From the NCBI GenBank assembly GCA_963734495.1, contig CAVTHK010000009.1, positions 320,001 through 384,000 of the forward strand: 64,000 nucleotides of DNA, read 5' to 3'. The translations under genes were made by a program, and so were the position numbers. Below the pieces are notes generated by a model. The model was given only the letters and a program-made list of their open reading frames with translations. It searched no databases and was not told where the DNA came from. Positions 1 through 64,000 of this stretch are shown here, in pieces (within the stretch, counting starts at the first letter, position 1; every line of letters starts with the position of its first letter). The DNA is from an uncultured Spirochaetota bacterium (GTDB taxonomy: Bacteria; Spirochaetota; Spirochaetia; SZUA-6; CAVTHK01).

Positions 1-1226
1 GCGAAGAGCCAGGTGATCGGGACGCCGATGACTATGAGCGACCCGAACGTCACGATCATGGTCGCGATCGTGTCCCCCGCTCCGTCGATCGCGCGGCTGA
101 GCACAATGGCGAACGCCATCATCACCAGGGCCGGGACGAAGAAGTACAGGTACCGCGTGCCGAGCGCGATCACCTCGGGGGCGTCGTTGAACATCCCGAT
201 CACCAGGCTCGGGATCGAGAGGAACACGGCGCCCAGCACGGCCGCGATGATGCTGAAGAACCCGACCGAGATCCAGGCGCTGCGCTCGGCCCGCTCCGGT
301 TGCCGTGCGCCGAGGTTCTGGCCCACGACTACGGCCGTGGCGTCGGCGAGGCTGAAGCCGAGCGTCATGCTGAAGATCCGCAGGCGCAGCCCGATCCCGA
401 ACGCCGCGAGGGCGAACGTGCCGAAGGCGGACGCGATTCGCACGAGGAACAGCCGCGAGAGGTTCATGCTGAGCATCCGCACCGAGCTGAAGACGCCGAT
501 GCTGATGGTCTTTCCCATGTAGTTGTGCCCGGGAGTCGGCAGGAGCCGCAGCCTGCGGCCGCGGTACAGCCTCCATCCGAGGATCGCCACGCCCACGCCC
601 TGCGACAGCACCGTGGCCAGGGCGGCGCCCGCCGCGCCCATGCGCGGGAACGGGCCGATGCCGAAGATCAGCAGCGGGTCGCCGACCACGTTGACGATCG
701 ACGCGATGCCCAGGGCCCACATCGGAGTGATCGCGTCGCCGAACCCGCGCGCCCCCGCGCTCATCGTCATCGTCATGAACATGGCGACCGACCCGACGGT
801 CATCACGATCAGGTAGTCGCCTCCCGGGCCGACGACGTCGTCGCCGCCTCCGAGGAGGCGCAGGAGCGGCCGCGACAGCCCCCAGCCGAGGACGGCGACG
901 ACCGCGGAGCACGCGAGCCCCAGGAGCAGGGACTGGCCGATCGCCCTCTCGGCCGACTCCTCCTCCTTCTGTCCCACGAAGCGCGAGACCAGCGCCACGG
1001 TCCCGGTGGAGATGCCCATCGAGAGCATGCGGATCAGGCCTACGACGACGCCGCCCATGGAGACGCCGGCGATGGCGCTCGGTCCGAGGCGGCCGACGAA
1101 GATCATGTCCACGATGTTGAAGAGGTCCTGGAAGGCCCCCGCGACCATCAATGGCAGCGCCAGGTGCCAGATGTTCGCGACCATCGGGCCCGTGGTCAGG
1201 TCGCGCCGAACGGCAACAGCTTGCAT
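1..1226 (-). CDS. MATE family efflux transporter (3' end runs off the window)
   Basis: Manual minus-strand translation from ATG 1226: MQAVAVRRDLTTGPMVANIWHLALPLMVAGAFQDLFNIVDMIFVGRLGPSAIAGVS, a typical MATE N-terminus. Absent from the ORF track because it has no stop inside the window. Confidence 0.9.
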   Translation of the reverse strand, partial: MQAVAVRRDLTTGPMVANIWHLALPLMVAGAFQDLFNIVDMIFVGRLGPSAIAGVSMGGVVVGLIRMLSMGISTGTVALVSRFVGQKEEESAERAIGQSLLLGLACSAVVAVLGWGLSRPLLRLLGGGDDVVGPGGDYLIVMTVGSVAMFMTMTMSAGARGFGDAITPMWALGIASIVNVVGDPLLIFGIGPFPRMGAAGAALATVLSQGVGVAILGWRLYRGRRLRLLPTPGHNYMGKTISIGVFSSVRMLSMNLSRLFLVRIASAFGTFALAAFGIGLRLRIFSMTLGFSLADATAVVVGQNLGARQPERAERSAWISVGFFSIIAAVLGAVFLSIPSLVIGMFNDAPEVIALGTRYLYFFVPALVMMAFAIVLSRAIDGAGDTIATMIVTFGSLIVIGVPITWLF

Positions 1227-1231
1227 CAAAG

Positions 1232-2353
1232 CTACCAGTCCTCGACGCCTTCGTCGATCGGCCCGCGCGTCGCGAGCGACTCGATGCGGTCCCAGTCGGG
1301 CACGAGCCCGAGGCCCGGCCGCGAGTCGTCGAGGAGCACGCAGCCGTCCTCGATCTTCGGATGACCCGGGAAGAGCTCGTCGAAGGACCTCTGCGGGATG
1401 TACTCCTGCTTGTAGAGGTTCGCGAGCGTGGCGCCGACCTGGACCGAGGCCATCGTGGCGATCGGGCCGCTCGAGTTGTGCGGCGCCACGCGCACGTAGA
1501 AGGCCTCGGCCATGGCGGAGAGCTTCTTGGCCTCCATCAGGCCGGCGCAGTGCGTAAAGTCCGGCTGCGCTATGGAGAGCAGGCCCGCCTCGAAGACCCT
1601 GCGGAACCCGTAGCGCGTAAAGAGGCGCTCTCCGCCGGCCAGCGGCACGTTCGCCCTGCGGGAGAGCTTCTTCCAGCCGTTCCAGTCGTCGGGCGGCACC
1701 GGCTCCTCGACGAAGCCCGGCCTGTACGGCTCGCACGCCCGCAGGAACTCCAGGGCCTGGTCGTAGTGGAAGCGGGCATGGCACTCGACGAGAAGCTCCA
1801 CGTCCGGGCCCGCGGTCTCGCGGGCGCGGGCGAGCGCGTCCACGGCGGCGGCGACGCCGCCCTCGGGCACCTCGTTGCGCAGAGGACCTCCGCCCGCGCT
1901 CCACGGGATCGGGTCGGTCTTGAAGGCGCGGTACCCGGCCGCGACGTTCTGCGGGATCTTCGACCAGCCGTGAATGTAGAGGGGGACACGGTCGCGGAGA
2001 CGTCCGCCGAGAAGGTTGTAGACCGGGACGTCCAGGAGCTTGCCCGCGGCGTCGTACATCGCCGTCTCGACCGCGGCGAGCGCGCTGTTCATGATCACGC
2101 CGTTGCGCCACCGGTCGTGGGTGAAGTAGCGGTGGAAGAGCTCCTCGACATTGAACACCGAGAGGCCGCGCACGCGGGCCTCGAGCAGTCGCAGGGCCTC
2201 GACGATGGCGGGGGTCTTGACCCGCAGCGTCGCCTCGCCCAGGCCGAAGATGTCGCGGTCCTCGGTGTCCAGTCGCACGAAGAGGAAATGCCGGGTTTCT
2301 CCCGGCGGGACGACCGGGTAGATCCGGAGCCCCGTGATCGCCAGGTGCTTCAA
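1232..2353 (-). CDS. Mandelate racemase/galactonate dehydratase-like enolase superfamily enzyme
   Basis: Motifs GLGEAT, AVETAMYDAAGKLLDVPVYNLLGG, FVEEP, GERL, QPD, APHN, PGLG. Probable TTG start at 2353. Confidence 0.85.
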   Translation of the reverse strand: MKHLAITGLRIYPVVPPGETRHFLFVRLDTEDRDIFGLGEATLRVKTPAIVEALRLLEARVRGLSVFNVEELFHRYFTHDRWRNGVIMNSALAAVETAMYDAAGKLLDVPVYNLLGGRLRDRVPLYIHGWSKIPQNVAAGYRAFKTDPIPWSAGGGPLRNEVPEGGVAAAVDALARARETAGPDVELLVECHARFHYDQALEFLRACEPYRPGFVEEPVPPDDWNGWKKLSRRANVPLAGGERLFTRYGFRRVFEAGLLSIAQPDFTHCAGLMEAKKLSAMAEAFYVRVAPHNSSGPIATMASVQVGATLANLYKQEYIPQRSFDELFPGHPKIEDGCVLLDDSRPGLGLVPDWDRIESLATRGPIDEGVEDW

Positions 2354-2360
2354 GCGAGCT

Positions 2361-2735
2361 CTACAGCGGCTTTTCCCGCTCGACCAGGTGGCCGAGGTTG
2401 CCCTCGGGGTCGACAAAGCGAAGGAGCTTCGACCCGGGGTTGCTCGCGATCTCGCCTTCGAACTTCACGCCCTTGGCGGCCAGGCGCGTTCGCTCGCCCT
2501 CGATGTCCTGCACGAGGATCGCGAGGTGGCGCCACCCGGGGGTGTTGTTGTCGAAGGGCCCGACCTCGCTCTTCGCCTTGTAGACCTCGATGGTGACGCC
2601 GTTCTGGCTCTGGATAAAGGTCGCGCCGCTCGCCGTCGTGAGCACGACCTTCATCCCGAAGGTGTCGCAGTACCAGCGCGAAAGCTTCGGCACGTCCCTC
2701 GCGACCAGGCCGAAGTGCTCGATTCCTTTGATCAT
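2361..2735 (-). CDS. VOC/glyoxalase family protein
   Basis: IEHFGLVARD...HLAILVQD...FVDPEGNLGHLVE. Confidence 0.9.
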   Translation of the reverse strand: MIKGIEHFGLVARDVPKLSRWYCDTFGMKVVLTTASGATFIQSQNGVTIEVYKAKSEVGPFDNNTPGWRHLAILVQDIEGERTRLAAKGVKFEGEIASNPGSKLLRFVDPEGNLGHLVEREKPL

Positions 2736-2795
2736 CCAGTCCTCCTGTTCTGCTTTGGCGGGAGCATGCTACGGACGCGGCGCCCGTCCGTCAAC

Positions 2796-3419
2796 TCAGT
2801 GGAACTGCAGCATCGCGAGGAGGGTCAGCAGCTCGCCGTCGTAGCGGGTCCAGCGGCTGTTGAGCGCGGAGGGCACCCAGATCGCCCTGACCAGGAACCC
2901 GACGTGCTCCGTGATCCGGACGCCGGCGCCCCCGAACATGCCGGTGCCGAGCGCGAAGAGGGAGTCCGCCACGCTCTGGTTGCTCGAGAGCCCGCCGCCC
3001 GCCTCGAAGAACAGCGACGGGGCCTGCTCCGAGGTGTAGAAGGCGAGCCCCGGCCCCACCATGATGTGGCTGTCGAGGAGGAACGCCGCCGGGATCAGCC
3101 ACGAGAGGAAGAAGGCTTTGAGAAGAAGGTTCTCGTCGTCCTGGAAGACCCATCGGGTGTAATCGACTCCCGTGTCGACGCCGTCGATGACGATGCCGCT
3201 GTACAGGAAGATCGCGCCGTGCTCCCCCAGCCGCATCCCCACGCGCGAATCGAAGCCGAACGAAGCGCGCGGCAGGCCGAGCCCGCCGTCGGGGTCGCCC
3301 CTGTACGTGCGGCCCAGGCCGATTCCGAGCTGCGCGAGCCCGCGCACCTGCGGCTCCTCGGACCAGGCCGGCGACAGCGCCGCGGCCGCGACGACCAGAG
3401 TGACGAGCAGGAAACGCAT
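2796..3419 (-). CDS. Exported hypothetical protein, possibly an outer-membrane beta-barrel
   Basis: Signal peptide MRFLLVTLVVAAAALSPAWS after SD AAGGGGG. Alternating-pattern strands and an aromatic residue near the C-terminus (LQFH). Confidence 0.55.
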   Translation of the reverse strand: MRFLLVTLVVAAAALSPAWSEEPQVRGLAQLGIGLGRTYRGDPDGGLGLPRASFGFDSRVGMRLGEHGAIFLYSGIVIDGVDTGVDYTRWVFQDDENLLLKAFFLSWLIPAAFLLDSHIMVGPGLAFYTSEQAPSLFFEAGGGLSSNQSVADSLFALGTGMFGGAGVRITEHVGFLVRAIWVPSALNSRWTRYDGELLTLLAMLQFH

Positions 3420-3436
3420 CGAGAGACCCCCTTTTC

Positions 3437-3868
3437 TTACACGTCCAGGACCACGACCGCGCGCCACCCCGAGGCGGTCTGCGCCGCCGAGAGCCTGTGC
3501 AGCGTGATCGCCTTGACGTCCACGCCGAGCGCGCGCCGGCCGGGCTCGATCCGCTCGCCCGCGACCAGCGCCTCCACGGACCAGCCCGCGCCGCCGCGCG
3601 CGACCTCGACGCGCTCGGCGCGCAGCAGCAGGCGCTCCGCGTCCTTGTAGTACACGAGGCGGCCGAGAAAGTCGAACAGCAGGAGGTCGAGCGCGCTCTC
3701 CGAGAGCGAGACCCGGCGCTCGACCTCGCGGTCGAGCGACGCCGGCTCGTCGACCATGACGGCGAGCGTCGCGGCCCACGCCTCGGCGAGCAGCTCGCCG
3801 GGCGAGGCCGCCTCCGCTTCGAACGCCACGTCCGCGAGGGCGATGTCGTCGAGATAGCGGAACGGCAC
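3437..3868 (-). CDS. Archease
   Basis: PFRYLDDIALADVAFEAEA...DVKAITLH...AVVVLDV. Lies directly downstream of rtcB. Confidence 0.92.
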   Translation of the reverse strand: MPFRYLDDIALADVAFEAEAASPGELLAEAWAATLAVMVDEPASLDREVERRVSLSESALDLLLFDFLGRLVYYKDAERLLLRAERVEVARGGAGWSVEALVAGERIEPGRRALGVDVKAITLHRLSAAQTASGWRAVVVLDV

Positions 3869-3873
3869 TGACC

Positions 3874-5329
3874 CTATCCCTTGATGTTGCCCACGGGCTC
3901 GAGCCGGGCGACGCGCCGGCTGAGGCCTGCGAGCTCCGTGGCGAGGGCGACCTCGTCGATGCTCTTGTAGGCGGCGCCTGCTTCCTCCGCCAGCCCCGAG
4001 TCGGAGGCGCAGCGCACGTAGATCCCGCGCGCCTCCATGGCGGCCCGCAGCTCCCTTCCTTTGAACTGTTTCTTCGCCTGTCGTCGCCCCATCGTGCGGC
4101 CGCTGCCGTGCGCCGTCGTGAAGAACGTCGCCGCGGCGCTCGCGAGTCCCGCGAGCAGGTAGGAGCCCGTCTCCATGCTGCCGCCGATGATCACGGGCTG
4201 CCCCGTCTCGCGGTAAGCGGCGGGAAGGCCGGCCATGCCGGGGCCGAAGGCGCGCGTGGCGCCCTTGCGGTGCACGAGGAGCTCGCGCTCGCGGCCGCGC
4301 GGGCCGTGGCGCTCGAGCTTGGCCGTGTTGTGCGTCACGTCGTAGACCTGGCTGAGCCCCAGGTCGTCCGGGCTCCGGTGGAAGAGCTCGGAGAAGACCT
4401 CGCGGATCCTGTGCAGGATGACCTGGCGGTTGGCAAAGGCGAGGTTCACGGCGCACTTCATCGCGGCAAAGTAGTCCTGGCCCTCCTCGCGAGCGGAAGG
4501 GAGCGCAGGCGAGGTCGCGGTCGGGCGCGTCGATGCCGTACTTCGGCCCCATCACCTTGAGGAACCTCTTGAGGTAGTCGGTGGCGACCTGGTGGCCGAA
4601 GCCGCGGCTTCCGCAGTGCAGCATCAGCACCACCTGGTCCGGGAGGTCGATGCCCATGGCCGCGGCGAGCTCGGGGTCCATCACGTTCCCGCGGCGGGCC
4701 ACCTGGATCTCGAGGTAGTGGTTGCCGCTTCCGAGCGTGCCCACCTGGTCGTGGCCCCGCTCGATGGCGTCGGCGCTGACGGTGGAGGCGTCGGCCCCTT
4801 CCATGCAGCCGCCTTCCTCGGTGTGCTCCAGGTCTTCGGGGACTGCGTAGCCGCGCTTGAGGCACCAGCGCGCGCCCTGCTCCACGAGCTCGGCGAACTC
4901 GCTCGCCGAAGGCCGGATCAGCCCCGCCCGGCCCACGCCCGCGGGGATGCGCTCGAAGAGCCGGTCGACCAGATCCCTGAGCTTCTCTCTGACCTCCGGC
5001 CACGTGAGCGAAGTGCGGACCAGGCGCATGCCGCAGTTGATGTCGAAGCCGATGCCGCCGGGCGAGATCACGCCCGAGCGCGGGTCGAAGGCCGCGGCGC
5101 CCCCGATCGGGAAGCCGTAGCCCCAGTGGCCGTCGGGCATGCAGAAGGCGTAGTCGACGATGCCCGGGAGCGTGGCCACGTTGGTGACCTGCTCGAGGAC
5201 GCCCTCGTCCATCGAAGCCATGAGCGCTTCGGTGGCGTAGATGCGGGCGGGGACCTTCATCCCCGGCTTGTACGAAGGCGCGATCTCCCAGATTGTGTCC
5301 GACACGCGCGTGACGTGCTTCGGGATCAT
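3874..5329 (-). CDS. rtcB: RtcB RNA ligase (frameshift near 4480, probably a sequencing indel)
   Basis: MPDGHWGYGFPIGG, GFDINCG, GTLGSGNHYLE, HCGSRG in one frame. HNTAK, VHRKGAT, GGSM, HGSGR, AYKSI, GNIKG in the next frame. Confidence 0.93.
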
Positions 5330-5351
5330 CGCTTGCGCCTCTGCTTCCAAC

Positions 5352-5831
5352 TTAGCCCCGGACGCCGGCGCCGGCAAGGCGTTCGCGCCGGGCGCTGCTG
5401 CACGCCGCAGTCAGAGTACCGGCGTCCAAGCCGCCGGCCCTACGAAATCCATGTTGTCGGGCGGGAAAGGTGAAGGAGTCGGGACCCCTGCCGTCGTCGC
5501 CGCTGTCCGGCATGGCGGCCGCGCCGCCTCCGCTGTTGCCGTCCAGGTCGACAAAGATGTATCCGTCGTAGGTGCCCTCCGCGATGCCGGTGATTGCGTA
5601 CGTTGCGGTGTGGGTCGTGGCGTCGAATGCCGTGGACTTGGCCCAATAGATCGCGGGCGCAGCGTCGCCCCCTCCCGGCGTCACCAGCTTGATGTAGGCG
5701 TAGATGCCGGCGACCGTGATGTTGTTGTCGGTGAGCGACCCGTCCATTCTGTAGCTCCCGTCTCCGCCCGAAGAGCAGCCGCCCAGCGCAAGAGCCGCGG
5801 CGAGACAAACCGCGGACAGCACCTTTTTCAT
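5352..5831 (-). CDS. Hypothetical lipoprotein
   Basis: MKKVLSAVCLAAALALGGC lipobox with SD GGAGG. The C-terminus may be frameshifted. Confidence 0.6.
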   Translation of the reverse strand: MKKVLSAVCLAAALALGGCSSGGDGSYRMDGSLTDNNITVAGIYAYIKLVTPGGGDAAPAIYWAKSTAFDATTHTATYAITGIAEGTYDGYIFVDLDGNSGGGAAAMPDSGDDGRGPDSFTFPARQHGFRRAGGLDAGTLTAACSSARRERLAGAGVRG

Positions 5832-5932
5832 CGATCGACCTCCAGCGCGGATCGCACCGCAGCCGGGCGTTGCCGCCCACCATAGAGTGTAGCGCGTTTC
5901 GAGCGCCGCTGCGCCGCCCGCCGGGGGCGCGC

Positions 5933-6892
5933 CTACTTCCCGCGCCGCCAGTCCTCCACGATCGCGGTCAGGCGCCTGGTGAGATTGTTGGAGAGCTTCG
6001 GCAGCGGACAGACCCTGACGCAGTCGCCGCGGATCGGGGGATTCTGGATCCTGTCCTGTCGCTGGGAGCACACCACGGGGTCTGTCTTTACGGGCGTGTC
6101 GATGAAGATCACGTTCCTGTCGATCTTGTCCACGGTCCGGTAATCCTTCTTTTCCCGGTTGTCCCTGAATGAGATCGCGTCCATGTGGCAGGCCCTCATG
6201 CAGAGCATGCACTTGTCCCGCAGGCATATCGGCTCGGTGATGAGCGGGTCGGGGACCAGCTCGGCGTCGGTGACCACCGTGTTCAAGCGCTGCCTGGCAC
6301 CGAACTGGCGCGTGAGCACGAGGTTGTTGTAGCCGAACTCGCCGAGCCCCGCCCTGGTGGCCGCGTGTCGGTGGGACAGGGGACCGGAATGGTACCGGAA
6401 GGGCGAGTACTTCTCGGCCCATTCCTTGCTCGGGCCCGCCATCATCTGCCGCTCGGTCAAGCCGTTGTCGGGCTTTGCATGCACTCCCTCGGTCGGGAAG
6501 ATCATGGCGTCGTACCCGTTCGCCATGAGGAACTGTCCCAGATACTGCCCGATGAGCAGCAGGGAAACGTCGAGATTGAAGTGCGCCACCTTGCCATAGA
6601 AGGCTTCGAGGTACCCGGTACGCGCATCGGGCGGGATCATCTCGAGGTCCATCTCCGCCAGGTTCGCCGGCGCATCCACCGTCGGATTCAGAAGCGGCTG
6701 CGCAATCGAGATGACGGACTTCGCGGTCGGCAGGAAATCCCTCGGGTGCTGACCGCGCGGGACCTTGTCCTGGTAGGGCGGCATCGGCTCGTATCTGTCG
6801 ATGGAGGCGACTCCCACGAGCACCGCTCCCCAGCGAACCGCTGTCTCTTTGACCTCGCGGGTCAATTTCTCCATGTCCTGCCGACTGCTCAT
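5933..6892 (-). CDS. QueG/reductive-dehalogenase-like 4Fe-4S (cobalamin-type) reductase
   Basis: GAVLVGVAS, PRDFLPTAKSVIS, SHRHAATRAGLGEFGYNNL...FGARQRLNTVVTDAELVPD, plus Cys motifs CxxxxCxxCxxxC and CxxVCP. Confidence 0.8.
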   Translation of the reverse strand: MSSRQDMEKLTREVKETAVRWGAVLVGVASIDRYEPMPPYQDKVPRGQHPRDFLPTAKSVISIAQPLLNPTVDAPANLAEMDLEMIPPDARTGYLEAFYGKVAHFNLDVSLLLIGQYLGQFLMANGYDAMIFPTEGVHAKPDNGLTERQMMAGPSKEWAEKYSPFRYHSGPLSHRHAATRAGLGEFGYNNLVLTRQFGARQRLNTVVTDAELVPDPLITEPICLRDKCMLCMRACHMDAISFRDNREKKDYRTVDKIDRNVIFIDTPVKTDPVVCSQRQDRIQNPPIRGDCVRVCPLPKLSNNLTRRLTAIVEDWRRGK

Positions 6893-7017
6893 TGTCCGTG
6901 CCTCTTCAATGCTCCGGGCGCTCTCGGGGAGCCCGATCGCGCCCGGCGGTTCATCACCGCAGACAGCGGTGCCGTGATGGTGCCGGCTCTCGCGAGCCGG
7001 CGCCTCGATTCGCCTGC

Positions 7018-8599
7018 CTATCGCTTCTTGTAGTTGTCGACGACTTTCTGCCAGATCGCCTCGCTCTCGCCGATGCCCATCTTCCTGAGCTGGGCAACGT
7101 AGTTGTCGAACTCGGTGAGCGGCGTTGTGCCCATGATGAACTTGTTGAACATCTCGTCGGTGTAGGTCCAGATGTCCGCCATCCTGGCTCCGAGCGCCTC
7201 GGCGTCCTTGGGACTCGGCTGCGCCGGGGGCATGTCGAGCGACGGGTCGGAGGACGCTATGAAGGTCTCGGTCGTCTTCTGCTGGATCGCGTTGTGGCCC
7301 GCGCGGAACGACCCCTCGAGCTGGATCAGAACGCCGTTGGAGGAAACCGTCAGGTACTTGCTGAGGGCGTTGATGACCGGCAGCCCATCGGGGTTCTTCA
7401 TGATCTCGTCGGTGTACTGCGGAACGCCGTTGACCATCTTGTACGTGACGCCTTCGACGCCGTAGTTGGCCAGGATGGTGCCGGCCTCGGTGTACAGGTA
7501 GTCGCCCCACTTCATCGCCGCTTCCTTGTTGCTGGCCTTGGAGGCCACGGCGATTCCCTGTCCGGTGGCGTTCGGATTCTTCGGGCCGTAGGACTTGCCC
7601 GCGGGACCGACCGGCAGCGGGAAGCCCGATCAGCTTGAAGGTCGGATCGTCCTTCTTCAGGCCGTAGAACTTGCCCATGTGCCCGCTCACCAGGCCGCAA
7701 TAGGCCGCGACGCGGTCGCCCATGAACTTGGCCTCGAAGGCCTTCTGGTCGTTGGACACGAAGTCGGGATCCAGCAGCCCCTCGGCATACCACCGGTTCA
7801 TCTCCGTGAGGTAGTCCTTGAAAGCCGGCTGGGCGGGACCGAACTTGACCTTGCCCCCGTCCAGGTAGAAGTCCACCGGCGTCGCCCAGGCGTAGGCGAA
7901 CTTGCGGATGTTGGCGTAGCTGATCTTGAGGCTCGTCCCGTAGCCGCTGAAGGGGATGACGTTCTTCGCGATCCCGTTGGTGCCGGCAGCCTTCTTGACC
8001 GCGGTGAGCACCGAGTACCACTCCTTCATGGTCGTGGGCGGCTTTACGCCGATGCGCTCCAGCCAGTCCGCGCGGATCTGGGGCCCGTTGCTGATCAGCG
8101 TATAGTCGTCCTTCTTGATCTTGGGGAACATGTAGTAGGAGCCGTCGTCGAGCACGATCTGCTTGCGCCAGTCGGGGCGCTCGGCAAAGGTCTTCTTGAA
8201 GTTCGGGGCGTACTTGTCGACGAGGTCGTTGAGCCTGAGGATCTGTCCTTCGGCCACCGCGCGGCCCGGGCCGCCCGGCACGCTGTTCCACTCCCAGTAG
8301 ACCATGTCGGGAAGCGTGTTGGATGCCATCATGAGGTTGAACTGCTCGTTCTCCTGGCCGGCAGGCGGATGCTTGAAGTCGAGCTTGATGCCGGTGCGCT
8401 TCTCCATCTCCTTGAAGTACAGCAGCTCGTTGTAGCTCTTCACGGTCGATGCCGTCTTCGGGTCGATCGGATAGAACATGGTGAGCGTGACCGGACCCGA
8501 AGGCTTTGCAGCCGCCGTATCGCCCTGCCCGGCGGCAAAGGCGAGCGCCGGTGCGACGATCAGCATCACCACCGGCCAGAACCAGCGTTTCGTCTTCAT
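7018..8599 (-). CDS. Carbohydrate ABC transporter solute-binding protein, LplA-like (frameshift near 7610)
   Basis: Signal peptide ...ALAFAAGQG. EKRTGIKL, FNLMMASNTLPD, IRADWLE, WYAEGLLDPD. C-terminal half YGVEGVTY...KFIMG in a second frame. Confidence 0.88.
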
Positions 8600-8681
8600 A
8601 CGAACCTCCTGTTCGACGATTGTTTGCTCTCTTCTCGATGGAAGAGTGACAACCCCCTTGACGCGCGGCGCCGCCGGCTCG

Positions 8682-9575
8682 CTACCCCTTGATCGCGCCG
8701 ATCATGACGCCCTTTACGAAATACTTCTGCAGCAGCGGGTAGATGAGGAGGATCGGCAGCGTTGCCACGATGATCGTCGCGTACTTGATCGTCTCGCCGA
8801 TCTGCGCCGCGTCCTCCGAGTCGTTGATCCCCCCCGTCATGGAATTGGTGGAGTTCGCGATGAGGATCTCCCTGAGGATGATCTGCAGGGGATAGAGATT
8901 GCGCTCGCGAAGGAATATCATGGCGTGAAACCACGCGTTCCAGCGCTGCACTCCATAGAACAGCACCATGACCGCCACGACCGGCGTCGCGAGCGGCAGG
9001 ATGATCCGCAGGAGCACCACCCAGTCGTTCGCCCCGTCGACGTAGGCAGATTCCTCCATGCTGTCGGGGATCCCGAGAAAGTAGGTCCTCATGATGATCA
9101 GGTTCCACGCGCTGATCGCAGAGGGAAGGATCATGGACCACACCGTGTCCAGCAGTCCCAGGTCGCGAACCTGCAGGTAGAAGGGTATCAATCCTCCCTT
9201 GAACATCATCGTGAACACGATCCCGAACATGACGACATGGCGCAGCTTGAACTTCGTCCGCGACAGCACATAGGCCCCGAGGGTGGTGAGCGCCAGGTTG
9301 ATGCTCGTTCCGACCACCAGGAGGAACAGCGTGTTGAGATATCCGACGGAGATCATCGGGTTCTCGAACACGCGCTTGTATGACTCGAGCTTGAACCCCA
9401 GCGGATGCAGCAGGAGTCCCCGGTGCGCGACAATCCGCGCGGGCTCGCTCACCGACGCAAAGGCCACGTAGAGCAGGGGGTAGGTGCACAGGAACATCGA
9501 CAGGAGCATCAAAGCCGTGTTGACGGCGTCGAAGACCCGCTCGCCCAGGCTGCGACCGATCGCCATGGCCTGCAA
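8682..9575 (-). CDS. Carbohydrate ABC transporter permease (LplC-like)
   Basis: EAA loop IPDSMEESAYVDGA, WNAWF, LQKYFVKGVMIGAIKG. Confidence 0.93.
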   Translation of the reverse strand: MQAMAIGRSLGERVFDAVNTALMLLSMFLCTYPLLYVAFASVSEPARIVAHRGLLLHPLGFKLESYKRVFENPMISVGYLNTLFLLVVGTSINLALTTLGAYVLSRTKFKLRHVVMFGIVFTMMFKGGLIPFYLQVRDLGLLDTVWSMILPSAISAWNLIIMRTYFLGIPDSMEESAYVDGANDWVVLLRIILPLATPVVAVMVLFYGVQRWNAWFHAMIFLRERNLYPLQIILREILIANSTNSMTGGINDSEDAAQIGETIKYATIIVATLPILLIYPLLQKYFVKGVMIGAIKG

Positions 9576-9578
9576 GCC

Positions 9579-10512
9579 CTACCACAGCGCCATGTCGGAG
9601 ACCTTCCGACTGATGCGGTTGACGGTGACCAGCATGGCGAAGTTGATGACAGAGTTGAACAGCTCCACCGCCGTGCTGTAGCTGTAGCTCATCTCGAGGA
9701 GACCCTTTCGGAAGACGAACGTGGAGATGACGTCGGCCGTGTCGTAGATGCTCGGATTGTACAGCAGCAGCACCTTTTCGACGCCGACGTCCATCATCCG
9801 GCCGAGCCGCAGGATGAGCATGATGATGATGGTCGGCGCGATCCCGGGCAGCGTGACGCTCAGCATCTGGCGCCACCTGCCGGCTCCGTCGACCTTTGCC
9901 GCCTCGTACAGCTCGAGGTTGATGGCGGAGAGCGCGGCAAGGTACACGATGGAGGCCCAGCCCGCGGTCTGCCATATGCCCGAGGCGATGAACACCGTCC
10001 GGAACCATCCGGGGATGATCATGAACGGGATCGCCCCGACCCCGAGAAAGCCGAGCACCTGGTTGATCACTCCGTCGCGGTCGAGGAAGTCCAGGATGAT
10101 CCCGCAGACGACGACCATGGAGATGAAGTGCGGAAGGTAGGTCGTCGTCTGGACCGATCTCTTGAAGAGCGAATTGCGGACCTCGTTCAGCAGCAGTGCC
10201 AGTATGATCGGCGCGGGGAAACCGAACAGGACGTCCAGAACGTTCAGCGCGATCGTGTTCCAGATGACCCGGGCCGCATAGTAGCTGTTGAAAAAGGCGA
10301 CGTAATGCTTGAGCCCGACCCACCGGCTGCCGAGTATCCCTCTCGCCGGGCTGAAGTCCTTGAAAGCGATCTGGGCGCCGTACATCGGCTGGTAGTGGAA
10401 CAGGACATAGAACAGAACGACGGGCAGAAGCATCACGTACAGATGCTTGTTCCTGGCGTACTCGTTGCGAAGGACGACAGCGAGGCTTCGTCCGGGCGTC
10501 CTGCGGGAGCAT
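9579..10512 (-). CDS. Carbohydrate ABC transporter permease (LplB-like)
   Basis: PMYGAQIAFKDF, YLPHFIS, ELYEAAKVDGA. The true start is probably ATG 10512 (5 nt after TACAAT) with an early indel. Confidence 0.9.
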
Positions 10513-10635
10513 GGGCGATTGTAGCGCTCGACACCCGCTCGTCGCAATACGTCAAACCTCACCGGAAGGGTCGGAGCCCGTCGCCCACCGTTGCCGTTCG
10601 GCCCGCGCGCGGCTATCCTTGGCGCGGAGGCTCAC

Positions 10636-11688
10636 CTGGCTCACCTGGCGCGAACAGGCGTCGTCCGCGACCCCCTGTACCTCGAGCACAGGAACGCCGG
10701 GGCGCATCCGGAGAGCCCGCGGCGCCTCGAGGCGATCCACGCGCTCCTCGACTCGCCCGCCATGGCGGGGCGTTTCGCGCCGATCGCGGCGCGCGACGCA
10801 ACCGACGAGGAGATCCTCCGCGTGCACACCCGCGCGCACCTCGCCGCGATCGCCGACACGGCGAGCCGCGACATCACCTTTCTCGATACGGACACGCAGG
10901 CTTCCCGCCGTTCGTACGCGGCCGCGCGCCGGGCCGCGGGCGGCGCCTGCGCGGCCGTGGAGGCGGTGGTCCGGCGCGAGGTGGAGAACGCGTTCGCGCT
11001 GGTGCGGCCGCCGGGACATCACGCCGAGCCGGGCGCCGCCATGGGCTTCTGCCTCTTGAACAATGCGGCGATCGCGGCGCGCTTCGCCCGGGCCTCGCTC
11101 GGCATCGAGCGGGTGCTCATCGCGGACTGGGACGTGCATCACGGCAACGGCACTCAGGCCGCGTTCGAGGAGGACCCGTCGGTCCTGTACTTCAGCACGC
11201 ACCAGTGGCCCCTCTACCCCGGAAGCGGGGCGCTCGAGGAGGCCGGCACGGGAGAGGGCGAGGGAGCGACGATCAACGTCCCGCTTCCGGCGGGCACGGG
11301 CGACGCCGATCTGCTCGCCGTCTACCGCGAGGTCCTTGCGCCCGTTGCTCTCGAGCTCCGGCCGGGCCTGCTGATCGTCTCCGCGGGGTTCGACATCCTC
11401 GCCGCGGACCCGCTGGCGGGGATGCGGGCGACGGAAGCCGGGGCTGCCGCGCTCGCCCGCGTCGTGCTGGACATCGCCGCGACGGCGTGCGAGGGCCGGC
11501 TCGTGCTCGTGCTCGAAGGCGGCTACGACCTCGCGGCCCTCGCGGCCGGCGTCGGCGCCGTCCTCGACGAGATGGACGGCAGGACGCTCACGCGGCCGTC
11601 GGCCGGCGGCGAGAGCGCGGCGGTGCGCCGGCTCATCGAGCGCGCCCGCGGCCTCCACGGCCGCACGTGGAAGAGCCTGGCGACCTGA
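10636..11688 (+). CDS. Histone deacetylase family (class II-like) amidohydrolase
   Basis: HPESPRRL, RPPGHHA, GFC, DWDVHHGNGTQ, SAGFD, LEGGY. Start uncertain: CTG 10636 or 10645 after GGAGG, or TTG 10591. Confidence 0.93.
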   Translation: MAHLARTGVVRDPLYLEHRNAGAHPESPRRLEAIHALLDSPAMAGRFAPIAARDATDEEILRVHTRAHLAAIADTASRDITFLDTDTQASRRSYAAARRAAGGACAAVEAVVRREVENAFALVRPPGHHAEPGAAMGFCLLNNAAIAARFARASLGIERVLIADWDVHHGNGTQAAFEEDPSVLYFSTHQWPLYPGSGALEEAGTGEGEGATINVPLPAGTGDADLLAVYREVLAPVALELRPGLLIVSAGFDILAADPLAGMRATEAGAAALARVVLDIAATACEGRLVLVLEGGYDLAALAAGVGAVLDEMDGRTLTRPSAGGESAAVRRLIERARGLHGRTWKSLAT

Positions 11689-11725
11689 GCCGACGGCCGG
11701 CGCCGCCACGCTCGCGGCTCAGCGC

Positions 11726-12154
11726 TCAGCGCGCGATCAGCTCGACGTCGACGCCGGGATAGGCGTGAAAGGCCTTGTCGGCCGTGAAGAGTCGCGCGTC
11801 GTGGCGCAGGGCTGTGGCGGCGATCAGGGCATCGGGTACGCTGTTGCCGGCCGCCAGCGTTACCAGGCCCAGGTGCTTGAAGATCGCGTAAGTCTGCCGG
11901 TCCATCTCCGTGTATTGGGCTGCCGGATCGGTCTCGAGCGAATCGAGAAAGCGCCACGATTCGTGGATGTCCGACGGCTGGACGAACACGCGCGGATTCG
12001 TGACCAGCCTCAGGAACGAGGCGGCCAGGAACGGGCAAAACAGGAAGGGCTCGCGTCGCGCGAGCGAGTCCTCGAGCATCACGCGCGCCCTGGCATGCAG
12101 CGGGCTGTCGGGCCGGAACGCGTACACCCAGACGTTCACGTCCCAGAGGTTCAT
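11726..12154 (-). CDS. vapC: VapC-type PIN domain toxin
   Basis: DVNVWVYA, FLRLVTNPRVF, GNSVPDALIAA, TADKAF. ATGA overlap with the antitoxin stop. Confidence 0.9.
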   Translation of the reverse strand: MNLWDVNVWVYAFRPDSPLHARARVMLEDSLARREPFLFCPFLAASFLRLVTNPRVFVQPSDIHESWRFLDSLETDPAAQYTEMDRQTYAIFKHLGLVTLAAGNSVPDALIAATALRHDARLFTADKAFHAYPGVDVELIAR

Positions 12155-12381
12155 CGGTGAGACTGCTCGCCGCGCTCGGTCGAGGCGAGCCTCTCCCACG
12201 TGACGCCGGGTCTCAGACCTCCGGCTGCCGTCGAAACGGGAAGAGCTCGCCGCGATCGGGTCCGCTCGAGGCGGCAGCTCAGGCCCTCGACGATCAGCTT
12301 CGTGAGCGTGGTCCCTTCTTCGACCGCGCGCCGCTTGGCTGCGCGGACAACGTCGTCCGGGAGATTGAGCGTCGTTCTCAT
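12151..12381 (-). CDS. vapB: VapB-type ribbon-helix-helix antitoxin
   Basis: MRTTLNLPDDVVRAAKRRAVEEGTTLTKLIVEGL, directly upstream of the PIN toxin. Confidence 0.88.
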   Translation of the reverse strand: MRTTLNLPDDVVRAAKRRAVEEGTTLTKLIVEGLSCRLERTRSRRALPVSTAAGGLRPGVTWERLASTERGEQSHR

Positions 12382-12416
12382 GCAGATAGCATATCGTCTA
12401 TGCAGATATCTGTCCA
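12380..12416 (-). promoter_or_regulatory. vapBC promoter with probable autorepression operator
   Basis: -10 TATGCT 6 nt before the ATG. ATGCAGATA repeated at 12380 and 12400. Palindrome CAGATATCTG at 12403-12412. Confidence 0.6.
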
Positions 12417-12552
12417 AGTCCTCGTGGCCGACCGGGAGCGCTCTCGGCGACAACGACTCGGGCGGGAGCTCGCCGCCTGGCTCGTGCGGGCTCGCCGCAC
12501 CATGGCCGGGGAGGCTATAATGCCTGACGATACCGATTTGCGCGGAGGCACC

Positions 12553-13101
12553 ATGGAACGACCTGGGCCGGGGCAGGGGAGGGGGCAGGGCGGACGGCAG
12601 GAGATCGAGGGGTTCGAGCGCTTCTTCAACGTCTTCGGGTGGCTGGGCTTTCTGGCGATTCTGCCGGTCGCGCTGGGGGTGTTCGGCTATCCTCAGCTGC
12701 AGGACCTGCTCGCGAAGAGCCTCGGCAAGTACGGCACCAAGGGCTTCTTCCTGCTCGTCTTCTTCGTGCTCGTGTTCGTGCGCGTCGTCTTCGGCAGCGG
12801 GAGGATCATCGCCCCGCTTCTGATGGCGTCGGCCGTCGGCTTCCTCTTTATCTCCACCGCGGCGGGCGTGCCTTTCATGGCCTGGCTGCGAGAGCCCGCG
12901 GCCGCGTCGCCCTTCTTCTCCAACATGCCCCTGAACTTCCTGGTGGGGCTCGGCGTGGTCCTGCTCGGCATCCTCATGAGCTCCGCGCGCCGCATCCCGA
13001 TGGCGGTGCAGATCCTCGTGCTCGTGGTCCTGCCGATCGCGATCGTCATCGCGGCGGGCTCGACGGGCTTCGCCTCGGGCCTGCGGAAGATCGGCGGCTG
13101 A
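12553..13101 (+). CDS. Hypothetical integral membrane protein
   Basis: SD GGAGG and about five hydrophobic segments. Confidence 0.7.
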   Translation: MERPGPGQGRGQGGRQEIEGFERFFNVFGWLGFLAILPVALGVFGYPQLQDLLAKSLGKYGTKGFFLLVFFVLVFVRVVFGSGRIIAPLLMASAVGFLFISTAAGVPFMAWLREPAAASPFFSNMPLNFLVGLGVVLLGILMSSARRIPMAVQILVLVVLPIAIVIAAGSTGFASGLRKIGG

Positions 13102-13235
13102 AGCGGGCCCAGGCGGGCCGATGCGGGCGCGCTCCTGGCGAGGGAGGTGCGCACCGCAGTACCAGAACTGGACACAAACGTAACAGAAGTCGGCCGTCGG
13201 GATGCCTTAATCTACCGGCCATAACGGAGGGTGCG

Positions 13236-13874
13236 ATGGCGATACTCGAACAGATTGCGGAGCAGCTCATCAAGGGCAAGAGGGATGACGTCAAGACGCT
13301 GGTCAACCAGGCCCTGGCGCAGAAGATCAGCGCGGCGGACATCCTCAACAAGGGGCTGATCGCCGGGATGGGCGTCGTGGGCGAGCGCTTCAAGAACAAC
13401 GAGGTCTACGTGCCCGAGGTGCTCATCGCGGCCCGCGCGATGAAGGCCGGCAGCGAGATCCTCAAGCCGCTGCTCGCGGCGAGCGGCGTGCAGCCGCGCG
13501 GCAAGGTCGTGATCGGCACGGTCAAGGGCGACCTGCACGACATCGGCAAGAACCTCGTCGCGATGATGATGGAAGGCGCCGGCTTCCAGGTGATCGACCA
13601 GGGGGTCGACGTCAGCGTCGAGAAGTTCATCAACGCCGCGAGGGACAACAAGGCCGAGATCATCGCGGCGAGCGCCCTGCTCACCACGACGATGACCGGG
13701 ATGAAGGACCTCGTCGAGGCCGTGCGCGCCTCCGACATCGGCGACGCGGTCAAGGTGCTGGTCGGCGGCGCCCCGGTGACGCAGGCCTACTGCGACGAGA
13801 TCGGGGCCGACGGGTACGCGCCCGACGCGGCCTCGGCTGCGGACCTCGCCAAGAACTTCGTAGCGGCCCGGTAG
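13236..13874 (+). CDS. mtaC: Corrinoid (B12-binding) protein, MtaC-like
   Basis: Four-helix cap followed by DLHDIGKNLV (DxHxxG), SALLTTT, VGGAP. Adjacent to mtaB. Confidence 0.9.
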   Translation: MAILEQIAEQLIKGKRDDVKTLVNQALAQKISAADILNKGLIAGMGVVGERFKNNEVYVPEVLIAARAMKAGSEILKPLLAASGVQPRGKVVIGTVKGDLHDIGKNLVAMMMEGAGFQVIDQGVDVSVEKFINAARDNKAEIIAASALLTTTMTGMKDLVEAVRASDIGDAVKVLVGGAPVTQAYCDEIGADGYAPDAASAADLAKNFVAAR

Positions 13875-13967
13875 GCCGGGCGCGCCCGCGCGGCGGGCCC
13901 GCGGGCCTGCCCCGGCGCGCTATTGTATCCCTATTGATGAGCAGAACCATCAAAAAAGAAGGCACCC

Positions 13968-15335
13968 ATGGGCGAAATTGCATATACCGACGCTCGTGAT
14001 CTGCGCTTCGGCCTGGCCCGCAGGCCCGTCACCCTCCCGAACGGCCTCGCGATCGGCGCGGGCGCGGTGATCCCCGAGATCAACTTCACGCTGCCCGCCG
14101 TCGCGCTCAATGCGACGACCGTGGCCTCGGCCTTCGAGCAGTACGAGCAGATCATCGACGGCGTCTGCGAGCGCGCCGTCGCCCTCGAGCAGCCCGACCT
14201 CGTGGCGGAGCTCGAGCTGCTTCCGCCCATGACCTACGAGCCGGCGTGGGGCGCCGAAGCGGCCCGCCGCGTGCGCGAGGCCCTGCGCCGGTGGGAGAGC
14301 CGCGCCGGGCTGCGCACGGCGCTGCGCATCACGCCCGTCGACATCCGCGAAGACCCGAGCTCCCCGCACATGTGGAAGGGGGAGCACTGGGAGAAGGTGC
14401 TCGAGACCTTCGAGCTTTGCGCCCGCGCCGGCGCGGAGCTGCTCTCGATCGAGAGCATCGGCGGCAAGGACGTGCACGACGCGGCCGTGCTCGAGTGCGA
14501 CCTGCGCAAGTCGCTGTTCGCCCTCGGCGTGCTCGGGATCCGCGACATGGACCGGCTGTGGCGCGCGATCGCGGGCGTGGCTTCGGCCACGGGCAGCCTG
14601 CCGGCGGCGGACACGGCGTGCGGCTTTGCCAACACGGCGATGGTGCTCGCGGACCGCAGGTACATCCCGCGGGTCTTCGCCGCCGTCGTGCGCGTGATTT
14701 CGGCGGTGCGCAGCCTCCAGGCGTTCGAGCGCGGCGCCGTCGGCCCTCACAAGGACTGCGGATACGAGGGAGTCTACGTGAAGGCGCTCACCGGCTGCCC
14801 CATCGCGATGGAGGGCAGGAGCAGCGCGTGCGCCCACCTCTCCCACGTCGGCAACGTGGCAGCCGCCATGGCCGACCTGTGGAGCAACGAGAGCGTGCAG
14901 AACGTCAAGCTCCTCGGCGGCATGGCGCCGACGATCTCGCTCGAGCAGCTCGTCTACGACTGCCGCCTCATGAACGCGGCTTCTCGCCGCGGCGACGGCG
15001 AGGCGCTGCTGCTGCGCGACCTCCTCGTGGAAAGCGACGCGGCGCTCGACCCGCAGGCGTATGTGCTCGCCCCCGACGTGGTGCTGCCGATCGCGACTCG
15101 GATCGCGGCCGAGGCCACGCCGTTCGCCCGCGCGCTGGCCGCGGGCCGCGCCGCAGTCGCTGCGCTCCGCGAGGGCGTGGCCGCGGGCCGCCTCCGCATC
15201 GGCGAGCGCGAAGCGGTGTGGCTCGACACCATGGACGAGCAGCTTGCCTCGGTCGGCGAGGAGGGCGCGTTCACGGACGCGATGGTCGAGGAGTGCCGCG
15301 GCGGCAAGTTCGACCCTCGCAAGTACGACCTGTAG
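13968..15335 (+). CDS. mtaB: Methanol:corrinoid methyltransferase MtaB family
   Basis: PEINF, SIESIGGK, DTACGFANTAM, GPHKDCGYEG, MEGRSSACAH, DLWSNESVQNVKLLGG. Confidence 0.9.
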   Translation: MGEIAYTDARDLRFGLARRPVTLPNGLAIGAGAVIPEINFTLPAVALNATTVASAFEQYEQIIDGVCERAVALEQPDLVAELELLPPMTYEPAWGAEAARRVREALRRWESRAGLRTALRITPVDIREDPSSPHMWKGEHWEKVLETFELCARAGAELLSIESIGGKDVHDAAVLECDLRKSLFALGVLGIRDMDRLWRAIAGVASATGSLPAADTACGFANTAMVLADRRYIPRVFAAVVRVISAVRSLQAFERGAVGPHKDCGYEGVYVKALTGCPIAMEGRSSACAHLSHVGNVAAAMADLWSNESVQNVKLLGGMAPTISLEQLVYDCRLMNAASRRGDGEALLLRDLLVESDAALDPQAYVLAPDVVLPIATRIAAEATPFARALAAGRAAVAALREGVAAGRLRIGEREAVWLDTMDEQLASVGEEGAFTDAMVEECRGGKFDPRKYDL

Positions 15336-15337
15336 CT

Positions 15338-15970
15338 CTACTCCCCCTGTGCGACCCATCGCAGGGCGTTGATGATCAGCGCCTGGTACGACGGGTGCAG
15401 CCAGACGTCGACGTTGTGGCCCGCCGTGAGCACGCACACCCGGCCGCGGCCTTCGGTGCGCCTCCAACCGCCAGGCTGCTCGCCGTGGGACGAGCTCGTG
15501 GTGACGAACACGTCCGTCGTGCCTTGACTCATCGCCATGTGATAGTGCTCGTCCCTGAGGGTAAAGGGGACCGCGCCCTTCGTAAGGGGATGTCCCGGCA
15601 GGGGCGCGACCGACACGGGGCACTGCGGCGGATGGTGGACGAACACGCCGCCGAGGAGGGCGCGCAGGGCCGGAGTCTCCAGGTAGTCGGCCGTGCCCGA
15701 GTGCAGCGCCAGCAGCCCGCCGCCCTGCCTGACGTAGTCGACGAATGCCTCTTCGACCTGCGGAGTCATCCAGGCGTCGCGATTCCTCGAGGAGACGTTG
15801 TTCGACTTGGCCAGGACGACCACCGGGAAGAGGCTCATCAGGCGGGACGACCAGGCCCCGGCGTCCTCGACCCACACGAAGTGAAAACCCCGGGCCGCGA
15901 GGTCCTGCAGTCCGCAGCGCGCCACCCCGGCGGGGTGATAGTAATCGTCGCACAGCACCAGAAGGTTCAC
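15338..15970 (-). CDS. ThuA-like (class I GATase fold) protein
   Basis: DDYYHP, GGGLLALHSG, GGVFVHHP, DEHY, GRGRV...GH. Confidence 0.85.
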   Translation of the reverse strand: MNLLVLCDDYYHPAGVARCGLQDLAARGFHFVWVEDAGAWSSRLMSLFPVVVLAKSNNVSSRNRDAWMTPQVEEAFVDYVRQGGGLLALHSGTADYLETPALRALLGGVFVHHPPQCPVSVAPLPGHPLTKGAVPFTLRDEHYHMAMSQGTTDVFVTTSSSHGEQPGGWRRTEGRGRVCVLTAGHNVDVWLHPSYQALIINALRWVAQGE

Positions 15971-16062
15971 CGCTGCCTCCCGGGGGTTCTATGCCACAAA
16001 ACTCGAGGCAGCGCCAGCGGCGAGGCGCTGACACGCCGCCGCTCGCTCGCTATAACAGGGGC

Positions 16063-16962
16063 ATGCAGAGAACGGGACTGATCGGGGCCGGCCTCATGGG
16101 GAGCGGCATCGCGAAGAACCTGCTCGCGGCGGGCTATCCGCTGGTGGTGCACAAACGGGCCCCCGCGGCGCTCGACGCGAAGTCGGGCGCGCTGCGCGAC
16201 TCGGGCGCGCGCATCACGGGTGACCTGGCAGACGTGTTCCGCTCGTGCGAGCTGTTGCTGCTGTGCCTGCCCAGCTCGATCGAAGTCGAGGAGGTGATCC
16301 TCGGGCCCTCGGGCCTCGCCGCGTCGCGCGGCAGCGCCGTCAAGCAGGTCGTGGACTTCTCCACGGCGCGTCCGGCGTCGACGCGCGCGATCCGCGAGAA
16401 GCTCGCGTCGGCGGGCATCGGGTTTCTCGACGCGCCGATGACCGGAGGCCCCGCGCAGGCCGATCAGGGCGCCCTGAACCTCGCGGTCGGCTGCCGCGCG
16501 GAGGAGGCCCGCGATCTCGCGCCGCTCTTCGCGAAGATCGCGAAGAACGTGGTCTACGCGGGCGCGCCGGGCGCCGGCAACGTGGCCAAGCTGCTCAACA
16601 ACTTCCTCTCGATCCTGGACCGCAGCGCCGCCTCCTGCGCGTCCCTGCTCGCGCAGGACAACGGGATGGACCTGGCCACGGTCAAGGAGTTCATCTCGGT
16701 GAGCGGCGGCTACAGCCGCGGCTTCCAGACGGAGATCGAGTCGATCATCGCCGACCGCTTCCCCCTCGGCTTCGCCCTCGAGCTCGCGCTCAAGGACCTG
16801 CGCTACGCCTCGGAGCTCGCGGCGGCCGGCGGCCGCACGTTCGCCCTGCTCGCCGATCTGCAGGCCTTGTTCGCGGCCGCGACGCAGGCCGGCTACGGCA
16901 AGAGGGACGTGAACGCGGTCTACCAGTACCTCGCGGCCGCGAGCCGCAAGGCTCCCGTGTGA
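16063..16962 (+). CDS. 3-hydroxyisobutyrate/2-hydroxy-3-oxopropionate dehydrogenase family oxidoreductase
   Basis: GLIGAGLMG, FLDAPMTGG, KLLNN, KDL. Confidence 0.88.
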   Translation: MQRTGLIGAGLMGSGIAKNLLAAGYPLVVHKRAPAALDAKSGALRDSGARITGDLADVFRSCELLLLCLPSSIEVEEVILGPSGLAASRGSAVKQVVDFSTARPASTRAIREKLASAGIGFLDAPMTGGPAQADQGALNLAVGCRAEEARDLAPLFAKIAKNVVYAGAPGAGNVAKLLNNFLSILDRSAASCASLLAQDNGMDLATVKEFISVSGGYSRGFQTEIESIIADRFPLGFALELALKDLRYASELAAAGGRTFALLADLQALFAAATQAGYGKRDVNAVYQYLAAASRKAPV

Positions 16963-17552
16963 GGACCGTCGACTGGCGCTTCGACGCGCGGGGCCGCATC
17001 GGCGGCCACGCGCCGGAGCGCGCCGGCGATCCGCGGGTGGTCGAGAGCGAGCACGGGCCCGCGATGCTGTTCGACGGCGTCGATGACGCCCTGTTCCTGC
17101 CCGCGAGCCCGCTCGCGGGGCTGGCCGAGTACACCGTGGAGGTGCTCTTCAGGCCCGATGCCGGCGGCGGAGAGGAGCAGCGCCTCTTCCACGCCGGCAC
17201 GGTCGACGGCGACCGGCTGCTGTTCGAGACGCGGCCGGCCGGCGCGGGCGGCTGGTGCCTGGACGCGTTTCTGCAGTCGGGAGCCGCCTCCGCCGCGCTG
17301 CTGGACCGCACGCGGGCGCATCCCGTCGGCCGCTGGCACTACGCCGCCGCGGTGGCCGGCCCCGGCCGCTTTGCCGCGTACGTCGACGGCGAGCCCGAGC
17401 TTTCCCGCGGTCTACCCGTCGGGCCCGCGCCGGCCGGCCGGGTCTCCCTCGGCTGCAGGCAGAATCGCGTGTCGTGGTTCCGCGGCGCCATCGCCCGCGT
17501 GCGCATCACTCCGGCCGCTCTCGGCCGCGCCGATCTGCTGCGCCTGCCCTGA
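16959..17552 (+). CDS. LamG/concanavalin A-like domain protein
   Basis: GTGA overlap with the upstream stop. FDGVDD, WHYAAAV, YVDG, FRGAIARVRI. Confidence 0.75.
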   Translation: MRTVDWRFDARGRIGGHAPERAGDPRVVESEHGPAMLFDGVDDALFLPASPLAGLAEYTVEVLFRPDAGGGEEQRLFHAGTVDGDRLLFETRPAGAGGWCLDAFLQSGAASAALLDRTRAHPVGRWHYAAAVAGPGRFAAYVDGEPELSRGLPVGPAPAGRVSLGCRQNRVSWFRGAIARVRITPAALGRADLLRLP

Positions 17553-17597
17553 CGGGTCAGAGCGCGTCCGGCGGGGTGGGTACCTTCAACCTTATCT

Positions 17598-17651
17598 GAC
17601 CCAAGATGTCCTAATATGTCCTTGACACTCGGGTGTCCTTGGGTCTGAATT
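17598..17651 (+). promoter_or_regulatory. Probable promoter with TGTCCT direct repeats upstream of the PTS/V-ATPase operon
   Basis: TTGACA at 17622-17627. TGTCCT at 17607, 17617 and 17634. Flanking inverted repeat GACCCAAG/CTTGGGTC. Confidence 0.45.
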
Positions 17652-17759
17652 ACTCTTGTCGTCCTGCTTTCATTGACAAAGCAGCACATGGTGCAAAGGA
17701 TGGCCCCCCTTTCGGGGGGCTTGGGGCTTGGCGCGGATGCCAAGCCTTAGGGGGATGAC

Positions 17760-18347
17760 ATGAGACTCGTCAGGTTGCTCGGGTTGCTCTTCATGGCGAT
17801 CGCGCTGACTCGCTGCGCGAAAGTCCCCCAGGCCGCGGTCGACGAGGCCAAGGCGGCCCTCGATCAGGCCGTCAAGGCGGAGGCGCCGATCTACGCCGCC
17901 GATGCCTTTGCCAGGGCCGACACGCTGGTCACGAGCATGGAGGCTGAGATGGCGGCGCAGGCCGCGAAATCGGCCTTGTCGCGCTCGTACAGGAGCGTCG
18001 CGGCTCTGGCCGCGCAGGCGGCGGAAGCCGCGAAGCAGGCTTCGGCCGCGGCCGCCGCCGGCAAGGAGCAGGTGAGCGCCGACGTCGCGAGGATGCTCCC
18101 CGAGGTCGAGAAGGCGCTGAACGACGCCGAGTCGATGATCCGGCAGGCCGCCGCGGCCCCGGGTACGAGGCTCGACGTGGCCCAGCTCCGGGCCGAGGTC
18201 GAGGCCGGCAGAAAGGCCCTCGAGGACGCGCGCGCGGCTGCTTCCGGCGCGAAGCCCATGGATGCGAGAAACACGCTGCAGGCGATCTCCGAGATGATCG
18301 CCGCCGCGGGCAGGACCGTCGTTGCGGCGATGAGGGCCCCGCAATAG
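17760..18347 (+). CDS. Alanine-rich coiled-coil lipoprotein (DUF4398-like)
   Basis: Signal peptide ending LTRC, then AKAALDQAVKAEAPIYA. Confidence 0.7.
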   Translation: MRLVRLLGLLFMAIALTRCAKVPQAAVDEAKAALDQAVKAEAPIYAADAFARADTLVTSMEAEMAAQAAKSALSRSYRSVAALAAQAAEAAKQASAAAAAGKEQVSADVARMLPEVEKALNDAESMIRQAAAAPGTRLDVAQLRAEVEAGRKALEDARAAASGAKPMDARNTLQAISEMIAAAGRTVVAAMRAPQ

Positions 18348-18373
18348 GGGCTCGCGCCGCGCGGGGAGCGGTG

Positions 18374-19039
18374 ATGGACCTGAGAGTAACGGACCTGCTG
18401 GACATGCTGAACGTCTCGCGCAAGACGCTCTATCGGTGGATCCGGGCCAGCAAGATCCCCGCCTACCGCCTCAGCGGACAGTACCGGTTCCGCCGCGAAG
18501 AGATCGACCGCTGGATGGGCCGCTCGCGCGTGGCCGCTCCGGACGGCGCGCCCCCGGCGGAGAGCGGCCACGCCGTCCCCATCGCCGAGCTCCTGGCGCG
18601 CGGAGGGATCCATTACCGGCTCGAGGGCCGCTCGATGCCCGAGGCGATCGAGCGCGCCCTCGCGGTGACCACGCTGCCCGCGGGGATCGCCCCCGCGGCG
18701 CTTCTCGAGGCGGTCGTCGAGCGGGAGCGGTTGATGAGCACGGGCGTCGGGCAGGGGATCGCGATCCCGCATCCGAGGCACCCGATGCTCTCGAAGCCGG
18801 AAGAGGAGCGGGTCTCGCTGTGCTTCCTGGAGAACGCCGTCGATTTCGGGGCGCCGGACGGCGTGCCGGTGTCCGCGCTGTTCGTGGTGCTCGGGTACAG
18901 CCTCAAGGGCCAGCTCCGCCTGCTGTCGCTGGTGACGAGCCTCTGCCGGCAGGACGACTTTCTGCGACTGGTGGCGCGGCAGGCTTCGCGCACCGACATC
19001 CTCGACTACATCGGCTCGCGCGACGGAAGGCTGCGATGA
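18374..19039 (+). CDS. Excisionase-like HTH fused to PTS EIIA (Ntr/fructose type)
   Basis: LNVSRKTLYRWIRASKIPAYRLSGQYRF followed by ERERLMSTGVGQGIAIPH (phospho-His motif). Confidence 0.9.
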   Translation: MDLRVTDLLDMLNVSRKTLYRWIRASKIPAYRLSGQYRFRREEIDRWMGRSRVAAPDGAPPAESGHAVPIAELLARGGIHYRLEGRSMPEAIERALAVTTLPAGIAPAALLEAVVERERLMSTGVGQGIAIPHPRHPMLSKPEEERVSLCFLENAVDFGAPDGVPVSALFVVLGYSLKGQLRLLSLVTSLCRQDDFLRLVARQASRTDILDYIGSRDGRLR

Positions 19040-19776
19040 GCGTCGCGCGACCCCCCGTGCGCCTGCGGCGCGCCGCGGCGCTCGCCCTGCCCCCGCCGGG
19101 CGCTCTCCTGGCCCGCGCCCTGCTGGCGGGCGTCCTCGGCTTCCTGCTCGTGCAGCCGGCGTTCGCGCTGCTCGTGGCCGGGGCTTCGGTCGCGCTCCGG
19201 GTGGCGGACCCGCCCGTGACCGCGCTGATGCTCTACCGCGCGGCAACCACCGAAGCCCCCGTCAGGCCGATCTCTTTTGTCCGGCTCCGCGGGCTCCCCT
19301 GGCGGGCAGGGGCCATGTTCGTCGCGGTCGAGGACTACACCTTCTACCGGCACCACGGCGTCGACCTGCAGGCGATCCGCGACGCGCAGCGCATCAACAG
19401 GCAGCTCGGCCGCATCTATCACGGCGGCAGCACCATCACCATGCAGGTCGCGCGCACCCTGTTCCTCACGCCCAACCGTACCTATGTGCGCAAATACTTC
19501 GAGGTGATCGCCGCCCTCACGATGGAGACGGTCCTGAGCAAGGAGCGGATCCTCGAGCTCTACGTGAACACGATCGAATTCGGCAGGGGGGTTTACGGAA
19601 TCAGGGCCGCGGCCCTGGCGCATTACGGAAAGACGGACCCCGCGAGGCTCACGACCGACCAGTTCCGCAGGCTGGTCACGATCGTCGCAAGTCCGCTATT
19701 CTACGACGTCGCCACCTTCGCCCGGAAGCGCGCCCTGGCGGAGCGGTACGAGTTCCTCGTGAGCGTGTTCCCTTAA
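19036..19776 (+). CDS. mtgA: Monofunctional peptidoglycan transglycosylase
   Basis: AVEDYTFYRHHGVD, GGSTITMQVAR, RKYFE, KERILELYVN. Confidence 0.88.
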   Translation: MSVARPPVRLRRAAALALPPPGALLARALLAGVLGFLLVQPAFALLVAGASVALRVADPPVTALMLYRAATTEAPVRPISFVRLRGLPWRAGAMFVAVEDYTFYRHHGVDLQAIRDAQRINRQLGRIYHGGSTITMQVARTLFLTPNRTYVRKYFEVIAALTMETVLSKERILELYVNTIEFGRGVYGIRAAALAHYGKTDPARLTTDQFRRLVTIVASPLFYDVATFARKRALAERYEFLVSVFP

Positions 19777-19789
19777 AGGGGGTGAGGGA

Positions 19790-20155
19790 ATGAAGGAGGC
19801 CATCGACGAAGTCCTCGCGGCCGAGAAGGAAGCGGCAGCCCTGCTCGAGCAGGCCCGGCGCCGCGCTGACGAGGTCCGCCACGCGGCCGAAGCCGCGGCT
19901 GCGGACGAGGCCAAGGCCGCGCGCGACCGGTCCGCGGAGCGGGTGCGCGCGGCGCTGGAGCGGGCGGAGCAGCAGGCCGCGGAGAGCTTCCGCGCCGCGG
20001 TAGCGGCCGCGGAAGCCGAGGGCGAAGCCGCGCTCGCTTCCAACCGCACGGGGATGGACGCGCTCGTGGAGCAGCTGGTGCAGCTCATCGCGGCGCCGCG
20101 CCACGTGGACGGGCCGCGCGCGCCGCAGGCCCCCGGGTCCTCCCGGAAGGCGTAG
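19790..20155 (+). CDS. V/A-type ATPase subunit G/H (peripheral stalk)
   Basis: Short Ala/Glu-rich coiled coil at the head of the ATPase genes. Confidence 0.7.
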   Translation: MKEAIDEVLAAEKEAAALLEQARRRADEVRHAAEAAAADEAKAARDRSAERVRAALERAEQQAAESFRAAVAAAEAEGEAALASNRTGMDALVEQLVQLIAAPRHVDGPRAPQAPGSSRKA

Positions 20156-20156
20156 G

Positions 20157-21221
20157 ATGGCCGGCCGCCTCAGAACCTACGCCTTTATCAACGCGAAGCT
20201 GCGGGCGCGCATCAGCCTCATCGTTCCCGAGTCGTTCTATGACCAGCTCATCCGGGCCCCGGATCTGAACGCGGCGCTTTCGATGGTCCGCGAGACGGCC
20301 TTTCGCGACGCGGTCTCGGCGTACGAGCGGACCGGGGACCTGCGCATGGCGGAGCTGGATCTCTTTGGCCGCGAGGTCACCCTTCACCTGGAGCTCGAGC
20401 GCTACCTCGAAGGCGAGGTGCTGCGGTTCGCCGAGGCGATGGCCGCGCGGTACGAGATCGAGGCGCTCAAGGCGGCGCTGCGGGTCTGGTTCGACCGGGC
20501 GGTCCGCGGCCGCGACACCAGCGCCGCGGGCGGCTACCTGTACCGCGGCAGCGTGCATCACGACCTGGACATCGACCGGCTCCTCGCTGCGGGAAGCGTC
20601 GAGGACGTGGTCGCCGCGCTCGGCGCGAGCCCCTACGCGGCCGCGGTGGAGGCGCACGCGGCGGCCATCACTGCGGGGAGCCTGTTCGAGGCGGAGATCG
20701 CGCTGGACCGCGCCTTCTTCGACCGGCTGCTCTCCGCCGCGAAGTCGCTGTCGCCCGTCGACCGCGAGATCGCCGAGCGGATGACCGCCGTCGAGATCGA
20801 CCTGCTGAACGCGGCCTGGATGGTGCGCTTCCGGGTCGCCTACGACCTTCCCCTGGACCAGGTGCTGCGCTTCCTCATCCCTTCGCGCTCGGGCCTGAGC
20901 CACGAGGAGGTCGCGGCCGCCTACCAGAGCGGCCGGGTCACGGAGCTCGTCTCGGGGCTCGTGAGCCGCCGCTACCCGTCCCTGCAGGTCATGCTGACCG
21001 CGCCGGCCGCGGACGAGCTGGCGCGGCTCGTGCTCATCGAGCGCATCCTGCAGCAGATCATGCTGCACGAGGTCGGCCGGCTCCTCTCGGGCTACCCGTT
21101 CACGATCGGCACCGTCCTCGCGTACGTCACCCTCAAGCGCAACGAGATCCGCACTCTGATGACGATCCTGAACGCGAAGCTCTATGGCCTCTCCCAGGAG
21201 CGGATAAGGGGCGTGCTGTGA
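20157..21221 (+). CDS. V/A-type ATPase subunit C (d)
   Basis: YAFINAKLRA, EIDLLN, LKRNEIRTL. Operon position fits. Confidence 0.88.
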   Translation: MAGRLRTYAFINAKLRARISLIVPESFYDQLIRAPDLNAALSMVRETAFRDAVSAYERTGDLRMAELDLFGREVTLHLELERYLEGEVLRFAEAMAARYEIEALKAALRVWFDRAVRGRDTSAAGGYLYRGSVHHDLDIDRLLAAGSVEDVVAALGASPYAAAVEAHAAAITAGSLFEAEIALDRAFFDRLLSAAKSLSPVDREIAERMTAVEIDLLNAAWMVRFRVAYDLPLDQVLRFLIPSRSGLSHEEVAAAYQSGRVTELVSGLVSRRYPSLQVMLTAPAADELARLVLIERILQQIMLHEVGRLLSGYPFTIGTVLAYVTLKRNEIRTLMTILNAKLYGLSQERIRGVL

Positions 21222-23238
21222 TTTTCGCGGACCGCATGAAACAGATCGTCGCGGTCGTCCTCGACCGCGATTCGGAGGCCGTCACCCGGGAGCTCCTGCG
21301 CCTCGGCGTGATGCACATGATACGCGCCACCGAAGTGGCGGCGGAGCACGCGTCGGTGCTCGGCGGGGTCAAGCAGGCGGTGTCGTCCGCGACCATCGCC
21401 GAGACGCGCAAGCGGGTCGAGGGCCTGCTGGAGCTGCTCGACGCGCCGCCCGAGGCCTCGGGCGGCCTCGATGTGGACCGCCTGCACGCGGTCGACGCCG
21501 ACGCCGCCAACCGCGAGCTCGAGCGCATCAGCTCGGGCGTCCGCGGCATCCGGGAGCGGCAGCGCGCGCTGCAGCAGGAGATCCTCAGGCTGGAGGAGAT
21601 CGCGCGGCAGGTCGCGCTGTTCCGCGACATCGGCGCCGGCATCCGGGCAGGGTCGCGTTTCTCGTTCCTGAACATCCAGGTCGGCAGCCTGGGGACCGAC
21701 AAGCTCGAGTCGTTCGCGGCCGCGCTGCGGCAGTGGCCGAGCGTGCAGATCAACCTGGAGGCCGACGGGGACCGCACGCGGCTCCTGGTGATCACGCTGC
21801 GCCGCGACGAGGGCCAGATCGACGCCGGTCCTCGACCAGCACGGGTGGCTGGACGGCGAGCTCTCCGACGAAGGCTCGGACCTCAAGAAGCAGGCGCTGG
21901 CGGAGGTCGGCGACCGCCTGGCCGGCCTGCGGCGCGACCAGGAGGCGTGCACGGCGGAGATCCGGACGCTGCTCGGCGGCGAGCGCGAGCAGCCTGCGAG
22001 GAGCTCTGGGCGAACCTGCGCATGACCGAGCTGCACCACCGCATCCAGTCGTACTTCAGCACGACGGTCCGCACGGTGCTCTTTTCCGGATGGGTGCCTG
22101 CCTCGATGCAGCGCTCCCTCGAAAGCGCGGTCCGCCGGGCCGCGGGCGGGATGTGCCTGATCGAGTGGCACGACCCGCGCGCCGGCGAATCGGCGGCGGT
22201 GCCCGTGCGCCTGCACAACCCGAAGTTCCTCGCGCCGTTCCAGATGCTCGTCCAGAACTACGCCACCCCGTCCTACGGGACCGTGGATCCGACGCCGTTT
22301 GTCGCGGTCACCTACCTCATCATGTTCGGGCTCATGTTCGGCGACGCGGGCCAGGGGGCGATCCTGGTGCTGGCGAGCGTGCTCGGCCTGGCCCTGTACA
22401 AGGAAGCGGCCGACGGCGTGAGGAACCTGCTGCGCCTCGGGGCTCTACTGCGGCGCCGCGGCCATGGTGACCGGGATCCTCTTCGGCTCGACGTTCGGCT
22501 TTCCGTGGCCGCCACGCCGTCTGGTTCGACTACCACGCGATCATCGCGGGGCACACGCACGCACTCCGGGTTCGTCCGCGACGTCTACGGCGTCCTCGCC
22601 ATCACGCTCTACTTCGGCATCGCGGTCATCGCGCTCGGCCTCCTGCTCAACTGGGTCAACCTCGTCGTCACCCGGCGCTGGGTCGACCTGTTCCTCAGCA
22701 AGGGCGGCGTGATCGGGAGCTGGCTGTACGGCGCGGGCGTCTACGCGGCGTTCGGCTTCGCGGCGAGCGGCTACCGGGTCCTCCCGCCCGCCGACAGGCT
22801 GTTCTGGATGTTCGGGGTCCCGGCCCTGCTGCTGATGGCCGGACCGCCCATCCATTTCTTCTCCGACCACCGGGCACCGCAGGTTCGGGCCCCTCACCGT
22901 GATCGACCTGGGCATGGAGTGGGTCGTCGAGATGCTGGAGATCTTCAGCGGGTACCTGGCCAACACCCTCTCGTTCATGCGGGTGGCCGGCCTGGGCATC
23001 GCCCACTCCAGCCTGATGATTGCGTTCTTCGAGATCGCGCGTCAGGTCGGCTCCGGGAGGCGCCTGGAGCCCCTGGTCGTGGCTGGTCTTCGTGTTCGGC
23101 AACGTCCTGGTGATCCTGCTCGAAGGCCTGTCGGCGGGCATCCAGTCGTTGAGGTTGAACTACTACGAGTTCTTCTCCAAGTACTTCTCGGGCTCCGGGA
23201 CCGCGTACCTGCCGGTCTCGCTGAGGAGTCGTGAATAG
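21218..23238 (+). CDS. V/A-type ATPase subunit I (a), several indel frameshifts
   Basis: GWVP, PSYGTVDPTP, FGLMFGDAGQG, NTLSFMRV, LEGLSAGIQSLRLNYYEFFSKYF spread over several frames. Confidence 0.9.
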
Positions 23239-23293
23239 AGGCGATGAAGCGGCCGGGCGCGCTTTCGACGCGGGAGCCGCGAAAGGAAAGGTT

Positions 23294-23662
23294 ATGAAGG
23301 TTGTCACGCAGCATCAATCGGGGTTCCGCAGGCACACGGCCATCTCTATCGTGCTCCTCCTGGCGTTCATGGCGGTGTTCGGGCTGGTGACGGTGACGCG
23401 GCCGTCGGCCCAGGAGACGCGGCGCGACCTCACCACGGAGCAGGCGGAAGTCATGAAGTGGGAGCTGGTGGCCGCGGCCGTGGCGTTCGGGCTCGGGGCC
23501 ATCGGCGCGGGGATCGCCATCGCCAACGTCGGGGCCGCGGCGATGGGCGCCATCGGCGAGAAGCCCGAGATCGCCAGCCAGGCGCTGATCTTTATCGCGC
23601 TCGCCGAAGGGCTCGTGGTGTTCGGCTTTATCACGGCCCTGATGATCCTGGGCAAGGTGTAG
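23294..23662 (+). CDS. V/A-type ATPase subunit K (c proteolipid)
   Basis: GAIGAGIAIA...GAIGEKPE...IALAEGLVVFG. Confidence 0.92.
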   Translation: MKVVTQHQSGFRRHTAISIVLLLAFMAVFGLVTVTRPSAQETRRDLTTEQAEVMKWELVAAAVAFGLGAIGAGIAIANVGAAAMGAIGEKPEIASQALIFIALAEGLVVFGFITALMILGKV

Positions 23663-23715
23663 ATGGGCCGGCGCCTGCCGGGGGCCGGGCGCCGGGCGCG
23701 CAGGGAGCGGCTTTT

Positions 23716-24021
23716 GTGAGATACCACATCATCGGCGACGAAGACGCCGTGCTCGGCTTCGGAATGGTGGGGGTGCCCGGCCGTTCGGTCGTGACGGCGG
23801 AGCAGGCCGAGGACGCCCTCAAGGCGGCGCTGGCGGACGGCGAGGTCGGCATCATCATCATCACCGAGCGCATCGCCGAGCTCATCCGGCCGACGGTGGA
23901 CCGCTATCTCTTTACGGCGCGCTTTCCCCTCATCGTGGAGATCCCGGACCGGGGCGGACGCATGGAGGGCAAGCTCGGCATCCGCGAGATGGTCAACGGG
24001 GCGATCGGCGTGAGGCTGTAG
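23716..24021 (+). CDS. V/A-type ATPase subunit F
   Basis: IIGDEDAVLGFGMVG, GIIIITE, PLIVEIP, AIGVRL. Confidence 0.92.
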   Translation: MRYHIIGDEDAVLGFGMVGVPGRSVVTAEQAEDALKAALADGEVGIIIITERIAELIRPTVDRYLFTARFPLIVEIPDRGGRMEGKLGIREMVNGAIGVRL

Positions 24022-24064
24022 GGCAGAGTCGGCGGCCGCCCGCGGGCCGGAAAGGAAGTCTTGC

Positions 24065-24707
24065 GTGAGCTCAGAGAGCAGCATCGAAGCGAACCCGCTC
24101 GTGGGCGAAGATCCTCGCGGACGCCCGCGACGAGGCGGCGCGCATGGTCGCCGAGGCGGAGCAGACGGCCGCGAAGCGCCGCGGGGCCGCGGCCGCCGAG
24201 CTGCAGGCCCTCGAGCTCAAGACCGACGAGCGTATTGCGGAGCGCCTGGAGGCTCTGCGGCGCAACACGGCATCGCGCGTCCACGTCGAGACCAGGCGCG
24301 CGCGCCTCCGCGTGCGCGACCGCATCGTCGTCGAGGCGCAGGACGCGACGCGCGCGAAGCTGGCCGCCATGATCGGCACGCCCGAGTACCGGGCGATGCT
24401 CATCGGCTGGATCGCGGAGGCGGCGGTCGGACTGGGCCAGCCGGAGGCCGAGGTCAACGCGTCGGCCGCCGAGCGCGCCCTGTTCGACGGGGACCTGCTC
24501 GCGGAGGCGCAAGCGGAGGTCATGCGGTCGGTCGGGCGCGAAGTGCGGCTCGTGCCGTCCAAGGCGCAGCCGCTCATCGGCCAGGGCGTCGTGCTGACTT
24601 CGCCGAACGGCCGCATCGCCTACAACAACCAGGTGGCGACGCGCCTGCTGCGGGAGCAGACGCGGATCCGCAGCCTCATCCACAAGGCGCTGTTCGTTTC
24701 GGAGTGA
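24065..24707 (+). CDS. V/A-type ATPase subunit E (indel near the 5' end)
   Basis: Coiled N-terminus and C-terminal GVVLTSPNGRIAYNN...RL. Lies between subunits F and A. Confidence 0.82.
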
Positions 24708-24719
24708 GGGAGACCGCGA

Positions 24720-26494
24720 ATGAGTGAGCGGATCATAGGCAGGGTCAGGCGGGTCAACGGGCCAGTCATCGGGGTGGGCGGGGTCACCGACGCGATGATG
24801 CTCGAGCTCGTCCGCGTCGGCGAGGCGCGCCTGGTCGGGGAGGTCATCAAGCTCGAGGGCGACGGCGCGGTCATCCAGGTCTACGAGGACACGACCGGCG
24901 TGGCTCCGGGCGACAATGTCTACGGGGCCGGCATGCCGCTCTCGGTCGAGCTCGGCCCGGGCCTCATCGGCACCATCTACGACGGGATCCAGAGGCCCCT
25001 CGAGCGGCTGGGCGAGATCTCCGGCGCCTTTATCGAGAAGGGCATCCAGGCCCCCTCTCTCGACCGCGAGAAGCGCTGGAGATTCGTGCCCGAGCCGCTC
25101 GCCGCCGGCGCCGAGATCTCCGGCGGCTCGATCCTCGGCCGCGTGCAGGAGACCGGGCAGATCGAGCACCGCGTGCTGCTGCCGCCCGGGACTCCACGGG
25201 GAGGCTCGTGTCGGTCGCCCCGGAAGGCGACTACACGGTCGAGGAGCCCATCGCGCTGGTGGAGTCGGGCGGCCGCGAGACGCCCGTGACCATGATGCAG
25301 CGCTGGCCGATCCGCACGCCCCGGCCCGTCGGCGAGCGGCTTCCGCTCGTGACCCCGCTCATCACGGGCCAGCGCGTCATCGACACGCTCTTCCCCGTCG
25401 CCAAGGGCGGCACCGTGGCGATCCCCGGCGGGTTCGGCACCGGCAAGACCATGACGCAGCACGCGATCGCCAAGTGGTGCGACGCGGCCATCATCGTCTA
25501 CATCGGCTGCGGCGAGCGCGGCAACGAGATGACCGACGTGCTCACGGAGTTCCCCAAGCTGATCGACCCGCGCACCGGCCGCAGCCTCATGGAGCGCACG
25601 GTCCTCATCGCCAACACCTCCAACATGCCCGTCTCGGCGCGCGAGGCGAGCATCTACACGGGCGTCACGCTGGCGGAGTACTACCGCGACCAGGGCTACG
25701 ACGTGGCGGTGATGGCCGACTCGACCTCGCGCTGGGCCGAGGCGCTGCGCGAGCTCTCCGGCCGCATGGAGGAGATGCCCGCCGAGGAGGGCTTCCCGGC
25801 CTATCTCCCGACGCGCGTCGCCGAGTTCTACGAGCGCGCCGGCTCCATGACGACCCTCTCGGGCGCCCAGGGGAGCGTCACGATCATCGGCGCGGTCTCG
25901 CCGCCGGGCGGCGACTTCTCCGAGCCGGTGACGCAGCACACCAAGCGCTTCGTCCGCTGCTTCTGGGCCCTCGACCGGCAGCTCGCCAACGCGCGGCACT
26001 ACCCGGCCATCTCCTGGATCGACAGCTACAGCGAGTACCTCGGCGACATCTCCACGTGGTGGGAGCAGAAGGTCGGCGCCGCCTGGAGCGTCGACCGCGC
26101 CGAGATCATGGATCTGCTGCAGCGCGAGGTCAGGCTGCAGCAGGTGGTCAAGCTCGTCGGCCCGGACGCGCTGCCCGACAGCCAGCGCTTCATCCTGGAC
26201 GCCTGCACGCTCTTCAAGAACGCGTTTCTGCAGCAGAACGCCTACGACGACATCGACCGCTATTCGACCGTGAGCAGGCAGACCCGGATGCTCGCCCTGA
26301 TCGTCGAGTACTGGCGCAGGGGCGCCGAGGCGATCAAGCGGGGCGTGACGCTCGTCAAGCTCCGCAGGATGAAGGTCTTCCAGGAGCTGATCCAGATGAA
26401 GCTCACCATCGCCAACGACGATGATGCCGCCTTTGACAAGCTGGCGGCGCGTCTGGAGCGCGGATTCGCGCAGCTGGAGTCCATCTATGAGTGA
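24720..26494 (+). CDS. V/A-type ATPase subunit A (frameshift near 25200)
   Basis: [13 protein letters not shown]-loop [37 protein letters not shown]. Confidence 0.96.
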
Positions 26495-27938
26495 AGCGAC
26501 GACTCACCGCGGCGGGGAAGCCGCGGCGACCCGCGAGATCGGGGAGCGCGAGCGGCGCCTCCTGGCCGGCCGCGAGTACATCGGGGTGCACCGCATCGAG
26601 GGCCCGCTCATCTTCGTCCGCAGGACGCACCCGGTCGGCTACCGCGAGCTCATCGAGTGCGTGGACCCGACCGGCCACGTCCGGCTGGGCATGGTGCTCG
26701 AGACCTCGGAGGACGCGGTGGTGGCCCAGGTCTTCGAGGGCACCAGCGGCCTGACTCTGCCGGAGACGCGCGTGCGCTTCCGCGGCGAGCCGCTCGCCGT
26801 CGGGGTCACCGAACGCATGCTCGGCCGCGTCTTCAACGGCCTCGGGGAGCCGATCGACGACGGGCCGGCGCCGATGGCCGACAAGGAGCTCCCGGTCAAC
26901 GGCATGCCCATCAACCCGACCGCGCGCGAGTACCCGCGCGACTTCATCCAGACCGGCATCAGCGCCATCGACGGGATGAACACGCTGATCCGCGGCCAGA
27001 AGCTCCCGATCTTCTCCGGCAACGGGCTGCCGCACAACGAGCTCGCGGCGCAGATCGCCCGCCAGGCCAAGATCCGCGGCGGCAAGAGCGAGTTCGCCGT
27101 CGTGTTCGCCGCCATGGGCGTCAAGAACGACGTGGCGCGCTTCTTCATCACAGTCGTTCGAGGAGACGGGCGTCCTGGAGAACGTGGCGCTGTTCCTCTC
27201 GCTCGCCGACGACCCTTCGATCGAGCGCATCATCACGCCGCGCACCGCGCTCACGCTCGCGGAGTACCTCGCCTTCGAGAAGAACATGCACGTGCTGGTC
27301 ATCCTGACCGACATGTCCAACTACTGCGAGAGCCTCCGCGAGATCTCGACGATCCGCGGCGAGATCCCCTCGCGCAAGGGCTACCCCGGCTACCTCTACT
27401 CGGACCTCGCCGAGCTCTACGAGCGCTCCGGGATGCTCAAGGGCTACAGCGGGCTCGATCACCCAGCTCCCCATCCTCACGATGCCCAACGACGACATCT
27501 CGCACCCCGTCCCCGACCTGACCGGCTACATCACCGAGGGGCAGATCGTCTTCGAGCGCGAGCTGTACGCGCGCGGGATCTATCCGCCGGTCGCCGGCCT
27601 GCCGTCGCTCTCGCGCCTGATGAAGGACGGGATCGGCGAAGGGATGACGCGCGAGGACCACCCGCACCTCGCAAGCCAGCTCTTCGCGGCCTACAGTTAC
27701 GTCAAGGACGTGCGGAACCTGGCCTCGGTCATCGGCGAGGAGGAGCTCACTCCGCTCGACCACCAGTACATGGAGTTCGGCGAGTCGTTCGAGCGCCAGT
27801 TCGTCGTCGCAGAAGCCGGACGAGGATCGCCCGATCGAGCAGACGCTGGAGATGGGCTGGCGGGTCCTGGGCAAGCTGCCCGCCGAAGAGCTCCACAGGG
27901 TCACCCGGGAGGAGCTGGAGAAGTACTATGAGAAGTAG
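26487..27938 (+). CDS. V/A-type ATPase subunit B (indels near 27150, 27455 and 27810)
   Basis: [60 protein letters not shown]. Confidence 0.95.
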
Positions 27939-27962
27939 GGCTCCGGCTCCGGGAGGCGCCGG

Positions 27963-28640
27963 GTGAGAAACGTCGCGCCCACCAAGACGAGCCTGCTGCG
28001 CCTGCAGGGGGAGCTCAAGTTCGCGCACCTGGGCTACGAGCTGCTCGACCAGAAGCGGAACATCCTCGTCCTCGAGCTGCTCGCGCTCGTCGACCAGACG
28101 GTGGATTTTCAGGCGCGCGTCGAGAAGTCGCTCGCCGAGGCCTACCGCACCCTCGAGCAGGCGGTGCTGCGCATGGGGCGCCTGCGCGTCACGCAGCTCG
28201 CCGGCGCGGTCAACATACACGCGGAGATCCACATCAAGCAGCGCAGGGTCATGGGCGTGCCGCTGCCCGTGGTCGAGACGCAGTTCGAGGAGAAGCCTCC
28301 GTTCTACAGCCCGCTGGACACGAGCTTCTGGATCGACGCCTCGGTCAAGAGCTTCAAGGAGGCGCTGTCGCTGATGGGCCGGTTCGCCGAGCTCAAGATC
28401 TCCGTGACGCGCCTCGCCCTGGAGGTCCGCAAGACCATCCGCAAGGTGAACGCGCTGGAGAAGATCGCGATCCCGGACCTGCAGGAGACCGTCGCCTTTG
28501 TGCGCAACAGGCTCGAGGAGAACGAGCGCGACATGTTCGTGCTCATGAAGCTGGTCAAGCGGCGTCTGGAAAACCGCAAGTCTGCCGGCGACGCCTCCCC
28601 CGGGGAGCTCGCCGCCGCGGCGCAAGAGGAGCGTCAGTGA
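27963..28640 (+). CDS. V/A-type ATPase subunit D
   Basis: [34 protein letters not shown]. Confidence 0.93.
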
Positions 28641-29128
28641 TGGATTGCCCGATTCGCAGGATCCTCGTGTACATCGACGGGACGGAGCAGGCGGTCACTG
28701 CGGCCCAGTACGCGGTGCTTCTCGCGGGGTCGACCGGAGCGGAGCTGTCCGCGCTGTACGTGGTCAACACGCGCGCCCTCGACGACCTGGTGCGGACGCG
28801 CATCTTCCTCAAGGCCGAGGAGCAGGAGTACGAGCACGACCTCGACGCCGACGCCGACCGCTACCTCAACCACGCGCGTGAGCTGGCTCACCGCAAGGGC
28901 GTCGCGATCGAGACGATCAGCGCGCGGGGCACGGTGCACCAGGAGATCAAGCGCGTCGTCGTCGAGCGGAAGATCGACCTGCTCGTCATCGGCGAGCTCT
29001 CGAGCATCCGCAGCCGCCGCGACGAGTTCTACAACGAGGCCGAGCGCGCCATGCGCAACGTCCCCTGCGCGGTGCTGATCGTCAGGGACGACGACAGGGT
29101 GTGGGAGCTCTTCGGGGGGAACACGTGA
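28640..29128 (+). CDS. Universal stress protein (UspA family)
   Basis: RRILVYIDG, DLLVIG, PCAVLIVR. Confidence 0.9.
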   Translation: MDCPIRRILVYIDGTEQAVTAAQYAVLLAGSTGAELSALYVVNTRALDDLVRTRIFLKAEEQEYEHDLDADADRYLNHARELAHRKGVAIETISARGTVHQEIKRVVVERKIDLLVIGELSSIRSRRDEFYNEAERAMRNVPCAVLIVRDDDRVWELFGGNT

Positions 29129-29189
29129 CGCCTCACCCCGGCTTGCCGAGGCGCTCTCTCTCTGCAATACTGCTCTGGAGGTGTCGCTG

Positions 29190-29639
29190 ATGGCCCTGAT
29201 CGACCTCATCGGTGCGGACGTCATCAAAGTCCCCCTCGCCGGCAAGTCCAAGGACGAAGTGGTCCGCGAGCTGCTCGGAGTGCTCGCGACCGCCGGCCGC
29301 CTCGCGGACGAGCGCAAGGCGTACGAGGCGGTCCTCGCCCGCGAGGCCCTGGGAAGCACGGGCCTCGAAAACGGCATCGCCGTGCCGCACGCCAAGACGA
29401 CGGCAGTCAAGGACCTGACGATCGCAATCGGAATCGCGCCCTCCGGCATCGACTTCCAGGCGCTCGACGGCAAGCCTTCGACGCTCTTCTTCCTCATCCT
29501 GGCGCCCCCCGACAAATCGGGGCCCCACATCGAGGCTCTCGCCGAGATCGCGCGCATGACGCGGTCGACCGCATTCTGCAGGGCGGTCGCGGGCGCGCGG
29601 ACCGCCGACGAGGTGGTCGAGCTTTTCAGGGAAGAGTAG
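29190..29639 (+). CDS. PTS EIIA (Ntr/fructose type)
   Basis: AREALGSTGLENGIAVPHA, DFQALDGKP, HIEALA. ATG 29190 follows SD GGAGG. Confidence 0.92.
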   Translation: MALIDLIGADVIKVPLAGKSKDEVVRELLGVLATAGRLADERKAYEAVLAREALGSTGLENGIAVPHAKTTAVKDLTIAIGIAPSGIDFQALDGKPSTLFFLILAPPDKSGPHIEALAEIARMTRSTAFCRAVAGARTADEVVELFREE

Positions 29640-29654
29640 ACCGCGCCCCGGCCG

Positions 29655-30959
29655 TCAGCCGGGAAACGCGTAGTGCTCCGGCCGCATATCCTCGCGAGGC
29701 GGGTTGAAGTAGCCGAGGCGGACCCAGGGCAGCCGCTCGCGGACGCGGGCGAGCCACGCGCGCATGCCCAGGCACCGGCCGCTGTCGCCCCGCAGCCCGA
29801 GCGTGTCGATGTACCAGTCGGGGTCCATGTTCAGGTTGCGCGTCTGGATCATGTTGACTTTCGCGCCGGTCACGACGCGCTCCAGCGCCTCGACCTCGTC
29901 CTCGCGGTCCGAGAGGCCCGGGAACACCAGGTAGTTCAGCGACGTCCACAGGCCGTGACGGCGGGCGACGCGCAGCGACTCGATGACCGCGTCCAGGCCA
30001 TAGCCCCGCGGGCGGTAGTAAGCGTTGTAGTAGGCGTCCTGGGCCGAGTTGAGGCTGACGCGGATGCTGTCCAGACCCGCGCGCGCCAGCTTCTCGACGA
30101 CGTCGGGCCTGCTCGCATTGGTGTTCAGGTTGATCACGCCCCTGGCCGTGCGCGCCCGGATGGAGCGGATGGCCGCTTCGATCACGTGGCCCGCGAGCAG
30201 CGGCTCGCCCTCGCACCCCTGCCCGAAGCTGGCCACGGGCCTCGCCGCCGTCTCGAGGTGCGGTACGACGAACTCCGCGATCTCCTCGGGGGTCGGCGTG
30301 GCCTCCAGGCGATCCTGCGATGCCGGCACCCCCGTGTCGGCCGGCTGCCATGAGATGCACCCGACGCACCCGGCGTTGCAGGCGCGGCTCGTGGGGATGG
30401 GGCACTCCCAGCGGCCCAGGACGAAGTTGCGCGCCGCCGGACAGCCGTAGCAGCGCACGCACTTCTCCACCAGGTGCTCGACGAGGCGGTTGCGCGGGTA
30501 GCGGCGGATCATCCCGGCGGCCGCCTTCTCTATCGAGGTCAGGTTCACGAGGCTCGGGTCCTGCCGCACGTCGTCGTCGATGCGCACGCCGGCGGCGAAG
30601 AAGCGGCCTTCGCTCCAGCCGAGGGCCGTGTAGCTGTAGAGGGGCAGCTTCTGCCCGTCGCCGCCGGGCTCCGCCGCCGCGCGCGCGAGCTGCAGGTAGG
30701 CCGGCGCCATGAAGGCCGCGGCCGCGAACACGGGCTCGCCGCGCACGTCACGCACCGGCGCGAAGCGGCCGGCGCGGCGGTCCCAGCCGATCGGCGTGCG
30801 TCCCGGCAGCACGTACAGGTTGCTCCCGTACGGGAGCGGGATCACGTCCGCCTCGTCGGGGAGGAGGGGACGGTCGAGCTCCATCCCGGTCATGAGATAG
30901 TCGCGGGCCTCGAAGATCTCGCCGCGCGCGTTCGCGACGGCCAGGAAGGGGAGAGACAC
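29655..30959 (-). CDS. Radical SAM protein of unknown function
   Basis: CNAGCVGC (CxxxCxxC), SFGQGCEGEP, NTN, IRVSLNS. Confidence 0.88.
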   Translation of the reverse strand: MSLPFLAVANARGEIFEARDYLMTGMELDRPLLPDEADVIPLPYGSNLYVLPGRTPIGWDRRAGRFAPVRDVRGEPVFAAAAFMAPAYLQLARAAAEPGGDGQKLPLYSYTALGWSEGRFFAAGVRIDDDVRQDPSLVNLTSIEKAAAGMIRRYPRNRLVEHLVEKCVRCYGCPAARNFVLGRWECPIPTSRACNAGCVGCISWQPADTGVPASQDRLEATPTPEEIAEFVVPHLETAARPVASFGQGCEGEPLLAGHVIEAAIRSIRARTARGVINLNTNASRPDVVEKLARAGLDSIRVSLNSAQDAYYNAYYRPRGYGLDAVIESLRVARRHGLWTSLNYLVFPGLSDREDEVEALERVVTGAKVNMIQTRNLNMDPDWYIDTLGLRGDSGRCLGMRAWLARVRERLPWVRLGYFNPPREDMRPEHYAFPG

Positions 30960-31016
30960 GATGGGGCCAAGGTAACATCGATTGATCTCGCCGGCCAATC
31001 CCCCGTATGATCGCCC

Positions 31017-32370
31017 GTGTTCTCCGTCGGCTTCATCAGCCTCGGCTGCGTCAAGAACCTCGTCGACTCGCAGATCATGGCGGGCGAGCTGCTCGCCGCC
31101 GGCGTGCCCCTGGCGCCCAGCCCGGAGCAGGCCGAGGTCGTCATCGTCAACACCTGCGCGTTCATCGCCGACGCGCGCGCCGAGAGCGCGCAGGCCATAG
31201 AGAGCGCCTGTCGCCTCAAGGCCCTCGGGCGCGTCCGCGCGGTCGTCGTCGCCGGCTGTTTCCCGCAGCGCGAGCGCGACCGGCTCTTCGCCATGTTCCC
31301 GGCCGTCGACGTCGTGATGGGCGTGGACGAGCTGCGCGAGGTCGCCTCCGTCGTCGGGAGGCTCGAGGCGGGGGAGCGCACGTTCACCCTGGTGTCGGGC
31401 CACCCGCGGCGGCTCTTCGAGCCGCGCGGCGCGGCCGGTGGTCTTTACCGGGGCGCCGTACGCCTACCTCAAGATCGCCGAGGGCTGCAATCACCGGTGC
31501 GCCTTCTGCGCCATCCCCGCCATCCGCGGCCGCTTCCGCTCCCGGCCCCTCGCGCGCATCCTCGGCGAGGCCGAGAGCCTGCTCGAAGCCGGCTGCCGCG
31601 AGCTGGACCTGGTGTCGCAGGACGTGACCGCCTGCGGCATCGACCTCGACGGCCGGCCGCGCCTCGCCGAGCTCCTGCGCGCGCTCGGGCGGCTGGGCGG
31701 CCGCTTCTGGGTCCGGCTGCTCTACGGATATCCGACGCGCGTGACGCCCGCGCTCCTCGAGGCGATGGCGAGCGTGCCGCAGGTCTGCGCGTACCTCGAC
31801 GTGCCGATCCAGCACAGCCACCCCGAGGTGCTGGCGGCCATGCGCCGGGCGGACACGATCAAGGCGGTGAGCGCCCTGCCGCGCCGCGCCCGGGCCGCCC
31901 TCCCCGACGCGGCGCTGCGCACGACGTGCCTGCTCGGCTTCCCCGGCGAGCGCGAGGCGCATTTCCGTCACCTGCTGCGTCATGTTGACGAGACGGGCTA
32001 CGATCACCTCGGGGCGTTCGTCTTCTCCCCCGAGGTCGGGACGCCGGCCCTCGATCTGCCGCACCGGCCGCGGCCCTCGACGGCCGCGCGGCGGCTCGAC
32101 GAGCTGCTGCGCCTGCAGCGGAAGGTCGTGCAGCGGCGCAATGCCTCGCGCGTCGGGCGGGAGGCGACGGTGCTGCTGGAGAGGCGTGCGGGCCGCGGCC
32201 GCACCTGGGTGGGCCGCAGCGCCCGGGAGGCGCCCGAGGTGGACGGCGTGATCCGCGTGCACGCCGTTCCGGAAGGCGCGAGGGCAGGCGACTTCGTGCG
32301 CGTGCGCATCACCGGCTCGTCGGGCTACGACTTCGCCGCGGCCTGGGTCCCCGCTAGTCCGCCAGCCTGA
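31017..32370 (+). CDS. rimO: Ribosomal protein S12 methylthiotransferase RimO (frameshift near 31430)
   Basis: SLGCVKNLVDS, NTCAFI, YLKIAEGCNHRCAFCAIP, RLLYGYP, APEVDG (TRAM domain). Confidence 0.93.
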
Positions 32371-33928
32371 GCGTGTCGTAGCTCAAGGCGAGCGTCGGCC
32401 CCAACTTGACGTCCTTGACGCCAGGCCGGGCAAAGACGTACAGGCGGCTCTGCAGGAGCGGGATGGTCGGCACCTCGTCCGTCCAGGCCTTCTGGATCGT
32501 CTCGAAGATCTGCCGGCGCGCGTCCGGCTGCGCGCTGCCCCGCTCGGCGGCGAGCCACCCGTCCCACGCGGCGCTGGCGAAGTTGATCCCCATCCCGGCG
32601 CTTTCCGCGGTCCCGGCGAACGGGGAGGTGTAGTCGTCCGGGTCGACGTAGTCGGGATACCACCCCAGGAGCCAGGCGGCCATCTGCTTGCTCTTCCACT
32701 GGTCCCTGAAGGTCGCCCAATCGGCGGTCCTGACCGTGACCCGGATGGCCCCGCTCCTCTCCAGCTGCCCTTTGAGAGCCTCGGCCATGGCGCGCTCGGA
32801 GTCGCCGTAGCGGTCCGGTGCGCACCACAGGTCGAATCTCAACGGCCTCGCGGCGCTGTAGCCGGCCGCGGCCAGGAGCAGCTCCGCCCTTACCGGGTCG
32901 GGCTTCTCACCGTAGGCATCCTTGAAGGCAGGCACGTGCCAGGGCACGCCGGCGGGGATCATCGAGTACAAGGCGGAGCTCAGGCCGCGGAACGCCTGAT
33001 CGGCAATCTCCTGCCTGTCGACGAGCGCGGCGACTGCCTGGCGAAGCCGCTTGTCGCTGAAGACCAGCGTCGAGGTCTCGAAGCTCAGGGTGCGGATCTG
33101 CGGGCCGTCGAACCGCCAGGTGACGATGTCGGGCTCCTTCGACAGCTCCCCGATGTCCGAAGGGCTGAAGCTCCGGAACGCGAGGTCGACCTCGCCCTTC
33201 TCGAGGGCGGCACGCATCGCGGCGGCATCGGCGAAATACCGGATGACGATGCGCTTCACCCCCGGCTGAGGGCCCCGCCAGGCGGGGCTGGGCTCGAGCA
33301 CGAGCTCGCGGCCGCGCTCGAACGAGACCAGCCGGTACGGACCCAGCCCGGCCGGGCTTCCACCGGCGAGCTCGTCGACGTCGTGGACGAGCCTGTCCGG
33401 CGGGTAGACCTTCGGGGCGACCGGGAAGTAGGGGGGCGTCGCGGCCAGCGCCGGAAAGAAGGCTGCCGGCTCCTTGAGGCTGAACCTGACCGTGTACCGG
33501 TCGACCACGTCGACCTGCCTGACGAAATCGGTGACGAGCCACGACACGTCGCCCTTGAGCCGCGCGACGCGGTCGATGGACCACTTTACCGCTTCGGCGT
33601 CGAACGGGGTGCCGTCGCTGAACCTGAGATTCCTGCGCAGCCTGAACGTGAACTCGTCGCCCTTGTCGTTGGCCGCGTAGCTCTCCGCGAGGCCCGGCGA
33701 CAGGTTCCTCGTGCCTGGCTCGTAGACGACGAGCCCCCGGCAGATGTTCTGGAGGATCTCCCAGGTGTGGAAGTCGTACGCGCTCGCCGGGTCCATATCG
33801 GTCACCCTCTCGGTGGTGCCGTAGACCAGCGTTTTCGCCGCTGAAGCCGGGGCCACGCGGCCACAGCCCGCCAGGACGAGCCCGGAGGCCAGCGCGACGG
33901 GCAGCAAAGCCGATGGGAGCCTGCGCAT
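32354..33928 (-). CDS. ABC transporter substrate-binding lipoprotein, family 5 (peptide/nickel)
   Basis: Lipobox LAGC, PGLAES, FSDGTPFDAEAVKWS, GLGPY, WYPDYVDP. Confidence 0.9.
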   Translation of the reverse strand: MRRLPSALLPVALASGLVLAGCGRVAPASAAKTLVYGTTERVTDMDPASAYDFHTWEILQNICRGLVVYEPGTRNLSPGLAESYAANDKGDEFTFRLRRNLRFSDGTPFDAEAVKWSIDRVARLKGDVSWLVTDFVRQVDVVDRYTVRFSLKEPAAFFPALAATPPYFPVAPKVYPPDRLVHDVDELAGGSPAGLGPYRLVSFERGRELVLEPSPAWRGPQPGVKRIVIRYFADAAAMRAALEKGEVDLAFRSFSPSDIGELSKEPDIVTWRFDGPQIRTLSFETSTLVFSDKRLRQAVAALVDRQEIADQAFRGLSSALYSMIPAGVPWHVPAFKDAYGEKPDPVRAELLLAAAGYSAARPLRFDLWCAPDRYGDSERAMAEALKGQLERSGAIRVTVRTADWATFRDQWKSKQMAAWLLGWYPDYVDPDDYTSPFAGTAESAGMGINFASAAWDGWLAAERGSAQPDARRQIFETIQKAWTDEVPTIPLLQSRLYVFARPGVKDVKLGPTLALSYDTLRLAD

Positions 33929-34130
33929 GGGCTTGTTCGTTCGAAGTGAACCGTATTCGTTCCCGCCGCCGCGGTCAACTCGCCGGCGGATTGCGAATTT
34001 TGCATCCGGCCGCAGGCGCGGCGGGCCGGAGCGGCCGGGCGGCGACGAGCCCGGCGCTTGTACGCCTTGACTGCGGCGGGGTGCGGAGTTACTGTCTTTC
34101 TCAAGCATCTCAGTTGACAAGGAGAAGTGA

Positions 34131-34544
34131 CTGTTCACACTGTCCGCCCGTGCCGTGTATGGCCTCACCGCCGTGGTAGAGCTGGCCCGGCGCCACGATC
34201 GGGGGCCGGTCCAGATCCGCGACATCGCGGACACGCACGGCATTCCGCAGCACTATCTGGAGCAGATCCTCGTCGCCTTGAAGAAATCCGGGATCGTCGA
34301 AAGCGTTCGGGGCGCGCAGGGGGGCTATTCGCTGGCGCGCCCACCTGCGGCGATCCCCGTGGAGGAGGTGCTCGCGGTCCTCGACGGCAAGCTCGAGCTC
34401 GTGGCCGAGGGATGGCGCGAAGGCGCGCTCTCCTTCTACTGGAAGCAGGTCGAAGAGGGGCTCCGGCGGGCCATCACCGGCAACGTCCAGGAGCTCCTGC
34501 TGCGTCTCGAGCACGCCGATGGACAACTTCACTATAGCATTTGA
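34131..34544 (+). CDS. Rrf2 family regulator, CymR-like (no Cys)
   Basis: YLEQIL...VESVRGAQGGYSLAR. The frame extends to CTG 34131, 6 nt after AAGGAG. Confidence 0.9.
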   Translation: MFTLSARAVYGLTAVVELARRHDRGPVQIRDIADTHGIPQHYLEQILVALKKSGIVESVRGAQGGYSLARPPAAIPVEEVLAVLDGKLELVAEGWREGALSFYWKQVEEGLRRAITGNVQELLLRLEHADGQLHYSI

Positions 34545-34568
34545 CCTGTCCGGTGCCCTTTCTCTTAC

Positions 34569-34597
34569 TTGACCATTCTTATTTGCTTTGGTAGTTT
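34569..34597 (+). promoter_or_regulatory. Sigma70-type promoter for the sulfur-carrier operon
   Basis: TTGACC-17 nt-TAGTTT with an extended TG in an AT-rich intergenic gap. Confidence 0.6.
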
Positions 34598-34636
34598 AAT
34601 GTTGACTTTCAAGAGTGACAAACTGAAGGAGCCCAC

Positions 34637-34846
34637 ATGACGCTGACGATCAACGGCAAACGCGAAGAGCTCGCCGCAGATCGACTGACGGTCGTCGAGC
34701 TGCTCAAGCTCAGGGACGTTTCCATGCCCAACATGGTCTCGGTACAGCTCAACGGCGACATCCTGAGCCGTCCCGACTACGCCGCGACGATCGTCAAGGA
34801 CAACGACCAGGTCGAGTTCCTCTATTTCATGGGGGGCGGTTGCTGA
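34637..34846 (+). CDS. ThiS/MoaD-like sulfur carrier with masked C-terminus (HcyS-like)
   Basis: MTLTING...VQLNG...VEFLYFMGGGC. Confidence 0.92.
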   Translation: MTLTINGKREELAADRLTVVELLKLRDVSMPNMVSVQLNGDILSRPDYAATIVKDNDQVEFLYFMGGGC

Positions 34847-34847
34847 C

Positions 34848-36098
34848 GTGACTGACTGGGGGTTCGAGACCAGGGCGATCCACGTCGGCGCGGAGATCTC
34901 GAAAGAGTGGGGGGCGACCCAGACGCCGCTCTACCAGTCGGCAGCGTTTGCCCATCCGGGCCTCGAAGAGGTCGAGGACGTCTTCGCGGGCAGGCGCGGG
35001 GGGTTCCTCTATTCGCGCATCGGCAATCCGACCGTCAGCGTGTTCGAGCAGCGGATGGCGGCTCTCGAGGGCGGCGTGGGGGCGCTGGCCGCGGCCTCGG
35101 GCATGGCCGCGATCGCGACCGTGGCCTTCGCGCTCACGCGGCAGGGTGACCGGATCGTGGCGAGCTCCAGCCTCTTCGGCGGGACGCTCGGGCTCTTCGA
35201 CCGCGTGTTCGGCCGCTACGGGGTGGAGACCCGCTACGTCAGCCCGACCGACCTCGACGCGGTCCGCGCCGCGATCACGGGCCGCACCCGCCTGCTCTTC
35301 GTGGAGACGATCGGGAACCCCAGGGTCGACGTCCCCGACGTGCAGGCCCTCGCCGCCGTCGCGTCCGAGCGGGGCGTGCCCCTGGTCGTCGACGGCACGC
35401 TGTCCACGCCGTACCTGTTCCGGGCCAAGGAACACGGAGCGGCGATCGTCGTGCACTCGGCCACCAAGTACATCACGGGCAACGGCAGCGCGGTGGGCGG
35501 CGTCCTCGTGGACCTGGGCACGTTCGACTGGTCGACCCACCCCGACCCCGACCTCCGCGACGCCTCGCGCAAGGTGGGGCGCGAGCTTGCGTTCCTCAGC
35601 ACGGCGCGCCGCGTCGTGCACGCGAACGTCGGCGGCTCGCAGTCGCCGATGAACGCGTGGCTCCACGCGATCGGCCTGGAGACGCTCGCCCTCCGCATGG
35701 AGCGCCACTGCAGCAACGCCCTCGCGCTGGCGCGGGCGCTCGCGGCCCACCGGGGCGTCGAAGCCGTGGGCTACCCCGGGCTCGACGACAGCCCGTGGCA
35801 CGCCACCGCGGAGCGGCAGTTCGGCGGCCGCTACGGGGCGCTGCTCACGGTGCGGCTGGGCAGCCGCGAGCGCTGCTTCCGGGCGAGCCGGGCGCTGCGG
35901 CTCGCGCGCATCACCCCGAACCTCGGGGACGCGCGCACGCTGGTCATCCACCCGGCATCGTCGATCTACCGGGATGCCGACGAAAAGGCGAGGCTCGCCG
36001 CGGGGGCGCCCGACGACCTGCTGCGGGTGAGCGTCGGGATCGAGACGCCGGCGGACATCGTGGCCGATTTCGAGCAGGCCATATCGGCCGCGGGCTGA
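34848..36098 (+). CDS. metY: O-acetylhomoserine aminocarboxypropyltransferase (MetY-like)
   Basis: YSRIGNPT, ASGMAAI, ETIGNP, HSATKY (PLP lysine), NLGDARTLVIHPAS. Confidence 0.88.
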   Translation: MTDWGFETRAIHVGAEISKEWGATQTPLYQSAAFAHPGLEEVEDVFAGRRGGFLYSRIGNPTVSVFEQRMAALEGGVGALAAASGMAAIATVAFALTRQGDRIVASSSLFGGTLGLFDRVFGRYGVETRYVSPTDLDAVRAAITGRTRLLFVETIGNPRVDVPDVQALAAVASERGVPLVVDGTLSTPYLFRAKEHGAAIVVHSATKYITGNGSAVGGVLVDLGTFDWSTHPDPDLRDASRKVGRELAFLSTARRVVHANVGGSQSPMNAWLHAIGLETLALRMERHCSNALALARALAAHRGVEAVGYPGLDDSPWHATAERQFGGRYGALLTVRLGSRERCFRASRALRLARITPNLGDARTLVIHPASSIYRDADEKARLAAGAPDDLLRVSVGIETPADIVADFEQAISAAG

Positions 36099-36112
36099 AA
36101 GGGGGAGGACGC

Positions 36113-36946
36113 ATGGGACTGCGGGAAGACCAGATCGTCCGTTACAGCCGCCACATCCTGCTCCAGGGCGTGGGCGGCACAGGCCAGGAGAAGCTCCTCA
36201 GCTCGAAAGTCCTGGTGGTCGGCGCCGGCGGGCTCGGGTCCCCGATCGCGCTCTACCTGGCCGCCGCGGGGGTCGGGACGCTCGGGATCGTGGACTTCGA
36301 CCGCGTGGACCTGAGCAACCTGCAGAGGCAGATCCTGCACGGGACGGCCGACGTGGGCCGCGAGAAGGTCCTCTCGGCGCGGGAGAGCATCGAGCGGATC
36401 AACCCGGACGTCAAGGTCGTCGCGATCGCGGAGCGGCTCGGCGCGGACAACATCCGCGACGTGATCCGCGAGTACGACTTTGTCGTGGAGGGCACGGACA
36501 ACTTTCCCACCAAGTTCCTCGTCAACGACGCCTGCGTGTTCGAGGGCAAGGCCTTCAACCAGGGCGGCATGCTCCGCTTCCAGGGCCAGACCATGACCTA
36601 CGAGCCGGGCCACGCCTGCTACCGCTGCGTCTACGTCGAGCCGCCGCCCAGGGGCGCCGTGCCCACGTGCAGCGAGGCCGGCGTCCTCGGCGCGATCTCG
36701 GGGATGCTCGGCACGATGCAGGCGGCCGAGGCGCTGAAGTACCTGCTGGGGATCGGCGAGACGCTCACCGACCGCGTGCTGATGTTCGACGCGCTCACGA
36801 TGGACTATCGCACCGTGCGCGTGAGGCGCAACCCCCGCTGCCCGGTCTGCGGCGAGCACCCGACCATCACTGAGCTCAGGGAGTACGAGCAGCCGGCGTG
36901 CGACCTGGATCCGGCCGCGTCCGTCCCCAAGGAAGGATCGGTATGA
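36113..36946 (+). CDS. MoeB/ThiF family adenylyltransferase (HcyF-like)
   Basis: RYSRHI, GAGGLGS, SNLQRQ, CYRC, TCSEAGV, CPVC. Confidence 0.93.
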   Translation: MGLREDQIVRYSRHILLQGVGGTGQEKLLSSKVLVVGAGGLGSPIALYLAAAGVGTLGIVDFDRVDLSNLQRQILHGTADVGREKVLSARESIERINPDVKVVAIAERLGADNIRDVIREYDFVVEGTDNFPTKFLVNDACVFEGKAFNQGGMLRFQGQTMTYEPGHACYRCVYVEPPPRGAVPTCSEAGVLGAISGMLGTMQAAEALKYLLGIGETLTDRVLMFDALTMDYRTVRVRRNPRCPVCGEHPTITELREYEQPACDLDPAASVPKEGSV

Positions 36947-37482
36947 GCACCGAAGTCATCGACAGGCCGCGCGCCGAAACGCAGCCCGAGAAGGCCGCGA
37001 CTCCCGCGGCGAAGAAGAAGCTTTCCATCGTCTGCTTCAGCGGCGACTTCGACCATGCCGTCGCGGTCTTCACGCTCGCCTCGGGGGCGGCGGCCGTCAA
37101 CTACGAGGTGAACCTGTTCTTCACCTTCTGGGGGCTGAATCTGGTCAAGAACAAGAGGGGAAGGAAGTTCTCGGGCAAGGGACTGCCCGCCCGTGCCTTC
37201 AACTGGCTCCAGGGCGGCCTGGCGAACGCGCCCATGAGCCGGCTCAACTTCGGAGGCTTCAGCCCGTGGCTCATGCGGCGGCTGATGCGCAAGCGCAACG
37301 TCGCCACGCTCGAGGAGCTCCTCGAGGCGAGCCGGGCGCTCGGCGTCGGGCTCTATGCCTGCGAGATGTCGATGAACATCCTCGGCATCGGGAAAGAGGA
37401 CTTCATCCCCGAGATCAGGGACGTGATCGGCGTCCCGAAGTTCCTGCAGCTCGCGCAGGGCGGGGAGACGCTGTTCATATGA
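36943..37482 (+). CDS. DsrE/DsrF-like (DsrE2/DrsH) sulfur relay protein
   Basis: KKLSIVCFSGD, LFFTFWGL, ACEMSM. Confidence 0.88.
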   Translation: MSTEVIDRPRAETQPEKAATPAAKKKLSIVCFSGDFDHAVAVFTLASGAAAVNYEVNLFFTFWGLNLVKNKRGRKFSGKGLPARAFNWLQGGLANAPMSRLNFGGFSPWLMRRLMRKRNVATLEELLEASRALGVGLYACEMSMNILGIGKEDFIPEIRDVIGVPKFLQLAQGGETLFI

Positions 37483-37703
37483 AGAAGACGCTCGACATCA
37501 CGCGCGATCACTGCCCGATGACCTTCGTCAGGACGAAGCTGGAGCTCGAGAAGCTCGCGTCCGGCGACCTGCTCGAGGTCCTGCTCTCCGGCCGCGAGCC
37601 CCTGGAGAACGTGCCGCGCTCCGCCGCGGAGGCGGGCTATCGCGTGCTCTCGGTGACGCCCGCCGGCGCGGACCGCGCCACGGTCGTGATCGAGAAGCCA
37701 TGA
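37479..37703 (+). CDS. TusA/SirA family sulfurtransferase
   Basis: LDITRDHCPMTFVRTKLELEKL...GDLLEV. Confidence 0.9.
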   Translation: MKKTLDITRDHCPMTFVRTKLELEKLASGDLLEVLLSGREPLENVPRSAAEAGYRVLSVTPAGADRATVVIEKP

Positions 37704-38114
37704 CGCTCGAGTCCCGGATCGTCGCGCGCATCGCGGAGCAGGCGCGCGCCGAGGCTCCGAACGAGGCCTGCGGCTACCTCGCGGGGACGGGCGACCGCGC
37801 GAAGGTCGCGATCCCGATGCGGAACGTCGACGCCAGCCCGGAGCATTACTCGTTCGATCCCAGGCAGCAGTTCGCCGCGGTCAAAGAGGCCCGCGCCGTC
37901 GGGTCTCGACCTGATCGCGGTTTACCACAGCCACCCCGCGACCCCGGCGCGCATGAGCGCGGAGGACATCCGGCTCGCCAACGACACGGGCGTGGTCTAC
38001 ATCATCTACTCGCTGGCGGAGGAGACGCTCAAGGGGTTCCGCGTGAGCCGCGACAAGGTCGTGAGCGAGGTCCCCGTGGAGGTGGTCTCCGACGCCAGCG
38101 AAGCCGGTCATTGA
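37700..38114 (+). CDS. JAB/Mov34 (JAMM) metallopeptidase, HcyD/Mec-like (frameshift near 37905)
   Basis: PNEACGYL in the first frame, then AVYHSHPATPARMSAED (JAMM motif) after the shift. Confidence 0.88.
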
Positions 38115-38139
38115 TAGCCGGCTGTCAAGGAGAACCCTC

Positions 38140-39055
38140 ATGGAGACGAAGCGCTCCCGCGTTCCCTTCATATTGACCGGCATTGACGACGGCCCTCGGC
38201 GCGGCCTTCGCGGACAACAGCGCGACCGGCGCGGCGCCGCCGATCGTGGACGCGGCGTGGCTCGCCGCACGGCTCGGCCGCCCGGGCGTGGTGGTCGTCG
38301 AAGTCGGGACGAAGGCGGAGGACTACGCAGCCGACCACATCCCGGGAGCGGTCTACCTCGAGCTCAAGTCGATCTACGACACCGTCAACGGCGTCCCCGG
38401 GATGTTCCCGGGCGTGAAGACGGCCGTCGACGCGCTCGAGCGGATCGGCGTCGGCGACGACGCCAGCGTGGTGTTCTACGACGGCGCCGAGAGCCTGTGG
38501 TCCGCCCGCGCGTTCTGGGCCCTGGAGTACCTCGGCCACGAGAACGTGCACGTCCTGAACGGCGGCCTCGCCAGGTGGGAGGAAGAAGGGCGGCCGTTGA
38601 GCCGCGCGGTGCCGAAACCGGCCCGTGCGGGCTTCACGGCTCGCGTCGTCCCGGACCGCCTGGCGAGCAGGGACACGGTGCTCGCGTGCATCGCCAGGCC
38701 CGACACGCAGATCATCGACGCCCGCTCGCACGACGAGTACGTCGGCACGGACGCGCGGGCGCGCCGCGCGGGACACATCCCCGGGGCCGTCAACATCGAC
38801 TGGATGGAGAACACGGTGGGCGACGCCGGCAAGCAGATCCTCGACGACCAGGCCCTCGCGGCGGTGTACAAGGACGCGGGCATCACGAAGGACAAGAACG
38901 TCATCACTCACTGCCAGACGGGCGTGCGCGCGGCCAACACGTACCTCGCGCTTCGCAACCTCGGCTACACCAACGTGGCCCTCTACGACGGCTCGTGGGC
39001 GGAGTGGGGCAACGAGAGCGACACTCCCGTCGTGAGCGGCGCCGCGTCGAAATAG
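38140..39055 (+). CDS. Tandem-domain rhodanese/thiosulfate sulfurtransferase (indel near 38180)
   Basis: HIPGAV twice, LNGG, IIDARS, active-site CQTGVR, YDGSWAEW. SD AAGGAG before ATG 38140. Confidence 0.9.
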
Positions 39056-39077
39056 GGGGGTGCCGGCTGCGTCCGCA

Positions 39078-39971
39078 TCACTGGATCTGCGCGAGCAGTG
39101 CGGCGGCCTTCTGCGCCAGGTCCGACCCCGGCGCCAGGTCGCGCGCCTGCTGCAGGCGGGCCGTCGCGTTGCGCGTGTCGCCGAGAGCGCGGCAGGCGAA
39201 GGACGCGAGGATCTGCGCCGCCTGGGCGCCGCCGCCATTCGGATGGACCGCGAGATAGCCGTCCAGGAGCGGGAGAGCGTCGACCGCGTCCGCGCTCTCT
39301 ATCAGCAGGCGGCCCTTGAGCAGCACGAAGTCTCCGTAGTAGTCCGCCTTCCGCGGCGGCGCCATCTTCGCGAGGAGCCGCAGCGCCTGGGCCCGCTGCC
39401 CGAGCAGATCGCTGGCATAGGCCTGGTAGAACAGCGCTGCCTGCTCGGTATCGCCGTCCGTTGCGCTCTCCGACGCCTTCTGGAACGCGGCAAGCGCATC
39501 CTTGTGGTTGCCCTGCTCCAGGAGCGCGAGACCCTGCTTGACCGTCTCGCTGGCCTCGTCCTCGACCCAGGTGACCGCCCCGCCCCCCTGGGCCTTGCCC
39601 CGCACGCCCATCTGCGCGGCCTGCGTCTCGGAGCCGCGGGTCCCCGAGGCCAGCGCGCCGAGCTTCGAGCCCATGACTGAAGAGATGCCCCAGGAAGAGG
39701 CGGTGCCCGCTGCCTGCAGGAGGTCCGGCAGCCGATAGGTTCCCGCCCGGCTGAGCGTGACGACGCGATCGCCGCGTGCGATCTCCGCGTACCCTCCCGC
39801 GGACAGGCGCACCGTGGCATCGGCGGGAAGATCGTCGCCGGCGTCCACGTCGAGCCACGCGGAGCCGCGCTGGACTTCGAGCCCGTCCGCAAACTGGACC
39901 GTCACGGCCTGTCCCGAGACCGGGCGAGCCGCGACCAGGGCAGCAGCCAGGAAAATGACGAACCTGCTCAT
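39078..39971 (-). CDS. Exported protein with a beta-rich N-terminal domain and C-terminal TPR repeats
   Basis: Signal peptide, MGVRG linker, TPR-like helices (GLALLEQGNHKDALAAFQKA). Confidence 0.7.
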   Translation of the reverse strand: MSRFVIFLAAALVAARPVSGQAVTVQFADGLEVQRGSAWLDVDAGDDLPADATVRLSAGGYAEIARGDRVVTLSRAGTYRLPDLLQAAGTASSWGISSVMGSKLGALASGTRGSETQAAQMGVRGKAQGGGAVTWVEDEASETVKQGLALLEQGNHKDALAAFQKASESATDGDTEQAALFYQAYASDLLGQRAQALRLLAKMAPPRKADYYGDFVLLKGRLLIESADAVDALPLLDGYLAVHPNGGGAQAAQILASFACRALGDTRNATARLQQARDLAPGSDLAQKAAALLAQIQ

Positions 39972-40036
39972 CGGCATCCCCTCACCCGCCAAAGAGTATA
40001 TGGTCGCGATCCCCCGTTTCCAATGAGCAGGGTCGC

Positions 40037-41947
40037 TCAGTGCGCGTCCGCAACCAGGCGGGCGAACTCCGGCGCATCGATCGTCTCGATCTCGAGCAGC
40101 CGCTCGGCCACCCGCTTGAGCGCCGGCTCGTCCTTCCTGAGCCGCTCCAGCACGACCTTGTAGCGCTCGTCGATGATGCGGGCGGTCTCCTCGTCTATGT
40201 ACTTCTGGGTGCTTTCGGAGTACTCCCGCTGGATGGTGTACGCCTGCTCGCCGAGGAAGACGCTGGACTTGCGGTAGGGCAGGTGCACGTTGCGGAACTG
40301 CTCGCTCATGCCGTACTCGGTGATCATCCGGTTGGCGATGTCGGTCGCGCGCGAGAGGTCGTTGGCCGCCCCGGTCGAGACCGTGCCGAAGGTGATCTCC
40401 TCGGCCGCGCGGCCGCCGAGCAGGACGTCGATGCGGCCGAGGAGCTCCTCGCGCGTCATGAGGTAGCGTTCCTCCGTCGGGAGCTGGATGGTGAAGCCGA
40501 GGGCGCCCATGCCGCGCGGCACGATCGAGATCTTCTGCACGGGGTCGGCGCCCGGCGTCCCCTGGGCGACCAGCGCGTGGCCGGATTCGTGGAAGGCCAC
40601 GATCCGCTTCTCGTCGGGCGAGATGAGCTTGTTGGTCTTCTTGAGCCCGGCGACCACCTTTTCGACCGCCTCGGCAAAGTCGGCCTGCACGACCTTGTCG
40701 CGACCCTCCCGCACCGCCAGCAGGGCCGCCTCGTTGACGAGGTTGGCGAGGTCTGCGCCGACGAATCCCGGCGTCGCCCGCGCTACGATCTTCAAGTCAA
40801 CGGAGGGATCCAGCTTGACCTCGCGGGAGTGGATGCGGAGGATCGCCTCCCGGCCGGCGAGGTCGGGCTTGTCGATCAGCACCTGCCGGTCGAAGCGGCC
40901 GGGCCTCATGAGCGCCGGGTCCAGGATCTCGGGGCGGTTGGTCGCCGCGAGGATGATCACGCCCGCGCGCGCGTCGAACCCGTCCATCTCCACGAGGAGC
41001 TGGTTCAGTGTCTGCTCGCGCTCGTCGTTGGTGCTGAGCCCGGCCGCGCGGCTCTTGCCGATCGCGTCCAGCTCGTCGATGAAGATGATGCACGGCGCCT
41101 TCTGGCGCGCCTGCTTGAACAGGTCGCGGACGCGCGCGGCGCCGACGCCCACGAACATCTCGACAAAGTCCGCGCCGCTCATGCGGAAGAACGGCACCCC
41201 TGCCTCGCCCGCGACCGCCTTGGCCATCATGGTCTTGCCGGTCCCGGGCGCGCCGACGAGCAGGACGCCCTTGGGGATCTTGCCGCCGATGGCCGTGTAC
41301 TTCTGCGGCGTCTTGAGGAAGTCGACCACCTCCACGAGCTCGGCCTTGGCCTCGTCCGCGCCCGCCACGTCGGCGAATCGGACGCCCGTTTCCCCCTCGG
41401 AGACGATCTGGGCTTTACTGCGGCCAAAGGAGAGCACGTCCGTCCCGGAGGCTCCCATGCGCTTGAACAGCATGCGCCAGACGACCCAGAACAGCAGGAT
41501 CGGCACGACCCAGCTCATGATCATGGCGAGGAACGGGCGATTCTGCGCCGGCACGGCGTAGTACTCGACGTTCTTCTCGTCCATCAGCGGGACAAAGGTC
41601 GGGTCGGTGACGCTCGCGGTCTTGTATTCCTTGGCGCTCTTGGCCTGCCCGCCCGCGATCTCCTCGCGGGTGGCCGACAGGCCCACGTAGTACGTGTCCG
41701 TGATCTCGACCCGCTTGATCTGCCCCGAGCGTATCAGCTCCTTGAACGTGCTGTAGTCCACGAGCTCCTCGCGGGGCTGCATGAGGACCTGGTTGAGGAC
41801 CACCATCGCGACGAGGACGGCGAGGAAGTACCAGAGCGAAAAGCGGAACTGGTTCTTGTGGATCGGTCCGATCAGGGGCTCGCGTTCCCCGGGCCCAGCG
41901 TTCTTGTCAGGTTTTTTCCACGGTTTTTCTTCTCTGCCGTTTGTCAT
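40037..41947 (-). CDS. ftsH: ATP-dependent zinc metalloprotease FtsH
   Basis: Two TM segments, [44 protein letters not shown]. Confidence 0.97.
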
Positions 41948-42021
41948 GAAATTCATAGTAATACTCGCGGGCAACGGGATCAATGCAGGGTGAAGGCCTT
42001 CGCGGGTCCCGCTGAGCGTGC

Positions 42022-42990
42022 CTACGCCGGCGTCGAGAGCCCGGCGAAGAACGCGGCGAGGTCGACGTTGCCGCCGCTCAGGATCACGCCCACGCGCGCC
42101 CCCGCGAGCTCCAGCTTGCCGGCGAGCAGCGCGGCCAGCGGCACCGCCCCCGACGGCTCGACCACGAGCTTGGCGCGCTCCCAGAGGAAGCGCATCGCTT
42201 CGACGATCTCGCTCTCGCTCACGGTGACGATGCCCTCGAGGTGGCCGCGCAGCAGGGCGAACGTGCGCTCGCTCAGGTTGGTGCGCAGCCCGTCGGCGAT
42301 CGTGTCGGCGCGCGCATTCGCGACGATGCGGCCGGCCTCGAGCGAGCGGCGCGCGTCGTCGGCGCGCTCGGGCTCCACGCCGAAGACCCTGACCGCGGGC
42401 GCGAACCCGTGCGCGGCGACGCAGGTGCCGCTCATGAGGCCGCCGCCGCCGATGGGCGCGAGCACGGCGTCGAGCCCGCCGGTCTCCTCGAGCAGCTCGA
42501 GCGCCGCCGTCCCCGCCCCCGCGATGATCCGGTCGTCGTCGTAGGGGTGCACGAGCGCGAGGCCGCGCTCCGCGATGAGGCGGCTCGTGGCCTGCTCGCG
42601 CGCGGCGAGGGTGTCGTCGCAGAGCACCACCTCGGCGCCGTAGGTGTCGCGGGTGGCCGCCAGCTTGGGCGGCGAGGAGCCGCGCGGCATCACGACGACG
42701 GCGCGCACGCCGGCGAGGCGCGCGGCGAGCGCGAGCGCCTGCGCGTGGTTGCCGCTGGAGTGCGCCACCACGCCGCGGCCGCGCTCGGCGGGCGAGAGCT
42801 GCGCGACGGCGTTGTACGCGCCGCGGAACTTGAACGCGCCCATCCTCTGGAAGCTCTCGCACTTGAGGAAGACGGAGCAGCCGAGGCGGGCGTCGAGCGT
42901 GCGCGAGGTCATCACGGGGGTGCGGCGGGCGACGCCCGCCAGCCGCGCTGCCGCGGCGCGGACGTCAGCGAAGCCCGGGAATTCGAGCAT
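42022..42990 (-). CDS. PLP-dependent serine/threonine dehydratase or serine racemase family
   Basis: KCESFQRMGAFKFRGA, SSGNHAQ, GGGGL, EPSGA, SGGN. Confidence 0.9.
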   Translation of the reverse strand: MLEFPGFADVRAAAARLAGVARRTPVMTSRTLDARLGCSVFLKCESFQRMGAFKFRGAYNAVAQLSPAERGRGVVAHSSGNHAQALALAARLAGVRAVVVMPRGSSPPKLAATRDTYGAEVVLCDDTLAAREQATSRLIAERGLALVHPYDDDRIIAGAGTAALELLEETGGLDAVLAPIGGGGLMSGTCVAAHGFAPAVRVFGVEPERADDARRSLEAGRIVANARADTIADGLRTNLSERTFALLRGHLEGIVTVSESEIVEAMRFLWERAKLVVEPSGAVPLAALLAGKLELAGARVGVILSGGNVDLAAFFAGLSTPA

Positions 42991-43061
42991 GGCCGCATCG
43001 TACACAACCGACCCTTCCCCTGTCACGCGATGACGGCTATAGTGCCGTCGGAGGTCGTCCG

Positions 43062-44108
43062 ATGGGACTGGGCTTCGGGATCGTCGGGGTGGGAATGATC
43101 GCCGGCTTTCACGCGCGGGCGATCGCCGAATCGGGCTGCGGCCGGCTCGTCGCCTGCTGCGACATCGACGCCGGCCGCGTGCAGGGCTTTGCCGCCGCGC
43201 ACGGGTGCAAAGGCTATACGGAAGTCGGCGCCTTCCTGCGGCACCCGGGGCTGGACATCGTGAACATCTGCACGCCCTCCGGCCTGCACCTCGAGCCCGC
43301 ACTCGCGGCCATTGAAGCCGGGAAGCACCTGCTGATCGAAAAGCCCATCGAGATCTCCCTCGAGCGCATCGACCGGATCATCGAGGCGGCCGACCGGCGG
43401 CGCGTCACGGTGGCGGGGATCTTCCAGTCGCGTTTCAGGGAGGGCGCCCGGGCGGTCAAGAAGGCCGTCGAATCGGGACGCCTCGGCCGGCTCGTTCTCG
43501 GCGACGCGTACGTCAAGTGGTTCCGGTCGCAGGAGTACTACGACAGGGGCGGCTGGAAAGGCAAGATCCGCATCGACGGCGGCGGCGCGCTGATGAACCA
43601 GTCGATCCACGCGATCGACCTGCTGCAGTGGTTCATGGGCCCGGTGGCGGCGGTCGAGGCGTACAAGACGACCCTCGCTCACCAGCGGATCGAGGTCGAG
43701 GACGTGGCCGTGGCCGCCCTGCGGTTCGCCAACGGGGCGCTCGGGGTGATCGAAGGATCCACGGCTGTCTGGCCCGGATTCCTCAAGCGGATCGAGCTCT
43801 CCGGCACGGCGGGCAGCGTGACGCTGGAAGAGGACACGGTGCGCACCTGGAGCTTCGCCGAGGAGCGCGACGAGGATCGGGAAATCCGCCGGAGGCTCGG
43901 CGCCGCGGACACGGCGGGAGGCGGCGCGTCCGACCCGGCCGCCATCGACCACACCGGCCACATGCTGGAGTTCCGGGAGATCGTCGCCTCGATCGAAGCC
44001 GGCACGCCGCCGCTGCTCGACGCCCGGGAGGCGCGCAAGTCGGTGGAGATCATCCTCGCGATCTACCGGAGCGCCGAGACCGCGAGGGAGGTCGTCCTTC
44101 CTCTCTAA
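43062..44108 (+). CDS. Gfo/Idh/MocA family oxidoreductase
   Basis: GIVGVGMI, TPSGLH, EKP, GGGALMNQSIHAIDL. Confidence 0.92.
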   Translation: MGLGFGIVGVGMIAGFHARAIAESGCGRLVACCDIDAGRVQGFAAAHGCKGYTEVGAFLRHPGLDIVNICTPSGLHLEPALAAIEAGKHLLIEKPIEISLERIDRIIEAADRRRVTVAGIFQSRFREGARAVKKAVESGRLGRLVLGDAYVKWFRSQEYYDRGGWKGKIRIDGGGALMNQSIHAIDLLQWFMGPVAAVEAYKTTLAHQRIEVEDVAVAALRFANGALGVIEGSTAVWPGFLKRIELSGTAGSVTLEEDTVRTWSFAEERDEDREIRRRLGAADTAGGGASDPAAIDHTGHMLEFREIVASIEAGTPPLLDAREARKSVEIILAIYRSAETAREVVLPL

Positions 44109-44269
44109 AGAGCGGCGCGCCGTTTCCTCTCGACACAGCAGGGCACCTGACGCGCCCCCCCGGGTCGAAACGACTCAGGGCGGCCATGGGGTGGACGCGG
44201 GGACCGGCGCGTTATCGCCCGGAGACGCCGAGGGGCGCCGCAGCCGCCTTCATTTATATCTTTTTTTCA

Positions 44270-44510
44270 TAGATAGATATCCGGCGCAGGGCCTCGACAG
44301 GCTGCAGCGGGAGATCAATCGTCTGTTCGAGCTCCCGCGCTCGGTCGAAGCCCATGGGCTCTTCGACCGCACCGTTTCTCGCTCCCGGCCACCGTCGACC
44401 CGGACAAGGTGACCGCGGTTTTCAGAGACGGCGTCCTGGAGATCACCATCGGAAAGCGCGAAGAGGCGCGGCCCAGGCGGATCGCCGTACCCGGCAGGTC
44501 GACGGCGCCT
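44270..44510 (+). pseudogene. Hsp20 small heat-shock protein remnant with internal deletion
   Basis: N-terminal [13 protein letters not shown]...FDRTVS abuts, out of frame, C-terminal [37 protein letters not shown]. The central alpha-crystallin strands are missing. Confidence 0.75.
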
Positions 44511-44582
44511 GCCGGCGCCGAGTACACTGTAGATGGAATGCGCGGGGCGCGGCCCGCCCCGCCCCGCGCGATGGGAGCTCAT

Positions 44583-45597
44583 GTGGCCGTCAAGTTCCGT
44601 GATTACTACGAGACTCTCGGAGTCGCGCGCAGCGCCTCGCAGCCGGAGATCCAGCAGGCGTACCGCAAGCTCGCGCGCCAGTATCACCCCGACGTGAACA
44701 AGAGCGGCGGCGCCGAGGAAAGGTTCAAGCAGATCAACGAGGCGTACGAGGTGCTCCGCGACCCGGAGAAGCGCAGGCGCTACGACGCCCTGGGCGACGG
44801 GTGGCGCACGGGCGAGGACTTCACGCCGCCCCCGGGCTGGGACTTCGGCTTTGGAGGCGCGGGCGGGTCCGGTTCGAACGGGGGCTTCAGCTTCGACTTC
44901 GGCGACCTCGGCCGCGGGTTCAGCGACTTCTTCGACCAGCTCTTCGGGGGCGGCGCGGGCAGCGCCGGCGGCGGCCGCGCACCGGGCGGCGGCGGGTTCC
45001 GGGGCTTCGGCGGGTTCGGCCGCGACCGCGAAACCGAGGCGGCGCCTCGGCCAGGACACGCAGGCGGAGCTCACGATCCCGCTCGAGGACGCCTATCACG
45101 GCGGCCGGCGGACCGTCACGCTCGAGAGCCGCGAGCAGGGACCTAACGGGTCCGTCCGGCGGGGGAGCCGCACCTTCGAGGTGACCATCCCCGCCGGGGT
45201 CACCGACGGCCGGAAGCTGCGCCTGAAGGGCCAGGGGGAGGCGGGATCCGGCGGCCGCGGCGACCTCTACATAACGGTCCACCTCGCTCCGCACGCGACC
45301 TTCCGGGTCAAGGACAAGGACCTCGAGGTGGACGTCCCGGTCACGCCGTGGGAGGCCGCCCTCGGCGCCGAGGTGGAGGTGCCGACGCTCGAGGGGCGCG
45401 CCCGCGTGCGGATCCCCCCGGGGATCCGCTCGAGCCAGCGCATCCGCATCAAGGGCCGCGGCCTCGGCGCCGCCGACGAGCGCGGCGACGTCTACGCGGC
45501 CATCCGCATCGAGGTGCCGCGGCGGCTCTCGCCGAAGGAGCGGCAGCTCTTCGAGGACCTCGCCGGCGCTTCGCAGTTCAACCCCCGCAAGGAGTAG
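44583..45597 (+). CDS. DnaJ-class (type II, CbpA-like) chaperone (frameshift near 45050)
   Basis: [16 protein letters not shown]-rich region, [17 protein letters not shown]. No zinc finger. Confidence 0.92.
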
Positions 45598-45652
45598 GGG
45601 GGAGGGCAAGGTGAAGGCGGGTGCGCTGCGCTCTCGCGGTTGCGGGGGCCTG

Positions 45653-45682
45653 TTGACTGCGGCCGCGAGGGCGTGATAGACC
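45653..45682 (+). promoter_or_regulatory. tyrS promoter
   Basis: TTGACT, 18-nt spacer, TGn-TAGACC, ending 7 nt before the leader ATG. Confidence 0.5.
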
Positions 45683-45689
45683 CCTCGAC

Positions 45690-45764
45690 ATGAGCAGCGT
45701 CGCTGCGTTCGTGATCTTCGTCTATCCCTATCCTCTCTCGCGAAGCGGGGCGAGGTCGGGGTAG
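45690..45764 (+). CDS. Putative tyrS leader peptide MSSVAAFVIFVYPYPLSRSGARSG
   Basis: 24-codon ORF with clustered Phe/Tyr codons immediately upstream of a terminator in the tyrS 5' region. Confidence 0.65.
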   Translation: MSSVAAFVIFVYPYPLSRSGARSG

Positions 45765-45787
45765 GCGCGCACGGTGTGAACGTGAGG

Positions 45788-45819
45788 GCCCCCGGGCTTC
45801 GGCCCGGGGGCTTTTTTTT
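45788..45819 (+). terminator. Intrinsic terminator (attenuator) upstream of tyrS
   Basis: GCCCCCGGGC-TTCG-GCCCGGGGGC followed by T8. Confidence 0.9.
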
Positions 45820-45873
45820 GCCGGCGCCGGCCGGCCCCCCGGACCGGACGCCGCGGCGGGCGAGGGGGACGAC

Positions 45874-47130
45874 ATGACGATCGAAGAGCAGGTGCGGTTC
45901 CTGATGCAGGGGACCGAGTACGGCGACGCCGCCCTGGCGGCGAGCATGGAGCGCGAGCTGCGCGAGCGCCTGGTGGAGGCCGGCCGGGAGGGCCGCCGCC
46001 TGCGGGTCTACTGCGGCTTCGACCCGCGCACGACCGACCTGCACATCGGGCACACGGTCCCCATCCGCAAGCTTCGCCAGTTCCAGGAGCTGGGCCACCA
46101 CGTCATGTTCGTGGTCGGGACCTTGACTTCGACGATCGGGGACCCTTCGGACCAGGACCGGCTGCGGGCGACGCTGACCGCGGAGCAGGCGGAGGAGAAC
46201 GGCCGGACCTACGCGGAGCAGGCGTTCCGCATCCTCGATCCCGTGAAGACCGAGGTGCTCTTCAACCACGAGTGGCTCGCGGGGCTTCCGTTCGCGGAGC
46301 TCATCCGGATGGCGTCGCAGTTCTCGCTCCAGCAGATCCTCGCGCGCGAGACCTTCCGCCGGCGCTTCGAGTCGGGCGACGCGATCTGGCTGCACGAGAC
46401 GTTCTACTCCCTCATGCAGGCGCACGACGCGAGCCACCTCGCGGCCGACGTCCAGATCGGCGGGAGCGACCAGCTCTTCAACATCGTCACCGCGGGCCGC
46501 AGGCTGATGGAGGCCCGCGGGCAGAGACCCAACATCGCGGTGATCCTCGGGATCCTCCCGGGCACGGACGGCAGGACCAAGATGAGCAAGTCCCTCGGCA
46601 ACCACATCCCGATCCTGGCGCCGGCCGCGGACATGTACGGGAAGGTGATGAGCGTTCCCGACGAGGCGATGGCCGCGTACTTCTCGCTCGTGACGCCGCT
46701 CGCGCCCGACGAGATCGCGGACGCGATGCGCGGCCACCCGCGGGACGCGAAGATGCGCCTGGCACGGGAGATCGCGGCCGTGTTCCACGGCGGCGAGGCG
46801 GCGGCCGCCGCCGAGCGCGAGTTCGTCGCGGTCTTCCGGGAACGCGAGGCGCCCGGCGACGCCCCGCGGCACGCGCTCGCCGCCGGCGCCCCGCTGCTGG
46901 AGGTGCTGGTGGCCGCGGGGCTCGCGGCGAGCCGCAGCGAGGCGCGGCGGCTGGTCGCGCAGGGCGCGGTGAGCCTCGACGGCAGGACGCTGGCGGACGC
47001 GGCCGAGGCGCGTGGCGGCGGGCGGGCTGCTGCGGGTGGGGCGCCGGCGGTTCGTCCGCCTGGTGGCCGCGCCCGCGGCGCCGGCCGCGCCCGCCGCTCC
47101 GAGCGTGACGCCGCCGCCCGGTTCTGGTAG
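45874..47130 (+). CDS. tyrS: Tyrosine--tRNA ligase (S4 domain tail frameshifted)
   Basis: YCGFDP, HIGH, IGDPS, QIGGSDQ, KMSKS, SRSEARRLVAQGAV. Confidence 0.96.
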   Translation: MTIEEQVRFLMQGTEYGDAALAASMERELRERLVEAGREGRRLRVYCGFDPRTTDLHIGHTVPIRKLRQFQELGHHVMFVVGTLTSTIGDPSDQDRLRATLTAEQAEENGRTYAEQAFRILDPVKTEVLFNHEWLAGLPFAELIRMASQFSLQQILARETFRRRFESGDAIWLHETFYSLMQAHDASHLAADVQIGGSDQLFNIVTAGRRLMEARGQRPNIAVILGILPGTDGRTKMSKSLGNHIPILAPAADMYGKVMSVPDEAMAAYFSLVTPLAPDEIADAMRGHPRDAKMRLAREIAAVFHGGEAAAAAEREFVAVFREREAPGDAPRHALAAGAPLLEVLVAAGLAASRSEARRLVAQGAVSLDGRTLADAAEARGGGRAAAGGAPAVRPPGGRARGAGRARRSERDAAARFW

Positions 47131-47142
47131 CATGGAGCGCGC

Positions 47143-48396
47143 ATGAGCACCGCCTTTGCCGATCGCATCGCGGGCGTGCCGCGTTCGTTCATCCGCGAGA
47201 TCCTCAAGGTGGCGGCGGACCGCTCCGTCATCTCCTTCGCCGGCGGCCTGCCGAACCGCGACCTCTTCCCGGTCGAGGAGATACGGGCCGCCGCGGACAA
47301 GGTCCTCCGCGACGACGGCGCCGACGCCCTGCAGTACGCCACCTCCGAAGGCTACCCTCCGCTGCGCGAGCTCATCGCCGAGCGCTACGCGAGGCGCGGG
47401 GTCGCCGTCGATCCCGCGGACATCCTGATCACCAGCGGCTCCCAGCAGGGGCTCGACCTCCTCGGCAAGACCCTGCTCAACGAAGGCGACCACCTCGTGA
47501 TCGAGGAGCCGGGCTATCTCGGCGCGATCCAGGCCTTTGCCGTCTACCGGGCGACGTTTCACCCCGTGCCGCTTCGAGGCCACGGCATCGACACCGCCCG
47601 CCTCGAGCGCGAGCTGGCGAGCGCTCCGGTCCGCCTCTACTACGCGGTGCCGAACTTCCAGAACCCTTCGGGGATCACCTACGACGGCGCGACGCGGCGC
47701 GCGGTGGCCGACATCCTGCGGCGCACGAGCACCGTTTTCGTGGAGGACGACCCGTACGGCGAGCTGCGTTTCCGCGGCGAGAGCCAGCCTTCATTCTCCA
47801 CTCTCCTCGAGGAGCGCTGCGTTCTTCTCGGGAGCTTCTCCAAGATCGTGGCCCCGGCGTTCCGCATCGGCTGGCTCGTGGCGAAGGGCGAGCTCATGGA
47901 GAAGCTCCTGATCGCGAAGCAGGCCTCGGACCTTCACACCAACTCTCTCGGGCAGCGGATCATCCATCGCTATCTCCTCGACAACCGCGTCGAGGAGCAC
48001 ATCGCGCGCATCCGGGCCGCCTACGGACGGCAGCGCGACGCGATGGTCGCCGCGATCCGGGCGACGTTCCCCGCCGGCGTTCGCTGCACCGAGCCCGAAG
48101 GCGGCATGTTCCTCTGGGTCACGCTCCCCGAAGGCGCGTCGTCGATGCGCCTCTTCGAGCGGGCCATCGCGCGCAAGGTGGCGTTCGTCCCGGGGGCGCC
48201 CTTCTACGTGGGCCGGGCCGACACCAACACGATGCGGCTGAACTTTTCCAGCGTCGACGAAAAGACGATAGAAGAAGGGATTGGGCGGCTGGCCGCGGCG
48301 CTGCGCGAGGGTCCGCCGGGTACGGCGGACTTGGGACTTCGCGACCCCACGAGTACATGGGGCAAATGGGACGCGAAGTCATGGGAGACGCGATGA
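47143..48396 (+). CDS. PLP-dependent aminotransferase class I (LysN/MocR catalytic type)
   Basis: ISFAGGLP, GSQQGLDL, PNFQNPSG, EDDPYGEL, GSFSK, RLNFS. Confidence 0.92.
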   Translation: MSTAFADRIAGVPRSFIREILKVAADRSVISFAGGLPNRDLFPVEEIRAAADKVLRDDGADALQYATSEGYPPLRELIAERYARRGVAVDPADILITSGSQQGLDLLGKTLLNEGDHLVIEEPGYLGAIQAFAVYRATFHPVPLRGHGIDTARLERELASAPVRLYYAVPNFQNPSGITYDGATRRAVADILRRTSTVFVEDDPYGELRFRGESQPSFSTLLEERCVLLGSFSKIVAPAFRIGWLVAKGELMEKLLIAKQASDLHTNSLGQRIIHRYLLDNRVEEHIARIRAAYGRQRDAMVAAIRATFPAGVRCTEPEGGMFLWVTLPEGASSMRLFERAIARKVAFVPGAPFYVGRADTNTMRLNFSSVDEKTIEEGIGRLAAALREGPPGTADLGLRDPTSTWGKWDAKSWETR

Positions 48397-49514
48397 AGGT
48401 CGGGACCGTGCGCGAGATCAAGGCGCAGGAGTACCGGGTCGGGCTCATCCCCTCGGCCGTGCGCTCGTTCGTGAGCCGCGGGCACGCGGTCTTCGTCGAG
48501 CGCGGCGCGGGAGAGGCCGCGGGCTTTCCCGACGAGGAGTACGAGGCCGCGGGCGCGCGGGTGGTCGCGAGCCGCGACAAGATCTACGCCGAGGCGGACA
48601 TGATCGTGAAGGTCAAGGAGCCGCTCCCCGACGAGCTTCCGCTCCTGCGCCGGGGCCAGATCCTCTTTACGTACCTGCACCTCGCCGCCGCCCCCGACGT
48701 GGCGCGTGCCCTCGTGGAGCGGGGCGTCACGGGCGTCGCGTACGAAACGATCGAGACGGCGGACGGCGACCTCCCGTGCCTCAGGCCGATGAGCCAGATC
48801 GCCGGACGGCTCGCGGTGCAGGAGGGCGCGAAGTACCTCGAGAAGACTTTCGGCGGCCGAGGCGTCCTGCTCGGCGGCGTGCCCGGGGTGGCGCGCGGCA
48901 GGCTTGGCATCCTCGGAGGCGGCGTCGTGGGCATCAATGCCTGCAAGGTGGCCGTCGGGCTCGGCGCCGAGGTCACGATCCTCGACGTGAGCGCCAACCG
49001 TCTCGCGTACCTGGACGACATCTTCAGCACGCACATCACCACGCTCTACAGCACCGACGACAACATCGAGCGCGTCCTCGCCGAGAGCGACCTGGTCATC
49101 GGCGCGGTCCTGCTGCACGGCGCGCGCACGCCGCGCCTCATCCGGCGCGAGCACCTCGCCCTGATGAAGAGAGGCGCGGTGATCGTCGACGTGGCCGTGG
49201 ACCAGGGCGGGATCGCCGAGACCTCCCGGCCGACCACGCACGAGGACCCGGTCTTCGTGGTCGGCGGCATCGTGCACTACTGCGTGGCCAACATGCCGGG
49301 CGCGGTGGCGCTCTCCTCGACCCAGGCGCTCACCAGCACGACGCTCCCGTACGGGCTCGCGATCGCGCAGGAGGGGCTCGAGGCCGCCTGCCGCGGCCTG
49401 CCCGCGCTCCGCAAAGGGCTGAACACGTACGACGGCCACTGCGTCTACCCCAGCGTCGCCGAGGCGTGCGGCCTCGACTACACCCCCGTGGAGCAGGTGC
49501 TCGGGGTCAAATGA
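48393..49514 (+). CDS. ald: Alanine dehydrogenase
   Basis: EIKAQEYRV, KVKEP, TYLHLA, GGGVVG, DVAVDQGG, HYCVANMPGAV. Confidence 0.96.
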   Translation: MKVGTVREIKAQEYRVGLIPSAVRSFVSRGHAVFVERGAGEAAGFPDEEYEAAGARVVASRDKIYAEADMIVKVKEPLPDELPLLRRGQILFTYLHLAAAPDVARALVERGVTGVAYETIETADGDLPCLRPMSQIAGRLAVQEGAKYLEKTFGGRGVLLGGVPGVARGRLGILGGGVVGINACKVAVGLGAEVTILDVSANRLAYLDDIFSTHITTLYSTDDNIERVLAESDLVIGAVLLHGARTPRLIRREHLALMKRGAVIVDVAVDQGGIAETSRPTTHEDPVFVVGGIVHYCVANMPGAVALSSTQALTSTTLPYGLAIAQEGLEAACRGLPALRKGLNTYDGHCVYPSVAEACGLDYTPVEQVLGVK

Positions 49515-51895
49515 GCTCGGAAGCTTCCGCGGCGGCGCCCGCGCGGGCGGTGAGCGGCGCGCGCCTCTCGCGCGCCATGAGCTTCAACATCGCGGGCGGC
49601 GTGATGGCGCAGGCCTGGTTCGCCGTCTGCGGGCCCCAGCAGATCTTCAACGTCTTCTTCAAGAACCACCTGCACGCCTCCGCGTTCACGCTCGGCCTCC
49701 TGGTGGCGCTGCTGTCCTTTTCCTCCGCCTTCAGCCTCCTCGCGGTGCTCATGTTCACCAGGCCCCGCCGGCGCAAGCCCATCTGGATCGCGGCCCACCT
49801 CGCCGCCCGCTCGATCGGCTTCGTGCTGGCGGCGGCTTCGCTTCTGGAGATGCGCACCGGCGACAAGCCTCTCGCGATCCGCGTGATCCTGCTCTCGATG
49901 TCCGTGGCGTGGTCGCTCATGAACGCGGCCGGCCCCGGCTGGTGGGCCTGGATCGCCGACCTGATCCCGGAATCCAAGCGCGCGACGTTCTTCGGCCGCC
50001 GCTCGGCGATCATCTTCGCCCTGAACATGTCCTGGATCTTCCTCGTCACCGTCTTCCTCGACGGAGCCCGGCGGCCCGCGCTCGCCTACGCGGCCGCGTT
50101 CGCGGTCTCGGGCGTGTTCGGGGTCGGAGACATCCTGCTGCACATCTGGATTCCCGACCCGGCGCGGCTCGGCCCCCGGCCCGGCGCGCCGGGAGGGCCC
50201 GCGCCCGACAGGCCCGCCCGCATGTCGCTCGCCGTCTTCTTCGAGCCGCTGCGCAGCCCGCAGTTCGTGCGCTTCTCCCTGGCGGTGGGCCTCGCGATGC
50301 TGTCGATCAACGTGCTCGCCCCGTTCATCCCGCCGTACATCACGGACCCCGCGACGGTCGGGGCGCCCTACACCTGGCTGGGCATCATGACCGTCATCTC
50401 GCAGCTCGCGTGGGTCGGCTCCGTGCGGACGTGGGGCGTCCTCATGGACCGGTTCGGCCGCAAGCCCGTGGTGGCCCTCTGCAGCCTCTTCCCCATCGCC
50501 TGGTTCGCGTACCTGGCCGTGGGCCCGCGCACGTACGTCGTGCTGCTGCCTCTGATCTCGCTCGCCGGCGGCGTGCTCGCCCCCGGCTTCTACGAGGGGG
50601 TCAACCAGCTCATGCTGAGCCTGACCCCCAACGAGAACCGCACGACGTACGTGGCGTGGTACGTTGCGATCATCGGCGTCATAGGCGCGCTCGGCTCGCT
50701 GCTCGGAGGCGCGCTCGCGTCCAACACGGTGATGCTCGACCCGCTGCCCGGTGAGCCGTTCCACGCGGTCGTGGTGGTGGCCGAGGTGCTCACGGTCCTG
50801 AGCTTCCTCGTGCTCACCCGCATCGACGAGGGGCGGAAGACTTCGACCTTCGACATCGTCACGCGCCTCGCGACGCCGAACGTGGTGCGCAACCTCGTGA
50901 ACATGAGCATCATCGGAGGCGCCGAGGAGGCGGGGCGGGCGGCGCGGGCGCTGCGCACCGTCGAGGGGGCGGAGAGCGACGTCGCCATCGACGACATCGT
51001 CGGGCGGCTCTCGGACCCCGACCGGGAGGTGCGCGAGGAGGCGGCGCGCGCCCTCGGCCGCATCGGCAGCGGGGAGTCTTTCGACGCCCTGGTCGCGCAG
51101 CTGCGCGACGGGGAGTCCTCGATCAGGCCGGAGGCGGCGCACGCCCTCGGCCATGTCGGCGACCCGCGCGCGGTCACCTGGCTCCTGCAGGCGCTTCAGG
51201 ATCCGTCGGTGGAGCTGCAGGAGGCGGCCGCCGAAGCGCTCGGCGACCTGGGCAGCCGCGAGTCGGCGCAGACGCTGCTCGCGATGCTCCGCGGCAACCA
51301 GGCCACGGAACGGGTCAAGGCGCAGGGCGCCGAGGCGCTGTCGCAGCTCGGCGCGGTGGAGGCCGTCTGGGAGATCGTCCCCCTGCTGCACCGCACGTCC
51401 AACGCGGTGCTCAGACGGCAGCTCGCCATCGCGCTCGCCAACCTCTTCGGCCGCACGGGAGAGTTCTACCGTTACGTGACGGGGGAATCCGCGCGCGCCG
51501 AGGCGCGCGGCGAGCGCCTCGCGGGCGAGGCCGAGCGGTCACTCCGCCGGCTGGTGCGCGACGTCTCGCCGGACGCGAAGTCGCAGATCCTGCGGCGCTT
51601 CGCGGAAGCGCGCGAGGCCTTCGACGCGGGAGACAGCCTGCGGGCCCTCGGCTGCGTCCGCGACCTGCTGTTCGTGCTCGCGCTGTTCCGGCACGAGATC
51701 GCGCCTCCGGCGGGCGAGGGTGCTGCCGCCTGGGCGGTCGGGCGCGATCAGCGCCTGGCCGTCGCGCTCTGGGTGCTCGGCGAGGCGCTCGCGGCGCAGG
51801 GCAGCGCCGTGCAGAAGATCGACGCGCTGCTCGCGTTCTACCTGCTGAGGTACCTCCCGGGGCCGGCCCGCGCTCAGAGCCGGCCGCAGGCGTGA
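49511..51895 (+). CDS. MFS transporter fused to a C-terminal HEAT-repeat domain
   Basis: Multiple TM segments with motif A (DRFGRKP), then repeats VREEAARALGRIG, IRPEAAHALG, LQEAAAEALGDLG. Confidence 0.85.
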   Translation: MSSEASAAAPARAVSGARLSRAMSFNIAGGVMAQAWFAVCGPQQIFNVFFKNHLHASAFTLGLLVALLSFSSAFSLLAVLMFTRPRRRKPIWIAAHLAARSIGFVLAAASLLEMRTGDKPLAIRVILLSMSVAWSLMNAAGPGWWAWIADLIPESKRATFFGRRSAIIFALNMSWIFLVTVFLDGARRPALAYAAAFAVSGVFGVGDILLHIWIPDPARLGPRPGAPGGPAPDRPARMSLAVFFEPLRSPQFVRFSLAVGLAMLSINVLAPFIPPYITDPATVGAPYTWLGIMTVISQLAWVGSVRTWGVLMDRFGRKPVVALCSLFPIAWFAYLAVGPRTYVVLLPLISLAGGVLAPGFYEGVNQLMLSLTPNENRTTYVAWYVAIIGVIGALGSLLGGALASNTVMLDPLPGEPFHAVVVVAEVLTVLSFLVLTRIDEGRKTSTFDIVTRLATPNVVRNLVNMSIIGGAEEAGRAARALRTVEGAESDVAIDDIVGRLSDPDREVREEAARALGRIGSGESFDALVAQLRDGESSIRPEAAHALGHVGDPRAVTWLLQALQDPSVELQEAAAEALGDLGSRESAQTLLAMLRGNQATERVKAQGAEALSQLGAVEAVWEIVPLLHRTSNAVLRRQLAIALANLFGRTGEFYRYVTGESARAEARGERLAGEAERSLRRLVRDVSPDAKSQILRRFAEAREAFDAGDSLRALGCVRDLLFVLALFRHEIAPPAGEGAAAWAVGRDQRLAVALWVLGEALAAQGSAVQKIDALLAFYLLRYLPGPARAQSRPQA

Positions 51896-51970
51896 GCGGG
51901 CGCAGCCGCGGGCGGGCGCCGGGAGCGGGCGGGCAGCTTCGCGCGGGGCTCCGTGACGGGGGCGCAGGTC

Positions 51971-53456
51971 TCAGGTGACCAGCGTCAGGGCGGCGAGCCC
52001 GACGAACACGACGGCGAGAGCGAGCTTCACGGTCCCGATGTGCGCCTGCGCGGCCCGCGTGAGCGTCCGCGAGCTCACGCCGCGCCAGGCGAGGACGAAC
52101 ACGACGGCAAGCGGCAGCACGAAGGCCACGTTGTAGATCGCGAGCAGCAGGTAGGCGGCGAGCCCGCCTTCGGTGCGCACCAGCCAGGCCACTGCGGGGA
52201 AGTAGACCTGGCCCGTGCAGGCCAGCTCGAACAGCGACACCACGGCGCCGAGGACGAGCGAGCCCCCGACGATCGCGCCCGAGCGCGCGTTGTCGAGGAT
52301 CGTGCGCTGCATCCTGCGCTTGATCGGCTCGGGCAGTCGCAGCGCCATCTCGGCCGCGCGGCCGCTGCGCGCGAGCGCGAAGTCGCGCAGGCTCAGGGCC
52401 GCGAGCGCGAGCAGCACGGCGACCAGTACCCACCGCAGGGCGACCGCGACTCTCGGGAACGACGCCGCGGCGCGCAGCGAATGGAACAGGCCGAGGCCCA
52501 CGGCAAAGTACGCGGCGAAGACGGCAAAGGTGAAGGCCGACCCCGCGAGCAGGATCTCCGCGCGGCGGCGGCCCGCGAGCACGAGCGAGGTGAGCAGGAA
52601 GATGATGGTCGTAAAGGCGCACGGGTTCACGCCGTCGACCAGGCCCGCGGCGAACAGCGCCGCCGGCGCGAGCCGCCGCGCGATCCCCGGCAGCCGGGGC
52701 AGGGGCGGGGGCGACGGCGCCCGCCGCCGCGCCGCCGCGCGCGGCCAGCGCCGCCTCCATCCCGCTTTCGATCTCCGCCTCGCCCGAGAGCACGCGGCCG
52801 CCGACGATTGCGGCGGGCAGGGCCGGCGGGCCGGACGAGCCCGCCGCGGCCGAGAGCTCCTCGAAGACCGCGGGCTCCAGCACGTTCCTGCGGGCGATGG
52901 CGACCGGCCCGCCGGGCCGGCCCGAGAGGCGCGCCTCGAGCCGCGCGATCATCCGCTCGCAGCTGCGGCATCCCGGGGCGTAGTAGAGGAGGACCGCGCC
53001 GCCCGCCCCGGCGTCGGAGAGGCCGGCGTTGGGCGAAGGCGGGGCGGCCGGGGCGGGCTGCGGGCTCGCAGGCGGGTTCACCATGCCCGTGACCCGGTAG
53101 AGCCAGCTCGTCCCGCCGCCCGGCGCGGGCGAGGACGGCGCCGAGCGCACCACGAAGTAGACGTCGACCTTGCCGGGCTCTTCGGGCGTGTAGCGAAGCT
53201 CGACCGCCTCCTCGGCCCCGGCCGCGAGCTCGAAGCGCGACGGGACCGCCTCCAGGCAGCCGCAGGTGCTCACGAGCGAGACGGCGATCGTCGTGCTCTC
53301 CGGGTTGGCCGCCCTGATGATGCGCGTGACCATGCCGCCGATCTCGATCCGGCCGAGGTTCCAGTCGGCCGGCGTGAGCGTCGCCTGGGCCGCGGACGGC
53401 CGGGCCGCGAGCAGGGCGAGAGCCGCGGCTGCGATCGTTACGACGGGGGAGCGCAT
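51971..53456 (-). CDS. Exported Ig-like (DUF1573-type) + CxxC thioredoxin-like + CcdA/DsbD-like membrane protein (frameshift near 52680)
   Basis: STCGC, YYAPGCRSC, then DGVNPCAF and FELACTGQVY. Confidence 0.8.
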
Positions 53457-53462
53457 GAGGCT

Positions 53463-54074
53463 TCAGTTCAGCGAGGGCTTGAAGCCGGTCTCGGCCACGA
53501 TCTTGTGGATGCCGCCCAGCTCGCCGAGCGCCTCTTTCCATCCTTCCTCGGGGTTGGGGTGGAAGATGTGCTTGGCCGCCGCGGGCCGCACCACCCAGGA
53601 GTTGCGCTCGAGCTCCGACTCGAGCTGGCCCGGCGCCCATCCCGAGTAGCCGGCGTAGAGCCGTATCGGAGGACGGGAGCGCTCCTCGAGAGCGGACCAC
53701 GTGTCCACGAGGAAGCCGGTCAGCGAAGAGACCAGCGGCTCGAAGAGCACGTTCTCCACGGGCGCGGAGGCATGCGGGCTGCGCACGTCCTCGGGCAGTC
53801 CCGAGTGCAGGCAGAAGAGGAACTGCGGCTGGACCGGGCCGCCGTAGAACAGAGGCACGCTCGCGGCCGCCGTCGAGGCGAGATCGGGCACGGCTTCGCC
53901 GAGAGTCACGGGCAGCTTCCGGTTGACCACGAGCCCGAAGGCGCCGTCGGCGTTGTGATTGATGATCAGCACCACGGTCCTGTGGAAGTTGGGGTCCGCC
54001 AGATCAGCTTCGGAGATCAGGAAGTGGCCTTCGAGCCACCTCGGGCTTTTGTCGCCCGCTTCCTTGCGAGCCAT
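53463..54074 (-). CDS. YqgE/AlgH (DUF179) family protein
   Basis: DPNFHRTVV, GAFGLVVNR, GGPV, GYSGWAPGQLESE...W. Confidence 0.92.
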   Translation of the reverse strand: MARKEAGDKSPRWLEGHFLISEADLADPNFHRTVVLIINHNADGAFGLVVNRKLPVTLGEAVPDLASTAAASVPLFYGGPVQPQFLFCLHSGLPEDVRSPHASAPVENVLFEPLVSSLTGFLVDTWSALEERSRPPIRLYAGYSGWAPGQLESELERNSWVVRPAAAKHIFHPNPEEGWKEALGELGGIHKIVAETGFKPSLN

Positions 54075-54259
54075 GGGTCCAGTGTATTGAGGCCGCGAAC
54101 GAGGGGCAAGCGGGGCGGCCGCGAACGGGCTCGGGGTCGCGTGCCTCGGGGTTCCGTCCTCGGCGCCGCCTTTCGCCGACCGCGATCGGCTTCGCACGCC
54201 CCGCCTCGGACTCTCAGACTGCGGCCGTTCACCTGGGTGAGACCGGGCACAGCCACCAC

Positions 54260-55858
54260 TCACAACACATCATCCTTGCCGCGGAACGCCTTTCTTGCGA
54301 AGCCCAAGAGGCGGCCGATTATCCCCTTCTTCCGATACAGAGCCGCGTAGTACGCCAGCCTGTTGGCTTCCTCCGCTCTACGGCCGGCCTCGATCTGTTG
54401 CGGTGACCATTTGAGCGACCACACGACCGCTCCTCGACGAATGAGGTAGTGTGACTTGCACGCCAGCTGCCAGTTGCCTATGGACGGCCGCACTGTAGGC
54501 CCCTCAACCGTTTCCTCAATAGACCATTCTGTCGGCCCCATAGGCGTCTTGACCTTGCATCCGCATCCGCAGGGACAAAGATGCATGGCGATGTCGAACT
54601 CCTCGGCGACGTACAGTACCCTGGGTTCGAGCACCGCCGGCATGTATTGGACGCGCTGCAAACGGAATCTGATCGGATCTTGAGGGGAGCCGACGGTCCT
54701 CATGTCGCCGATGTCGAACAGGACGTTGAAATACGGGACCTCCTCCAGGTAGAACCCGCGTGCCTGCTTGAACCTCATCACCGCTAGGCAAGCGTTGAGC
54801 GCGTTGAGCTCGCTGATTTGAATATTGCTTCGATATAGGTCGTCTGGGCTGTCGGAGAGCTCCGCGAGTTTCATGTCTCTCACGTTTCGACCGTCCGGCG
54901 ATGAATAGTATGTGGTCCGCAACATACCAGCGAGAGCCGCGCCCTGGCGCCTCAGACCCATTCCGACGTCTACAAAGGGTATTCCCTGCGAAAGCAGCAA
55001 GTCGAACACGGCGGCCCTCGAGGAGCCCTTGTCCACGCACACGAACGCGAACGTTACACCTGCGACATCCTCAGCGGAGGAGGCATCGATCAACCGCGGC
55101 ACAGCAATCAACCCGTTTCGGAAGTTGTCGTAGCGACGTCGGTAGACCTCCGCCTTCGGTTTGCCAAGTTCCCTTGCATCAAGCCTTCCGGGCGAGCGAA
55201 AGGCGTTGTGAACGTGATAGGCATCCAGATCGAATACGCGTATTTCTCGCACCGGCGTCTTCACGAGGAAGTCCAGAACATAAGAGCCCGTACCGCCGAG
55301 TCCGATCACTGCGATCACGTCGTCTTTGAAGAGCGCCGACAGATCCGATATTCCTGCTCTGCTGGTGAGAGTGTCCTGGAACTTGAACACGGAATCCGCT
55401 GCATGGTCGCCGAACGCTCGGTACGTGTAGGGAGTCGCGGCATACCGTTCCATCGCTGGGCCACAGATGATTGCGACGTAGCTTTCTATCTTCTCAAAGA
55501 AGTCCGCGAACTTCCCTTCGGTCCTCGGCTTGTTGGAGAACGATCTCTGGACCACAACGTCGGCGCTTGCGCCGCTCATGGGAAGTTGAGTGGCACCGCC
55601 CCCGAGGTTCGGGATGGGCTTGCCGTCGAGGCCGAAGGGAACCGATCCCGCGAAGTAAACTTGATGGTCGTCCTGGGCAACGTGCACTTGGTCTACGAAA
55701 ACGAGTTTCGCGACAAGCGCCCCGGTCTGCAGCTCGCCCTTTTCGTTCAGGTACGGGATGTCACGAACGACAAGGTATCCGGCGTCGATCGACACCGCAT
55801 ACCCCTTCTCCACCATGCGCCTAATGTCATCGTTATGACTGACCAGTCGCTGAAACAC
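54260..55858 (-). CDS. DUF6791-like + ThiF/E1 + DUF6527-like fusion protein of a Bub-type ubiquitination-like system
   Basis: N-terminal LVVRDIPY...DHQVYFAG...FSNKP, E1 core VIGLGGTGSY/HNAFRSPG/FVCVD/DVGMG/NIQISELNALNA, C-terminal HLCPCGCG...PSIGNW...CKSHY. GTG start at 55858. Confidence 0.85.
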   Translation of the reverse strand: MFQRLVSHNDDIRRMVEKGYAVSIDAGYLVVRDIPYLNEKGELQTGALVAKLVFVDQVHVAQDDHQVYFAGSVPFGLDGKPIPNLGGGATQLPMSGASADVVVQRSFSNKPRTEGKFADFFEKIESYVAIICGPAMERYAATPYTYRAFGDHAADSVFKFQDTLTSRAGISDLSALFKDDVIAVIGLGGTGSYVLDFLVKTPVREIRVFDLDAYHVHNAFRSPGRLDARELGKPKAEVYRRRYDNFRNGLIAVPRLIDASSAEDVAGVTFAFVCVDKGSSRAAVFDLLLSQGIPFVDVGMGLRRQGAALAGMLRTTYYSSPDGRNVRDMKLAELSDSPDDLYRSNIQISELNALNACLAVMRFKQARGFYLEEVPYFNVLFDIGDMRTVGSPQDPIRFRLQRVQYMPAVLEPRVLYVAEEFDIAMHLCPCGCGCKVKTPMGPTEWSIEETVEGPTVRPSIGNWQLACKSHYLIRRGAVVWSLKWSPQQIEAGRRAEEANRLAYYAALYRKKGIIGRLLGFARKAFRGKDDVL

Positions 55859-56084
55859 TGAACACCATTCCATCCTTGACCCTGACCGATCCATCCGGAG
55901 GGAGGATCCCTTCAGGCCTGTGCCCATGGCCCTTTTTGTACTTCACTGAGTAGGTGATCTCGGGGTGTTGCGCGTAGTCTGGCACGTCAAGGGTCAGTAC
56001 CTCGGCGTAGGTGATTTCGCCCTTCGTCCACTCGTGCGGAGTCCCATTGACGATGATCGTTATTGCTTTGATCACATGAACCAT
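55833..56084 (-). CDS. Ubiquitin-like (multi-ubiquitin family) protein, single beta-grasp domain
   Basis: ITIIVNG...ITYAEVLTL...YSVKY...GSVRVKDGMVFSVSATGQS. Overlaps the E1 fusion start by 26 nt. SD AGAAGGGGG. Confidence 0.85.
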   Translation of the reverse strand: MVHVIKAITIIVNGTPHEWTKGEITYAEVLTLDVPDYAQHPEITYSVKYKKGHGHRPEGILPPDGSVRVKDGMVFSVSATGQS

Positions 56085-56109
56085 TTGCATTCCCCCTTCT
56101 CTCGTAGCG

Positions 56110-56352
56110 CTACCGCTTGTCTCGCGGCGGAAACGGGTCGTTGCCTGGGGCTACGGTGTTCTTGTCCCTGAACCGACCGTCACGCCCCTGGATGGTGAGC
56201 TCGCCTCCGCCGGCGGTCTTCAGATTCTCGCGAGCGGCTCGAATAGCCGCACCCTGCGTCGGGTAGATGCGCTCGGCCCTCTCCGCGCCCACGCGTGCGT
56301 TCGCCCATCCCGTTCCCGACTTGTACACCAGTCGATCCTGCGGTTTGCTCAT
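56110..56352 (-). CDS. DUF2188 family protein
   Basis: W...RA...TQGAAIRAARE...GELTIQGRDGRFRDKNT..GNDPFPPRD. Confidence 0.88.
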   Translation of the reverse strand: MSKPQDRLVYKSGTGWANARVGAERAERIYPTQGAAIRAARENLKTAGGGELTIQGRDGRFRDKNTVAPGNDPFPPRDKR

Positions 56353-56399
56353 CCCGCCTCCTTTCAGGCCGTTGCCTGCGGAATCTCCAGCATGGGACC

Positions 56400-56489
56400 A
56401 ATATATAGCTGTTAGGTAATAGAGTCAAGAAACAAATCGTTTACTATTTGTATTTCTCTATTGCACAATACAAGCTGGTGTAGTACGTT
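56400..56489. promoter_or_regulatory. Back-to-back sigma70 promoters with a palindromic operator
   Basis: Minus strand TTGACT-17-TATATT (56428-56400). Plus strand TTGCAC-17-TACGTT (56461-56489). Palindromes TATTG-CA-CAATA and TTGTATT-N12-AATACAA. Confidence 0.65.
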
Positions 56490-56532
56490 ATATCCATAGA
56501 GCGCAAGAATCATTCAGGGAGGGAGAGCACCA

Positions 56533-57665
56533 ATGGCCGCAACCGACATTGGCAATAACACTCGGCGCCATATGAAGATACGTGGCTTTACTGTCCCTGC
56601 GTTGGCGAAGAAGTCTGGCATCGGCACCGCGACTCTGTCGAACATCCTGAACGGCAAATCGGAACCCAAGTCCTCTACCCTCATCGGTATAGCAGCGGCA
56701 CTTAGTGTGCCCGTCGTGGAGCTGGTCGCCGACTCGCCTGTCCTCAAGTCACTTCGCTTCAGAACTGCGAAGACTCTGAGCGGTAGGGAGAAAGCGGAAC
56801 GAGAACAACTCAAGCATGACACCGCGCTATGGTTGGCCAACTACAGCTTCCTGAGAGGCAATTGGGCGTGTATCAGGAATTCCGCCTCGGTGAAATCGGC
56901 GGAAAGGACCCAGAGCAGGCGGCAATCTCCGTCAGGCAAGCGCTGGACGTTCGGTCACCGGCAATTGCTGATCTCCCGCAACTAATGGAACAAGCCGGCA
57001 TCAAACTGAGAATCCGGAGGTTTGGCTTCAGGAAGACCTTCGGCATATCGGTGGGCGAGAACGATGGCGGACCCGCAATCGTGGTGAACTCGGAGCAAGG
57101 GATTCCGGTCGAACGGCAGCTGTTCAGCGTCGCGCATGAGCTCGGCCACCTTGTTCTTCACAAGAGCTCTTACGACCAGAGCAAGGTCGATGAGAACGAT
57201 GAAGAAGAGCGTGCAGCGAACCTCTTTGCGGGCCAGTTCTTGATACCCGACGAAGGCCTAGACAAATCGTGGGAGGATTCCAGAGGACTCCACTGGGTGG
57301 ACAGCGTCCTGGTCATAAAGAAGCATTTCAAAGTGAGCTACATGACCGTGCTCGTACGGCTCGCCCAGCGCTTGGCGAGGCCGGACCTTGACCTGGGAAC
57401 CCTGATCGCTCGATTCAGAATGGAATATGCGGATCGCCACGGCCATCAGCTGAAGGGCCACTACGAACCGGATCCCATTACCGGTCCAGTCGCGGATGAT
57501 GATCCCAGACACCTCGACGAGACCGATTTCGTAGAGGACCGGTTTGCCAGGCTCGTGCGGCAGGCGTTCGAGAAGGAGATCATTTCAATTGGACGAGCCG
57601 GCGAAATGCTGGGACACTCACTCGAAGAGATGCGCGCCTTGGCAAGGGCTTGGCAGGAGGTATAG
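56533..57665 (+). CDS. XRE HTH + ImmA/IrrE zinc metallopeptidase fusion (indel near 56853)
   Basis: LAKKSGIG.ATLSNILNGKSEP, then RQLFSVAHELGH (HExxH) and EERAANLFAGQFLIP. Confidence 0.92.
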
Positions 57666-57670
57666 CTGCT

Positions 57671-57775
57671 TTGTCTGCCATCGCGCGAAAGGCGGCGATA
57701 TGCGACGCAAATGTGCTCATCGATTTCGTCAAGGCGGACGAAGGTATCTTGGCGATGCTCGCCGGCTATTCCGAG
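57671..57775 (+). CDS. PIN domain protein, N-terminal fragment cut at the junction
   Basis: AAICDANVLIDF directly after the XRE-ImmA gene. Similarity stops at about 57775. Confidence 0.7.
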
Positions 57776-58812
57776 ATACTACCATCTACCTGGGTAAATT
57801 GGCCGCCTGCAACTAAGTTGTTGCCATTCAACGCCAAAGACAGGACCACTCCATTTGTGCCGCCCATACTTGACCAGGAAACGCCATCCCAACGGGCAAT
57901 ATAGCTGTCAGGGTTCGTAAAAGAGCCACCTGCAAATACCTCTGTGCCACTGACCGCCAGGGCAAGGACGACTTCGCTGCCGCCGATACCCAACCCACCC
58001 CCCAATGCAGACCAGGAAGATCCGGTCCATTTGGCTATGTTCTGCGCGAACACGCTGCCGGCATGATCAAACGTACCGGCAACAAAAAGATTACCACTGC
58101 CGTCCATGGCAAGCGCCTGTACCACGCCGACGAATTTTCCACTGCTTGACAGGCCTGGAGTACCGCCAACCAATGACCAGGTTTGGGCAACCAAATCCCA
58201 GCGGCCCAGGCTCCAGGCACTCTGACCATTCAGATCGTTGAAGCTGCCGCCGACATAAACCGACGTTCCACTGACCAGGATGGCGTAAACTTGCCCAAGG
58301 GCACCGCCTCCGAGGGCATACCACAGATGGGTAATCATGCTCCAGCGAGCGATATTATTTGCGGCGACACCGCCAGCCTGGCTGAACGATCCGCCGACAT
58401 AAATATCGCTGCCACTCACTGCCATGGCATAAACCTGGCTGGCAGCCCCACCATTGGTCACGCCATTGAGAAATCGTTTATCCCAATATTGATCCCCGAC
58501 CTGCTGAGGCGCCAGCGGAGCGGTAAGCATGGCGTCGGGGGAAGGTTCAAAACGCGGACTACCATCCGCGCCTGTATGCATCAACCAACCGCTGGCGTTA
58601 AAACTTCCTTGGGTGCCCATTTTTAATGAACCATCCGGGTTTAGTACGCCTGCAATAGTCGTTACAGGTGTTGCGGGGTTTCCATTTTGCCAATTTGCTG
58701 AGCTTTTTTGGAAAAGAAAAGATTGGACGGGATTGCCTGAAACAGGCTGGGTTAATGAAAAAAATAAGCTAATTACCATAACAATATTGAAGCGGAGGGT
58801 AGGATTCTTCAT
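57766..58812 (-). CDS. Secreted beta-propeller repeat surface protein, C-terminally truncated at the junction
   Basis: Signal peptide and at least five repeats of V.A.AVSG...YVGGSF...IARW. Confidence 0.8.
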   Translation of the reverse strand: MKNPTLRFNIVMVISLFFSLTQPVSGNPVQSFLFQKSSANWQNGNPATPVTTIAGVLNPDGSLKMGTQGSFNASGWLMHTGADGSPRFEPSPDAMLTAPLAPQQVGDQYWDKRFLNGVTNGGAASQVYAMAVSGSDIYVGGSFSQAGGVAANNIARWSMITHLWYALGGGALGQVYAILVSGTSVYVGGSFNDLNGQSAWSLGRWDLVAQTWSLVGGTPGLSSSGKFVGVVQALAMDGSGNLFVAGTFDHAGSVFAQNIAKWTGSSWSALGGGLGIGGSEVVLALAVSGTEVFAGGSFTNPDSYIARWDGVSWSSMGGTNGVVLSLALNGNNLVAGGQFTQVDGSISE

Positions 58813-58909
58813 GTGTGATTCCCCTTTGGCAAAGATATCGATGCATGCAATATTACTATTTTAAACATAAAAAATATCAATTTTATTCCATTTTTCTCCA
58901 ATTGATTTT

Positions 58910-58967
58910 AAATAAAAACCTTGTCCAGAATGACTTCTAAAAATAATGCCATCCCTGGACAAGGTTT
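58910..58967 (-). terminator. Probable intrinsic terminator downstream of the VOC gene
   Basis: 13-bp inverted repeat AAACCTTGTCCAG/CTGGACAAGGTTT followed by a T-rich tract on the minus strand. Confidence 0.6.
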
Positions 58968-59066
58968 GTCGTAACCAGTCATATGAAATCTTTAAGTGAT
59001 CGGTTTTAGCCGCTGTTGATCTCTTAAAAGATCATTTCACCAGATAATTGTATTTTGGGAAGACGA

Positions 59067-59525
59067 TTAAAAATTCTCGAGTAATTCCAAAACCAAGTTC
59101 AATTTTTGGCTGGCGTCCATATAGGTATACATTCCACCGGTGTACTGACCTTGCTGGACCATGGGAATGCCTTTCGACTCCAGAACCTGAACCACTTTGC
59201 CGGTATCTTTTATCTGGAAAGCAATATGGTGAAATCCATCCCCATGATTGATCAACGCTTCTTTCCAGGTACTTGGCTCGCCAATCGGTTCAATCAGCTC
59301 CAGATCTACCTGACCGAGGTGAAAAAATGCCAGTTTTGCGCGGGCATAACTGGGTTGTCCGCAGGTACTCGGTCTTGGCGGCCTCATATTCATCTGTAAT
59401 GATGACTTCGGGTCGCGGTAGTCCGAATACTTCGCAGTAGGCATCGATCGATTTTTCGATATCTTTTACAACCAGGCCAATCTGGGTCACGATGTTTGTC
59501 CCAATCCTATCGGCTGTTCAGACAT
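59067..59525 (-). CDS. VOC family (methylmalonyl-CoA epimerase-like) protein, frameshifted near 59365
   Basis: TQIGLVVKDIEKS...FG in one frame, LELIEP...GFHHIAF...LELLE in the other. Confidence 0.85.
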
Positions 59526-59554
59526 AGCTAAATCTCCTTTATTCTTACATGATC

Positions 59555-59604
59555 TTGGTGTGTTTTTTTTGTTTTTGCTTCGCAAAAACAAAAAAACACA
59601 CCAA
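59555..59604. repeat. Long intergenic palindrome (REP-like hairpin)
   Basis: TTGGTGTG-T8-GTTTTTGC TTC GCAAAAAC-A7-CACACCAA. Confidence 0.8.
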
Positions 59605-59654
59605 TTCGTTTTGCGTGGCCTACGTAAGTGCGGACGGCTTTTCTTGTTTTCCGA

Positions 59655-60248
59655 TCAATCGCGATTTACCCAACGGTCCAGGTTTTCAGGAAAATCATAG
59701 CTGCACAGGCGCTCTAAAAGTGATTCCGCGTTCTGGTCATGGATGAATAACATTTTATGTTCGGCGTAGATAAAGCCTTCTTCATGCGCGCGTTGAATCA
59801 TCGCCAGGAGGGGATCGAAGTAATTGCGCACATTCAGCAGGCCCACCGGTTTGTGGTGAAGGCCAATTTGGGCCCAGGTCAAGCGTCTCAAATAATTCGT
59901 CGAATGTGCCATATCCTCCCGGCAGGGCGATAAATGCATCCGCCATGGCAGACATGCGCGCCTTACGGATCTGGATATCCGGTACGATTTCCAGCGAGGT
60001 CAATCCCGCATGGATCAGCTGAGGTGTATTGAGGTTTTCAGAGACAATTCCGATCACCTGACCACCTGACTCCAGGACACCATCGGCGAGGGCGCCCATT
60101 AAGCCTGTTTTTCCCGCTCCGTAGACCAGATTGAATACCGGCATGGGCAAGCAAGGCGCCCATTTCATAGGCGGCCTTATGATAATCCGGGTGAAGATGG
60201 TCGGCTGAACCACAGTACACGCAGATCGATATGAATAGATGTGCTCAT
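59655..60248 (-). CDS. LOG family (TIGR00730-like) phosphoribohydrolase, several indels
   Basis: VYCGS, LVYGAG..GLMG, RKARM, ALPGGYGTFDELFE, KPVGLLN. Confidence 0.9.
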
Positions 60249-60250
60249 CC

Positions 60251-60783
60251 TTATTTATAAAGCTCCGGATTTTTAAAAGGTACCAATGCCAGAATTACCG
60301 CCATTTCATAAAACTGCGCGCGATCGACGACGTCGCCGGTCAGGAGGCCAATCGCACCGTTTTCCTGTTTGGAGTTCGAGCGGTTGAAAACGATATCATC
60401 CGCCGCACCGAGCTCATGCCCTCGACGCACCAATTGGGCGACCCGGGGGGAAGAAAAAATGTCCCGGTTCGTCCTTTGCCAATCTGGTCTTCTGGATTGG
60501 ATCACTACCCAGGCGAACGCTGCCAGTTCAGCCTGGCTTTCTTCAATGCCACCTTCGATCCCGACCCAGAAATCTGCATCTGGTACGGCTCGAGCTGCAT
60601 TTGAGGCCCGGTTGCCGGCGCCGAGCAGGGTTTCATCGGAAGAGAAAGGCTGGTCCGGTACTTCAGATGGAACACTGATCAGTCTGGATTTGAAAGCTGT
60701 TCGACCGGATACATGCGCTGGAAACCAGCAAGCGCGGCCTGAGATTTGACTGGATTACGGGAGGCGATAACAATTTTCTTCAT
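60251..60783 (-). CDS. yjjX: Inosine/xanthosine triphosphatase (YjjX), several indels
   Basis: Manual translation: MKKIVIASRNPVKSQA, SEVPDQP, ETLLGAGNRA, VGIEGG, ELGAADD, KQENGAIGLLT. Confidence 0.85.
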
Positions 60784-62075
60784 GCAAGCCAATTATATCT
60801 GGATTCGTCTGGATCAAGGCTTCCAGGTAATGGGATTTCATCTGGCGAGAAGCCATGACTTGCTTGATGGGGGGCAGGCGCAGGATAACCCCCAGGATAG
60901 CCGCCATGGCGCGGTGATTCCACATGGCGTGCTGATCGAAAATCAGGTTCTGCAGATCGCCGCGTTCGACTGCCATGACAACTACCCGGTGGACAGAGTT
61001 GAGCGGAGTAAGCACTCTTTCAGGTCGTGGATTTCAAACTGATGCCGTGCGATGGACAGCTGCGTACACAAACACCGCATCCCAGGCACATTTCTTCATC
61101 AAGTTTGGCTTTTTTCCGGTTGGGATGGTGGGCATCATTGGCCGAGACCAGGGTCATCGCTTCGACCGGGCAGGCAGCCGCGCATTTTCCACAGCCATTG
61201 CAATCCGCATCGGAAATTTGCGGGATGAAATTGGTGGTATGGACCGGATGGAGAAGCCCAAAACGGCGTTGGGCGATCATCGCTTCACAGCAGCAACCGC
61301 AGCAGTTACAAATAAAATTGACACCCTGGCGGACATTTTCACCAAACTGCACCAGATTATTCTCAATTGCTTGCTGCAGCAAATCCAGGCCTTCCTGGAT
61401 ATCGACTGCGCGGGCAAATCCGTGCCGGATTAACGAATCGGCACTGCCATTAAAGGTCATGCAGATGTCCATCGGCGCTTTGCAGGCGCGGTCCATATGT
61501 TCCATTTTGTGGCGGCAGTAGCAGACACCAATGCCGCGATGAGTGGCGGAGCGAATCACTTCGCTGGATCGCTCATAATCTAACACATGCAGACTGTTCT
61601 CGGGAGTGAGCACCTGTTCGTTCACGAAGGTCCGGCCGAGTTGTGTTTCGCCGTTGGTGAACAGGCTGCGGATAAAATCCTCTTCAACATTCATATATTG
61701 ATAGAACAGCTCCCCCAATACTTTCTGATCGATATCACCGCGCAGCCGCATCATGGAAAATTCAAAGAAACCTGCCATGGGCGGGGGAAGGGTATAAGAG
61801 ATCTCGCCGTTTTGTTCGGCGTCCACCAGGATCGCCCGGCTGGCAAGCCCATCCAGCACATTCTGGGCTGCTAACAAATCAACCTGCCAGATCCTGGCTG
61901 CCTCGCGCGCGGTGAAGGGTTTGATCGGCAGCAGCGCCACCAGGCGAGCTTCCTTCTCGCTAAAGAGAATCTGTAAGATCTTATACAGGGTTTCCGATGG
62001 AGGAGCTCCCTGCGGAAAACGGTTCAGGCGGTCGATCAAAGCGGCATAACCGGATTTCATTACCTCGTGAGCCAT
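60755..62075 (-). CDS. 4Fe-4S dicluster domain protein (frameshift near 61025)
   Basis: CYCRH, ICNCCGCCC, CNGCGKC..ACP, CLGCGVC..SCP. The C-terminal part continues in another frame. Confidence 0.85.
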
Positions 62076-62116
62076 ACAATATTCTCCAATGTAGGGGATT
62101 TAATGAAAATAGCAAT

Positions 62117-62813
62117 TCATGACCTCAGTGAATAATCCACTGCTGCCAGAGCATGAACGCGGGTGGTGTCAAAAACAGGCACCGGAGAGTCAGCCGGGCC
62201 GATTAACATGCCTATTTCTGTGCAACCTAAAATAATCCCTTGCGCGCCTTGATCCACCAGTTTCTGGATGATGTCGATGTAGACCTGGCGAGATTGAGGT
62301 CGGATGATTCCCTGGACCAATTCGTCATAAATCACCCGGTGGATAATCACGCGGTCCTCCGCAGGTGGAGTGAGGACGGATAAACCATATACATCACGCA
62401 GACGTCCCCTGGTAAAAATCCTGTTCCATGGTAAATCGAGTGCCCAACAAACCGATCTTCGTCAGACCTTGGGCGCAGATCATCTGAGCCGTGGCATCGG
62501 CAATATGTAAAAATGGCAGGGCGACTTCCTGCTGGATCGTGTCAGCAACGATGTGCATGGTATTTGTGCATAAAACGAGGCATTCAGCGCCTGCCCGTTG
62601 GCATTGCCGTCCGGCTGCGACCATCACCTTGCCGGCTTCTTGCCAACGATCTTCATGCTGCAGGGTCTCAATTTCGCTAAAATCGACGGATACCAGCACG
62701 CATTTTGCTGAATGGAAGCCCCCCAATCGCCGGTGGACTTCCTCGTTGATCAGTCGGTAATACTCAACCGTGGATTCCCAGCTCATTCCGCCAATCAGGC
62801 CAATCGTTTTCAT
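62117..62813 (-). CDS. Aspartate/glutamate racemase family protein (frameshift near 62400)
   Basis: GLIGGMSWEST, CTNTMH, GLLGTRFTM, ILGCTEI, FDTT. Confidence 0.92.
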
Positions 62814-63446
62814 CCATCACTCCTTTCAACAGGTTTTTTCTCCAGGGGAGAAATAATGAACCGGCAGGCTGTTACCGGTGAATTCCGGATCAATGTGCTG
62901 GGTTGAATGCTGGCGTTCAAATTTGACTCAAGGATCGACGCGTCCATCGCACACAGTTCGGGATGGATTTGTATGATTTGACCATAAGGGCAATTGCGAA
63001 AGACTACTTGCGGCCCTTCGGCGTGAGCCTCCCAACGAGCCTGGTATTTTCTGGCCGATAATTCTTTCACCAAACGGTTCAGGCGCGCCGTGAGCGAGGA
63101 TGCGCCCGGCTGGATGAAGAGAATATGCCGACCGAGATCAACGAGTTCTTTCTATCGAAAGCGCGGATCCCGACGCCTCATTGACGAACAAGCGCAGCAT
63201 CGCATCTGCCAGCAGGGCCAGATTTTCAGGTTTTTCTTGGGTGGCAAGTGCGTAATAGGTTCTTGGCCTGCCGCGGTCGTGTTTATTTTTAGGGACACTC
63301 ACGGGTGTGATCACCCCAGCCAGCTCCATCCGTTTCAGATGGTATTGGATATTGGCGCGCGTGGTGGAAAGAAGCTGGCTCAGCTCTTCGGCGCTGGTAT
63401 AAGGATGATTTTCGAGGTAATCCAGAATTTCCTGGCGGGTGTTCAT
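62810..63446 (-). CDS. ArsR/SufR-like HTH transcriptional regulator (frameshift near 63140)
   Basis: TRQEIL...IQYHL...RGRPRTYY, then NCPY...HPELC.MD...CRF. Confidence 0.82.
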
Positions 63447-63503
63447 TTAACTATTATATTCCGTAAGGCAGATTTAGCAAGGAAAAATTTGCTAAAAGCG
63501 AAC

Positions 63504-63531
63504 TTGACACCTGGTGGAGCGGTGCTACAAT
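63504..63531 (+). promoter_or_regulatory. Sigma70 promoter upstream of nuoB
   Basis: TTGACA-16 nt-TACAAT with extended TG. Confidence 0.7.
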
Positions 63532-63573
63532 TGGATCAACCCTACCGATCTAGACAAGAAAGGCGGTGCGACT

Positions 63574-64000
63574 GTGACCCCAGATGATTTGAACCTGCCA
63601 GGGGTTGATGTATCCCCAGAATTACGTCAACAAGTAACCCTCACCACACTGGACCGGATCTATAACTGGAGCCGGCGAAATTCTGTCTGGCCGATGATGT
63701 TCGGCCTGGCCTGCTGCGCGATCGAAATGATCTGCACGGCTGCCAGCCGCTATGATTTTTCTCGGTTTGGCATGGAAGTGATGCGACCCAGCCCGCGCCA
63801 GGCAGATGTGATGATCGTCTCTGGCACGGTGACCAAAGAAGATGATGCCGCAAATTGTGCGGCTTGTACAACCAGATGCGCGAGCCAAAATATGTGGTGG
63901 CGATGGGCGCCTGCGCTTCAGGCGGTGGACCATTTAAAGAAGGATATAACGTGGTTTCCGGGGTGGATAAATATATCCCGGTGGATGTTTATATACCGGG
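63574..64000 (+). CDS. nuoB: NADH-quinone oxidoreductase subunit B (partial, with indels)
   Basis: Manual translation: [48 protein letters not shown]. Confidence 0.93.

Follow-up and report, generated by a model that had tools for sequence, protein, structure and literature searches.

We found that an uncultured Spirochaetota bacterium bears a Type II Bub operon in which the E2-E1 gene, bubBD, and the protease gene, bubE, form one continuous gene, here called bubBDE. It lies in the window, i.e., the whole 64,000-nucleotide stretch of DNA analysed in this work (positions 320,001 to 384,000 of contig CAVTHK010000009.1). The explanation that joins the observations, to which we assign a probability of about 0.85, is that bubBD and bubE of a Type II operon merged, that the merged gene has been kept by selection, and that its product runs the mechanism of the ubiquitin-like protein (Ubl) on a single chain. 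The chemistry of the family is already published; the new element is the single-chain BubBD-BubE architecture. Among the bacterial relatives of ubiquitination, the Bub pathways have diverged furthest, and of their components BubE is the least understood.

The minus-strand frame is open from 55927 to the stop codon at 54260-54262 without any interruption, which gives 555 aa counted from the first ATG. The start options for bubBDE are ATG 55873 (537 aa), GTG 55858 (532 aa) and ATG 55816 (518 aa). The GTG corresponds to the VFQKLV/MFQKLV start of most 397-aa relatives, and ATG 55816 is the public gene call for the same contig (P0272, 518 aa, identical in sequence); residues are numbered throughout according to the 537-aa form starting at ATG 55873. 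Pfam matches to DUF6791 (residues 33-186, E 1.2e-41), ThiF (204-323, E 3e-12) and DUF6527 (446-503, E 2.5e-21; all three given in the 555-aa numbering) exceed the curated cut-offs. The original prediction, made from the letters of the DNA, had placed three domains in one stop-free frame, and this is what the single minus-strand ORF contains. The motifs quoted there were all located in bubBDE: FSNKP at 112-116, DLYRSNIQ beginning with DLYRSN at 345-350, CPCGC within CPCGCGC at 433-439, PSIG at 463-466 and CKSHY at 472-476, with the VGSPQDP linker at 394-400. The features of the locus are as follows.

54260..55873, minus strand: bubBDE, a single ORF comprising the E2-like, E1 and DUF6527 protease domains
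55370..55831, minus strand: E2-like domain (DUF6791, Pfam), residues 15-168, with candidate catalytic S113 (55535-55537) together with K115 and H70
54689..55318, minus strand: E1 adenylation domain (ThiF), residues 186-395, with GLGGTG 191-196, R226, D281 and crossover-loop Y347 (54833-54835)
54671..54688, minus strand: six-residue linker, residues 396-401 (SPQDPI region), the former overlap of the bubBD 3′ end and the bubE 5′ end
54263..54670, minus strand: BubE-type DUF6527 domain (Pfam), residues 402-537, with the zinc site C433, C435, C437, C472 and the dyad S464 + H475
Residues 491-514 and 518-530 of bubBDE, minus strand: two C-terminal amphipathic helices, from the predicted model
55833..56090, minus strand: bubA, an 85-aa Ubl with a single beta-grasp domain (Multi_ubiq, E 4.9e-17), ending in SATGQS
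56110..56352, minus strand: DUF2188 gene (Pfam), first in the operon
56400..56428, minus strand: weak match to a sigma-70-like promoter (TTGACT-17-TATATT) preceding the DUF2188 gene (1 found vs. 0.9 expected from shuffles)
56533..57665, plus strand: divergent regulator, HTH_3 + Peptidase_M78 (Pfam; ImmA/IrrE type, CapH/CapP-like)
54255..54265, no strand: composition break, with a GC content of about 68-75% on the left side and of about 57% or less on the right

The gene set, in which the DUF2188 gene is followed by the Multi_ubiq Ubl gene and bubBDE and the HTH + M78 regulator is divergent, is that of a Type II Bub operon. This class (formerly 6E.2 or the DUF6527 operon) was defined with three separate products (Ye, Gong, Chambers & Corbett, 10.1101/2024.11.21.623953), and the definition in the companion preprint is identical (10.1101/2024.11.21.623966). 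Just as in E. coli ZDHYS365 BubA-BubBD-BubE (Type II; PMC11601596), the order is Ubl, E2-E1, DUF6527, and a JAB peptidase is lacking: for the six ORFs located between 53463 and 57665, Pfam gave no match to any JAB family. The other likenesses to Type II Bub are an E2 serine accompanied by lysine and histidine, an E1 with a tyrosine and an adenylation arginine and without a catalytic cysteine, a DUF6527 domain with a C4 zinc site and a Ser/His dyad, and the HTH and M78 domains of an adjoining putative regulator. In contrast to Type II Bub, where BubBD and BubE are encoded by separate, usually overlapping genes, bubBDE is one frame without a stop and yields one polypeptide. The original prediction described DUF6527 as normally a separate gene for a Ser-His protease, in agreement with the description of BubE in the founding preprint (10.1101/2024.11.21.623953); it had recognised the single three-domain polypeptide and the candidate nucleophiles, and the Type II Bub family went unnamed there.

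The neighbouring genes show two further differences from the published operons. An extra DUF2188 gene heads the operon here; the same gene also precedes bubA in 15 of the 127 related loci whose upstream DNA extends far enough. The regulator (HTH_3, 3.3e-9; Peptidase_M78, 3.2e-19) is one 375-aa protein in an intact relative, L011, unlike the CapH + CapP pair that adjoins 31% of Bub operons (10.1101/2024.11.21.623953); in the window it is divided into two overlapping frames with a break near residue 108. The bubA frame ends 26-41 nt within the start region of bubBDE, with a similar overlap in 146/152 related loci. In the same proportion of the related loci where the region is visible (146/152), the ORF upstream of bubBD ends in T-[G/S]-[Q/E]-S, namely TGQS in 139 cases, TSQS in five and TGES in two. 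The conservation of this Ubl tail may come partly from the overlapping bubBD start.

According to the founding preprint, the Bub E1 works through a tyrosine of its crossover loop and the E2 through a serine, so that oxyesters replace thioesters; BubE, a Ser/His protease with a C4 zinc site, strips Ubl-target conjugates in cells (10.1101/2024.11.21.623953). By sequence comparison, every residue tied to catalysis by Ye et al. is retained in bubBDE. In alignment A2, where 41 rows cover BubBD and 47 cover BubE, S113 and K115 are invariant (41/41 rows), as are H70 (39/39) and both R226 and Y347 (41/41), and the residues C433, C435, C437, C472, S464 and H475 are conserved in 47/47 rows. The proposal that PSI and SHY supply the protease dyad is matched by S464 and H475. 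The spacing from S113 to R226 is 113 residues, the same as from S106 to R219 of E. coli BubBD, and the equivalence of S113 and S106 rests on this spacing and not on aligned sequences of the two proteins; a blastn search (distant mode) of E. coli genomes for E. coli BubBD gave no match. Y347 is located 121 residues past R226 vs. 123 residues in E. coli BubBD. The Ser of FSNKP and the Tyr of DLYRSNIQ, both put forward earlier as candidate nucleophiles, thus fit the published residues, the former by spacing and the latter by its invariance. The E1 part has only two cysteines, C279 and C362; residues 1-395 contain no CxxC, and the E1 domain no catalytic cysteine loop. As predicted, the MoeB-type pairs are lacking here, in contrast to the MoeB-like ORF at 35657-36946, which contains CYRC and CPVC.

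The AlphaFold2 model of bubBDE has a mean pLDDT of 86.2, with an uncertain arrangement of the domains (pTM 0.61). The last strand of the E1 extends to about residue 389, and BubE has its first strand from 404 onwards; the sole disordered stretch between domains, with pLDDT below 50, is at 395-398. In the Foldseek search, the model matched eight Citrobacter BubCD chains best (E 6e-12 to 5e-11); PaaA, ThiF, the NEDD8/SUMO E1s, MccB and Cap2 (7to3, rank 37) came next. The phmmer plus profile search of the PDB reached Citrobacter BubCD weakly (E 0.003-0.02). Type I Bub (Citrobacter BubAB, BubCD and BubE; 9ea4, 9ea5, 9ea8, 9eae, 9eav) shares with bubBDE the E1 fold and the oxyester logic. There, a JAB metalloprotease is fused N-terminally to the E1, the E2 and the Ubl form one protein, and BubE remains separate; the JAB at the E1 N-terminus shows that the family tolerates a peptidase-E1 fusion, whereas the peptidase fused here is the DUF6527 serine protease at the C-terminus. 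Cap2/Cap3 of Type II CBASS likewise combine a bacterial E2-E1 fusion with a dedicated deconjugating peptidase, but Cap2 uses cysteine thioesters and conjugates the CD-NTase, not a Ubl, and the peptidase, Cap3, is a separate JAB protein.

The fused frame does not depend on the assembly of the window, since independent assemblies show the same gapless junction. The junction is common to 11 further database sequences (71-93% identity, nine clusters at 90% identity) from JGI, Logan, NCBI and ENA source assemblies. P0001-P0007 are the top seven among the best 120 matches in a collection of 5.8 billion proteins; they have all three Pfam domains and 75-92% identity, measure 530-532 aa when full-length, and align with the window protein across the linker without a gap. 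P0008 reads through the junction and has a frameshift further on, and P0121 and P0274 likewise contain the junction. P0275, encoded on the L002 contig, adds another full-length protein to the P0001 cluster. At the DNA level, two independent metagenome contigs, L002 and L011 (83% protein identity), carry a single uninterrupted fused frame. When the window was compared with L002 and L011, dS was 0.40-1.07 and dN/dS was 0.09-0.28 in all five segments (E2, E1, linker, BubE core and tail), with dN/dS values of 0.25 and 0.11 for the linker plus the first BubE strands, and 0.12 and 0.09 for the BubE core. These values in independent fused sequences allow us to conclude that the junction is old, shared and under purifying selection. 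The BubBD part of the window protein is 68-72% identical to five BubBD proteins of 397/398 aa (alignment A1). bubBDE is the one DUF6527 match in the entire assembly, and therefore there is no separate bubE in it. No sequencing run contained more than 0.13 of the sampled words, and the read cover over 54240-54700 was zero. Since the assembly is indel-rich and these reads give no cover over the linker, the window's own fused frame rests on its colinearity with the relatives, as judged from their sequences.

The fusion arose through a net +2-base change at the bubBD/bubE overlap, after which the ATG was lost. In the split relatives, the bubE ATG is usually located within the last bubBD codons in another frame, typically as ATGAAGATTGA, such that BubBD ends in ...GESELDED* and BubE begins with MKIELQRV in a different frame. 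A DNA alignment with seven split relatives showed net two additional bases in the three fused sequences, a few codons before the ancestral bubE ATG, and the E1 frame therefore passes into the bubE frame ahead of the stop. The ancestral ATG is now ATC in the window, GTG in L002 and AAG in L011, and the TGA of the overlap is gone from the fused sequences as well. The absence of an ATG at the usual boundary, noted in the original prediction, corresponds to this ATC.

To judge the frequency of the fusion, a motif-based script was used to classify 160 loci, namely the 80 best from metagenomes and the 80 best from species-representative genomes. Scorable loci numbered 139; the other 21, L009 among them, were incomplete or lacked the script motifs. 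bubBD and bubE are in different frames in 127/139 loci, share a frame but are separated by precisely one stop in 10/139 (e.g., ...GESEL*MKWKLQRV), and are fused in two (L002 and L011). Table S1 of Ye et al. (PMC11601596) comprises 544 operons (139 Type I and 405 Type II); no comment in it mentions a DUF6527 fusion, and the 544 occurrences of ‘Fused to E1’, one for each operon, refer to the DUB or the E2. In the literature that we searched, DUF6791 is not mentioned, and DUF6527 and BubBD appear only in the 2024 Bub preprints, a journal version of which may lie outside that literature.

The same architecture was found in distant proteins. Among the best 150 matches of an exhaustive HMMER search of 1.84 billion cluster representatives, the two distant full-length proteins P0132 (543 aa, 36% identity) and P0139 (490 aa, 34% identity) have all three Pfam domains and markedly different linkers. 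With P0132 as the query, the best 120 matches included three more three-domain proteins: P0277 (546 aa, 77% identical to P0132), P0281 (533 aa, 43%) and P0380 (464 aa). Full-length three-domain homologues, for which a search had been proposed, thus exist both close to the window protein and far from it. A search for long proteins with the BubE part alone, a method that needs shared five-residue words, found eight, all of the window's clade. The BubBD part was used for a quick maximum-likelihood tree with 69 rows and SH-aLRT as its sole support measure. Here, the window's clade (six rows) forms one group at a support of 87, below the 95 mark, and is nested in a fully supported group of near, split relatives. 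P0132 and P0139 are located in the opposite half, next to split proteins. On this tree, four changes of the ‘fused’ label are required, at least two of which are forced by well-supported branches. Taken together, these sequence comparisons show that the BubBD-BubE fusion is rare, selected and repeatedly evolved. Some fused genes are decayed or misassembled, as seen from P0008 and P0121, which are broken copies within the window's clade, and from L009, an aberrant fusion of another lineage without the last ~50 residues of the E1, which may reflect a deletion or an assembly fault.

It could be argued that bubBD and bubE are truly separate and that the fusion is a sequencing or assembly error of an indel-rich contig, a caveat already attached to the original prediction. 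The sequence is indeed rich in indels: the neighbouring genes are visibly broken, including the regulator in the window and housekeeping genes in two to three pieces further along the contig. In addition, 137/139 related loci are split. Nevertheless, the very same error would need to have occurred in assemblies that are unrelated; 11 other sequences share the gapless junction. Moreover, the DNA of L002 and L011 is fused with many synonymous differences around the junction, and both the ancestral ATG and the TGA of the overlap have disappeared. With the further carriers of the junction distributed over nine clusters, it is also not the case that all close homologues are split. We therefore regard an assembly error as largely refuted and its probability as close to negligible. 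The fusion might also be a neutral or mildly harmful accident on the way to loss, the frame being kept merely by recency and the protease being inactive. The small size of the fused clade, the broken members P0008 and P0121, and the aberrant L009 agree with such a scenario. The divergence between fused members (dS 0.4-1.07) at a dN/dS of 0.09-0.12 in the BubE core, the retention of all six zinc and dyad residues, and the re-emergence of the architecture in distant lineages, where P0132 and P0277 are conserved at 77% identity, make it very improbable.

Harder to dismiss, though still unlikely, is the production of two proteins from one transcript by means of an internal start or cleavage of the linker by the DUF6527 protease itself, such that the system would function as an ordinary Type II Bub. 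Candidate internal starts are M411 of YMP and, in L002, the GTG at the old start. Separate genes are the rule among the relatives (127/139 in different frames, 10/139 with a single in-frame stop), the protease is described, in the part of the founding preprint used here, as acting at a flexible tail (10.1101/2024.11.21.623953), and the linker is the only disordered stretch between domains in the AlphaFold2 model. Against this stand the loss of the old ATG (ATC, GTG and AAG in the three fused sequences), the dissimilarity of the linker GSPQDP to the Ubl tail TGQS, and the purifying selection that acts on the linker segment as well (0.11-0.25).

We thus return to the selected single-chain enzyme, whose mode of action can be outlined from the published enzymology of the split systems. 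Most probably, the E1 domain would adenylate the C-terminus of the 85-aa Ubl, and the crossover-loop Y347 would receive the Ubl as an oxyester. S113 of the E2-like domain, aided by K115 and H70, would receive the Ubl next and transfer it to a target. The DUF6527 domain, tethered presumably about six residues beyond the end of the E1, would cut after the Ubl glycine, either deconjugating targets or trimming the Gln-Ser tail of the precursor. The fusion would set protease and ligase at a 1:1 ratio in the same place, which implies that the two act jointly in the split systems too. The original prediction had put forward an all-in-one enzyme that would mature, activate, transfer and possibly remove the Ubl.

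A possible role of the protease in Ubl maturation finds some support in the conserved two-residue tail after the glycine. The Type II Ubl tail is not addressed in the sections of the founding preprint used here (10.1101/2024.11.21.623953). If conjugation takes place at the glycine, as it does in Type I, the precursor has to lose its Gln-Ser tail, and BubE is the obvious candidate for this since Type II operons are devoid of a JAB peptidase; such a trimming role would make sense of its fusion to the E1. The founding preprint, in the same sections, leaves open whether BubE solely removes the Ubl from targets, reports no solved BubE structure and describes the activity of BubE in vitro as extremely weak (10.1101/2024.11.21.623953); because of this weak activity, the tethered DUF6527 domain could have a role other than proteolysis. 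That BubE has been welded to the E2-E1, kept by selection and re-invented in distant lineages argues that it acts at the ligase. A tentative extension, which we consider possible but doubtful, is that DUF6527, rather than being an independent eraser, is an obligatory on-enzyme partner of the E2-E1 that docks on the E1, trims Gln-Ser and hands the glycine to the adenylation site, while the helices localise the writer/eraser. If so, the fusion of BubBD with BubE on several independent occasions would provide ‘Rosetta stone’ evidence for such a complex, and the C-terminal amphipathic helices, which in BubE were suggested to contact membranes (10.1101/2024.11.21.623953, part used here), would bring the whole writer/eraser to one cellular site. 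Free BubE is described there as prone to aggregation, and bubBDE offers a ready-made single-chain construct, possibly a better-behaved one, for structural and biochemical work. In combination with the conserved TGQS tail, the fusion makes the question of Type II Ubl maturation directly testable.

The bubBDE gene stands at a change in the composition of its contig (424,061 bases), where the GC content is about 68% up to the bubBDE stop codon and about 54% over the remaining 50 kb. The low-GC 50 kb bears housekeeping genes and not mobile-element genes, and this end may therefore have been mis-joined from another organism or represent a very large foreign segment. The independent contig L002 speaks against a simple mis-join, as there, too, the cassette of 51-57% GC is followed by DNA of 65-71% GC. 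Further along the contig, genes for pyruvate kinase, a class-III aminotransferase, fructose-bisphosphate aldolase, an nSTAND NTPase and an MFS transporter are split into two to three pieces. The question of host or mis-join leaves the reading of bubBDE unaffected. The similarity between the window and L011 is confined to a 3.5-kb cassette, and bubBDE with its neighbours may therefore constitute a small mobile module.

Among 152 related loci from metagenomes and species-representative genomes in which the region could be read, 146 encode a ubiquitin-like protein (Ubl) of this Type II Bub subfamily whose C-terminus reads T-[G/S]-[Q/E]-S, with TGQS in 139 (window 55833-55850). This end lies two residues past the expected C-terminal Gly, which is itself replaced by Ser in five of the 152 loci. 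Such an ending suggests either a precursor tail or a conjugation end other than Gly.

The operon opens with the following gene:

Window 56110-56352, DUF2188 gene, first in the operon

When this gene was used as a tblastn query, a same-strand DUF2188 copy was detected closely upstream of bubA in 15 of the 127 related loci with sufficient upstream DNA. The regulator of the cassette (56533-57665) is read in the window in two overlapping frames, with a break near residue 108, and its counterpart in L011, a metagenome contig bearing the same fused gene, carries HTH_3 and Peptidase_M78 on a single 375-aa chain and is 77-84% identical. The break in the window regulator is probably an indel error.

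A 53%-identical relative from another lineage (L009:1155-2585) shows an aberrant fusion, in which BubE is joined to E1 right after the crossover-loop motif (..QIS|VQRV..), so that the E1 lacks roughly its last 50 residues. Such a structure points to a deletion derivative or else to faulty assembly.

The stop codon of the fused gene coincides exactly with a drop in GC content from about 68-75% to about 54% (window 54260 onward), and GC remains low over the 50 kb from there to the contig end (C9:374,260-424,061; L162 and L163). This stretch carries housekeeping genes encoding pyruvate kinase, ornithine carbamoyltransferase, class-III aminotransferase, FBP aldolase, IMPDH and Dus, and many of its housekeeping genes are split by frame breaks. 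This low-GC end may have been joined on chimerically, or it may be foreign DNA in a very large segment. In L002, another metagenome contig with the same fused gene, the cassette likewise adjoins DNA of 65-71% GC.

The low-GC part also encodes an nSTAND1 NTPase, broken into two frames, with a WD40 repeat protein of 686 aa behind it (L163:9778-13729); this is a signalling or defence-like gene of the STAND type. What looks like another frame break lies in the high-GC part (window 51411-53456, minus strand), where an N-terminal portion that is thioredoxin-like or secreted continues, in a different frame, as a DsbD-like membrane ORF (51971-52630).
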